This document shows, one piece after another, positions 1-60,372 of a DNA stretch of 60,372 nucleotides. The notes under the pieces were generated by a model. That model saw nothing but the letters and a program-made list of their open reading frames with translations, did no database searches and was not told the DNA's origin. The stretch spans positions 1,001,892 through 1,062,263 of the forward strand of contig NW_005434661.1 in assembly GCF_000315625.1 (NCBI RefSeq), read 5' to 3'. Position numbers and translations under genes: made by a program. The first letter of the stretch is position 1. Each line of letters begins with the position of its first letter. Source of the stretch: Guillardia theta CCMP2712. Taxonomy: Eukaryota; Protista; Cryptophyta.

Positions 1-54
1 GTGCCTGCCTATCTGCTTCCCCGTACCCGTACCCGTACCGTTCCCGTCCGTCCC

Positions 55-195
55 TCCCTCCCTCCCTCCCCTCCCCTCCCCTCCCCTCCCCTCCCCTCCC
101 CTCCCCTCCCCTCCCCTCCCCTCCCCTCCCCTCCCCTCCCCTCCCCTCCCCTCCCCTCCCCTCCCCTCCCCTCCCCTCCCCTCCCTCCCTCCCTC
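55..195. repeat. (CTCCC)n pentanucleotide microsatellite, probably intronic
   Basis: Directly visible tandem CTCCC run. Confidence 0.95.
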
Positions 196-227
196 CTAAA
201 CCCAGCTCTTTCCTTCCTTCCTTTCCG

Positions 228-1023
228 CTGAAGAGCATGGCAGGACATCTTTGAGAGTATCTACCTCAATCGCTCCTTCGCGCAGGGGAGGGTTTACTCC
301 TCCTCCCTCGCCACCTCCATACTCGCGCAATCCTTCTACAGCCCCCACATCCTGCCCATCGTATCCTCTCCTCCTCGCTCCTCCTCCTCTAACTCCATCG
401 CAGATCAGTGCCGTGCTCTCTTCTCAGATCACCAACGTGGGCTACGACGGGTCCATGGGGTTCGGCGGTGAGGTTCTGCCATGCCGGCAGGTTGAGCTGA
501 TCCAGCAGCCTGTCGACCTCAGTCTCAAGGTACACACCCTCATCTCCTCCCCCTCCTCCTCTCCCTCCTCCTCTCCCTCCTCCTCTCCTCTCCTCTCCTC
601 CCCCCCCTCCCTCCCCATTTCCTCTCATATCCTGCGGCCCTCTCCTCGTCTGACTCTCAAGCAGGGCAAGCTTTACTTGGACGCGTTTCGCTTGTACGTT
701 TCTCACAACCTGCTGCCCCTCGGCCTCTACCGGCAGGAGCAGGAGAACAGCTACAGCGCAGGATGGTGAGTGTGTGGAAGGAAACTGACTAAGGAGACGA
801 TGCGAGGAGAGCGAGGGGGGGAGTCAGAAGTGTCAGGAGGAGGAGGGAGGGAGGAGGGAGGGACGTAGGCAGGAAGGTGGGTGGTTAGGTAGGTAGGTAG
901 GTAGGTAGGTAGGTAGTTTGGTGGGTAGGAGGAGGAGGAGGAGATGACTTCGCGACAGGTATCCCTGTACGAATCCACCACCCGACATGAAGATTCTGCA
1001 GCAGGATAAGATTTTCCTTCTGA
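228..1023 (+). CDS. 3' exons of a hypothetical protein gene entering from the left edge
   Basis: Non-repetitive exon-like blocks (WQDIFESIYLNRSF; ISAVLSSQITNVGYDGSMGFGGE; GKLYLDAFRLYVSHNLLPLG; YPCTNPPPDMK) bounded by GT/AG and separated by microsatellite-rich introns; no family recognised. Confidence 0.45.
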
Positions 1024-1252
1024 AGCCGTGTTGAGAGGAAGTGTTTTGTTGCGACGTTGTAGATAGATGAAGATGTGAAGTAGACAGTAAGATTGGTAAG
1101 GACGTCAGAGTTCTGATGAGTTCGCATGTTATTTCAAGGTTAACCATGTACGAGTGACCAGTTCCAACTCCCCCAACGCTCGCATCCTCCTAGCTCCTGT
1201 CTCTGAACTGCCCCTTCTCCTGCTTCTCCTACCCGCTGAGTCACTATCCTCT

Positions 1253-2012
1253 TCACTTTGACTGCCCCTGCTTGAGCTGAGCCTGCAGCTGTTGCAGTTT
1301 GTTCCTCTTCTCCTCCATCTTCTTCTCGAGGTCTATGACATGGTTTTGTGTTCTTTTCCTGCCAACGTGTCAAAATCTCCTTGATAGCGATAGATTTCTT
1401 CACATCTCGTCTCCTATATACTGCAATCTCTTCTCGACATTCGATTTAGCTTCTTCCGGGTCCTTCCATGGGCGGTCAACAGGAGAGCAGCTAGCGATCA
1501 GCGCGTACCTGAGACAGGAGGACAGGCCCAACAAGTTTGTAGACAGCGCCACCATCAATCAGCTTGAGCTCGTCCAGAACCATGTTGTTTTCGTTCTGCT
1601 GTGCTAAAAGTTTGCTGTACGTTTGGCCCATCTTAGCATGCTCTGCAGGAAATCACACAAGTTAGCAACTAGGCCGAGATCTCACACTCTTGACAAGCTT
1701 TCAGTCATGACTCACTACCAGTCCTCCCTTCCTCTAGGTTACATCTTATCTTCTCATTCACCAACTAATACCAAATTCTCTGCCTCATCTTCCTTTCTCG
1801 TTTCGTCCATCCCGAGTGTACATTCTTTAATTCCTCTTTCCTATCTCCTCTTCTCAATCCATCTCCTCTCTCCTCTCTCCTCTCCTCTCCTCTCCTCTCC
1901 TCTCCTCCTCTCTCCTCCTCTCTCCTCCTCTCTCCTCCTCTCCTCTCCTCTCACCTTGCTGTAGGCTCTGGTAAGCCTTCGCCTCCACCTCCAGCCGCTG
2001 CTGCACTGCCAT
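1253..2012 (-). CDS. PFDN6: Prefoldin subunit 6 (beta-type), 4 exons
   Basis: Spliced translation MAVQQRLEVEAKAYQSLQQ-EHAKMGQTYSKLLAQQNENNMVLDELKLIDGGAVYKLVGPVLLSQ-DPEEAKSNVEKRLQYIGDEM-KRTQNHVIDLEKK...; the ENxMVxxEL...VYKLVGPVL...EAKSNVxKRL signature matches PFDN6/Yke2. Confidence 0.9.
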
Positions 2013-2141
2013 TTCTTCCCGCCTTTCACTCCTGTTACCCTCATCCCCTTGCTCAATCATCACCCTCATCCCCAGCCTCATCCCCTGACTCCCTGCTGAC
2101 TCCATCATCCCGAACCCTAATAACTAATCCCGAACTGAGAA

Positions 2142-2174
2142 ATGGCGGGAAATCCTCAACAAACCCAGCCGAAG

Positions 2175-2210
<36 letters not shown>

Positions 2211-3328
2211 ATCATCACCCTGCTGCTGCTGCTCCTGATTCTGTTCTTGCTCCTGATTCTGATCCTGCTGCTGTTCCTGCCAATAACCCTGCTCACGATT
2301 CATCTACCCCCACTTCCGCTCCTGCAACTTCTCTTACCTCTGATGCTTCTCCATGTATTGGTCCATCGCTTCGTTGCAGCCTCAGGCTGGATCAACAGTC
2401 TCAGTGTGGCTTGAGGGTCGCATGAAACTTCCCAGCAGTGCAAGTAGATTCTGAAATATTCGAGACAGGTGGAACATGGCGCAAGTGATTACCGACAAGA
2501 TCCAAACAATCAAAGAGAGCATCACGCTCTGTACTGAATTAATAGAGAACAGTTTCTCTGATGTGATTGCTGCAATGCACGAGGCGAAGTGTAGCGAGGT
2601 GAGACGAAGTCTTTTTCTTCTGGATGATCACCATGTGCTCAGGAAGAAACACGAGAAGTCATGACCTATGCACAAATGATCTCAGAGGACAAGAAGCGCT
2701 TGCAGCTGTTAGAAAATCAGATAGTACAAGCCAGTCAGATGCAAGAAGACAGTCCCCTAAAGACCAAGTTTCTGGAGCAGCTGAAAAATTCAACTTTCGG
2801 GGTTGAAGAATCGAAAATGGCCTACAAATCCTGCGGAAGTTATGCATCTTTGGAGTCTAAATTTCAGGCAAGCCTGATCTCCACCACGTTTACACATGTT
2901 TGTGTGATAATTCTTGCAGAGCTTGTATGGCGAAGCTGGTGAAGACGAGGACCTATGCATGACGGCCGAAGATCTCCCTGAGTCAGACCCTCTCACCACT
3001 GAGCGGCTTGCTTTTAAGGACGGAAAATGGCCCCTCGCGCTGCCATGTAAGCATGTATACAACTACTCCACGGTCTTTGCCTTGAAGTCCAAGTCCAAGA
3101 CATTCGCACTGGACAAATGTGTCGGCAAGTCTTGTCTTGTTCTGCAAACGAGCTCGAGTCTGATCCCGTTTCATTCCAGTCTCTGCTTGCTCCAACAAAA
3201 CACCCATTGGTGGCATGGAGGCGAGGGAGAAGCTTCAACCCGACACTCGAGTGATGCAGATGATCAGGAAAAGGCAAAAGTATGGGGACAGCTACGGTAA
3301 CGAAGAGAGAGAATGCATGGAGCTTTGA
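2142..3328 (+). CDS. Putative NSE2/MMS21-like SP-RING SUMO ligase (5' end uncertain)
   Basis: Helical N-terminal part, acidic GEDEDLCM linker, then DPLT...P..LPCKHVY...KC...CSNK...LQPD...MIRK, resembling the zf-Nse SP-RING. Confidence 0.5.
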
Positions 3329-3409
3329 TCATAGGTTTTCATTCGTGTCGCTTCCACCCCCTTCCCCCTGCTTCCCTTCTACTACATCATATCTTTCCGT
3401 GATGTCCAC

Positions 3410-4843
3410 CTTCACACAATCCAAAATGAAGTCACGTAACTCGCCCAGCCCAATCTTGTCCTTGGCACTGTGTGCTGATAAGCAAAGTGGGCAAAGCAGT
3501 CAAGATCGCTTGCCTGACAAAGAAGACTGAAGGCTCTTTCACTTTATCTCGCTTCAGCATCAGCATCTGTGCTCGAGCATTCTGTTCCAGCTCCTCCTTA
3601 GCAGCCTTTGAGACTTTATCGCACTTGGTAAAGACCTGTATGCGACAAGTCATGGTCCAACACTTGATGACAGGCGGCTTTCACAATTCTGAAGTCAACC
3701 CTTGACATCTGCAAGAAGCTGAGCCAGTCGAAGTCGATCTCAAGAATTCCTCGCCGACTTCATGGGTGACCCTCCGTCAGGTACCAACGGCTTGTCAAGG
3801 TATGGCTGTGACTGCTACCTGTCTATGAGCACGAGCACCACTCGGAGAACTTGTTTGTCTCGACTAGTCGAAACGTGAGAGGCCGGAAAGGGAGGAGGCA
3901 GAGGAAAGGCACCAGACCTCTTGACGAAGTCATACACAGTCTGGTTCCAATCGTCTACTATCCTCTTCGGGGCCTTTGCGAAGCTGCAGGGAACACAACG
4001 GGAACGGTGCTGGATCAGTGAGGGATCTGGAAAGGAGGGGAAATAGGCAGCAGGAGGGGGGACCAGGTGCGAGGAAAGACTCGGAGAAGCCGGTGTGTCC
4101 ATATCCTCCTCTTCTCACCCGTATCCTGGAAAATCTACGAGTCGAAACCTCTTAGCAACATTGAAGAAGATGAGTTGTTGCGTGCGCCCCGGAGTCTGAT
4201 AGAGTTGACGATGTCAGTCGTTCTTGTCAGCACCTCCATGGCTCCCTCCCACCTTCGACGTTCGCGCAAGACCGTGATGCACAGTAAGCGCGTTGATCAG
4301 ACTTGACTTGCCGACATTCGATCTCCCCGAGAACCTGACAAGTCCATCAAGCATGAGCTTCACGTCTCCACCAGGATTCTCAGGGCTGGACACAGAAGCA
4401 GCGAGGAGGGGGATAGAGTCAAGGAGGGAGCAGAACAAAGGGAATGCAGAGGGGGAGGAAAGTTGGAATGGGGGGGAAGGAGGCGAGCAAGGAGGGGAGG
4501 GAGAGTGGGTTGGAGAGGAAACCGGGGGTGTAGAGTGGAGTGCTGTCGAGAGGAGAGGAGAGAGTGGCGAGGAGGGGAGAGGAAAGGAGAGGAGGAGGAG
4601 GGGCGAGGAGAGGAGGAGGAGGGGAGGGGAGGGGAGAGGAGGAGGAGGCGAGGGGAGGGGAGGGGAGGAGGGGAGAGGAGGAGGAGAGGAGAGTAGAGGA
4701 GAAGGGGGAAGGTGAGGGGAGGGGAGGGGAGAAGAGAGGAGAGGAGAGATTTCTCACCCGATCTCAGGAAGACCATCTTTCGGTGCCTGCATGACCTTGG
4801 CGATCGCTAGCTCAAACGCCGCTCGCGTTCCCCTTACCCACAT
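3410..4843 (-). CDS. engB: EngB/YihA-family ribosome-biogenesis GTPase, multi-exon
   Basis: LPEI-xFSGRSNVGKSSLINAL (G1), TPGRTQQL (G2), LVDFPGYG-FAKAP (G3), VFTKCDK (G4). Confidence 0.85.
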
Positions 4844-5145
4844 TGCATCCGCTAGGGCCCTCCTCCCCCCTCATCCAGCACGCCGAAACCACGAAAAATC
4901 ATGGCAGGGTAAGGACAAGTTCAAGGAAAGAGATGAAGCACCTGATTCCTCCCTCCCCCTCCCTCCTTCCCCCTCCTCCTCTGCAGATATGTGCATCTCT
5001 CTCTTTCTGTCTTGCTCCCCGTGTCTCCTTCACCTGTCATGATCCATACTCTTGCAATGTCCGCGCTCCTAACTTGCGCCATCCTCGACTTGCTGATCTT
5101 GTTCAGCATCCACATTCATCTTCCCTCTCGTCAAACGTCAATACC

Positions 5146-6684
5146 ATGGCGACATCATCTCCATGGCGGTCGCGGGCCCTTGAGCTGTCACTGATCATCG
5201 TGTGTGGTAGCGAGGAGCTCGTCAGCCCATGGCATTGGTGGCGAAGCCTAGGGTCTCCTAGGTACGTCTCTGCCCCCATGGTGAACAACAGCGAGCTAGC
5301 CTTTCGTCTTCTCGTTCGCAGGTCGTTCTCGCCGCTCTTCTCTCCTCCTTGCTTCTCACTGGAACGGCAGGCATGGTGTCCAACTCACCTACACCCCGAT
5401 GATCCCTGCGAAAAAGTTCATTTCCATGGGGGCGAAGGACAGACTCGCGCTCATCGAGCCGCACGAGGACGATCGACCTCTGATCGTTCAGTTCTGGTGC
5501 TCCCTGGCCACACGTGACATCTCGCTGACTCTTCCTTGTAGCTCCGACGAACCCGACGAGCTGCTGGAGGCCGGCAGGCTGGTAACTCAAGTGAAGCCGC
5601 TTCATGTTGGTGATGCGCCCACAGGCACGAGATCACTGCGACGCGATCGACCTCAACTTGGGGTGTCCGCAGTCACAAGCAGCGAGGGATCACTACGGAG
5701 CGGTGCTGATGGAGGAGCCGGAGCTCGTGAGCAGGATGGTTCGACGAGCCTCGCAAGGGCTGAGGGTTCCGGTGACATGCAAGATCCGAGTGTTCGATAA
5801 CCTCGAGCGGACAGTAGCGTTCGCCAAGATGCTGCAAGCGAGGTAGGAGAGGAGGAGCTCGTGCCGCTCGCTCATCAGTCGCTGCAGCGGCTGCTCGATG
5901 CTGACCGTGCATGGGAGAACAAGGGGGTGTACCCACCACGAGGGCTCCTGCAACTGGGACTACATCCGGGAGGTGAAGGAAGCCGTGGACATACCAGTGA
6001 TAGCAAACGGAGGGATGATTCGTAGGTTCGAGCAGCTCCCTGTGCTGACGTCATGGCTACTCACAACAGTTGCACCTCAGCCTTCGAGACGTGCGGCGAT
6101 GTCTGGAGCACACTGGGGCCGACGCTGTCATGTCCGCCATAGGCCTTCTACTCGATCCTCGTCTCTTCGGGGGTCAAGAGAGCGGTCAGAGCTCGGACCC
6201 TCCCGACCCTCAGCCGCTGCCAGACCCGATCGAGCTGGCCCTCGAGTACCTTGAGCTTGCCAAGACGATCCCTTCCACCCCGGGGAAAAGCATGAGGTCT
6301 GCGATCGGTGACACGACATGATCCGAGATGACGAGGACGGCAGGGAACACGTTCAAGCTCTCCTGCGCTTCGAGCTCTGCCCCTCTTACTATCACAGGTG
6401 CTGCAAGGCTGATGACTCTGAACGCTGCTTGACCAGTGCGCCAGGGGGGGGAAGACGGACCGGCACAAAGACTTATGGAACCTCGTTTGCTGTAACCGTG
6501 TAACGACAGCACACCAGGTAGGCAGAAGGGCAGCCGCCAGGGCGTTGCACGTCATGATGAGAGCTGGCAGTGCATTCAGATAGTGGAGGTGCTGGCATGG
6601 AGAGAAAAGCATCGGCTGGCCCCTTACGAGCCTCCTCCTACTCTCAAGCAAATCAAATACGGTGACACGATGCAAACTTCCTGA
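5146..6684 (+). CDS. DUS1: tRNA-dihydrouridine synthase (DUS1-like), multi-exon
   Basis: APMVNNSELAFRLLVRR, DRPLIVQF, DAIDLNLGCPQ (catalytic Cys), VPVTCKIRVF, LTVHGRTR, IPVIANG, GADAVMSA. Confidence 0.9.
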
Positions 6685-8790
6685 GTGCCCGGCCCGGATT
6701 CAAGTCTTCTAACAATTAAGCTCTCAGCCCCAAGAATCGGCGCCTCTACTGCTGGCCCACAAGTACAAGCTGCCGCCTCGGAGGCTTCCGACTCCGCAAG
6801 GCGATCGCTGGACTCGGAGGATGAGGGTAGCTGGGAGCTGGCGGCGTCAATCTTTGACAATCTCGAGTGAAGGGATTGTGGTCGTGGACTGCAGGAATGA
6901 TCCCGCTGCCGGGCTGAGCCTTGAAGCGTGGACTGGACCCGCCGGTTGGCACTCACTGTTTACTTGTTCCAAAGTTCACTGCCGGCATCTGAAAGTCTTT
7001 ATTAACTGAAAAAGAAAGGCAAACCGGAGCATACAAAGAAATCCTACAAACCCGCCTCAATAAAATACTAGGAAACGAAGGAGGCAGCGAAAACCGCTAC
7101 TCCAACTGGACAACCACAACCTTTGGTTTACCAACCGTTGCGAGTTCAAGGTTCTCCCTTCCCCCGCGCGACCACCTTGGACCTGATGCTCGGTGCTCAT
7201 CAACGTTGAACTTCATGGACTGCTGGAAGCGTTTTGAATCCGAACATGCGATGCGAATGTCATAGTGTTCATGGTGAGGTTTCCTACGGTGAACGGTTTT
7301 ATGAGGTAAACTTGCAGCATATTGTTCAATCATTGAATCAATCATTATTGGCTTCGCCTCGACGCATGAATTCATCCCGGCTGGATTCGTAAAAGATCGA
7401 TTCTGACATCATCACGACAGTTCTGAGGAAAGCGAAGTTGAGATGAGGTGTGTGGACCTCGTTGCTTTGAGTTTAGCAGTACAGTTATTCAGTACATGTG
7501 ATGGTTTGTAATGCGCATCTGAATTTAGTTCCTGCATTCATTGTAATGGGAACATTAGGAATGTGGGACCATGCAGCACATCGTGCGCAATACATCCTTC
7601 TTCATCCTGCTTACTGTACTTGCTTGTGATATCAGCTGCAGCAGCACAAGCTAACATCTCCTTGCAACCAAAATGAGTGAAATAGAATAAAACTCTAAAA
7701 GTTGAGGTCATGCGAAGGTTCGCGTGACTGCTGACATGAACCTATCCATACAAGTAATTTTAAAAAAAAACCAGATCACCCCCCATGCCCCTTCCACCCC
7801 ACCCCACCCCCACCCCACCCCACCCCCAGTTTTAATGCACCCCTGACCACCATGGACCACCCCTTGGACAAATATCACCCCTTTCCTATCTCTTGAGGAC
7901 CCCACCTCGCCTACCCCGTACCCGACTTTTATTATGGCATGTGACTCATGACTACCTACCCTGTTAAATGTTCACATGACCATCTCGGGTACCCCACCTG
8001 TTTACTTCACCCCTACCCCCTAGCCCCTACCCCCCTAGCCCCCTTTTAAAAAAGTTCCAGATCTTCCCACCCCACCCACCCCACCCTCTTACTCGTTTCC
8101 AAGGCCTTTAGACCCCGCCCTCCGCCCTTGACCTTTCCCTCCCGACGACCCTTTCCCTTTATATCCTCCCACTCCTCACCCCCACCTCCTATTTTACCAT
8201 GTATCACCCCGTCTTTTACCCATCCTATTGCTAGAGCAGTACCCCCATCCCCCCTTCCCGATCGAATAGCTCAGACTTTATTTTTACCCCTTACTACCCC
8301 ACCCCCCTCGTTCAGGCTGATGTAACCAGCTGTGCGTGCTGCTTACCTCCTCACAAGGACCTTACAGGCGCCGAAAACGAAATGGGGGCGATTAAAAGAT
8401 TAGACAGACATGGCGGACGATGGAGGGAGGGAGGGAGGGATGGAGGCGAGAAGGGAGGGAGAGCAAGAACGGCAGAGAGCAGAGGATGAGTGGAATGTGT
8501 AGGGTAAGTGAACACGAAAGTTGACGAGTATTGAATCCGGTGAAAGAAGCAGGTAGAACAGGAGCACAAGTAGCAACATTTAGGCTACGAGTGGAGGGCA
8601 ATGGAATCAGATCCATGCGGAGAAGATTGTTAATTGAAATCGCATGGTATGATGCAGCTCTGTTCACACGACTGAAACATAGTATCTTTGTTCAACCGTG
8701 TTGTCACACTGATTTTCAGGTCACTTGAAGATCCATGACAGCGCATTGGCGTATTGGTTGACAGCATATCCAGCACATAGATACACAGCG

Positions 8791-10102
8791 ATGCAAATGG
8801 CTGTTGGTGATAATGCGGGTGAGATCAGCAGCTCGTTGGTAGCGAAACCTCCAATCATCAACCAGGAGGGGCCGAATGGAACTACAACGACACAGAAGAA
8901 GCTACCTAGACGGACGCTCCTCGAGCCCCCTTCGAACCAAGAGGTGAAGGAGCAAGAAAAGTCAGAGCCTCCCAGCATTTGGAACTCAGAGACTGGAATT
9001 CTTACCAAAGGATTTCACAAGAACTTTGAGTTCGGGAAGACTCTGGGCAGGGGGACTTTTGCGAAAGTGAAGGTTGCTAGGCACAAGACGACGGGGACAT
9101 GTTTCGCTGTGAAGATCATCGACAAGCAGTCGGCATCTTTCAAGAGAGAATCCTTGAAGTCTGAGATCGTTCTCATGCGCCAAGTGATCCACCCGAACTG
9201 CCTGCGCTTGCACGGAGTCTATGACGAGAAGTCCAAGTGCTTTTTGATCCTTGACCTCGCTTCAGGAGGCACGGTCCTAGACCGTATCATTGAGAACGAT
9301 TGCTTCAAAGAGAATGATGCCAAGAAAGTCTCCAAAGACGTGTTGACAGCGATCGAATACCTTCACAGCCTGGGGATCTCACACAGGGACCTGAAACCTG
9401 AGAACCTCCTCTACGCTTCCAACGATCCGCAGTCTCCGGACTACACGACTGTCAAGGTCGCTGACTTTGGGCTGTCGAAGATCTTCGTTGAGAAGCAGCC
9501 GATGCGAACGGTCTGTGGGTCACCCAACTACGTGGCCCCAGAGGTGGTGGACCCCTACTGCATCTCGATAGGGTATGGCCCGGAAGTTGACATCTGGTCC
9601 ATGGGGATCGTGATCTATGTCATGCTGTGCGGCTTCCTGCCCTTCTACGCTGACTCGAACGCGGAGCTCTTCAGGCTCATCTGTGCGGGCGATTTCTCCT
9701 TCCCCTCCCCTTACTGGGATGGGATCTCGGAATCGGCAAAGCAGCTCATTAGGAAGATGCTGGTGGTCAATCCCAAGAGGCGGCTGAGCCCCTCGCAGTG
9801 CCTGGCACACTCCTGGTTCAACGAGGACGGGGCCACCTTGAAGGACCTGGCGCTGCACAGCCACCACCGAGCGTTCTTGCTGATCAGAAAGCTCCCCATC
9901 TTCGACAACATCGACCCCAAGGTCTTGCTGGATGTGACGAGGAGGCTAAAGATCGTCAAGGTCAGCCCGGGGCAGCACGTGATCAACGCGGGGGAGGAAG
10001 GGGATTCCATGTACTTCATTCACTACGGGGCTGTCAAAGTCGTGGTCAACAATGAGGAAATCGACCGCCTGATGGCCGGTGAACAACCTTGCCTTCCCTC
10101 CC

Positions 10103-10165
<63 letters not shown>

Positions 10166-10944
10166 ATCCCCCTCTCCTGCTCCCGTTGGAGCTGCTGCTG
10201 CTGCCGCCACCACCAATTACGCCGCCGCCTCTCCCCCTGCTGCGTCTCCTCCTCTCCTTCTCGTCCTGGTGTCCGACTTCTGACGCCGCGTGCAGGGGAC
10301 TTCTTCGGAGAAGTAGCGCTGACAGTCTCGGAGCAGAGGACGGCGGACATCGTGTCGCTTGGATACCATGACGTGTTCCACCACGGCGTGTCTCCTCCAG
10401 TGCCCGCAGAGTTGTTCCAGCTGATGCGATGCGACTTCAAGGAGGTGATCGACAAGAACCCCATGCTGCAGCAGCGCCTTGCGCAAGTCGGACAGGTGAG
10501 GACAAGCTGTTGGCTTGACGATGGCAACGAGGGATGATGAGTAGTTGGTTGTTGAGGGAGGGGGAGAAGGAGAGGATAGGAGGAGCAAGGGGGAAGAAAG
10601 GTTAGATAAACACCCAGGAGCATGGGATGGAGAGGAGGAGGAGGAGGAGGAGGGAGGATGGTGACATGCTGTTGCAGGCGAGGGTAAGGAGGGCATCGGC
10701 TGACATGACGGGGGGGTTTCAAGTTTCACACTCAGACTCATCTGAGAGTGAAGACTCAGTCTGCTCCCCCGAGCTCGCGCCGTCCAACAACCATGGCGAC
10801 CTCGACGAGTTTTTCCTGGACTCGAACGAGCCGATGCATCCTAAGGGATGGTGCTCCGGATGTTTGCTGATTCTGGTTGCTCCAACGTTCCTCTCTCCTG
10901 TCTTCTGACCGTTTTGAAGGCGTTCAATTCCGCTAGTTATTTGA
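8791..10944 (+). CDS. CaMKI-like Ser/Thr kinase with a C-terminal cyclic-nucleotide-binding domain
   Basis: GRGTFAKV, AVKII, HRDLKPEN, DFG, CGSPNYVAPE, DIWSMG; then LPIF...VINAGEEGDSMYFIHYGAVKV and, after intron 10079-10295, GDFFGEVAL..RTADIVS. Confidence 0.9.
10087..10164. repeat. (GCT)n microsatellite inside the kinase intron
   Basis: Directly visible. Confidence 0.9.
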
Positions 10945-11114
10945 GGGTGTAGCAGTGACAGTTCAAACGTCTCCTTCCCGCTCCCGCTCACCTCTTCCCT
11001 CCACCTCTCTTCCTCTCCTCTCTTCCTCTTCGCTCTCCTCCTCTCTCCCTCCTCTACTTCCGTCCGCGCCCTTCAGCAACAGTTACAGTAAATTTTCATT
11101 CTAGTGTTTCAGTC

Positions 11115-13345
11115 TCATTCTGATTTCTTCTCTTTTGTCCCCTCTTTCCTTTCGCTCTTCTTCCCTTCCTTCCTCGCGCTCTCTTCCTCTTCCTCCTTGC
11201 CTTGTCCATCTCCTTTCTCCTCCTGCCCGTCCTCGTCTCCTCCGGATTCTTTCGGCTCCTCCCCCAGCGCCTTGTCTGTACTGGCTGCGGCTGGAGGAGG
11301 ATGAAGAGAATCAGCAGCAGGGCTTTGTTCCTCTCCTCCTCCTCCTCCTCCTCCTCCTCCTCCTTGTGTTTGTATGTAGCGCATGAATCGGTTGTGCTGC
11401 TCTTCCATGAATCGCTTGTACTGCTCCATCACAGCTGCCTGCTGCGAGTTTGACTGCCCATTGGCCACCTGCTCCATCCCAGCAGGAAGGATGTACACGG
11501 TTCCAGAGGCTGAAGGCTGCTGTACCGCTGAACCCTCGTGCTCTTCGCTCCTCCCCTCCTCCCTCCTCCCCTCCTCCTCCTCCTCCTCCTCCTCCTCCCC
11601 TGCCTTGTCAGCATTGGAGTTGGGAGGGAGGCTGCTTCGTCTCCGGCTGGCATGGAAGCGATTCTTCATCCAAGCCTTGATGTCCGTCCTTGTCACCCTC
11701 CTCCCTCCCTCCAGCCCGTCCAGCTCCCACGCCAGAGCCTCCCGGTCAGGTCGCTCAGCCTCGGGCATCTCGTAGACCTGCAGGAGGAGGATGAGAGGAC
11801 GTGAGACAGACAAGCGAGAGGTGGGGCAAGGAGGGAGGAAGATCAGAGAAAGGGATGGAGAGTTGAAGGGAGACGTGTGGGGGAAGGGGCAAGGAGGAGG
11901 AAAGAAAGGGAAGGGAGGCCGGCGTCAACCTCTAGGAGGCGCTTGAGTTGAGTGGCGTTATACTCGGATCGTTTTCTCTTCTTTCTCTCCTCTCCTGAGA
12001 ATCTCAGCCGGTTCTTCAGCCATGCCTTGACAGCATTCGCGTCAACTGCCCGCCCTCCTTCCAGCCCGTTGATCTCCTTTGCCACCTCCTCGGCGCTCGG
12101 CCGCTCTGCTGAGTCCATCTGGTAGACCTGGAGGGGAAGGAGAGAGAAAAAGGACAAGTCTTTCAAAATCAAGCCGTTGGGAAAAGGGGGAGCACGATCA
12201 AGCGAAGGTGAGCAGCGGGAGGGGAGCAGGAAGAAGAGGAGAGGAGATAGTCTCACCTGCAGCAGCCTTGCGACCTGAACTTCATTGTAGTCCATTCTTG
12301 GTCTCTTCCCCGCAGCCTCCCCGACATTCTTTGCTTGGTCCAATCCCCTAGCACTCGCCTGCTCACCGAGAGTCTGTGGAAGGAGCCAGGAAGGAGGGGG
12401 AGCGAGGGTCTGACTTCTCATTTGCTTCTTCTTTAGCATCCGCTTCCTTGTTTGCATCCAGGCCAACACGTCGTAGGCTGAGACTTGCCGCCCTCCCTCT
12501 AGCCCGTCAATCTCGCTCGCCAATTTCTCTCGTTCTGGTCGTTTCCCTTCCTCCATCTCAAACACCTGTGGTCTGATATCAGCCCTCCTCCTCCTCCTCT
12601 CTTTCTCTCTCTCTCTCCCCCCTTCTCTCCCCCCCCCTTCTCCCCCCAAGTCTCGTTTGCCTCTCCTCACCTCCACCAGCCTCTTCAACTGTGCGGCATT
12701 GAAGTCTTGTCTCTGCTTTCTCTCGCCTGTTGTGCTTCTCAGCCGCTCCTTTCACCATTCTCGCACGTATGTTTCACCTGGAACCGAAGGAGCCGGCCGA
12801 CATGTTCTCTTGCACGTGTGATACCTGTTCTTCATCCATGCCTTCACAGCCGCTGCATCCACCTGCCTCCCTCCTTCTAGTCCATCGAGCTCCTTCGCTA
12901 GCACCTGTCGGTCTGGCCGTTTCGATTCGTCCATCTCATACACCTGTACACGTTTCATCTCCTGACCTTTCCTCTCTTCTCCTCTTCCTAGTCCTCAGGT
13001 TCTCTCCCCTCCTCTGTTCCTTCAGCAAGACTTCACCTGCCTCCCTCTTCTCACCTCTATCAGTCGCTTGAGCTGAGCTGTGTTGAAGTCTGACCTCAGC
13101 CGTTTCTTCCTGTCCGGCCCTCGAGCGAAGGGCTGCTGACCGTTGGGGAGAGCGAGAACAACTTGGCCGGGCAAGGGAGCGTTCCAACCTGCAGGATTCG
13201 AAGAGTTTGCCGAGGAGAGATCCACGGGAATCATGAAAGCCGAATTGATCTGGAGGCGAATATCTTCAACTCCACGTCAAGTACACTCTTTGCATCACCA
13301 TGGTCGCGTTTTGATTCGATTGCTCGCCATCTGCTGCATCTGTAG
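11115..13345 (-). CDS. Protein with four tandem divergent homeodomains (5' end uncertain, may extend to about 13600)
   Basis: Four repeats of RxR-(D/E)(F/Y)NxxQ(L/V)xRLxE|V(Y/F)xM....RP.....LAxE(L/I)xGLEGGRxV....(V/I)xAW(M/L)(K/Q)(N/T)R; acidic/Gly-rich C-terminus. Confidence 0.75.
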
Positions 13346-14871
13346 ACAACAATCACACGAGCAAGCAAGTAGTCAGCTGCACCTGACGGTTTTTCGCTCT
13401 GTTCTGCATTGCTGACAGAATCACCTGACCAAACAGTTTGAAATCAAATTGAGGACCTGCTCTCCTATTCTCAACGGCACAACACTCTGAATACACTTGT
13501 CGCTCTCTGACTCGCTCGCCATCAGGTTCTCCAAGAACCGTTTCGTTCTCGACACATCTACACCACTTCACGAAAGCTTCTCCATGCTCTCAATATTTCT
13601 CATGTTCTGTTCTGATCCATTTCCTCTGCATGTCCAGGTGTGCAGCCTTTCTCGCATCCTGCCCCTATCATTGTTCTGATTCTCTGATGCAACATACAGG
13701 ATCTTTCACGTCGTGTCACTTCCTTGCTTCTACCTCCTCATCACATTTTTCTTTCCATTAGATCCCGAAGCTCCATTTCCATTTGTCCGCAAGAAAGTTT
13801 TGTACATGGTCCCTCTCCTTTGCTCTGATCTCTCTGCCCTGCTTATGTGCTGTAGTAGCCTCCCAGCTCCTTGCTACGTTCTCCCTTCATCCATTCCCTC
13901 CTCCTCCTTCCATGTCCCCCTCCCTCGCTCCTTTTTCGCCGAAGTACCTTCGGCTTGGTTCGCCATGGTGCGTCTTTACAATCAGTTTTTGGATTTTTTA
14001 CTGCTACCAAGATAAAATGTTGAATAAACACAACCTCAATAACTTTGTATGGACTATTTATTTACATGGTACAGTAGTTTTTACAAATAGATGTAAAAAC
14101 TTCACAACTGTACCATTCTAAAACGAAAGTATGAATGGCTGTTTTTAAAACTTGACCGTAACGATTATAACGGCGAAGGCATTGAATTGAAGGGGTGGTG
14201 GGGGGCTGGTTTCACAGCCTGGGGTGGGTGGTAAAATGAGCGAAAAGGTAGGGTGACGAATATTTCAATAATCCAGGGTGGGGGTAGGAATCAAAGGGGG
14301 GTGGGGTAGTCCAAATTTGTGGTTCAAAAATCTGTCGTTGAGGCCCAGGGCATGGCGGGACAGAGAAAGCAGGACAAGAAGGAGAGGGAAGAGGAAGAGA
14401 GAGACGATGAGACAACGGAAGCGAAGATGAATGACACTCAGAAGACGATGAAGATATGATAGAGTGATGGCATGCTCGAAAATGAACGTTGGGGGACCGA
14501 ACTGTTGTGGATTTGAACTAGCGGGTAGCATAGGAATGAGCAGAGGCAACAAGATTCGCAAATGACGAAGGATAAGCTTGATGTAATTATTGAATCTAGA
14601 TCATGATTCAATACTTGAGTGCAGGGTTGAGACAGAAGCCTTTCAATTCCAAGCTGAGTTCCTGTGATGATGTAGTGTATTATGCATACAACTGAGCAAA
14701 AATCCATTTGCAAACTCATGCCAATCACTGAATGTTGTGGATTAGTTTTCAAGCAGTGGAATTTTGTCAAATGTACGTGCACTCACCAAATCATTTTCCT
14801 GGATGACATTTTAGTTTGATTGATGTTGCATCTTCATATCCGTGCCATTTCATGATGACATTCTTGAGCAG

Positions 14872-16656
14872 ATGATAGACCAAGAGTCGCTGAATGCATC
14901 AGTTGACGATTGTATGCCCTTCACTATAGAGGAATTCTCGAAGAGAAATTCAGATCCTCTGCATGAGCTTGACAGCATCTTGAAATACCGCCAGAAGGTT
15001 TCACAGCATGTTTTCATTACCACGTTAGCTAAAACTCATTGTGTGCAGATGGCAGACCAGGATCTTGTCTCTAATGGTCAGAGAGCTACGCCTAGAAGAC
15101 AAGGAACAGGGCGAGAGATCACCACTCGCGGCTTTGAATTCAAGAAGAGAGTTTTCTCCATGCCTCCCCAGCCCCTTGCAGACGTCACTTCCCAGCAGAA
15201 CTCTTCCATTATCCCTAGCCGTGGTCGGAGAACTGGCTTGAAGATTGGTTCCTCAGTTCTCAAGGACAGCTTTGGAATGGAGCGATTGAGTGACTTTTGG
15301 AATGCGGAAGAAATCGAAGCAATGAGGAGGAAGTCGAGTTTGGCTAGCGATGCCAGAGATCGATCCAAGACCAGCATGGACACCGGGCCGCTCTCTGAAT
15401 ACTCAGGGAGGGTTTCGCAGTACTCTCAAGACACCGAATCATCCAATGACAATGATTCCGCGAGTCCGTCTGGCATTTCCAAGCGTTCGGAGTACTTGGC
15501 TGATTGTTCTCAGAGTAGCGGAAAGGCCTCTTTGTCCAGAAATGATGAGAGCCAAGATCAGACCGAGCAGAGCTATGCTGATGCTTCCTGCACATCTGCG
15601 GAGAAGAGTAACGTCAACACGGATGCCTCCAAGCAGTCTATCTCTGAACTGAACTCGCCAAGCGTTGCAGACATGAGTGATGGCTCTCCTGCGATGGATG
15701 CGAGCAAGCGCTTGTCGTTTACAGACTCGGCCGAGAAAACTTCCAAGACCGATGATGCCTCCCCATGCTCCTCTGACGTCAGCTCTCGGCAGCCTCGAGT
15801 TTCGTTTGCAGAATCTGCTATCCGCCGCAAGTCTTCCATTTCGTTCGCTCGAACCCCAGGCACGAAGAATGGAGACACAAGCATGGAAGACTTCGACGTG
15901 GATGATTGCGCTGCAGCAGATTCAGGTGACGAGCAGAATGACGACCAGGACGAGAACCAGTCGATTCAGCAGGAAGAGATCAAGCCCAAGAAGGCCGCTT
16001 CGAAGAAAAGAGAGCGCGACGATGGCAGGCTTGCTCTTATTGACAGGCTGGACACGATGGGGCGTGCTTCCTATTGCAACACGGACTCGTACGCGCCCAA
16101 GTCCAAGAGGTTGTCAGATGTTGCTCCTCGCCCTGTCATCGAGGATGATGGGAAGAGGAGGAGCAAGCGCAGGAAGATGCGGCCCCTCCAGTACTGGAGG
16201 AATGAGAGGGTGGAATATGCTCGCGAAACAGGTGCTGTCTTGCCAGAGATTGTGGACCTGGTTGTGCGTTCTCCCGAACCCACTCCTTTCCGGCGGAAGA
16301 GATCTAAGGAGGAACAGGCTGTGGAATCCTCTCCAACCAGTGCCAACAGCAAGGCCAAGACAGTGAAGAAAAACAGGAACAAGAATAAGAAGTCCAAGAA
16401 GACATCCTCTCGAGACAACTTGCAGAAGGTTGATGTGGAAGAGGACGAAGATGAGGACGATGCCCCTATCAAGAAGCCCAAGGGCAAGACCGCCTTCTTC
16501 CTCTTCTCTGCAGACAAGATGTGGGAGGTTAAAGAGCAGCACCCCGACTTGTCAATCTCAGAGAGAGCTCAGATCCTCAAGGATCAATGGTTGGATGCTG
16601 ATGAGGCCACTAAGAAGCATTATGAGAGGCAGGCAAAGAATTCAGCCAAAGTGTAG
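14872..16656 (+). CDS. CENP-C: CENP-C/Mif2-like kinetochore protein with a C-terminal HMG box
   Basis: Mif2_N-like GRRTGLKIG...KDSFGMERLSDFW; CENP-C motif RRSKRRKMRPLQYWRNERVEY; HMG box KKPKGKTAFFLFSADKMWEVKEQHPDLSISERAQILKDQW...KKHYERQAK; possible in-frame intron near 14998-15048. Confidence 0.75.
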   Translation: MIDQESLNASVDDCMPFTIEEFSKRNSDPLHELDSILKYRQKVSQHVFITTLAKTHCVQMADQDLVSNGQRATPRRQGTGREITTRGFEFKKRVFSMPPQPLADVTSQQNSSIIPSRGRRTGLKIGSSVLKDSFGMERLSDFWNAEEIEAMRRKSSLASDARDRSKTSMDTGPLSEYSGRVSQYSQDTESSNDNDSASPSGISKRSEYLADCSQSSGKASLSRNDESQDQTEQSYADASCTSAEKSNVNTDASKQSISELNSPSVADMSDGSPAMDASKRLSFTDSAEKTSKTDDASPCSSDVSSRQPRVSFAESAIRRKSSISFARTPGTKNGDTSMEDFDVDDCAAADSGDEQNDDQDENQSIQQEEIKPKKAASKKRERDDGRLALIDRLDTMGRASYCNTDSYAPKSKRLSDVAPRPVIEDDGKRRSKRRKMRPLQYWRNERVEYARETGAVLPEIVDLVVRSPEPTPFRRKRSKEEQAVESSPTSANSKAKTVKKNRNKNKKSKKTSSRDNLQKVDVEEDEDEDDAPIKKPKGKTAFFLFSADKMWEVKEQHPDLSISERAQILKDQWLDADEATKKHYERQAKNSAKV

Positions 16657-17920
16657 TGAAGTCCAAGACGATAAGATAAGACCCAAGACAGAAGAAAGAC
16701 TACTTACTACTTTTATATACATCACTAACTTGTGCTCTTAGTTTTGACCAATAGCTTTCGATTCTGTTTGTAATAAAGCCCATCTGCTAACTTAGTGCAA
16801 GGGATGGGTGGGTGTTTTCCACTTGCCAGTGATAGTCTGTTATCATGTTAGTTCACAGAGCGTTGAAGAAACGATCTCGACCTTGCCATCACAAGTGCCA
16901 TTCACACAGTGAAACTCTGTGGTCGACATAGTTGCCTGATGTAAGCAACATATCAGATTTGAGACGACAGCAGCTTCAACATGCTTACTTGACCGCCTGC
17001 GAAGTCCTTGGCACTGAATTTGGGAAAGTGCATGGCTGGGAACTTCGGAAAGTGCATAGATGGAAACTTGAAGATCATATCTTGAAGCTGAGAGAACATC
17101 CTTCTCAGAATGTGCGGATCAGAATTACTTCAACAAAACACAATTCAGTTCTTGTGTTTAAACAACTATGAGACAAATAGCTCAAACCATGTTGATAATG
17201 TCTGACGCTATCCGACAGGAGACGTAAATCGCTTTGTTTCCGCACATTCTACAAAATATCTCAACCTCATCCTGCACTCATTTCATCTCTACTATTGAAG
17301 GCAACTCATCCATCGATAGCAACCTTGTCATCAAGCTCTATGAATGTAGTACATTCATTCACCCATGGATATTTCACTTGCAACAGAATCTTCTGTCACT
17401 TGAATCCTTGTCACTTATCTCAACGATGTCTCCATCACTCGACTCCATACATGACCCTTCGTCATCGCTCTATCTCTTGCCATCGCTCACTTCGCCATCT
17501 CTGCTCCTCCTCCCTACTGCTGCTGCTGCTTGTCTAAAGCCATGGACCTCAAACGTCCTCAAATAGACTTGGACGCCATTCCCCAGAGGGGCGCGACATT
17601 CCTAAAGTAATTTTAGTTAACATCTATTCTTTTCTATTAACTTAACATTGATAGGTACAGAATGAGATGATTGGGTGGGCGTTTGGACGGTAGCTGTAGT
17701 ACGAAGCACTACCTACGGGAATCCCTGCGATCTACCCTTGGGGTAGAAGTTTCGATTGTTCCTGACTCTTCATAATTTGGTCACAAAGTTCATGTCTTTT
17801 TAATAATAAAACGACAAACTTTCAAATTAAAATACGGTATATTCAAAAAAGTTCAAACATTTTGTAACATCGAAATACCCTCTTTCGAACTTCCTTGCCT
17901 GAAACGTTTCTCACGACTTT

Positions 17921-18030
17921 CGGATACGTTCATGGATAGTTTCCGGATACTTCACCGGATACCTTTACGGATATTTCTTCAGCGGATATTTTCACGGATA
18001 CTTCTTCGGATACTTTTGCGGATACTCTTC
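17921..18030. repeat. Degenerate ~12-bp minisatellite with an invariant GGATA core (9 copies)
   Basis: GGATA at 17922, 17934, 17945, 17957, 17969, 17984, 17996, 18008, 18020. Confidence 0.85.
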
Positions 18031-18440
18031 AAGCCAGCTCCCTCCATGCCGCCAGAGTGGCTCGGACGCGAAAGCTACCATCCTCTCCTCTCCTCCCTCT
18101 TCTCCTCTCCTCCTCCTCCTCCCCCTTCTTCTTCCTCTCCTTCTCCTCGTCATGCTCCTCTGCCCCTCTCTAACTCTTTGCTTCTACTCTCCTCTTCTTC
18201 CTCTTCTCTCCCCCCAACCCCCCGCCTCCTCCTCCTCCGCCCCCCCCCCTCCTCTGCTCCTCCCCCTCCTCCTCTGCCTCCTCTCTACCTTTTTGCTNNN
18301 NNNNNNNNNNNNNNNNNNNNNNNNNNNNNNNNNNNNNNNNNNNNNNNNNNNNNNNNNNNNNNNNNNNNNNNNNNNNNNNNNNNNNNNNNNNNNNNNNCCC
18401 ACCTGCTCAAACTCAGCACTCGATCCTTCGCTCCTTCGAT

Positions 18441-18537
18441 CTGCTCTGCTCTGCTCTGCTCTGCTCTGCTCTGCTCTGCTCTGCTCTGCTCTGCTCTGCT
18501 CTGCTCTGATCTGCTCTGCTCTGCTCTGCTCTGCTCT
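18441..18537. repeat. (CTGCT)n microsatellite
   Basis: Directly visible, next to an N gap. Confidence 0.9.
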
Positions 18538-19081
18538 TTCTTTCTTATCATCCTCTCACCCTTTTCTCCCCCTTGTTGCCTCCTCCTCTTATCATCCCCT
18601 CCGCATCACCTGCTCTCCCTTTCTCTTCTGCTTCTTTGTTCCCTCCTCCACTTTGTCATTTTGCTCCGCCTCTCTGCCTCGCCGCCTTTGTATTCTTCCC
18701 ACCTAATTCCCCCATCATCCTTTCTTATCCCACATATCTACTACCCATCATCTTCCTTCCTCTCCCCTCCTTGTCTTGCATCTTCATCTACTCGCCCTCA
18801 TTCCTGTCTTATACCTCTTCACGGTCATGCTTTGTTTCCCATGTCCACTGCTGCTGCTTCAGCCGCTGCCCCCGTTCGTTGCTTCCTGCTCCTGTGTCCC
18901 TCTTTTTTCAATTTTGGCGCGTCTGCTTACAGCAACACTCCGTCTGACACTCTATGACAGGCTTGTCATGTAGAACCTGCATGCTGTGTTGTTCTCTGCT
19001 ATTTTTTGCCTCCAGCTACCCGACATGAGCGAAGGGTTGCCCTCTCCCTCTCTTTCTCTGCTCTTGTAGGATCCTTCCTCC

Positions 19082-22000
19082 ATGATTCAGCTTTCTAGTG
19101 CTGTGCTCCTCGTGAGACGCTCATGGCTGCTGCTGCTGCTGCTGCTGGTCATGTCAGGGATGGAGGGTGAGGATGGTCAAGTCCTTGCAGTCACGACGCC
19201 ATCGAGCGTGTGGAACATGCCGCCGACAGGACAGACTGCTTTCAAGAAGGTGAGGAACAACCCCGGCCCTCCTCTACGTGCCGATGTCAACTCTGCCGAG
19301 GTTGTGGAGAGAAGTTGTGAGAGGCAGAGCGCGGGGCCGCACAAAGTTGACTATCACCTGGAGTGTGAGGCAAACGGCGCCAAGTGTAGACAGTGGGAGG
19401 GGTTGTCGTGCAGCGAGGTCGACTCGATCCTTCACAACGTGCGGAGGTACGAGCAGTGCTACGCGACTCTAGCAGCTCGCAAGAAGAGGATGAAGGAGAA
19501 TGTCGACATGCAGGAGAGTCAGGAGAGCAAGTCAGCCAAGTTCGAAGACCTCACGTCGGAGGTGAGCAGAATCTCGGGAAACAGCGGCAACCATGCAGAA
19601 CAAGCGTCCCAGGCTCATGCCGTGGCAGCGAGGATGGAGGTGGAGGCTGTACAGTACCCGCAGCAGCAGGTGGATGGAGCAATGCAGAGCAAGCCCTGCT
19701 CCTTTCCAAAGATCGACGTGGACGGTCACATGAAGTACAAGCTCGGCGATGGGCTCGAGCCGACGCCTGCCATCCCGCGCGGAAGGTGGAGGGGGGGAGA
19801 AGAGAAACTTCCACTGACAGGGTGTGGTTGGAAGGTATAAAATCCTCCGATCTCTTGGCTCAGGACTTATGGCAAGTTGNNNNNNNNNNNNNNNNNNNNN
19901 NNNNNNNNNNNNNNNNNNNNNNNNNNNNNNNNNNNNNNNNNNNNNNNNNNNNNNNNNNNNNNNNNNNNNNNNNNNNNNNTCTGACCTTCTCCCTCTTCCC
20001 CTCTCTTCCCCCACCACTCCGTCTTGCTGATTCACTTGGACAGGCCAGCGCCTACTGTGCGGTCAAGGTCGTACGAGCTGTACAGAAATATCGCAATGCT
20101 GCCCAGACAGAGGTCAGAACTTCAACCTTCAAACTTCCTTTCTCCAAACTTCTCTCTACCGCAAACTTTCTCCTCAAGCTCCCTCCAGATCTCTCTCCTG
20201 CAGCAGCTCAGGGGTCAGCACGGGTGCGTGCGGCTGCTGCGGCACTTCGACTATCAGGGCCACATGTATGTCGAGCTTGTTCTGCTTCCTGTCTTGACAC
20301 CCCCGGGCCAGATGTCTGGCGTTTGAACTCCTTGGACCGAATGTTTACGAGATCATGCGTAGGCCCCCTCCTCCCTCCTCGCTTCTGCCTGCACCCACTC
20401 TCTCTCCTCCTCTTCTCCTCTTCTCTCCTCTCCTCTCCTCTCCTCTCCTCTCAACATCTTCTCCTCTCCTGATGCCTCCTCCTGCTGTCTCCCATCCTCC
20501 CTTCTCCATCTTTCTATGTCTTGTCTCGCTTAACAACTCTGTCTCGCTTAACAACTCTCCCTCTCTGCAGGCGCCATGAATTTTCGTCCCTTCAACTGCC
20601 ATGAGATCAAGTTGATCGCTCGGCAGGTGATTCTCACTCTCCACCTCTACAATCCAATCATATTTCTCTTCGCCTTTCCCATCCTCCTCCCTCCCTCCCT
20701 CCCTCCCTCCTCCCTCCTCCCTCCTCCCTCCTCCCTCCTCCCTCCCTCCCTCCCTCCTCCCTCCTCCCTCCTCCCTCCTCCCTCCTCCCCCTATTCTCCA
20801 TATCTTGTGTCTCCTCCCTCCTTCATCAACGTGCTCCTTGTCTCTCCTTCGCTCTCCTTCCTCCCTCCTAGCGCTTCATATGCTCCCTTCTTCCTCCTGT
20901 TCTTCCTGATCCTCCACCAGGTCCTCGAGTCTCTTTGCCTCGTTCACGGTCTCGGCATCATTCACACAGACGTGAAGCCGGAGAACATCCTCCTCCTCGA
21001 GCAGCTGCACAAGAAAGGTCTCCTTGCTCGCCAGGGCTTTCAGCTCCCCGAGCATCAGCTTCGCGTCAAGCTGGTTGACTTCGGCTCTGCGATCCACGAG
21101 TGAGAAAGAGGATGACGAGGGCGGGGGAGCAGGAGCACAAGGACCGGGGGGGAGCAGGGGAGCAGGGAGAGAGATGTGTCCTGACCTGCTTTTACAGCTC
21201 GTGGCATCATCCTTCCATCATCAGCACTCGCCACTACCGCGCTCCTGAAGTCCTCTTGTATGCTCTCGACCTCCTTTTTCTCCTCCTCCCCTCCCTCCCT
21301 CCCCTGCTTCTCCTCCTCCCCTCTTTCTCCCGCATTGTTTCCACTAGATTCTTCGCGTGCCCCCCTCTAAACTTGTACCTTCCTTACCCCACCCCTCCTC
21401 GTGACCTGCTTCCTCGCAGGAATCTGGGGTGGAGCTTCCCCTGCGACTTGTGGTCTCTAGGCTGCATCATCTACGAGCTTTACACCGGAGCTGTGCTCTT
21501 CTCCTTCGTCGACAAGCACGAGCATCTCCTCGCCGTCGAGAAAGTGCTCGGCAGGATCCCGTGAGCTTCTCCCTCCTGACTCCCGTCCTCTCCCTCCTCC
21601 TTTCCCTCCCCTTTTCCGCACTCCTCTCGCTCTGCCCCTCCGCTCTGTCCCGCTTCCCTCGTTTCACTTCCTTCCCTCACCTTGTCACAGCCCGGCGATG
21701 CTGCATGCCTCGGCCAAGGGAGGGGTCGAGGAAGGCATCGTCGCTCACGAGGTCGACCCCTCCAACAGGACGTTTGTCCGCCTCCTCCCTCTCGACCCCA
21801 CGAACCGCATGGCAGCCTGCGCGCTTGCACGTCTGCGACGAATCGAGGAGACGATCAAGGAGGTTAGCCCGTCGATCCCTCCGAATCCCCTCCATCCCCC
21901 CTCCCCCCTCCCCCAATCTTCATGGCCCATCTCCCTCCTTCATCGTGCTCCTCCTTTCACTGCTCCTCTTTCATCTCCTCCGCCTATCCCTGCTCCCTTT

Positions 22001-22189
22001 GCTGCTGCTGCTGCTGCTGCTGCTGCAGCAGCAGCAGCAGCTCCCTCTGCTCCTGCTCCTGCACAATCTACTACTGACTGGGAGGGTGTAGGAGGACTTG
22101 CTGTCCCTCGTCAAGCAGCTCCTCGAGATCGACCCCTCCAGGAGGCTCACAGCAGCGCAGGCCCTTCATCATCCCTTCTTCGCCTCCTG
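19082..22189 (+). CDS. CLK/LAMMER-family dual-specificity kinase, multi-exon, interrupted by an N gap
   Basis: DVDGHMKY, RYKILRSLG, AVKVVRAVQKYRNAAQTE, IHTDVKPENILL, KLVDFGSA, ISTRHYRAPEV, GWSFPCDLWSLGC, EHLLAVEKVLG, DPSRRLTAAQALHHPFF. Confidence 0.88.
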
Positions 22190-22272
22190 ACGTTCATTGT
22201 AAATACGACGAGCAGCCGCGGCTTCTCCTCCTCTAGCGTTCAAATTTAAGTGTCTCCTCCTGTCTTCTCTAG

Positions 22273-24150
22273 CCTACACAAGGTCGCTCATGGCGTCGAT
22301 GGTGGCGCTGCGAGGCCTCGCAGCAGCATAGAGGTCCTGCGATGGAGTGAGGACGAGCGAAAGAAGGAGAGACGGAGGGAGAGTGAAGATATCAAAGGAG
22401 GAGGAGGAGGAGGAGGAGGAGGAGGAAAGAAGCAGCAGTGCTCTAGGACGAGAAACAACTTGTTCCTCACCCTGCTGATGTCCTTGGCGGGAACTTTCTC
22501 GTCCATCTCACGACCGAAAGTCTGCACCGGTATCACACGCCCCTCGCTTTCTTCCTTGTCCTCCCAACCCCTCCTTCTGGTCAGTTTCTCACCTCATCGC
22601 CCAGCTTCTGCTTCCTGTTCAGCTTCGACCCCCGGAATCTCAGCTGCTGTGGACGCACACCCTTGGAGGCGATGCCTGCTTCCTGCATGGGCGCGAGCTC
22701 GCCGTGGTAGGGACCGTCGTTGGCCCATCCCGTCTCGTAAGCGACGTAGCCGTCAAGGGGGATGCCGGTGGAGCCGCCGGGATAGTCACCATCGGGAGGA
22801 AGAAACTTTTGAGGGGAGCCCACCCACTTCTGCTGGAACCTCGCGAACTTGTTGGCGAAGTTCATCTGCTTGCCGTGTACGCCGCTCCGGCTGCATCAAG
22901 ATCGTCAGCCGGTTGAAGCTGCCAAGCATGCAGGCGCCTCACAGGATCTGAGGGCTGAAGGTCTTGGAGGCGATGCCTGCTTCCTGCATGGGCGCGAGCT
23001 CGCCGTGGTAGGGACCGTCGTTGGCCCATCCCGTCTCGTAAGCGACGTAGCCGTCAAGGGGGATGCCGGTGGAGCCGCCGGGATAGTCACCATCGGGAGG
23101 AAGAAACTTTTGAGGGGAGCCCACCCACTTCTGCTGGAAGCGCCTGAGACAAACGGTACGCGTGAGCGGGACCAGAGGCAGTAGACTCGGAAGGCGAGAG
23201 AACAAAACTAGAGCGAGGCAAAGTACGGCCAGGCAAGGAGATAGAAGATGAAGCGCGGAACAACGAGGAGCAGCAAACGCACCTTGGTCTCCCGCTCATG
23301 TAGAGCGACGATGGCCTGCTCTTGATGGCTCCTGGTTGCTGGAAGGGCCATGGCTCGAACTAGCAGCACACAGTCACAGCATGCCACATAATGCACAGCA
23401 TCTACAGGATCAGGCAAGGAAGGCATCTTGGCGTCCGTGGGGCACTTGCAGACAGGTCCCTCTCCCTTCTCCTCGTCGCATCCTGAAGATGGGCAGGAGC
23501 AAGAGCAGCCGTCGGGATAGCGGATAGTGTCTGAGTGCGAAAGTTTGGAAGTCTTAAGCCCGGCCTTGAGCAGTAGCTGTTGCTGCTTCAGGTCCCGCGC
23601 AAGCTGCTGCTCGTCACGAACGATCTTGCTGGTCATAATCTGAAGAATCCGTCAGTAAAGAATCAAACATGGGATAGAAGATCTTGGACGATGCGAGCGA
23701 GTCAAGGTAGGGTGAGCCGATACGGAGAGCATACGATTGAACTGAGCCCTTGGGTTTCACTGTCGTTCCTCACCTTGTTCGCCTGGGCAAGGCCGAGAAG
23801 AGAGACACTGGAAGGAGAGGATCGCCATGACAGAGCCAGGATGCACACTGCTGCGATGCTCCCCGCAACCTGAGGTCACAGGACAGTGAGGAGAAGTGTG
23901 AGAAGGAGGCAAGATCTCACTGCAAGGGGAACCACTCGTCGCCTCTCGCTGAGAGACAGAGGAGGGAACGAACCGTCTGAAATCAAGTAAGATAACAAGT
24001 CAAGTCACAAGCTTAACCTGCAATCCTCGATGTCTCCTAATTTATGACTCTTGCACCGACAATCCTTTCCCTCACTTTCTTCCCAACTGGGCCTTTCCAT
24101 CCTTGATCCCTTTTGAACCTCCTCCCCATGTTCAGTTTCACTCATCACTT
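22273..24150 (-). CDS. Hypothetical membrane-anchored or secreted protein with a Cys-rich module and a duplicated 59-aa module
   Basis: Hydrophobic segment IAAVCILALSW, Cys-rich IRYPDGCSCSCPSSGC...CKCP, and two identical modules FQQKWVGSPQKFLPPDGDYPGGSTG...EAGIASK; ends uncertain. Confidence 0.5.
22662..23139. repeat. Exact 177-bp direct repeat (22662-22838 and 22963-23139)
   Basis: The two copies read identical by eye, offset by 301 bp. Confidence 0.9.
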
Positions 24151-24217
24151 CGTTTACATGTTCTTGCTCCTGCTCATGCTCGACTTCCTCTTCCTCCATC
24201 TTTTCTTCTTCGTCTTC

Positions 24218-24397
<180 letters not shown>

Positions 24398-24956
24398 TAC
24401 TTCAGCATCACTTCCACCATTCCCAGCATCCCTCCTCGCCCTCGCCCTCGCATCACTTACATTGCATGGCTCGCGCCTCTTCAGAATCGTATTCGCAATA
24501 AACAATTTATAGCATTCCATATATTTCCGATAAATGTTCCTTTTTGAGGTCCGTGGTTTTATTATTTTATTGATCGCCGCCGAGCCTCGAAGTCCGGCGG
24601 CGCGCCGCGCGGCGGCCCGGAGCCGCTGAGCCTGAGCGATCCGCTACTACCGCCTAGTAGGTTAACTTTGAGCCTAGTAGCCGCACCCGGTGACCACTGA
24701 CATACTACTGGCAGTTAAGGGAAGGTATCAGTTAAGTTTGGGGGACAGCAGTCGGCAGGAATAGGTTTGGTTCTCTTTTCTCTTCTCGCCGTTTGGCCTG
24801 TGCGACAGTGTCAGGGTCAAGCCTCCTCGACTCTCCTGATTGTCCTCGTCCGGGGCACACGAGTCAAAAGCCTGTGTGGGCCAACAGTCCTCAGTACTTG
24901 AATAATAGCATGACATCACATCAAACACAACTTCTACTTCTATCCGATCCGTCTAC

Positions 24957-26168
24957 TCATGCCTGAGAGCTGAAGACGATTCCCTCGGTATGTTGAGGCT
25001 GCGCTGGAACGACCTCCTCCTCGCTCTCATCCTTGTCAAACTCGGCGATCAAGTAGATGGGCATGTACATGAGCGCGATCGTCAACGGGGCAAGAAGAAC
25101 TCCAAGAATTCCGAGCTTGAACGATGACTTCGCATGAGGAATGTTGGCCTGCTCTGCGAGGTCGTACATCCCCAGCTGTACGATCAGACTGGCCATTGCG
25201 ACAAAAGTGAAGTAGAGGCTCTGCTTCGACAAACCAGCAAGACCAATGGCGAGGCCGTAGAGACCGACCAACAAGGCGAGAACGCCGTCTGCAATGAGGA
25301 ACTTGTACTTGAAGCTCATGAAAGGAGGCTGAACAGGAGACATGTACGACATAGCCGCTCCTGAAGCAGCCGCGGACATGGAGGATGAAATGCTGGCAGA
25401 AATTTGACTCATGGATGTTGATGTTGATGTTGATGTTGATGTTGATGTTGATCCTGTTGTCGATCCCATCCCTGCTATTGGGGGGGATGACGAAGCTGCT
25501 GCAATCAAGCTTGAGGCGGCTGCAGCCGCTGCCGCATGGCCAGGATGCAGCTTCTGATGGTCGACGACACCCATGGCAACTTCGCAGCTTGCCTTGATGA
25601 TAACCAGGAAGGAGTAGAAGACGATTCTCGGCTTGAAGTAGCTCCGCTCGTACAAAGCCGCTGCGCTGCCTGCATGGATCCTATACAACTGCAGCGAGAA
25701 GTAAAACTGACCACCCAGCACAGCGATGCCCATGGAGGCAGATCCGAACATTCCTAGCATGAACAAGCCCTTGCCAAGAGACGCGCTGGACTTGTCTGCG
25801 TAGAAGGCGTGGTATGCGATGGCCTGCGCGAGGAAGACAAACCATCCGAGGACTCCCTGGAGCACGAGAGTGATCAACGTGAACGTGGCGTTGCGGATGT
25901 TGAGAGAGAGGTGCAGGATCCCAGCAGTCAGCCCCAAGAAGCCCATTGCGCACAAGCAGACGCCGCATGCCAAGAGAACAGCGGGTGGAAACATGTAGCT
26001 TGACCCTCCCATCGCCCCCGTAGGAGTCGAATCTACCATGTTTGTCCTTGCTACTCCAAACACGATCAGCAAGGCAGAGAACAGAACGAGGTTGGCGGCA
26101 GCCTTGTATCCTGCCAGCGATGACGACCCGGCGGAATGGGAATGTACCTTCTTGCTTGTTTGCATCAT
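24957..26168 (-). CDS. Intronless multi-pass membrane protein of unknown function
   Basis: ~400-aa ORF with about 8 hydrophobic segments and an S/T/A-rich loop; TATAAA on the minus strand at about 26203-26208. Confidence 0.75.
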   Translation of the reverse strand: MMQTSKKVHSHSAGSSSLAGYKAAANLVLFSALLIVFGVARTNMVDSTPTGAMGGSSYMFPPAVLLACGVCLCAMGFLGLTAGILHLSLNIRNATFTLITLVLQGVLGWFVFLAQAIAYHAFYADKSSASLGKGLFMLGMFGSASMGIAVLGGQFYFSLQLYRIHAGSAAALYERSYFKPRIVFYSFLVIIKASCEVAMGVVDHQKLHPGHAAAAAAASSLIAAASSSPPIAGMGSTTGSTSTSTSTSTSTSMSQISASISSSMSAAASGAAMSYMSPVQPPFMSFKYKFLIADGVLALLVGLYGLAIGLAGLSKQSLYFTFVAMASLIVQLGMYDLAEQANIPHAKSSFKLGILGVLLAPLTIALMYMPIYLIAEFDKDESEEEVVPAQPQHTEGIVFSSQA

Positions 26169-27218
26169 GATGTCAAGATCTTCAGTTGATTGCACTCACG
26201 GTTTATACAAGTGGACGAAGGAGGACGAAGGGAGGGAGCGGGAAAAGGAGTGGAAGGCAGGAAGAGGAGGATATCTGAAGAACGCGGGCCGGGGGCAGCG
26301 GGCTGGTATCAAGGAGAAGAATAAGAGGGGGGCGTGAAGCTGGGGAGCGAGGAGGAGTCCTTATATGTGTAGCCACCGCAAGGAAACAAGGGGACGAGGC
26401 ACGTTCACTGACTTCAACAAAGGGTGGAGGTACCAAACGAGACCTGCAGGGAGGGGGGTACGTGGCAGAGGGGAGGGGGGTACGGGCCCGGGCCAGGGGG
26501 TACAGAAGTCAGGGGGGGTGACCGGAGCTCAAGATAAGATCTAATCTTAACACCGTGACTCTCCGAGCCTGATAAGTTGAGTAAAGCCTCGGACCGTACG
26601 GTACAGCCTGCCCAGTGAGCTGTAGCGGCCGGGCGGACTCCGACGGAGTCGAACCCTTACACCAGGCCTGACCGTACCGTACAGTTTTACAGCGCGGCGC
26701 GGCGCGGCCCCCGCAATCATCGGCGGTGCGGCGGCTGGGTCGGGGCCGACTCTGAGGGGCTGAGTGAGTCACGCGGCTGGGCCGAGGGCCTGACTCAGTG
26801 AGTCACCGGTGCGACTGGCCGCGTACCGGGCCGTAGGCTGCGGCACTCCGACGTCGGAGTCCTGCGGCACTGCGCCGGGCCGCCGCCCGGGGCCGGGGCC
26901 TGACGGAGTCTGTGACTGGGTGAGAGCGGTTCGTGGCCGTTACTACAACCGTTATTTTGGGCAAATTTTGAAGTGGCGGGTTCACGCCATTCTCGACAGC
27001 ATGAAAGTATCGAACAAGTCGAATGTGCAAGTAAGTACGTCGAGACAGGCTTGTTGCATGACCTGCCAGCCTCAGTTTGTCGTCGACGGATCTTGTGTTT
27101 TGATGAAAGGCAAGTGCAAGACTTTCCCATGTTCCAGGTAAGATCTTCCCAGTAATGCTATGAGTGTGACAAGATGCATGGCAGAGATGGATGGAGATGC
27201 GCATCTTGTGTGCAGAGC

Positions 27219-29364
27219 ATGGAAGCAGCATACAAGCAAATAATCCAAGACAAGATTCTTGTGAGTCTTGCCTCAACTTTCCCTGAGAATTCATTAGAAC
27301 ATGTTCAGCATTACGACAGTGGAGCTTCTGAGATAGAAGAGAAGAATCTTCAGGTCAGCATTCATGGTGCAGTTTGCCATGAAATGATGCACAACAGCTT
27401 TGCGAGCTTCAGAAGGTGATTGAGATCGCCAACAGTCAGATACCGCTCTTGCAGGTCATGAATGTAATCAACCACAGCTTCCATCATTGTCGCTACAGGA
27501 TCAAACCTTTGAGGCCACTCGGAGAGCTGACAACTACAAGTCTGAGATGGACAGCATGGCGATCAAAGTACTTGCTTTCTGACTTGTTGTGCAAGCGACG
27601 TGAATGTTCGTTACAGATCAAGGAGCTCGAGCAGAAGCTTGAGTTGGCACAGACAGATGATTGGACTGAAAGGCAATGAAATCCGCTATTCCTCCCTCTG
27701 CACTACTCCTGCTCCTCCTGCTCCTCCTGCTCCTCCTGCTCTTCCCCCCTTTTCTCATTTTCTCTTGGTATTCTGAGCTCCTTCCTCTCCTCTCATGCTC
27801 TTACAGATTGCAAGGAGCTGAAAGCAAGATCAGCGAACTAACAGAAGAGCTTACAAGCGTTCGGTATTACATTGTTTGTGATACCGGGGATTGAGATCGA
27901 GCTATTTGCAGACACGAGTTGATAAAGCAGAAGACAATAACAGCAGAGTCAAAGAAACAGCAGAAGGTGTCTTGTATCAGATTGAAGGTGAAAATGATTC
28001 CTGGACGTGTAGTTGGTCAGTCTCGATATCAACAACTACCGTCATTATGTGAAGAAGGCGCGGGAGAAACAGAGAGCAAACAAGTGCACATGTTGTACCT
28101 CAACACAGTCAACACTGAATCTACTGCAGTGAATCTCTTTTGAGGTTGAAAAGAACTCAAAACGTAAGATTTGTTTCTTGCAAGCCTTCTTCGCCTGTCC
28201 TCCTTCCTGTCTCGTTGTCTCACTTGCGACACAGGCGCTGGCATTAGAAGTGATTAGCAAGGAAACGTCATCGCTCGACTTGAGAAATAAGGTGATAGTG
28301 ACGATCCTGGTGGTGGTGGTGGTGGTGTGTTGATCATGGAATAAGATGCAAAATGTTAAGATGATGATATTGCGATGATATTGAAAAAACATGATGTTTC
28401 TTTTCAACCCCCCCCTTGTCCTTGTCCTTGTCCTTGTCCTTGTCCTTGTCCTTGTACTTTGGTCGTCCTCGTCCTTGTTCTGTTCCTGATCCCTCACCAT
28501 CGTCCGCGACAGGTCGAAGAGCTCAACAAGCTGCTCCTCGAAACGATCGAACAGCAACAGGGGCTTCAGAAGCACAACGAGTCGCTCTCAAACACAGTAG
28601 ACCAGCTCTCAAAAGGTTTTATTTCCTCTTCATCTTCCTCTTCCTCTTCCGCTTCCTCGTTTTCTCCCTACCTCTGGTTCCTCGTTCACTTCCTCACCTC
28701 TCTCGAACTGAGCCACATCATTATCTTTCAGCGTTGGAGTTGGCGGTTGACACGGATCAGGACATGAAGCAAGCGCGAGAGCAGCTGCTGGTGAGCTCAA
28801 CCCCAATACATGCTTGCTCTCAGTCTTCCTGGTTCCAACCTTGTCTCTGCTCTTGCTCCCCCTCCCTTTTATCCTTATGACGGACTGTTCGAACAGGTTG
28901 AGAATGAGCAGCTCAAAGAAGAGATCATGCAGGTTTGAACTGCTCCTCCTCTCCTTCGCGACCCTCCTGTCATGCTCCTCGTCCCCCCGCCTCCTTCGCT
29001 CTTTCCCGCTCCTTTCCTGTGGCTCATCAATGTTTCAGATGAAAACTCGCTTGAGCTTGCGCAACAATGAGAAACAACTGTTCAAGGTAGCCGAAGGGGG
29101 GATGGCGTGGAGGACGATGGGGGAGAGAAAGGCCGGAGGAAAGACATGAAGGGAGTAGATGGAGAATAGAAGTGCGAGGAGAAAGGGGAAACGTAGAGGG
29201 CGAGGGCAAGGGAGAGGAGGAGGGAGATGGTGAAGGCAGGGAGAGGCAATGACGATCGAGCAGGCTAACCTATCGCGGGAGCGGATGCTGAGGAAGGGGC
29301 TACAGGAGGAGCAGGAGCGAACATCCTCCCAGAGGAGGCTGGTGGACCACAAAGCGTGAAATAG
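27219..29364 (+). CDS. Coiled-coil protein with many short exons
   Basis: Heptad-rich exons (IKELEQKLELAQ, GAESKISELTEEL, VEELNKLLLETIEQQQGLQKHNESL, VENEQLKEEIMQ) with GT-AG introns. Confidence 0.6.
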
Positions 29365-29497
29365 AAGCTTGAGTAGTTGAGGACAGCCGAGGAAGAGCTG
29401 GGTTGTTGGTGTAGGGTAGCTTTGGGGAAATGGGGAGGGATGGAGGTGTGGGGAGGGGAACGATGATGACGATGCAGACGTGAAGGATGACGATGAC

Positions 29498-29529
<32 letters not shown>

Positions 29530-29656
29530 GGAGGAGGAGGAGGAGGAGAGCAGTTCACGTGTAGGAGATCATTCTACGCATGTTCACATGTAGATTGTAA
29601 GCAACTTCATGCATTCAATCTCTCACGCCCGTTGCCTTCCTCTCTCTACCCGCCAT

Positions 29657-30031
29657 TCAATTGTGTGCCGCCAACCTTATCTTGTCGTGGGTTTTCGCTT
29701 GGCCGTGCCTGGAAGTTCGCAGATATTGAACTTCGAGAAACTTCTCGTCTACAGAAACTGAAAAAGAGACAGTCGGACAGTCAAGAGATTATCAGAGAAA
29801 AGCAGTTGAGCAAGAAGAGATGGAAGAATGTTGGGGGGCCTTCACTCCCTCCCTTCCTTACCTCTCAGGTAGCCATGGTGTAGCGAGTCTGCATACTCGA
29901 ACTCCTTGGGCTTCGGCATCACGATCGGCGAGTTCAAGTAGCCCCCGTTGCCGGTCACTAGATAGACAGGAGCCGCTGCTGACTTGTTAGGCTTCATGGG
30001 AAGAAGAGGAGTCCTGCTCCTGCTCCTAATC

Positions 30032-30072
<41 letters not shown>

Positions 30073-33000
30073 GGCCTCAGAAGGACGAAGATTCAGGACG
30101 GGGAGCGAGAAAGGGAAAAAATGAGGAGGAAGTGCAAGAAAGGAGGAAGGAGTTAGGGGGGTGGTAGGGCAACAAGCAGGGAGCGTAGAGGAGAGCAAGT
30201 TTACCGTATCCCCCGTCTCCCGTTTTCTGACATTCTCCATGGTAAATGGGGCAAGTGCGCTGATAGCTGTGGTGATGACCAGCAAGAACAACGTCAACCT
30301 GATACAATCATGGTGAACAGGACGTGCAAATCTCTACTCCTCGTCCTCGTCCTCGTCCTCGTCCTCTTCTTCGTCCTAGCATCAACCCCCCTCCCCTCCG
30401 TCCAGACACATCCTATTTCCATCCTCCACCCACACTTCGTCCTACCTTGTACAGCATGAGCAAAGGTTCGAACGCTTCCCTCAGCTCTTGCGCCACCTGC
30501 TGATCATCCGCCGCTCCTGGCAAGATACCGGTGAAGTACTGCAGCAGGAGACATCAGCCTCCTCCTCTTCCCCCCCGCCCCGCCCCCCCCCCAGCTCCCC
30601 TCCTCCTCCTCCTCTTCCTCCTCCTCCTCGAGGCTTCACCATCGGCCGATGGCCAACAACCATCACCCATGGCGTCACTGAGCGATCGACCAGCCGCAGA
30701 TCCTCTTCAAGCCACTGAACAGTCAAGAGTCAACCATCGAACATCCTCGTGCTTCCTCCCTCCGTTCCTCCTCCTTGTCTTCCTCATCATCATCCTCGTC
30801 CTTGCCTTGTCCTCGTCCTCGTCCATGTGCTTCTCAACTCCCCCCGGCTCTCTGCCGATCGTCTTGTCGCTGATTTACCTCTCTGTTACTCCTCTCCTCC
30901 TCCTCTTTCCCCTGCTTCTTGCGCTCTCTTCCCCTCTCCTGCTCATCGTTTCCTCCTCCCATCACCTTTTTCTGCTGCTCTAGCGAATGCTCGGTGGAGA
31001 TCACGGCAACATGCAGAAGAGGATGCGAGAAGCTGTACCAGGGCGAGTCGGAAGAGGCCGAGGAGGAGAAGGCTGAGGGGGAGAAGGATCAGAAGCCTCC
31101 AAGTTTTGCATCCTAGACCTGAGAATGATGGAAGGGTTGGTGAAGGGGCCGGCATGACAAATCTCCTGTTGTAAGCAACTCCACATTCTCCTCCTGAGTC
31201 GAAACTTCCTCTCACGCTTCCTGTACAAGTTTCAATCACATGATTGTGAGCTTGCCGCCTCCTCTCTGTGATCTCCGTCCTCCTCACTTCCCTCTCTCTC
31301 CTTGCTAATCTTTCCACCTCACTCACTGCTCTTCCCATGACGCTTCTCTTTCTCACCGCTGTTGGGCCAATCTCTTTCGTGGTTACCAATAGCAGTCATG
31401 TACGGGACTTGAGTGGCGATTTCCTCAATCTTCCAAACCTTTCATGTCAAGTATGTTGTTCTCACAGAAACACAAGCTCTTTCCACCTGATCCATGAAGT
31501 TTTCCCACTCTGACTCAAACCCCTTCGCGTACGAGATGTCTCCGACTGTCAGCGTCAGTGAGAAGGAGGTTGCTTGAGCTTGCAAGACAGACCGTGCAGG
31601 ACGAAGGAAATATCTGAGATTTCCCTCTCAACACTCGCAGTTGTCGCCTTGCTTGCCTTAGAAGCATGTTACATTCCACTTGCACTCCTCTTTTGCTTCT
31701 CACAGGACAATCGCAATGCTGGAAAGTGTGATCGTTACTGTGTTGACCAACATCTCCGTAGACAACAAAAGAAACTGGAAGATTGTGTGACTGCACTTCA
31801 AGATGACAACGAATTCTTTACATGCTTGTCTGTGAGGAAATGTTCTTCCTATTGATATGCATCTGATTTTGCTCCAACCATCGTCTGAAACTGTTTTATC
31901 ACCACTTTTCACATCTTTTGATGGTAACAACCGTCGCTCCCGTATCTATAGCAGAGGTCTTTGCTCCCTTGAGTAGCTTTCATCATCGCTCGATGTCTAA
32001 TGCCAGGATCACGAAACCCAACGCCGCTTGCCCATCCTCCGCACATCTCCTCAGAGGAGTACAAGAGAGCAGAAGATGCCATGCTGATAGCCGTGATGTT
32101 GCTTGTGCTTGGGCCAAACTGTACCATCTGATTCGTGAAATTACGACCTGCACAATCATTTTCAATACCTCCTCCATAGAAAATTCATGATCACCGCCAC
32201 TACAATCATCAACTCCATTATCAGCATCTTGTCAGTCATGACTACATACATCACCAAGATAATACCGCTCTCCGCCATCTGACCTCCATCAAATAACATG
32301 ATCATTATATCTATCTCCTCCTCCATCTCCAACATTGTCAACTTTATTGCATGTATAATGTTGGTAACAATCAACACCTGTTGTCCAAGAAAGCAGCAGC
32401 TCTCCAGGGTTCGACGTGTAGGCAAGATGTGCTTGTGTAGGCTGATTCTTCCTTTCTAGAGACACGACATTGCTCTTCCCAACCAACTGCGCCTTGTCGC
32501 CTATCGCCTTGAACAAGTAGAAGACCTGAGATGCTTTCGCTCAACGACATCATCACATGGTTTGAAGTCAGTCACGCACAATGTCCTCTCGCATGTTCAA
32601 CATGTCGAATTTGTGCTCTCCTGCCGATCAATCAGCTAATTTTTTGATTTGTCCCTTCGAACAGCATCGACAGACCTCGGACGCTGTTGACAACAAATTG
32701 AAACTTTATGGGAGATGTGCGCGTGATATCATCGCTTACAAGGTAAGCCCCCACCCAGTAAGGAGACCAGTGCCTGCATGCTTGTCATTCTCTTACTCAG
32801 TATGCTCTATCTCACCAGGGTAAGCTCCTCCATCGGACAGTGATGGTTTGTTTACCCCCTTGCATGATAAGCGAATCTACTGACAGTGATACGCACGACG
32901 AAGGGCATTTAGGGATGATATGGCTTGGTTCGAACAGCTGGAATGGTCGAGCATACTCCAAGAAAGAAAGACAAGACCATTGAGGCTGGATCGGCATGCC

Positions 33001-33324
33001 TGGATCAATCATACTCGAATTTTCTGACACCAGTGTCTCAAATCCCCACAGCTTACTTTCTTCATGCTTGGCTTCGTTCGACATAATGTGCATCTTATTT
33101 CGCGTTACAAAGGGGGGAAAGGCTTCCAGGTGAGCAGCAGGAGGCACATGTACGATTGTAGGGGTATGACGATGAGGAAATTGATGGTGAGAAGAATCTT
33201 CCGAATGCTGAACCACTGCAGTCTCTACATAAATTGGTGCCGCAAAAGAAACTCCTCCTCCTCCTCCACCTCCTCCTCCTATCAGCAACGCAACAACAGC
33301 TGTCCACCGCAACACAAACTTCAT
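29657..33324 (-). CDS. Purple acid phosphatase (FN3 plus calcineurin-like metallophosphoesterase), secreted
   Basis: N-terminal signal peptide; PTQAHLAY, GFRDPG, VVYGDVG, GDISYA, DSGGECGV, DRSVTPWVMVVGHRPM, VDVVLAGHHHSYQRTCP, PVYLVTGNGG. Confidence 0.9.
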
Positions 33325-34680
33325 TGTCGAAGTGGTTGGCCAACATGTGCGGTTTCACAACTCCCTGGTAAAGTTTCGAAGTTGTCATTAAAAGTTTCTG
33401 AAATTTCAGGCAACTTACAATAATACACAACCATGATGCATTCAAATTTTCATGGAGCAGTTTAAACTTCAATTTTACAATATAAACTATGTTTACTACA
33501 GGATTCTATTCAGTTCCCGAAAAAAATCTGATATGAAATCATCTCTTTTCGAGATTGATGTCTTCCCACTACCGGTACATTTGCCCACGAGATCTGGACC
33601 AGGGGTGGAAAATGGTCATTGATCAAACCCGCATTTTACTGCATTATTGTTTATCAACCACCGTCACTTCGGTTCACCGAGACCACCCCTCCTTTTCTAG
33701 ACATTCTTTTGCTATTTCCACCACCCCTCCCCTCCACTCAACCCAGTGGTTCATTTTTGAGAATTGAAGGCCGAAGCACAGATTCATGTCGACGGGAGGT
33801 GCAGGGGTAGGGGCATCCTGAGGCTAGGGTTTCAGAGTATAGCAAAATTATATATGAAGACAATTGATAAATATCTCTGGTATTGGGCTCTGATTTTGAA
33901 TAGCACCCAGGTAATGCATATACACCAGGAAGGGCGATACAAAGGTAAAGCCAGTTGGTGTACTACATCGGGATAGGGGTACTAAAAGATGGGGTAGAGG
34001 TACTCGACTACCCAAGACTAGATCAGTGAAAATATGTGTCAAGGTGGGGTGAGTAAATTTTAGAGATGTCGAAGGTAGGGTAGGGTAGGGTGCTGCTGGT
34101 GGAGGAGGACTTCGGACGGGGGCTGCGGTGTGGCGCATGGGTATGAGGAGAGAAGGGAGCTAGCGAGGTAGATATGCGCTCCCATGCTGCCTTCAGATGC
34201 CTGGAAGAACCAGCAGAGCTCGATCTTTCAGAGAGGATGCAAGCAAATGGTTGAGGAGATTGGCGCTGCTGCCTCTGGTTCGGGCAAGGAGCCGAGGCGC
34301 TTGGAGTGAAGTAGAATTCAGAAGCATGATAGTACAAGCCCGTAGATCTTCTTGACTTCTAGGCGGTGAAGTAATTTTCGAGCTACTACAAAATATCTCT
34401 TGTGTATCAATCTGAATGCAGGAAATCTAGGGTGTGTGTTGTGTCGTGCTATGTCGTGCTGTGTTGTGCTGTATGGTAAGGTGTGGTATGGTACTGTGTG
34501 GTTTTGTATTGCATATTATTTTTGAGTATGGTATTGTTGAGGTAGCTGTGTAGGTGCGAAAGTTTCTTTGATGCTGAGTACGTAATTCCTTGAACTGAAA
34601 TGCGTTGATCGATTGTTGGTTTCCAGGCGATCTCGGTGCCGAGCCATGTGGTCCTTGTGATAGTGATCGGCCCTTGAAGG

Positions 34681-35934
34681 ATGAGCAACGGAGAAAACTC
34701 CTTCGGCAGCATGCGGGATTGGACTATCATCGTCAACCCTGCTAGCTCAGGAGGCAAGACAAAGAGCACCTGGCCATCTACTTTCGAGCAGTTGTGTGCC
34801 ATAGCTGCCCAAATGGGCTATGAGCATCCCACAGAAGCGCGTGTGCTCGAGTCCATGGGCATGGGTAGCGCGACTGATCTGACGAGGAAGGTGTTGAGAG
34901 AGGGAGCTAAGGTGGTGGTAGCAGTGGGAGGAGACGGAACCTTGTCGGAAGTGATGGAAGGTTTCTTCGAGCCAGACACAGATGAGATGATCAATGAAGA
35001 GGCCGTGATTGGGTACCTTCAGTCGGGGACCGGGTCGGACTTTCGCAGGACTCTGGGATGGCAAAACCAAGATCTTCAGGAATGGATCGTCAGGTTGCTT
35101 CGAAGACAAACCAAAAAGTTGGACATTTGCGGCAGCTGCTTCACTGGAACCGATGGGACGATCAAAAAGAGGCATTTCATCAACATGTCCAGTTGTGGGG
35201 TGAGCGCGTCAATAGCGAAACTTGCAAACGAGAAATACAAAATGTTTGGGCCGAACTTGACATATATCATGGTGACGCCTGCGATTGCTTGGAATAATCT
35301 TCGTTTGATCTAGTCTGCACAGGCCTCGTTCGGTGGATTCATGCAATTCTCACCTTTCAAAGTTCGAATCAAGGTCGATGACAAAGACTGGATTGAGGTG
35401 TTTTATTATATCCTTCTCTTCTTCTCTGACCTATTTCTGCTTGAAAGCATGAAGAGGTAACCTTCATCACGATCTGCAACGGGAAATTTTTTGGTGGAGG
35501 CATGAAAATTTGTCCACCCGCGGACCCCTTCGATGGATACATCCATTTGGTCGTCTACAAAGGTTTCTCCCTTGCTCAAACACGCTTCTTATCTGCCTCT
35601 TTCCTTTTTCTATTTGCTTTTCTGCCTCTGCGAATGTGTCTCTGCTTCTTTTCCTTCTGTCTCAGAACACTCAATGTCCTTGTATGGCTATCTGGACTCA
35701 TACCCTGTGGCAGGCGTTGATTTCTTAACCTTTCTTATTTCTCTTCCCAAGCTACTCGGTGGGGAAGGGATACTAGACAGCAACAGCATTTTCGTCGAGA
35801 AGGTCAAGACCTGCGACATCCAGGTGGAAGAGAAAGACAAGGGGAAAGTGAACATGGAGCTTGACGGGGAGTCGATTGCTGTCCTGCCGGCTCAATTTCA
35901 CATTCTCCCGGAACGGATGCACATGATCATGTGA
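34681..35934 (+). CDS. Diacylglycerol/sphingoid-base kinase family (DAGK_cat, YegS-like) lipid kinase
   Basis: IVNPASSGG, VAVGGDGTLSEV, GTGSDF, NGKFFGGGMKICP.ADPFDG, ELDGE. Confidence 0.9.
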
Positions 35935-36223
35935 GATAATTGTGGGTTCGTTCTGCTATTCTTTCATGTTGCTTGCTGGCTAGCCATGCAGAGATCCAGG
36001 ACTCCCTCAATCTAAACCCAAAGATTGTTAGACATGTGAAGCTGCAAAGATATTTGCAACCTCCTTGCATGGCACCTGGGAAAAGAAGGAGTTAGATAAA
36101 ATAAAGACTAGAAGTCAAGTAATCTTTGCCATAGCGAGAATAAGAAAGGGAGGAGGAGATGAAGAGGAAAGGAGGTGATGAAAAGCGAAGGAAGCGGGGT
36201 GAGGAGATCTGTTCAACACCTTG

Positions 36224-38155
36224 TCAGTCAGCAGCTGTCGAAGTTGAGATTGCTCAGCAGCCTGCCAGCCAACGGTCAGGAGAGAGTCAAACTGCAGAAT
36301 TTCATTCCTCCATCAGTAGCCTTCGCTTGTGATGCAGAAGAGAGAGGCCAAATTTCACCAGGAATGCTCTTCCCCCATCCGCTGTTTGCCGTAGAAATCC
36401 ATCCAAGAAGCGATGCCTGTCCAGGAGAGGCAACGAAAGGGCAAGAATTTCAAGGAACTACGAAAGTGAAGGGGAAGAGAAAGGGGAGAAAGGGTGGAAG
36501 GCTGGAGGAGGAAAGAAAAGGGTAGAAGGCTAGGTCTGGGAACAGGCGGGAGTAACAGAGAGGAAGGTGGAGGGAAGCTGAGAATGGAAGGGGCAGAGAA
36601 TGGGAACATGCAAGGTTGACGTACGCCTCGCCTTACCTGCCCTGCCACGGCAAAATATCGAAGAAGATAGTTTCAAACCATGCCTTAACGATATCCCTGC
36701 GAGTTTATTATTATGAGGATGCGATGGGACAGCGAGACCTGAGGTTGATTTCTTTTGACTGTAGGTGGTTGATAAGAGCCTGATCCTCTTCTATCGCTGC
36801 CCTGCGGACCGACGTCATGCTTTGTTTTTGACTTTCCGGTGCCTTGCCGGAGAAAGTTTTCCACATCTCCTTCGAGGCTGTAGATTTTGTTGTCCTTGGG
36901 CATCGCGTCGTTGATACGATCCAGGTCTCCACCATTCCACCATCCCTTTACGCCAACCTCTGTTTGCTGTCGTGCTCCTGTGACGTCGTTTGCGCTCCTC
37001 CAGTAGCCCGAAATGTAGTGGTCGGTGCTCTGGAGCACTGCTATGACTCGGGCGGTTGTTGCCATGGGAAGAAATATGGAGAGGAAGTGAGCCACCTGCT
37101 CATACCTTCAGAACATGTTCCTACTGGCCCATTGCAGAATTTACTTTGCATAACCCGGCATGCAGAGGATCGAACGCGACGAATTCCAAGAGCGTCACGA
37201 AGCGAGTCTGATCAGCATTTCAGTGGCAAGGCACCAGATCATTGTCGAGACCTGAAAGTCTCTCGTGGTAAAGAACTTGCTGGCAACTCGCTGCAGTTCT
37301 GATCGCGGAGCAGCTGGCTGGACGTCTGCATGCTTGGCATGAGATGAAGGAGAAGGACTGCTTCACAGCATCATTCCTGGTAACCCTCGGATCTTGTCTG
37401 CACTGCAGCTGGCCGGCCATTCCTGCGTCCTGAAAAACGAGGGCATCCTTGAAAGGCTTGGGATTTCTCCTGTATTGGTGCAGAGATGTGCTGCTTGCTC
37501 CAACTTCAACGGTGTCAGGACAGCTTCTCCCTCACACGACGCCTCTGCTCCTCACCTCGAAATCAGGCAGCAAATGCCCATCTGTAAAGCGAGAAAGGTG
37601 TTGGACCTCTTTGCTTCGCCAAAACTTCTTGAGCAACATGATCGGTCCATATTCATCCTCCTCTTCATCGGATTCTACGATTTAAATGAGACACAAGCAC
37701 TAGAGAGGGGGCATTTCAACACCTTCATCCTCCTCAACTGTTGGCACACCCTCTGCAGATACCTGGAAGCTGTACAGCTCTTCTCGGAGAGCTTGCTGCA
37801 GTGATCCATTAGACATCAAGAATTATTTGTCATGTTTCTTGCTTACTTTTGTCCTTGGGTCGTTTGTCATCTTCACAGGAGCTCCAGTGTCGGACAACAC
37901 CTCCATGTCATCAGGTACTCTTGACTTCATCTCCTCTACCATCTTCACGATCTCTTCATACGGTGCAGTATCATCGCATGTCTGGTTGATTTCTCTGTCG
38001 CCTGATCCTCCTCGCAGGACGATGTTGACATTCGACGGCTTCCAAGCATCGCAGAACAAACTCGTCGTCACGACAGTGAGGTGAAGCAGGACGAGGACAA
38101 GGAGCAGCCATATTCGGCTGCTAGTGGAACAAGTTACCCCGTCTTTATGTCTCAT
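36224..38155 (-). CDS. Hypothetical multi-exon protein with an N-terminal hydrophobic leader (may be two genes)
   Basis: Leader ...IWLLLVLVLLHL...VLRGG followed by several spliceable exons; no family recognised. Confidence 0.45.
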
Positions 38156-39201
38156 TGCCTGCAAAATCCATCGTCAAGTTCTTAGGTGCCATCATTGCAT
38201 GTCTGCTTCTCCTCACTACCTCACAATTCACCATGTGGAAATCCGTCCACTCGATCAATGAGGTTGTTGTGCCCAGTCTTACACACCCACATGTTCAATC
38301 TGCCAGCATGCGGTAATCTGTCTTTCTCTCTCGATCTCCTTGCTCGTCCTCTTCATCCTCCTCCTCCTCCTCCTCTCTGTCTTGTGGCCTGACTGTGGCA
38401 CACTGGCGGGAGCGAAGACAACCTGGAAGACAACAAGTTGCCAATATGAGATGAGTGGGGATGAGGGTTATGTACTGAAGGATAACGCAAATGGTCATCG
38501 GTGACTGGGTAGGGTTATTTTTCGATGTAAAATTTAAAATACTTCCAATCAAAGTTTCAATAATGATAAAAGCTTTGTCATAAGTATACAAAGATGGATT
38601 TTTTTGGTGGGTGGGGTGAGGCGAATGAGGGGTTCCGGACAGGGGGGTCCAGAGGATTAGGGGGAAGAGACATGCGGGAAGAGTCGTGATAGCGGCATGG
38701 AGATGGAGGGAGAAGGTGGAGGAAGAAGCGGAGGAGAGGGTTGAAAATATGATGACATAAAGCAAGATGAGGAAAGACGAGCAAGAATTTGAGGATGGAG
38801 CAGAGGAGACTAGGAATCTGAACGACCATGAGTAGGTAGTTGCGATGTCGGTCAACATGGAACGCAGGGGCGCGATTTTGCGATTTGTTTATGAATTGAG
38901 GAAGATTTAGCGAAGAAGAGAGATCATGAGGTGGTGTGAGTGGCGAAGGTCAACTTTAGGATTCTTGATTTTGTATCGCGATTGCATCATGAGACTAGAT
39001 GGGCAGAAGAACAGTAAGGGTTAAACTCGCATCATGGGTTAACAAATGTCTTCATAACACCGGTTCACACGTGCATTCCATTTGCAAGTCATGCCCTGAC
39101 ATGAGATCTTGAAGGCTCCATCCCATTATTCTTGTTGTCCCAAGACTATCAAGCTGCTGGCCGTTGGCAAGGAGACCCTCTGAAGGCGGTCTGTGGCTTC
39201 T

Positions 39202-40692
39202 ATGAGGGCAGCAAGAGCCATGAGAGTCAGCTCCTCCTTCGCGCTAGCGTTGACTCTCTTGCTGGTACTTTCTCCAGCAACTGTCGCCTCAAGAGTTCTG
39301 CTGCAGGAAGGAGAGGAGGCGACTGGAGAGGCGGCGCCGGCAGCTGAAGGAGAAGCCACGGCGACAGAATCAGAGGAGAGCCAAGGAGCGGGAGATGTCT
39401 GTCTTACTGCAGACTTTCCTCTGGAGTTTCGATCGCCTGTGCAGTTCAATGTGAAGGATGGGTTCGGGCCCTTCAAGGATGGCTCCCTCGACCTCCAGTG
39501 TGACTGTGCTGGCTACACCTGCAAGTGTAGCGGGACAGAGGAGAATTGCGATGCCTACTCGGTGCTATGGTTCTACGGCCTTGCCTACTCGCATCAGTTC
39601 GGGAGTTTCTTCTACGACATGCCCGAGTACGAGAGGAAGTATCACCTCGAGTCGATGATCTTCTGGACTGTGCTGGGAACCATCCTCTTCTGGCTGGGGC
39701 TGCTTACCATCATCTACATGGAGCTCAAGGCTGTTTCCATCACCAGAGAGCGAGACGAGCGACGGAGACTCGTGCAGCTGCGAGCGATGGAGAGGTCGAG
39801 CAAGATCGTGGACCTGGAGAAGAAAGAGATGCTCGTCATGTCTCCTCGTGCTTACATCACAATCGCTGGCGCTATCTTGCTCTTTGTTGGCCTCTTCTTT
39901 CAGCTCATTCCCTTCTGCCACCTCCTACGTGAGCTGGGCATTCCCGTCGCCTTCCACGGCTTCTGCATTCTTTTCGTATTTGTGAATGCGCTTGTGCTGT
40001 CGGCGTCGATAGTCCTCCTGGTCTTGGGGGTCTTGTGGTCTTGCACACGAGGGTTTGCTGCTCTAGTGTTGATTGTTGTCGCCATTGCCGGCGACCTGAT
40101 GATCTTTGGGGGGATCGCCTACTGCCTTGTTTGGATGATTGTTGCAGGAGCCGTCCTCTACCTCTACTTCTCTTTCCTCCCCGAGCTCTACAAGGACTAC
40201 AGGGACCTAAGTGACCCCAATAACGGTCGATACCCAGTGTGGCTCCAAGACGCTGGGAACTTTGAGGTATTTGTTGTTTCTTCTGTTGACTGCCTCCTCC
40301 CTTGCTCTCTCAGCCTCCCATTGTCCCTGCTCCTCTTTGCCTCATTCTTGCTTTCTTCCCTCGTCTCTGTTCGTTCTGCATCCTGTAGCGGACATGCACC
40401 GTTCCCTGCCTCCATCAAGACTTCCACCATTCCTCTCAAATCCCCGAGTGTTGATGATTGCAATGCTTTGATTGACATGTTCTTGTAGCTGGAAACTGAT
40501 CTCGAAAAGATCACGTCAAGCTTTCATGCTGCGGGCAAAGACTTTGTGGACGACATCTCTAACAACCCTGTGCGCCTTGTCGTGTTCTCCGAGGTCTTGC
40601 TGACGTTGCTGCAGGTTGGTAGTGGCTTGAAGGACGCGGGCGCAAAGGCACAGGAGGCCGTCAACAAGATGTCAGGGCAGGAGAAGGCGTGA
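39202..40692 (+). CDS. Multi-pass membrane protein with a signal peptide and small Cys-rich ectodomain
   Basis: Long first exon with a signal peptide, CDCAGYTCKC and about 5 TM segments; two short terminal exons. Confidence 0.7.
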
Positions 40693-41040
40693 AAGCAACT
40701 TTGGCGCTTATTATGTTTCATATGGGATAATACAATCGTCATCATATCTGTACACTCGCACCTTCCCCTGTCTCATCCTTCTCTTCCTCCTCTCTCTCTC
40801 TTCGCTCTCCTCTCAGTCCCTTGCCCTCGCTGCTCATGTTCTGCCTCATGTGCCTATCGCCTGCCTGCATTTCCGGGTCCTGCCTCGACCCCAACTGTAT
40901 CCTTGTGCGATCCTTTCTGCCCCCTTCCCCCCTTTCCCCCTTGCCACCGCCAAACCTCTAATCCCCTCCCTCCCCTCCCTCCCTCCCTCGCGCCGCTTTC
41001 CTCGGTATCCCTTCGTTGCCTTCTTCTGGCCCTCTGCTCC

Positions 41041-44535
<3,495 letters not shown>

Positions 44536-44985
44536 ACTTCCGAAGTCACCGTCTGCCCCGGCCGCCCAGCTGGCAGCCGGCAGTGAGTACTATAGGTAAC
44601 TAGTAAGCCAGTGCGCACCGTGAGTGTTCGGCCCGCCCGGCGTACTACTTGATGATACTATGAGATGATAGGGGGGGGGCGGTGACTTTCAGTGCCGGGC
44701 CCCGGGGCCAGCAGCGGGCCAGGCCGGGCTCAGTGGGCCGCCAGACTCGCCCTGGGCTGGGCCAGGCTCGGGCCCGGATCCATACCGTACGCGACATCTA
44801 AGCATCGCTCAGAGTTTTCAAACATAGGGTGTCTACAACCAAAGTTTGTGATGTTTGTTTAAATATTAATACTGAATTTCAAAGTTTATGGTCTCAATTG
44901 ACACACATTTGAAAGTAAGAAGATTAGGTTGTGTACGTTCGGTATTTCTGATCCAACGCCGGCAATCCCTCTCATACCGGCGGCC

Positions 44986-46339
44986 ATGCTGCGCAAGCTG
45001 ACAATCTTCTGCGGTGAGTGAAGGAGATGTCGGCAGACCCAAGGTCTTGACCATGGGCAGATCAGAGTCAGCTATCAAAGCTGATCATCTGTGAAATGCG
45101 CTTCTCTCTGTCCTGCTTTGCTTCGCGCTTCTCTTGACTTGGCATCGCAGGAATCGCCCTCGCATCCGCCTTCTCTCCTGCTCCCCTGGCTCCTGGCCTC
45201 CGCTCGGCAAGATATCAGCGCGCAGTCACCCGCCATGCTGTCAGCCCTAAGATGGTGTGGGGAGACAAGGACTACTTGATCGCTCCCTCCATCCTGTCTG
45301 CCGACTTTGCCAAGCTCGGCCAGGAGGTCGACAACGTCCTGGCTGCAGGAGCAGACGTTGTGCATTTCGACGTCATGGACAACCACTACGTTCCCAACCT
45401 GACCATTGGTCCCATGGTCTGCAAGGTAGCTCCTGCTATCGTGATGCCTTGGCGTGCTGAGATGAATGTAGGCTCTTCGTAACCATGGTGTGACTGCACC
45501 CATCGACGTCCACTTGATGGTTCAGCCCGTGGATCGCATCATCGGCGACTTTATCGATGCTGGTGAGCATGGCAAGGCTAGAATGATCCGATCTAAGTTG
45601 TTTCAGGTGCCTCCTACATCACCTTCCACCCGGAGGCCTCAAACCACATCGATCGCACTCTCGCCATGATCCGTGACGGAGGATGCAAGGCTGGCTTGGT
45701 TCTCAACCCAGCTACCTCCCTCGACTACTGCAAGTATGTCATGGACAAGATCGACATCATTCTCCTCATGTCTGTCAACCCTGGATTTGGAGGACAGAAG
45801 GTCAATGTTCTTGGAACTGAACGCCGTTGCTTACCATTACATAGTTCATCCCCTCGGTGCTGGAGAAGGCCAAGGAGGCTCGCAAGTTGATCGATGCTTC
45901 TGTGAGAGTAGAAGATGATTGAGTCTTATCTCACTGGTGGGATGGCAGGGATATGACATCCGCCTTGAGATCGATGGTGGCGTTACCGTCGACAACATCA
46001 AGCAAGTTGCTGAGGCAAGTCTGGTTTATCTGCTTTCTCTCTCTTCTCTCTTCTCTCCTTCGAACTTTTCTGTGGCTCCTCTGAGTATTAGCTGCTTGCT
46101 TGGCTGATTCTGATGCAGTGCGGTGTCGACATGTTTGTTGCTGGAAGCGCTATCCTCAAGGAGCCTCGCACTCAGGTCCTGTGCAGCACGCGCAGACAGT
46201 CTTCTCTTACCTGACTGGCAGGATGCATACAAGACTACCATCGACAAGATGGTAAGTCTTTCGATCTTATCTTTTCTGTCTTGTGATTCCTATATACTCG
46301 CAGCGCCAGCAGCTTGCGTCCGCCAAGGTTGCCAAGTAA
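44986..46339 (+). CDS. RPE: Ribulose-phosphate 3-epimerase, plastid-targeted
   Basis: Spliced leader [21 protein letters not shown] (signal peptide plus ASAF); [62 protein letters not shown]. Confidence 0.95.
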
Positions 46340-46997
46340 ATAGGACAGGAGAGAAGGATGTTAAAGTTATTGTTAGAGCATTCAGTGAAATGCGGCCCCT
46401 GACTCTCGATTGTTGACTTTGAATTGCCTCCGTGCAAGCGATGCGTCCCGGCATAAGCGGCAGCCTCGGAATGTTTCTCAACATGGACCCGGAAGCCTAT
46501 GATCATCACTTTGAACTGCACTGCCGCAGCGCACTGCACACTGGCCAGGCTGCCGGAAGGTCCGTGGGCATCGTTATGCACTCCGAGGCTCAGTATTTTG
46601 AAGTTCTCACCGTACCACATCACGGCAGTTAGTCACTGAGTCCGCCGGCCGGCGGCGGTCGGACCGTACAGCACCCTCAGCACTGGGTCATGATGCCCGG
46701 CCGCTCTGCGGCACTTTCTGAGCTGTCACGGTGGCTGACTCGGATCAGTGAGTCAGGCCGGGCAGCCTATTGCTTCCGGACCGGGCTCGCCTCAGAGCCC
46801 AAACGGGGCCGGGCCCGGGGCGCGCGGGCGCGGCCCGGACCGAACTGGGGCTGCGAGTGGGACGAGGGTCAGTTTTCCTGCGGCCCCCAGTTGGTCACGG
46901 GATGCAGGAACGCGTTAGGGGAGGAGAGTGGCAAGGAACAGCAGCAGCCGCTTCGTCTAGTGCTTATGGGAAGACGTTTCACATACAGACATGCACA

Positions 46998-48372
46998 ATG
47001 AAGCGACTGGTTGCAACATCCCTGGCCTTGCTCCTTTACTCTAGTCCGATCGTTTGTTTCACTCCCTTGAATGCTCCCACAAGGATTCGCTTTCGCGCTG
47101 CGACACTGAATGTTCATCATAGCTTAGCGATGAAACGACACGTACCTCGATCGTCCCGTGGACAAGACAGTGAACCGGAAAGCATTGAAGTAGACCATGA
47201 TGGCATTCCGAAGATTGGGCGCTTGAAAAATGTTGTCAGGCAGACAAGAGGCGACATAGTGGGTACGAGGGGGTCAGTCAAAGTGCAAGGAAAGGGATGG
47301 GACAACATTCTCCCTAAACCTCCGACGATTCGAGTAGCAGGAGGAACAGCAAAAGGAAGAAAATTGAACAGACCTGAAGTTTATCTACGGCCGATGATGG
47401 GCAAGGTCAAGGAGGCGCTCTTTTCCATCTTGACAGAGTTTGACGTCCTGCGAGATGACGCGATTGCGCTCGACACCTTTGCTGGGTAGACTCAGACAAG
47501 CTTTTGTTCACGGTCGTGAGTATCCTATTGGCAGGTGTGGCAGCGTTGGTATAGAGGCGTTGAGCCGAGGAGTCGGTAAGTGGATATCACCTATTACCAC
47601 GATGTGCTGATTGCACTTTTTTGCAGGCAAGGCGGTGTTTGTAGATTACAGCAAGGAAGCTTGCAACACAATCAGAGGGAATCTCGAAGTTTGCGAGTTT
47701 GAGGACAGAGGTATTTGAACTCTTTCTTCAGTTGATGGAAATCAATGCTTTTTGTGCACCAGGGATGGTTGTTTGTTCAAAAGCTGAGGCAATCTACGAC
47801 GACCCCGTCCAAGTTTTGGCAAAGGTACAATCTGCATGTTAAATGCTTGAATTTACAAAGTTTAAAAGATGGGAGGGAAGGGATTCGATCTTTTGACGAT
47901 GACACCGCCGTACGAGGAGGTAACAAAGTCGTGATGCCATTAGCGCCTGAATTCACAAATATGGCTAGGTCGATTATGGTGATCTGCTCGGAAGGATAAC
48001 CAAGGTCAGAGATTTTGATCATATCAAGGAAACCAAGCGAATTCATGGTCACTAACAATGGTGCAGTCGGAGCATTTGATGAATGATGGATGCATCGTTG
48101 TTGTCGAGTATCCCATTGAGCTTGGAAGCTTACCACCCGTAGGTCTCAAATCGAATGTCAATCTGCCTAAACTTGCTATCAGGTGGTAGGAAATCGATTG
48201 GTTGGCATGAGGAATCGCAAGTACGGGAGGACTATGCTTGCTATCTACGCTTGCAACCCTGTGCGTTCGTTGATTGATGAGAATGCATGCCACCTCTCCT
48301 CACTTCACACAGGGGTCCAATATGGAGCCTCGGCCACAAGAGTTCGGCACACTGCGCCTAGACTACCTTTAG
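46998..48372 (+). CDS. rsmD: RsmD-like 16S rRNA m2G966 methyltransferase, probably plastid-targeted
   Basis: Signal peptide ending ...IVC-F; IRVAGGTAKGRKL...LRPMMGKVKEALFSIL, LDTFAG-CGSVGIEALSRG, TPPY, VVEYP, RKYGRT. Confidence 0.85.
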
Positions 48373-48545
48373 AAGCTGTTGGTGAAATGGCCGGAAATCT
48401 ATTTTGCAGTACAACGTTGAGCTCTTGCCAAGTTTTCGCTCTTTCCCCATATCTCCATGAAACATGTTTACCCCTGCTTTTCTGTTTGAGACAATTTATG
48501 ATTCGCATCGAAATTACTCGGAGATTGCTGCCACGCTCAAGATTT

Positions 48546-48925
48546 ACAAGGAGTTGTCAAGGCCAGGGCCAGGGAAGCTACGTCCCGGCAAGTTCTGCAA
48601 AAGCTATCAACTTTTGCATCTCAGGAATAAAGTTGAATCCTACCCATGCAGAGACGTTGTCCCAGTTCTGCATGCCCATGGACGGGCGAATGTGATCGAG
48701 GTTGTCCTGCATCAGCGAGTGAGACCAACAACGAGATCCGGCTCCCCGCCCCGATACCAAGTGCTGCCAGGTGGGGCTCCAGAGCTCGTTGAATCCCATA
48801 GGATACGAGCTGTCACCGTAGGCCGGGTCGGTGGTGAAGTTGTAGGTGACATTGTCATCCCATGAGCCCGGAGTCTCGAAGGGAGCAGAAGCTAGCATAG
48901 TTCCTGGAAGAATCTTGAAGAGCAT
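48546..48925 (-). CDS. Small hypothetical protein
   Basis: MLFKILPGTMLASAPFETPGSWDDNVTYNF... with spliceable short introns; no family recognised. Confidence 0.35.
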
Positions 48926-51040
48926 AATTCTGCAAGACCAAATAAATGTCAAAAGTGGCAATACATCGATCGATTTCGATGCAGGAAACACGCAATGCAG
49001 AAAAACTTTCCGAGAGTTGCAACGAAACAAAAACTTGCTCACAAATAAATGAAAGAAATGCTTTTTTCCCATTCTACTCCACAGATCACCTCCCGAGAGT
49101 TTGGATATAATTGGGACAGGTTCAATCCGAGGCAGACAATTAACAGATGAAGCAGACGACAAAATCTCTTTCAAGAACCAGGAAAAATGACAACTCAATT
49201 CTTCCAGAAAGCAAAATCCTCCAGGAAATATCACCCACAAGAGCTGCGTGATATCAACGAGTATTGTAGGGAAACAGAGAAACACAAAAAAAACCAAACA
49301 TGCAAAGCAACAGGTGGACGAGGTTATGAAAGCAAGCAAAAATAATATCATTAGAACGTGGTTCGCAACAGCTGCGTTCAGCAATGTTATCACATAACAT
49401 GTTTTGGCCATACCCTCTTGTGTTGTTATGATTTGGACGGTGGGTTGTCGAGTTTCGATACCCTATCCTTGAGAAGGGGTACTCACTGAATTCGATACCA
49501 TGCACCTATTCTAATTTTTCATAGTATACCATATAATGAAAGGGATAAGTGTAATGCTCACTCAAACCCAATTTGCTTTATCAAGGGTGGAGGGTGGGGG
49601 TGGGAGATCAAACGGAGGGTAGGGAACCCCATGGCTCTTCGCGCTGTACAACGAAGGGTTGAATGGGTAGTTACAAGACGGTTACAATACTCAACATCTA
49701 ATTAGAGTACCCGGCGCTGCCTGGTTATTACCACTAGGTGATCATGGCACAGCAAGCCGGCCCGCCTCAAGTTGGACATAATAGTACCAAAAGGTACGAG
49801 TACAAAAACCAGGTTTTCCTTCGAACAGCCTGCACCACCCACCCCCAGACATTAGACATGGGGTGACTTCACAACTTCGTGTTGCGAGATGTGATTTATA
49901 TGCTCACCACCTCTGATATTTACTGGGCAAGGTAATAAGTCCAGATGAGCAGGCTGCCATGTTTCGACTTTCGCGTTTCCGATAAAGCCCCCACCCCCTG
50001 CCACATGTAGGAGTTGTATGTTGTCAGCAGACGCTTTCAGGAGGGTGGTATCTCCAGGAGATTTGATGGGTGTAGGTAGTCAACCGCGTCAGCTCGCTCA
50101 TTCCGAAGGTGAAGGTGACCGTGTACAAGGTTATAGTTGTGACCTTTGTTTTTAAGAAATTACTTTATAACCCACCCTTTTAAACCGCCGCGAGTTCATT
50201 TCCGTCCGATCCGATGTCATGGAGCTTTCGCGAGTGTTGAGAAATGATTTGAAGGTGAATATCTCAATTCTGCCTACCCCCACCCCCTTAATTCCAGTGA
50301 TATTCTGCTACAGTTGAAATTACAACTGAAAGATCAAACGGCAACTTCAAGTCCATTTTATATCTTTTTACAAATATTTTTTTTGAAATCTTTTAAATTT
50401 ATTTGTAAGTTTTAGGCACCCATATGTAGTAAAGTAGGTACCAACCTATCACAACTAAAGTGGGGTGGTAGGGGTACCTTCTTGGAAGGGGACTGATCCT
50501 GGAGATGATTGAATTCAGGTCGGGACGGGGGTATATCTACCGTTCAGACGGGGTTAAATCCACCAGATGCTCGGATGTAGAGATATGAGGGGTAGGGGTA
50601 GGTAGTCAGTACAGAGAAGGATTTTTTTTTTTGATGCCTGCTCATCGGAATACCCGACAGAGGTTCTTGGCACCTGGTCTCTCAAAGCTCACATGGTTGA
50701 ATGCCCTCCCCTGACGAGCTCTCCCTCTCGCTCCCTCCTTCTCTGTCTTTTGCATCTCACCTCTCGTCTCGCCTTGTTTGCCATCCTCTGCAGATCTTTC
50801 TCCAGCTCTCACTGCCTCATTTTGTTTGTCGCATTTCGTAATATTCAGATCTTGCCTAGATTTTCGTATGTCTAACCAATTCATTTACAATGCTATGCAT
50901 CATCTTTCCTCCATCTCTACTGACTCCTTGCTACTGCATGTTTAGGGTTTTGCACTCCATTTATCCACCACAAGTTCGCTCGCGATGAGATGCTTGTTTT
51001 GGATCCAGGGCCTGATTCGTTCTTTCCAGGGATCAGCCGA

Positions 51041-51646
51041 AATGGAAACCAAGTCTCTGGAGATGTCAGATGCTGCTGCACGTTCGAGATCAAACATTAC
51101 GATTGAAACTGCTCGTGCAATATATGCGCAAAGGCACTCGAGTAAGAGTTCTCCGAAGTCTAGCTCGGAGCTTGCAGCACTGTATCATGTGAGCTCGAAA
51201 GCAGTGAGGGACATTTGGGTATTTTGCTTTGTCAGTTATGCTGTAATCTTATCGTGCTATCACAGAATAGACGAACCTGGGCGCATGCCACCGCGTGTCT
51301 CTGGACAGATTCAGAGAAGGACAGATATGTCCGGGACAAGATGGGAGAGTCTTTTTGTCGTTCCAGTTCTTCGTGCAACATCGAGATTCCTGCCTGTGCT
51401 CTGAAACGTCCAGGCCGCCCAGTCGGGTCCAAGGATTCTAAGCCGCGTAAAAAACGTGCAACAGAGTCAGATGAAGGAGTTGAATATGGAAATTCACAAG
51501 AGGAGGCTATGTCAGACGAGGGGTGGGATGCCCTCCCTTCATCCAAGTGGTCAAAGATATCATTGACATGGTTAACGATGTCCTCTTTGTTCGAAGAAGC
51601 TCTAGATCATGTGCAAGGGGAGCAGGGTTATGTCCAGAGCAGTTAA
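51041..51646 (+). CDS. Small putative DNA-binding protein: HTH plus AT-hook-like motif
   Basis: ITIETARAIY...SSELAALYHVSSKAVRDIW-NRRTWAHAT across an intron at about 51219-51265; KRPGRPVGSKDSKPRKKR. Confidence 0.6.
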
Positions 51647-51899
51647 AGCAAGCCCACTACTGCGTGTTTTGTGCAGTCAAATTCTTGATGTGTCTTTCAA
51701 TTTTCAAGTGCCAGGTCTCGAGAGTTTGAAATTTTTCGTTTTGTTGTAGAGTAGATAAATACAAAGCTATCTCACTAATAAAGTGTCTGATTGATACTTT
51801 GTAGTGATCGATATATGACATTTGAGCATCTCATCTTCACAGTCTTGGCCAAAATATTCAACAGCTCACGCTTTGCTGTGGTCAACTCCATCATTGAAG

Positions 51900-54800
51900 T
51901 CACCGTGACTGGAGAATACCTGTGAGACATCCGTGTAGTTCGTTTCGATAAAGTTTTTGCTTTAGATCCTGCATGTGGCAAGGGAGTCTTCAACAATTAA
52001 CTCAGCTGGGTAATTTTGATGAAGCACCTGTTGCTTTGCTGGCCTGACAGCAAGTCATTTCTCACTAGTGACGCAGCGCAGCAAACCTGAGAAAGCTTCT
52101 CCAAGAGTCTCTCACGTTCAGCATTCCACGCTTGCCTTTCATTCGCCCTCTCTGTCTCCATACTTGCAATCGCTCTGAAAGGAAATTCGTCACGATGAGC
52201 ATATTAGAAGTAGAAACTATACAGCGAGGTATCCTCGTACTTCGTTTTCATGTCTGCCAGCGATTGTTTGTAAAGCTCTGCCTTTTCAATAAACTCTTGG
52301 TTTTTTCTCTCCTAAGTTGTTCATCAGTCACCCTCTCTTCATTTTGATTTAGAGATTACTGAGAAGCTTTCTGAAGCCGTGAGTTTGGAAAGCAGTGCTT
52401 TGATTTCTTCTTCTCGCTTTCGGAGACAGGTACAGTTTTCTTGTAAGGATTTCTCCAATCTAGCGTTCGTTTCCTGCAGCAAAGAAACTTCCAAGGTCCT
52501 TGCCTGGAGATTCTGGCTGCAAACGAACAGCTTGACGACGCTGTCTGCTCTCTCGTCACGAAGGATTTTGCGAGATGCCAAAGTAAAGCAAAGCTCTTGC
52601 AGGACAAGTTCGATTCTTCTTACAAATTCGTCGATGAGTCGATAGAATCTTTCATATTCAAAGATATTTTCTCTCAACAACGATTTTTCCATTTTGATAC
52701 GATTCAAGTCTTCATGTGCTCCTCTCATTCGAAACGAAATCTTCCGACAGGATTCGTCGTAATCAGCAGCTTGCCTTCTAGTTTGTTTAAGTTCCTTCTC
52801 AAGCATGTTGTTGGTGTCAAGCATCTGATTTAGTCTCAAGCTCAATGCAGCGTTTTGTTTTTGGCTTGTATCAAGTTGCTGTCTTATTGCGAATAGCTCA
52901 GCATTGGATTTCTCGTATACCTTCATCATGTTTGAGTTACCCGCTTCAACGTTGTTCAGACGAGACACCAAGAGGGCATCAGCCGCTTTTCTTTCCGAAG
53001 ACATCAGCTCATTCATTCTGTTCATCTGGTCCATCATCGACTTGTGGATGTTCTCTTGCGATGTTGACATCTGCCGTTTCAAGTCTTCGCTTTGAAGTGA
53101 AACAGCAGCAAAAGCCTGAACCCCAGCAATCATCCTCCACGCAATCCCAGTGAGCGCATCTCTTCCGCTCGTGATATCTGATTTGAGCAGTGACATATTG
53201 TTCTTTATCATCGACGACTGTTTCTTGATAGCGAGAGACTGGCGTCTGATCTCCGACACATTTCTGCTCTCCTTTCGTGCAGCTTGCTCAATCACCCTCT
53301 TTAACGTTTGCCTTTGCAAAAGGTGCAGGGCAAGGTTATCCTCGACCGATCTGGAAACACCTGCGAGGATAGTTCCTAGCTTTTGCAGTCGTTCTTCAAG
53401 TACTATCATTTCATCTCGAGCAGCCCGTTCAGATGCTTCAAACAAAGACACCATCTCCTGCTGTTTCTCAATATGAGCTTGTTTTAAGCTTTCTGTAACT
53501 TCCTCAATTTGCATTGCTTTCTCCAGCTTAAATTGTTCTACCTCATGAGCATTTGAGTCAAGCTGTTTGAGCAAGGTCGCTTCCCGGATGCTATATAAAG
53601 ACTGTTCTTGCAGCAGCTGATGATTTTTAGAGGAGATGTCGGATACGATGCAATCAAAACAGCGCAGTAGCGTTTCGACCAGGGTGTCAACAATTGGATC
53701 CAGGAGGAGAAGTAAGGCTTTGCTTTGATCATCTATACAGCTTTCAACGCCCTGCACCCACTGCCCTGTCAAACGTTCCTGCAAAATGTTGAATGAAAAA
53801 TCGTCTTTGCTCCAAGATTGAAGCTTGTCCACGATAAACGCAAGCTTTGAATTTACCATAGTCTCAAACGAGCTTTGCAATTTCATGTTTAGAGCATCAT
53901 TTAAACGCGTGTTTATTCTCTCAAACGAGAGGAGCAGATGCTTGGTAACGTCCAAGTACCCATCTTCAAAATCTTTCAATTCGTGCAAGATGATTTTAAG
54001 CTCTTCAGTGCAGTGATACAATTTCGCTTGTAATTTTGTTGAGTTGTCTCGCAATTCATCTATTTCAATTGTGCTCTGTAGACAGATCTTATTATGCGAT
54101 TGTTCAAGCACTCTCTTGGATTCCTCTTGAGTTGCTATCATCAAGTTGATTTCTTCCTCCAGCAGCTTTACTTTCGACGTTTCTTCCTGCAGACAAGAAT
54201 ACAGCTCTTCAATATTTTTTCTGAAACTATTGTTTTGTTCTCGCAGCCTATTGGTTTCTCTGGTTGCCCCTGCATTCGTGTCGAGCAGTTGAGCTTGCAA
54301 ATCACTTATTGTGGTTACAGCATCCTCAAGCTGCCTTGTCAATTCCACAACACTTTCATGATGTCTGCTGCTTTGCTGGTCAAGCTGCAGCTTCAATTCA
54401 GCAAGTTCCTTGCTGTTTTCCTCTAGCTCGTCTTTCAGGTTACGGATAACAATGACGTGCTCTTCGACGGTCTGTAAGAGTTTTACGTTTTCCACTTTCA
54501 TCAAAGACTGCATTGCCATGGCTTTGGAATATTTATCCTGTAAGATCACGGTTTCCTGATTTTCATTGGAGAGCTGAGCAATAGTTTGCTGCATGATGCT
54601 GACATTGCTCCTTGCCATGTCAATTTCACGATGCGATGCTTTCACTTGTATTTCTGCAGTTTCCAGCCTTACATGCAAATCTTCGATTGTCTGATGCTTC
54701 GCTTGAATTTCAGCAGAGAGATCGAAACATTCCTCTTGTAGCTGTTTGATTCGATTTGTCTGTGCCTTAAGCATCGAATTAGCAACTTTCATCTTTTCTC

Positions 54801-55290
54801 TTTCATCTGCCAGTGCGTTTTCTGTTTGATTGAGTCGAATGAGCAGCACCTCCAGATTTGTCTGCAAGGATCAGATCATCAGTCGATGTCAGCTATCCTC
54901 ATGTTGCAAAGTACTTACCTCATCTATCGCCTGTTGTTGAGAGTGATTTTTCATCGTATTCAAAGCATTTGCTCGATCATTGGAACTTGGCGACCAAAAC
55001 ACAGATATCTCGTTCTCATCCATATGATTTCCTACGATGTAACTTGTCTGCGGTTGTTTTTGCCGCGTTGGTCGACCAAATGAGGAATCGAAAATGATTG
55101 CTTGTTTTGTATAGCTGAGTGTTTTCTCGGAAAACTTGGATTCATTTCTAGGTGACTCTATTTCCTTGGTGAGTTCATCTTCATCTCCCGACCTGTCAAG
55201 ATCTAATGACGCGATCTCAACACCTCGAATCCAACACTCTTTCAAGATATTCATCGACTTCTCAGTCTCGCTCTCCCTACTTTCTGCCAT
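51900..55290 (-). CDS. Large coiled-coil protein (>950 aa), multi-exon; 3' end uncertain
   Basis: 842-aa heptad-rich exon (52339-54867) plus a 5' exon starting at ATG 55290. Confidence 0.75.
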
Positions 55291-55391
55291 TCATTCAAGC
55301 ATTGAATGAAACTTGAAAAGGGGTCAAGTCATAGAGTAAAACTTGAAAAGGATTTTTTTTTTTTTTTTTAGCAATAGGTTTTAGCCCGGAG

Positions 55392-55453
55392 TTTAGGGTT
55401 TAGGGTTTAGGGTTTAGGGTTTAGGGTTTAGGGTTTAGGGTTTAGGGTTTAGG
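55392..55453 (+). repeat. Telomeric repeat array (TTTAGGG)8 + TTTAGG
   Basis: Directly visible; preceded by a T-run and degenerate repeats at 55353-55391. Confidence 0.97.
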
Positions 55454-58401
55454 AGCCGGCCCTTAGTAAGAGCATGCTGCCCTGCGGCGCGTAGGGAGAG
55501 CGCAAGGGGACCGGTGGAAGCTGCGAGCAAGAGGTTCGTATAGTTCAAACAGCTTTCTAAGCATGGTACTACAGTATGATGAGAGCGTTCGCAACCTGCT
55601 GTATCGGAGATCATGCCCATACACTCAGGGTGAGCGCTCCGGAGGCCACGTCGAGGAGGCCGCCGACCTCGTCGAGAAGGTGAAGAACTTCACCAAGCGT
55701 TATCCGAATAGTCGGACAGCTTATGCTTGCAGAGCTGAGCCGGGGGGGATGCACTCCCGACGCTATCGCTGAAGCCATCCGCTCGACATGTCCGGGCAGG
55801 CGAGACGCGACCTGTTTGAAGACTCTCTGAGCGAATGGAGCTCAGAGTCGAGAGCATGGTTTATTCAACAGATGGAGGAGGCCAAGAAGCAGAATGTCGA
55901 GACATACATCGGCACCGAAGGCACCGAGGGGACCTTCTCCATGACTCTCCTAGGGATTTCCTCGATGTTTGTTCGACAAGAAGAAAAGTTGAAATCGAAG
56001 CTTATGGAGCTGGATCTCATGGTAGACTCAGTCGATGGAGTCGACAAGGCCATCATGTGGAAAGCACCTTACAGACCTGAGATAGCACGAGCAGACGACA
56101 TCTCAGTCACCGTCTCCTTCCTTCGGAATGAAGCAGCCATGGAGCTATGGGAAGGCAGGAGAGAATACTGCATAGACGGCAGATCGTTCAGAGCCACAGA
56201 GGTGAGCATGACAAGTTGCACATGACCGGTCGTTCAAACTTCGAGCCAAGCGAGGACCTTGGGGCAAGGGAGGGAGCCTTGCCGAGCTATCACAGCTCTT
56301 AGCCCTTGGAGGAATGTCGACGGCCGAGATCGCTCAGATCTATCGATTTCAGCTGCTCTCGCAATCTCTTGCAGCCGCAGAGGTACAACCGCTTGCGGGC
56401 ATGCTCGTGCAGGGTCCTGGGCAGAGAGGTCGCAAGGGGCCGAGCCCGAAGACGTATGTTGCTGTTGCCGGGGCAAGTACGGGAACTCTCCAGCAAAAAG
56501 AGCTGGAGTGGGTGCTGAGCTCGCCTGCGACGGCAAGTTGCGAGCAGACCTTGGCCTCGTTCAGAGAGAGCGAGGCGATGGAGGGGGTGCACCTGACTCT
56601 CATCAGCGACGACGCCAAGCTCAGAGAGACGTTTGCAGTCGAGCTCACAGCCGACACCATCGTTCCTAGGGGAAAGATCGCTAAGCAAAGGAGGGCACTT
56701 CGCGAGAGAGATCATGCGGGGCGCAGCAGCTTCAGAGTACAGATCAAGTCGAGGTCAAGCATGAGCACAGGCCGCTTCTCGAGGAAGGAGATGGAAGCGC
56801 TGTGCGGAGGAGGTAACACATCGATCACGAGAGTCAAGCGAGCCATGTTGGAGTTAGCAAGAAGGATAGGCGTGACGCCGCCGGTCAGCGTCGAGGTCGA
56901 GGAGGATCGTGACACGCTCAGCTGGGATGGGAGCCTGATAGCTCTCTCCCTGGCGACCAAGGCAGAGCGGCTCGACGCTTGATGGAAGACATGCCCTTCT
57001 ACTTGGAAGGGATCCTGGAAGTCAAGCTCGAAGCGGTGGGGTTCAAGCTCAACGGGCCTCAGCATGAGGAGGAGAGGAGCCTGAGCAGCGAGGAGCAAGC
57101 CAGCGAGGAGCGAGCAGCGAGGAGCAGGCTGGAGCCCCAAGGGCAGCAGGCTGGAGCTCAGCGACATCGACAGGATCACCATGGAAGCAGCGTCACCGCC
57201 AGGGCCAGTCGATCAACAGGTCTTGCTCGACCTCTCGACGATGCTCTTGGAGACATCAGAGGAGGAGCTGCTAGCTGGCAAGCCGATCTCTCTGGAGCTA
57301 GACAAGAGTGTTGGCAAGCTGCATGACACCTTCTGCTCGCCGGGCAACGTGGAGTTCATGACGCTCGGAGCTTGGGCAGCCACGCCGACGCTGGGATCGA
57401 AGCGAAACATGTTGAAAGAAAAGCTCAGAGCGTACCTCGGCGAGCAGCGCTGGACACGGCCGCGACGGGTGCAAGGGAATAAGGCAGCGAGGAGGGGCAG
57501 CGCCTTCTCTCCAAGGGCAGCAGCGACTGACTCTGCGCTCGAGCAGGAGGCTGAGAGCGATGACATCGAGAGTCGATCTGTAAGCCTCTTGTTTCTTGCG
57601 ATCAGTAAATTTGCGGAGCACCATGGGTTGAGCTGCACGGGCAAGGTCGACAAGCAAGACCGACTGCGGCTGATGATGAGGGAGGAAGTCGACATGGAGG
57701 CTGAGGAGGGCGAAGGCATGGAGGAGGAGGCCGGTGCAGGCCCCTCGCGCGCTTGAGGCTCGAGTCAAGGCTTAGAGGTGGACAAGAGGCGGAGCGGAGC
57801 TGTGGGCCCCATGGGGGGAAGGAGGAAGAAATAAATGAGGTGGACATGGGGCAAGCAACGAAGGTAAGGGNNNNNNNNNNNNNNNNNNNNNNNNNNNNNN
57901 NNNNNNNNNNNNNNNNNNNNNNNNNNNNNNNNNNNNNNNNNNNNNNNNNNNNNNNNNNNNNNNNNNNNNNGAGGAGGAGGCCGGGCGGAGGCCAGCCGGC
58001 CGGGCTCTCGGGCCCGGTCCGGACCGAGGCCCCGGGGAAGGGACGTGAGTCCCAGGGACCCATACGCATTCCACCTACCACCTCATCCTTCATTCACTCA
58101 CTGGCCGAAGGCCGGCCGAGACCGCCAAGGTGTGTCGGAGCCGAGGAAGCAACACAAGTTGAAAGCACGGACGACCCAGGCCAAGGCCAGCGGAGGAAAC
58201 TCCACTGGCTGAGGCCGGGGGAGACCACTGAAGTATATCAGAGGAGGGAGCAGAGCAGAAGCACGGCTGCCGTAGGGGCCAGCCAAGTCGGGCCGAACTG
58301 CCAGGTCACGAGATCCCGGCGGTGTTAGACTAGAATAGAGCAAGATGAAAACATTCAACCTACCTAGCATTCTAATAAACTCAACTACTACTACTACTAC
58401 T
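55454..58401 (+). mobile_element. Telomere-inserted putative non-LTR retroelement, copy 1 (frameshifted ORF1-like gene; contains an N gap)
   Basis: Flanked on both sides by TTTAGGG arrays; protein homologous to copy 2; ends with AATAAA (58374-58379) and an (ACT)6 tail. Confidence 0.7.
55476..57756 (+). pseudogene. ORF1/Gag-like gene of copy 1, broken by at least 5 frameshifts
   Basis: ORF-track pieces 55563-55772, 55788-56225, 56314-56982, 56979-57326 and 57181-57756 join into one protein colinear with copy 2. Confidence 0.7.
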
Positions 58402-58453
58402 AGGGTTTAGGGTTTAGGGTTTAGGGTTTAGGGTTTAGGGTTTAGGGTTTAGG
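58401..58453 (+). repeat. Internal telomeric array TAGGG(TTTAGGG)6TTTAGG
   Basis: Directly visible, between the two elements. Confidence 0.97.
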
Positions 58454-58454
58454 A

Positions 58455-58549
58455 GGCGCCGTTATTTTCGGCAGGCGCCGTTATTTTCGGCAGGCGCCGT
58501 TATTTTCGGCAGGCGCCGTTATTTTCGGCAGGCGCCGTTATTTTCGGCA
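58455..58549 (+). repeat. Perfect 19-bp tandem repeat (GGCGCCGTTATTTTCGGCA)x5
   Basis: Directly visible, with no spacers. Confidence 0.95.
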
Positions 58550-58640
58550 GCATGGCTCCTCGTCAGGTGTAGGGGAAGCCGCCAGGGCGCCAAGGAAGCT
58601 GCAAGCAAGAGGTTTGTATACTTCAAATAGCTTTCTAAGT

Positions 58641-60372
58641 ATGGTTCTTCAGTATGATGAAAATGTTCGCAACCTGCTGTATCGGAGATCATGCCAATAC
58701 ACGCAGAGCGGACTTGTGGATGCCTCTGTCCTCGAAGCTGATCTCGTCGAGAGGGTGAAGAGCTTCGCGAAGCGTTATCCGAACAGCAGGACAGCCCAGG
58801 CTTGCAAGGCTGTGGAGGGATGCACCCCCGACGCTATCGCAGAAGCCATCCGCTCGACATGTCAGCAGGCACGACGTAAGTTTCTGCAAGAAGCGATGAC
58901 TGGATGGAGTGACGCATCCAGAGAGTGGTTTATGCAGCAGATTGAAGAAGCCAAGAAGGAGAAGGTCGAGACATACACCGCCTCAGCAGGCAACGAGGTG
59001 ACTTCCTTCATCTCCATGACTCTCCTGGGCATCTCCTCGGTGTATGTCAACCATGAAGAAAAGCTGAAGAAGAAATTTGAAGAGATCGGACTGATCGTAG
59101 ACTCAGTGCAAGAGAGTAAAGCAATCATGTGGAAGGCTCCGTATAGACCCGAGATAGCGAGTGCTGAGGAGATCCCGGTGACTGTTTCCTTCCTCCGCAA
59201 TGCACAAGCGGAGAAGCTCTGGCAGGGAAGAGAGGACTTCGCGATCGATGGTCGCAAGTTCACAGCTGTACATGTGAGCATCGTGCACGATCGATCTTTC
59301 AAGATTCGAGCCAAGAGAGGACCCTGGGGCAAAGGGGGCAGCTTGGCAGAGCTGACTCACCTGCTAACCTTGGGCGGCATGACAACGGCTGAGATAGCTG
59401 CCGTCTATCGCTATCAGCTGCTGCGCCAGTCCCTTGCAGCGGTCCAACTCCAGCCGCTGGCANNNNNNNNNNNNNNNNNNNNNNNNNNNNNNNNNNNNNN
59501 NNNNNNNNNNNNNNNNNNNNNNNNNNNNNNNNNNNNNNNNNNNNNNNNNNNNNNNNNNNNNNNNNNNNNNNNNNNNGTCTCCTCGAGCTGCCCAGAGGCG
59601 AATGATACAGCATTTCGAGCTTTCCCGAGAGAGCGAAGCGATGGAGGGAGTACACCTGACTCTGTTCAGCGAGGACCCGAAGATCAGAGACGCGCTCGCA
59701 GTCGAGTTGACAGCTGATCGCTTTGTGTCCAGAAATAAGTTGAAGAAGGCATCAAGGATGCAGAAGAAGGCAGGCGGCAAGGACGGCAAGGAAATCAAGA
59801 TCATCATCAAGTCGACGGCGGCATCTGGTCGCTTCACGAGGAAGGAGATGGAGGGGCTGTGCAACGGCGGCAACACGTCTATCGCAAGAGTCAAGAGAGT
59901 CTTGTTGGAGATCGCTAACAGGCTCGAGATCAACGTTGAAGGCATCGACATGGAGGAGGATTTGAACACCAAGTCCTGGAACGGGTCCAAGCTATGCATC
60001 CTCCTCGGCTCCACGGAGGATGCTCGACGCGTGATGAAGGAGCTGCCCTTCTATCTCGAAGGCGCAGCAACCAAGCTCGAAGCAGTCGGCTTCGACAAGG
60101 AGCCTGACTCTGAGGCGGCTGGTCAGCGGGGCACCAGCGACGCAGCGCAGCGACAGGAGGAGAGCGAGGGAGAGTGGCTGGAGTTTACAGACCTGGAGAG
60201 GATCACAATGGAGGCAGCATCTCCGTCAAGCCAAGAGGACATGCAGCTCGTCAGCGAGCTGTCAGCAGTCATCGAAGATGCAGCTTCTTTGAACGAGGCG
60301 GGGACGAGCGAGCCGATCAAGCTGGTCCTGGACAAGGCCGTTGGCAACCTCCACGACACGTTCTACTCTCCG
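58641..60372 (+). CDS. ORF1/Gag-like protein of copy 2 with two RRM-like segments (partial; N gap 59463-59576)
   Basis: Open from MVLQYDE to the gap and again after about 59640 to the window end; the frame is also open upstream of the ATG. Confidence 0.65.

What the first reader, a model, noticed from the sequence alone, without database searches (positions are those of the whole stretch)
14872..16656. CENP-C-like protein that ends in an HMG box instead of a cupin domain
Seen: a Mif2_N-like motif (about 15220-15300), a long Ser-rich disordered region, a canonical CENP-C motif RRSKRRKMRPLQYWRNERVEY (about 16156-16218), and an HMG box (about 16465-16650) running to the stop, all in one ORF. Known: animal and fungal CENP-C end in a cupin dimerisation domain, and yeast Mif2 has an AT-hook. 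I know no described CENP-C-HMG fusion. Inference: a lineage-specific inner kinetochore protein that couples CENP-A reading to DNA bending.
Basis: partly seen in the sequence, partly recalled or inferred. Interest (0 to 1): 0.7.

Follow-up and report, generated by a model that had tools for sequence, protein, structure and literature searches.

The report
Cryptophyte CENP-C ending in HMG box
This Guillardia theta gene is the alga's version of CENP-C, the protein that anchors the chromosome-segregation machinery to centromeres. Unusually, it ends in a generic DNA-bending HMG box, an arrangement shared by its relatives but not described in the papers I could search.

Summary
The gene is on the + strand and is transcribed.

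One exon carries, in order:
- a Mis12-binding (Mif2_N-type) motif
- a long disordered Ser-rich region
- a canonical CENP-C motif
- a basic/acidic linker
- a true HMGB-type HMG box that runs to the stop codon

The window is Guillardia theta, and the gene is GUITHDRAFT_135067. Van Hooff et al. 2017 already list it as "CenpC" in their orthologue set, but say nothing about its HMG box.

The same architecture is found in a Hanusia phi transcript and in every complete environmental relative. I found no CENP-C cupin in the protein or in six-frame searches of the 87-Mb genome. A second CENP-C-motif gene also lacks a cupin.

"Instead of a cupin" needs a caveat. Plant CENP-Cs, and apparently the red-algal ones, also end shortly after the motif. 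The real novelty is the added HMG box.

The most likely role is a sequence-independent DNA anchor that stabilises binding of the motif to CENP-A nucleosomes. In plants, the motif needs a flanking DNA-binding region to reach centromeres. This role is inferred, not shown.

Verdict: a new variant of a known kind, of moderate interest.

The parts
14623..14871 (+). 5' untranslated region (minimum extent)
   Evidence: Spliced RNA-derived contigs of runs X1 and X2 start at 14623 and 14631. An in-frame stop lies just upstream of 14842.
14872..14997 (+). Coding exon 1, 42 aa (MIDQESLN...ILKYRQK). It is missing from the annotated 535-aa model.
   Evidence: The joint 14995->15047 (cut +2) appears in three runs. 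The peptide is conserved in Hanusia P0002 and in P0003. The frame was checked.
14998..15048 (+). 51-nt GT..AG intron, in frame and without a stop, so the ORF reads through it
   Evidence: The Hanusia transcript lacks these 17 codons.
15049..16656 (+). Coding exon 2 (535 aa plus stop). It is identical to the annotated protein P0001 / GUITHDRAFT_135067.
   Evidence: RNA contigs are continuous over 15047-16836.
15097..15150 (+). Conserved N-terminal motif RQGTGREITTRGFEFKKR
   Evidence: Alignment A1. Coordinates.
15220..15300 (+). Mis12-complex-binding (Mif2_N-type) motif RGRRTGLKIGSSVLKDSFGMERLSDFW
   Evidence: Mif2_N scores 19.6 bits here and 28.7 and 30.1 bits in relatives, above the 23.5 cut-off. 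It matches the K. lactis Mif2 N-terminal peptide of entry 5t59 (E 0.021).
15301..16056 (+). Ser-rich, acidic disordered middle. It includes the conserved RVSFAES..RKSSISFARTP patch at 15796-15858.
   Evidence: AF2 pLDDT is below 50. Alignment A1. Coordinates.
16057..16134 (+). Family-specific block MGRASYCNTDSYAPKSKRLSDVAPRP, just upstream of the CENP-C motif
   Evidence: The columns are invariant in A1 and A2.
16156..16218 (+). CENP-C motif RRSKRRKMRPLQYWRNERVEY
   Evidence: It matches CENP-C motif peptides in PDB entries 7bxt, 4x23 and 6qld. The block profile retrieves cupin-bearing CENP-Cs.
16231..16287 (+). Conserved post-motif extension GAVLPEIVDLVVRSPEPTP
16288..16470 (+). Lys-rich basic stretch followed by an acidic patch; the linker to the HMG box
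   Evidence: Read from the sequence. Disordered in AF2. This is the least conserved region.
16471..16653 (+). HMGB-type HMG box reaching the C-terminus; helix 3 is cut short
   Evidence: Pfam HMG_box scores 35.2 bits over profile positions 3-56 of 69. HMGB1 box B matches at E 2.4e-6. AF2 gives pLDDT about 94 and three helices. All 50 top Foldseek rows are HMG boxes. It is 100% identical to Hanusia.

Best explanation
This is the Guillardia theta orthologue of the inner-kinetochore scaffold CENP-C/Mif2 (GUITHDRAFT_135067). Shown: the N-terminal RGRRTG...DFW motif is homologous to the segment of Mif2 that binds the Mis12 complex. The RRSKRRKMRPLQYWRNERVEY motif is homologous to the segment that binds the CENP-A nucleosome. 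Almost everything between them is disordered. No cupin dimerisation domain is present. The only folded domain is a C-terminal HMGB-type HMG box, which is conserved throughout the family. Inferred: the CENP-C motif docks on the acidic patch and the CENP-A tail. About 85 residues downstream, the Lys-rich linker and the HMG box bind the minor groove of nearby nucleosomal or linker DNA without sequence preference and bend it. This adds DNA affinity that stabilises centromere anchoring. It is the job done by the flanking DNA-binding regions of plant CENP-C and alpha-KNL2 and by the AT-hook region of yeast Mif2. It may also make up for the avidity that cupin dimerisation supplies elsewhere.
For: Gene model and expression: spliced RNA contigs from three studies remove only the 51-nt intron. 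They keep the motif, the HMG box and the stop in one exon.

CENP-C identity:
- S. cerevisiae Mif2 (7on1_C) aligns in the same order from the N-terminal motif to the CENP-C motif (E 1.6e-4).
- The query also matches CENP-C motif peptides of nucleosome complexes (7bxt 0.0028, 4x23 0.0065, 6qld 0.019) and the Mif2 N-terminal peptide of entry 5t59 (0.021).
- Mif2_N scores above Pfam's cut-off in relatives P0010 and P0011.
- The block profile finds 351 proteins at E<=1e-3. Of the 90 best hits of at least 200 aa, 21 carry CENP-C_C and 9 carry Mif2_N.
- The protein is listed as CenpC in van Hooff 2017 Dataset EV1.
- A Mis12 gene is present in the genome at 48.4 bits.

HMG box:
- Pfam scores it at 35.2 bits, and it matches HMGB1/2 box B.
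- AF2 gives pLDDT about 94. Foldseek aligns it to the SSRP1 and HMGB1 boxes at 0.8-1.2 A rmsd.
- F483, F484, F486 and W514 are invariant.
- It is 65/65 identical to Hanusia, against 86% in the middle region.

Conservation of the fusion: every complete relative ends in an HMG box, as does the more distant P0058.

Functional precedent: in plants the CENPC and CENPC-k motifs are not enough for centromere targeting. Adjacent non-specific DNA-binding regions are needed, and the E. coli H-NS DNA-binding domain can replace them (PMC11879092; PMC12321929).
Against: There is no localisation, ChIP or DNA-binding data for this protein. The HMG box stops at profile position 56 of 69, so helix 3 is short, and DNA binding is assumed rather than measured. 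Away from Hanusia the box is less conserved than the motif block (29-42% against 63-74% identity). G. theta has a second CENP-C-motif protein, so the two may divide the work. A divergent, intron-split cupin partner cannot be fully excluded by six-frame searches. The Mif2_N hit in this protein alone is below Pfam's cut-off.
Confidence: 0.62

Rival explanations
1. The HMG box is not mainly a DNA anchor. It is a protein-interaction or regulatory module. For example, it might fold back on the adjacent acidic patch, recruit chromatin factors, or stand in for an HMG-box partner such as the SSRP1 subunit of FACT, which sits at kinetochores in animals.
For: An acidic stretch (VDVEEDEDEDD) lies directly before the box. 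Helix 3 is truncated. Human FACT binds CCAN, including CENP-C (PMC11912937). The SSRP1 HMG domain is among the best structural matches.
Against: The wedge and core residues typical of DNA-bending HMGB boxes are invariant. A Lys-rich arm precedes the box, as in DNA-binding HMGB-type proteins (my own knowledge). In human FACT the HMG domain is dispensable for CCAN binding.
Confidence: 0.15
2. The two CENP-C-motif proteins of G. theta split the ancestral roles. The HMG-bearing one may not be the constitutive kinetochore scaffold. One of the pair could act like KNL2/M18BP1 in CENP-A deposition.
For: A second locus at G000:C15 (about 475600-476900) encodes a protein of about 440 aa that ends about 25 aa after a CENP-C motif. 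Its Hanusia orthologue P0013 ends at the same point. Both G. theta genes are listed as CenpC by van Hooff 2017. Paralogous CENP-Cs with divided features are known in Apicomplexa (PMC9418836).
Against: Only the HMG-bearing protein has the Mis12-binding motif that defines the kinetochore-scaffold role. The paralogue has no Pfam domain at all, SANTA included.
Confidence: 0.15
3. The cupin function is still present but encoded elsewhere, as a separate motif-less cupin partner like apicomplexan AKiT9/10. In that case the HMG box is an addition, not a functional substitute.
For: Cupin-only CENP-C paralogues without the CENP-A-binding motif exist in Apicomplexa. Six-frame searches lose short, intron-split domains.
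Against: PF11699 gave no match at E<=10, and a custom profile of 14 CENP-C cupins gave none either. The same kind of search did find the intron-split Mis12 gene. Plant CENP-Cs have no region similar to the Mif2 homology block (the cupin region) after the motif (PMC549713).
Confidence: 0.1
4. The fusion is an artefact of the gene model or the assembly: an HMG-box gene wrongly joined to CENP-C.
For: None beyond the general risk. The RNA contigs are chimeric with a convergent neighbour at the 3' end.
Against: The ORF is a single uninterrupted exon, with no joint between the motif and the box in three RNA studies. The same fusion appears in a Hanusia transcript and in independent metagenome contigs. 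Some of those have an intron inside the box.
Confidence: 0.02

Closest known systems
Fungal/animal CENP-C (S. cerevisiae Mif2, human CENP-C)
   Same: It has an N-terminal Mis12-complex-binding motif, a long disordered middle and a CENP-C motif, in the same order as Mif2. An accessory DNA-binding element lies near the motif; in Mif2 this is an AT-hook (my own knowledge).
   Different: It has no C-terminal cupin dimerisation domain. Its only folded domain is an HMG box.
Plant CENP-C (Arabidopsis, grasses), and apparently the red-algal CenpC entries
   Same: Plant CENP-C ends within about 80 aa including the motif and has no similarity to animal or fungal CENP-C beyond it (PMC549713). The red-algal CenpC entries also end soon after the motif, though I ran no domain scan on them. 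In plants the motif needs flanking non-specific DNA-binding regions for centromere targeting (PMC11879092).
   Different: The plant DNA-binding regions are unstructured basic stretches. Here a discrete folded HMG box follows the basic linker.
KNL2/M18BP1 with a CENPC-k motif
   Same: It carries a CENP-C-type motif near the C-terminus and depends on nearby DNA binding.
   Different: KNL2 is defined by a SANTA domain and has no Mis12-binding motif. This protein has no SANTA hit at E<=10 and does have the Mif2_N-type motif.
HMGB-type architectural proteins (HMGB1/2 box B, SSRP1 of FACT, Nhp6)
   Same: The fold matches, and the AFFLF wedge segment resembles that of HMGB1 box B. A basic arm precedes the box.
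   Different: It is a single box with a shortened helix 3, placed at the end of a kinetochore scaffold rather than in a free chromatin protein.

Membership tests
CENP-C / Mif2 | CENP-C motif (Arg-rich half, then P-x-x-[YF]-W-R-x-E) that binds CENP-A nucleosomes | tested here: met
   The sequence is RRSKRRKMRPLQYWRNERVEY at 16156-16218. It matches the motif peptides of 7bxt, 4x23 and 6qld. The block profile retrieves cupin-bearing CENP-Cs at E<=1e-5 out of 1.84 billion proteins.
CENP-C / Mif2 | N-terminal Mis12-complex-binding motif (Pfam Mif2_N) | tested here: inconclusive
   This protein scores 19.6 bits against a cut-off of 23.5. Relatives with the same aligned motif score 28.7 and 30.1 bits. 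It matches the Mif2 N-terminal peptide of entry 5t59 at E 0.021. The feature is met at family level and is below threshold for this sequence alone.
CENP-C / Mif2 | C-terminal cupin dimerisation domain (PF11699) | tested here: not met
   There is no hit at E<=10. AF2 shows no folded domain other than the HMG box. The genome has no match to PF11699 or to a custom cupin profile. The feature is not universal: plant CENP-C lacks it.
CENP-C / Mif2 | Centromere localisation and binding to CENP-A nucleosomes | not testable with these tools
   This needs imaging, ChIP or reconstitution.
HMG box (PF00505) | Profile score above Pfam's gathering cut-off | tested here: met
   It scores 35.2 bits against 25.4. 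Relatives score 35.7-50.5 bits.
HMG box (PF00505) | L-shaped three-helix fold | tested here: met
   AF2 predicts helices 482-497, 503-515 and 519-534 of P0001 at pLDDT about 94. All 50 best Foldseek rows are HMG boxes, with 0.8-1.2 A rmsd to SSRP1 and HMGB1, although the E-values are weak because the query is mostly disordered.
HMG box (PF00505) | Full-length helix 3 | tested here: not met
   The match stops at profile position 56 of 69, and the protein ends 4 residues later. Every relative is cut short at about the same place.
HMG box (PF00505) | DNA binding and bending | not testable with these tools
   The hydrophobic wedge and core residues F483, F484, F486 and W514 are invariant. The activity itself is inferred.
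KNL2 / M18BP1 | SANTA domain | tested here: not met
   Pfam gives no SANTA hit at E<=10. None of the 90 profile hits had one at E<=0.001.

The most novel reading that the evidence does not exclude
In the cryptophyte lineage, CENP-C gained a structure-selective HMGB-type box. The box makes the inner kinetochore read DNA shape (bent, distorted or non-B centromeric DNA) as well as the CENP-A nucleosome. It thereby replaces the multivalency that cupin dimerisation gives in animals and fungi. This would be a natural version of the engineered motif-plus-DNA-binding-domain centromere-targeting module.
Probability: 0.25. Interest if true: 0.7.

Novelty: new variant of a known kind. Interest (0 to 1): 0.5.

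Why it matters
CENP-C is the hub that links centromeric chromatin to the outer kinetochore. How it achieves stable, sequence-independent anchoring is an active question. Recent plant work shows that the CENP-C motif needs a neighbouring generic DNA-binding region, and that a bacterial DNA-binding domain can supply it. The cryptophyte protein is a natural, conserved case of the motif joined to a discrete, well-understood DNA-bending domain. Its domain boundaries are clear, which makes deletion and swap experiments straightforward. It also shows another way a cupin-less CENP-C can be built. Finally, it corrects the annotated gene model, which lacks a 42-aa first coding exon.

Tried and rejected
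- Downstream cupin exon: rejected. The stop at 16654-16656 is kept in all RNA contigs. The two joints downstream are CT..AC, so they are introns of a convergent minus-strand gene. Relatives also end after the box, and in one the next gene starts 334 nt away on the other strand.
- Cupin elsewhere in the genome: PF11699 and a custom profile of 14 CENP-C cupins both found nothing. A Mis12 search served as a positive control for intron-split genes.
- Third CENP-C-motif locus: not found.
- Word search restricted to the motif block: returned only the same family.
- ESM Atlas search: no usable feature hit, and all TM-scores were below 0.3.
- Foldseek with the whole, mostly disordered model: only weak E-values, though every top row was an HMG box.
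- Naming the organisms behind the environmental relatives: failed. The clusters carry no names. ERR9769281 is a large metagenome. The sample behind P0186, JGI 3300017275, stayed unidentified.
- Literature: no paper holds CENP-C, HMG box and cupin together. The five papers that hold CENP-C, HMG-box and kinetochore concern other matters.
- The scan's own notes held nothing on this gene.

Full report
**Observation.** The window has one long open frame at 14842..16656 on the + strand, with its first ATG at 14872. RGRRTGLKIGSSVLKDSFGMERLSDFW lies at 15220-15300 and RRSKRRKMRPLQYWRNERVEY at 16156-16218. The HMG box runs from about 16471 to the last codon before the stop at 16654-16656. Pfam gives HMG_box 35.2 bits (cut-off 25.4; profile positions 3-56 of 69) and HMG_box_2 21.2 bits. 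Mif2_N scores 19.6 bits, just under its 23.5 cut-off. No cupin or SANTA hit appears even at E<=10.

**Gene model and transcription.**
- The word search returned the window's own annotated product, P0001 (535 aa, starting MADQDL). It also returned a Hanusia phi transcript product, P0002, at 86% identity.
- P0002 lacks 17 residues of the read-through ORF. RNA-derived contigs from three separate studies (X1, X2, X5) carry the matching joint 14995->15047. This is a 51-nt GT..AG intron at 14998-15048.
- The CDS is therefore 14872-14997 plus 15049-16656, giving 577 aa.
- The 42-aa exon-1 peptide is conserved in P0002 and P0003. The annotated model therefore lacks its first coding exon.
- The contigs are continuous from 15047 to 16836, so the CENP-C motif, the HMG box and the stop sit on one exon.
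- The two joints further downstream (16836->16882 and 16934->16988) are CT..AC. They are introns of a convergent minus-strand gene whose 3' end abuts the stop codon. Stranded 3'-biased reads of X21 confirm the minus strand there.
- No downstream exon can add a cupin.
- I translated the joined 577-aa product only inside a script, to get coordinates, and sent it to no search tool. All searches used the read-through reference, P0001 (the exon-2 product) or parts of stored proteins.

**Organism and earlier record.** The genome is 87.1 Mb in 669 contigs. The 535-aa protein stands letter for letter in the CenpC orthologue file of van Hooff et al. 2017 (EMBO Rep, PMC5579357, Dataset EV1) as Guillardia_theta GUITHDRAFT_135067. 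So the window is Guillardia theta, and the CENP-C assignment is already on record. Neither the paper nor its supplements contain the words cupin or HMG.

**CENP-C orthology.**
- Against solved structures, the protein aligns with S. cerevisiae Mif2 (7on1_C). The match runs in the same order from the N-terminal motif to the CENP-C motif (E 1.6e-4).
- It also matches the CENP-C motif peptides in nucleosome complexes: chicken 7bxt (0.0028), rat 4x23 (0.0065) and Mif2 6qld (0.019). It also matches the K. lactis Mif2 N-terminal peptide of entry 5t59 (0.021).
- Relatives P0010 and P0011 pass the Mif2_N cut-off with the same aligned motif.
- A 91-position profile of the motif block (alignment A2) was searched against 1.84 billion representatives. 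It found 351 proteins at E<=1e-3.
- Of the 90 best hits outside the family that are at least 200 aa long, 21 carry the CENP-C cupin, 9 carry Mif2_N and none carries SANTA.
- A Mis12 gene is present in the genome at 48.4 bits.
- KNL2-like identity is rejected.

**HMG box.**
- The best solved relatives are HMGB1/2 box B (E 2.4e-6 to 4e-5) and UBF.
- AlphaFold2, run on the family alignment, shows that the only confident fold in the protein is residues about 478-535 of P0001. These form three helices at pLDDT about 94. Everything else is disordered.
- All 50 best Foldseek rows are HMG boxes. The rmsd is 0.8-1.2 A to the SSRP1 and HMGB1 boxes. The E-values are weak because the query is mostly disordered.
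- F483, F484, F486 and W514 are invariant across the family.
- The residue before the AFF wedge is Thr or Ser rather than the Asn of SOX-type boxes. From my own knowledge of the family, this marks the non-sequence-specific class.
- Helix 3 is short in every member.
- Between Guillardia and Hanusia the box is 65/65 identical, against 86% in the middle region. This points to strong constraint. In more distant relatives it is 29-42% identical, less than the motif block at 63-74%.

**Distribution of the fusion.**
- Every complete relative from the word search shows the same order of parts and ends in an HMG box. These are P0003, P0004, P0005, P0006 and P0008.
- In P0007, P0009, P0010, P0011 and P0050 the gene callers read through an intron inside the box.
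- On a 23.8-kb metagenome contig the gene ends after the box, and a convergent TIP49 gene begins 334 nt later.
- The profile search added P0058 (539 aa), a more divergent complete protein with the Mis12-type motif, the CENP-C motif and a C-terminal HMG box.
- It also added P0186, a fragment with a degenerate motif followed by an HMG box.
- Apart from Hanusia, the relatives come from unnamed environmental assemblies, so the taxonomic span stays open.

**The cupin question.**
- The genome gave no match to PF11699 at E<=10 and none to a custom profile of 14 CENP-C cupins.
- Only two CENP-C-motif loci exist.
- The second is GUITHDRAFT_104032 on contig C15. It is an ORF of about 440 aa that ends about 25 residues after its motif. 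Its Hanusia transcript orthologue P0013 ends at the same point, and neither has any Pfam domain.
- Cupin-less CENP-C is not unique to this lineage, however. Talbert et al. 2004 report that plant CENP-C ends within about 80 residues including the motif and shows no similarity to the Mif2 homology block (PMC549713).
- The red-algal CenpC entries of van Hooff's file also stop soon after the motif. I judged this from the sequences alone and ran no domain scan on them.
- The accurate description is a cupin-less CENP-C with an HMG box added. A swap of one domain for the other has not been shown.

**Mechanism.**
- Shown: the homology of both motifs, the fold and conservation of the box, and the lack of any other folded domain.
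- Inferred: the motif binds the CENP-A nucleosome. The Lys-rich linker and the box, about 85 residues further on, grip and bend adjacent DNA without sequence preference, which stabilises anchoring.
- The nearest functional precedent is Yalagapati et al. (NAR, PMC11879092). In plants the CENPC and CENPC-k motifs alone do not target centromeres. Adjacent non-specific DNA-binding regions are required, and the E. coli H-NS DNA-binding domain can replace them.
- Yeast Mif2's AT-hook is a similar accessory (my own knowledge).

**Rivals.** There are four:
- a protein-interaction or autoregulatory role for the box
- a division of labour with the paralogue
- an undetected motif-less cupin partner, as in Apicomplexa (PMC9418836)
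- an artefactual fusion, which is refuted by the RNA and cross-species evidence

**Novelty and score.** No paper in the searched library joins CENP-C with an HMG box. The gene's CENP-C identity is already known, and cupin-less CENP-C is known in plants. What is new is the conserved HMG-box tail, so this is a new variant of a known kind. It would moderately surprise a kinetochore specialist. It also offers a natural test of the motif-plus-generic-DNA-binder model. Interest: 0.5.

Noticed in passing
G000:C15:475600-476900 (+) (loci L002, L005, L013): This is a second CENP-C-motif gene, GUITHDRAFT_104032. The ORF is about 440 aa and ends about 25 residues after RRSARKRMRPLQFWRHERIEY, with no Pfam domain. 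The published dataset model is only 105 aa. The Hanusia transcript orthologue P0013 is 443 aa and ends at the same place.
   Followed up: partly
window 14872-15048: The annotated 535-aa model (P0001) starts at 15049. It lacks a conserved 42-aa first coding exon (14872-14997), which is separated from it by a 51-nt in-frame intron.
   Followed up: yes
window 16660-17570 (-): A convergent spliced minus-strand gene has introns at 16837-16881 and 16935-16987. Its 3' end abuts the CENP-C stop codon. The longest ORF in the spliced form is 69 aa, and depth is high in the 3'-biased stranded run X21. RNA assemblers merge it with the CENP-C transcript.
   Followed up: partly
window 16741 and 17252: All RNA-derived contigs carry an extra T after 16741 and an extra A after 17252 relative to the window. 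These are either assembly indels or a strain difference, and both lie outside the CENP-C coding sequence.
   Followed up: no
proteins P0007, P0009, P0010, P0011, P0050 (environmental relatives): One subgroup of relatives has an intron inside the HMG box, just after DLDVTGQ. Gene callers read through it, so the precomputed Pfam lists miss the HMG box in these entries.
   Followed up: partly
window 18050-18400: A long CT-rich low-complexity tract runs into a run of N (an assembly gap at about 18299-18397), downstream of the gene pair.
   Followed up: no
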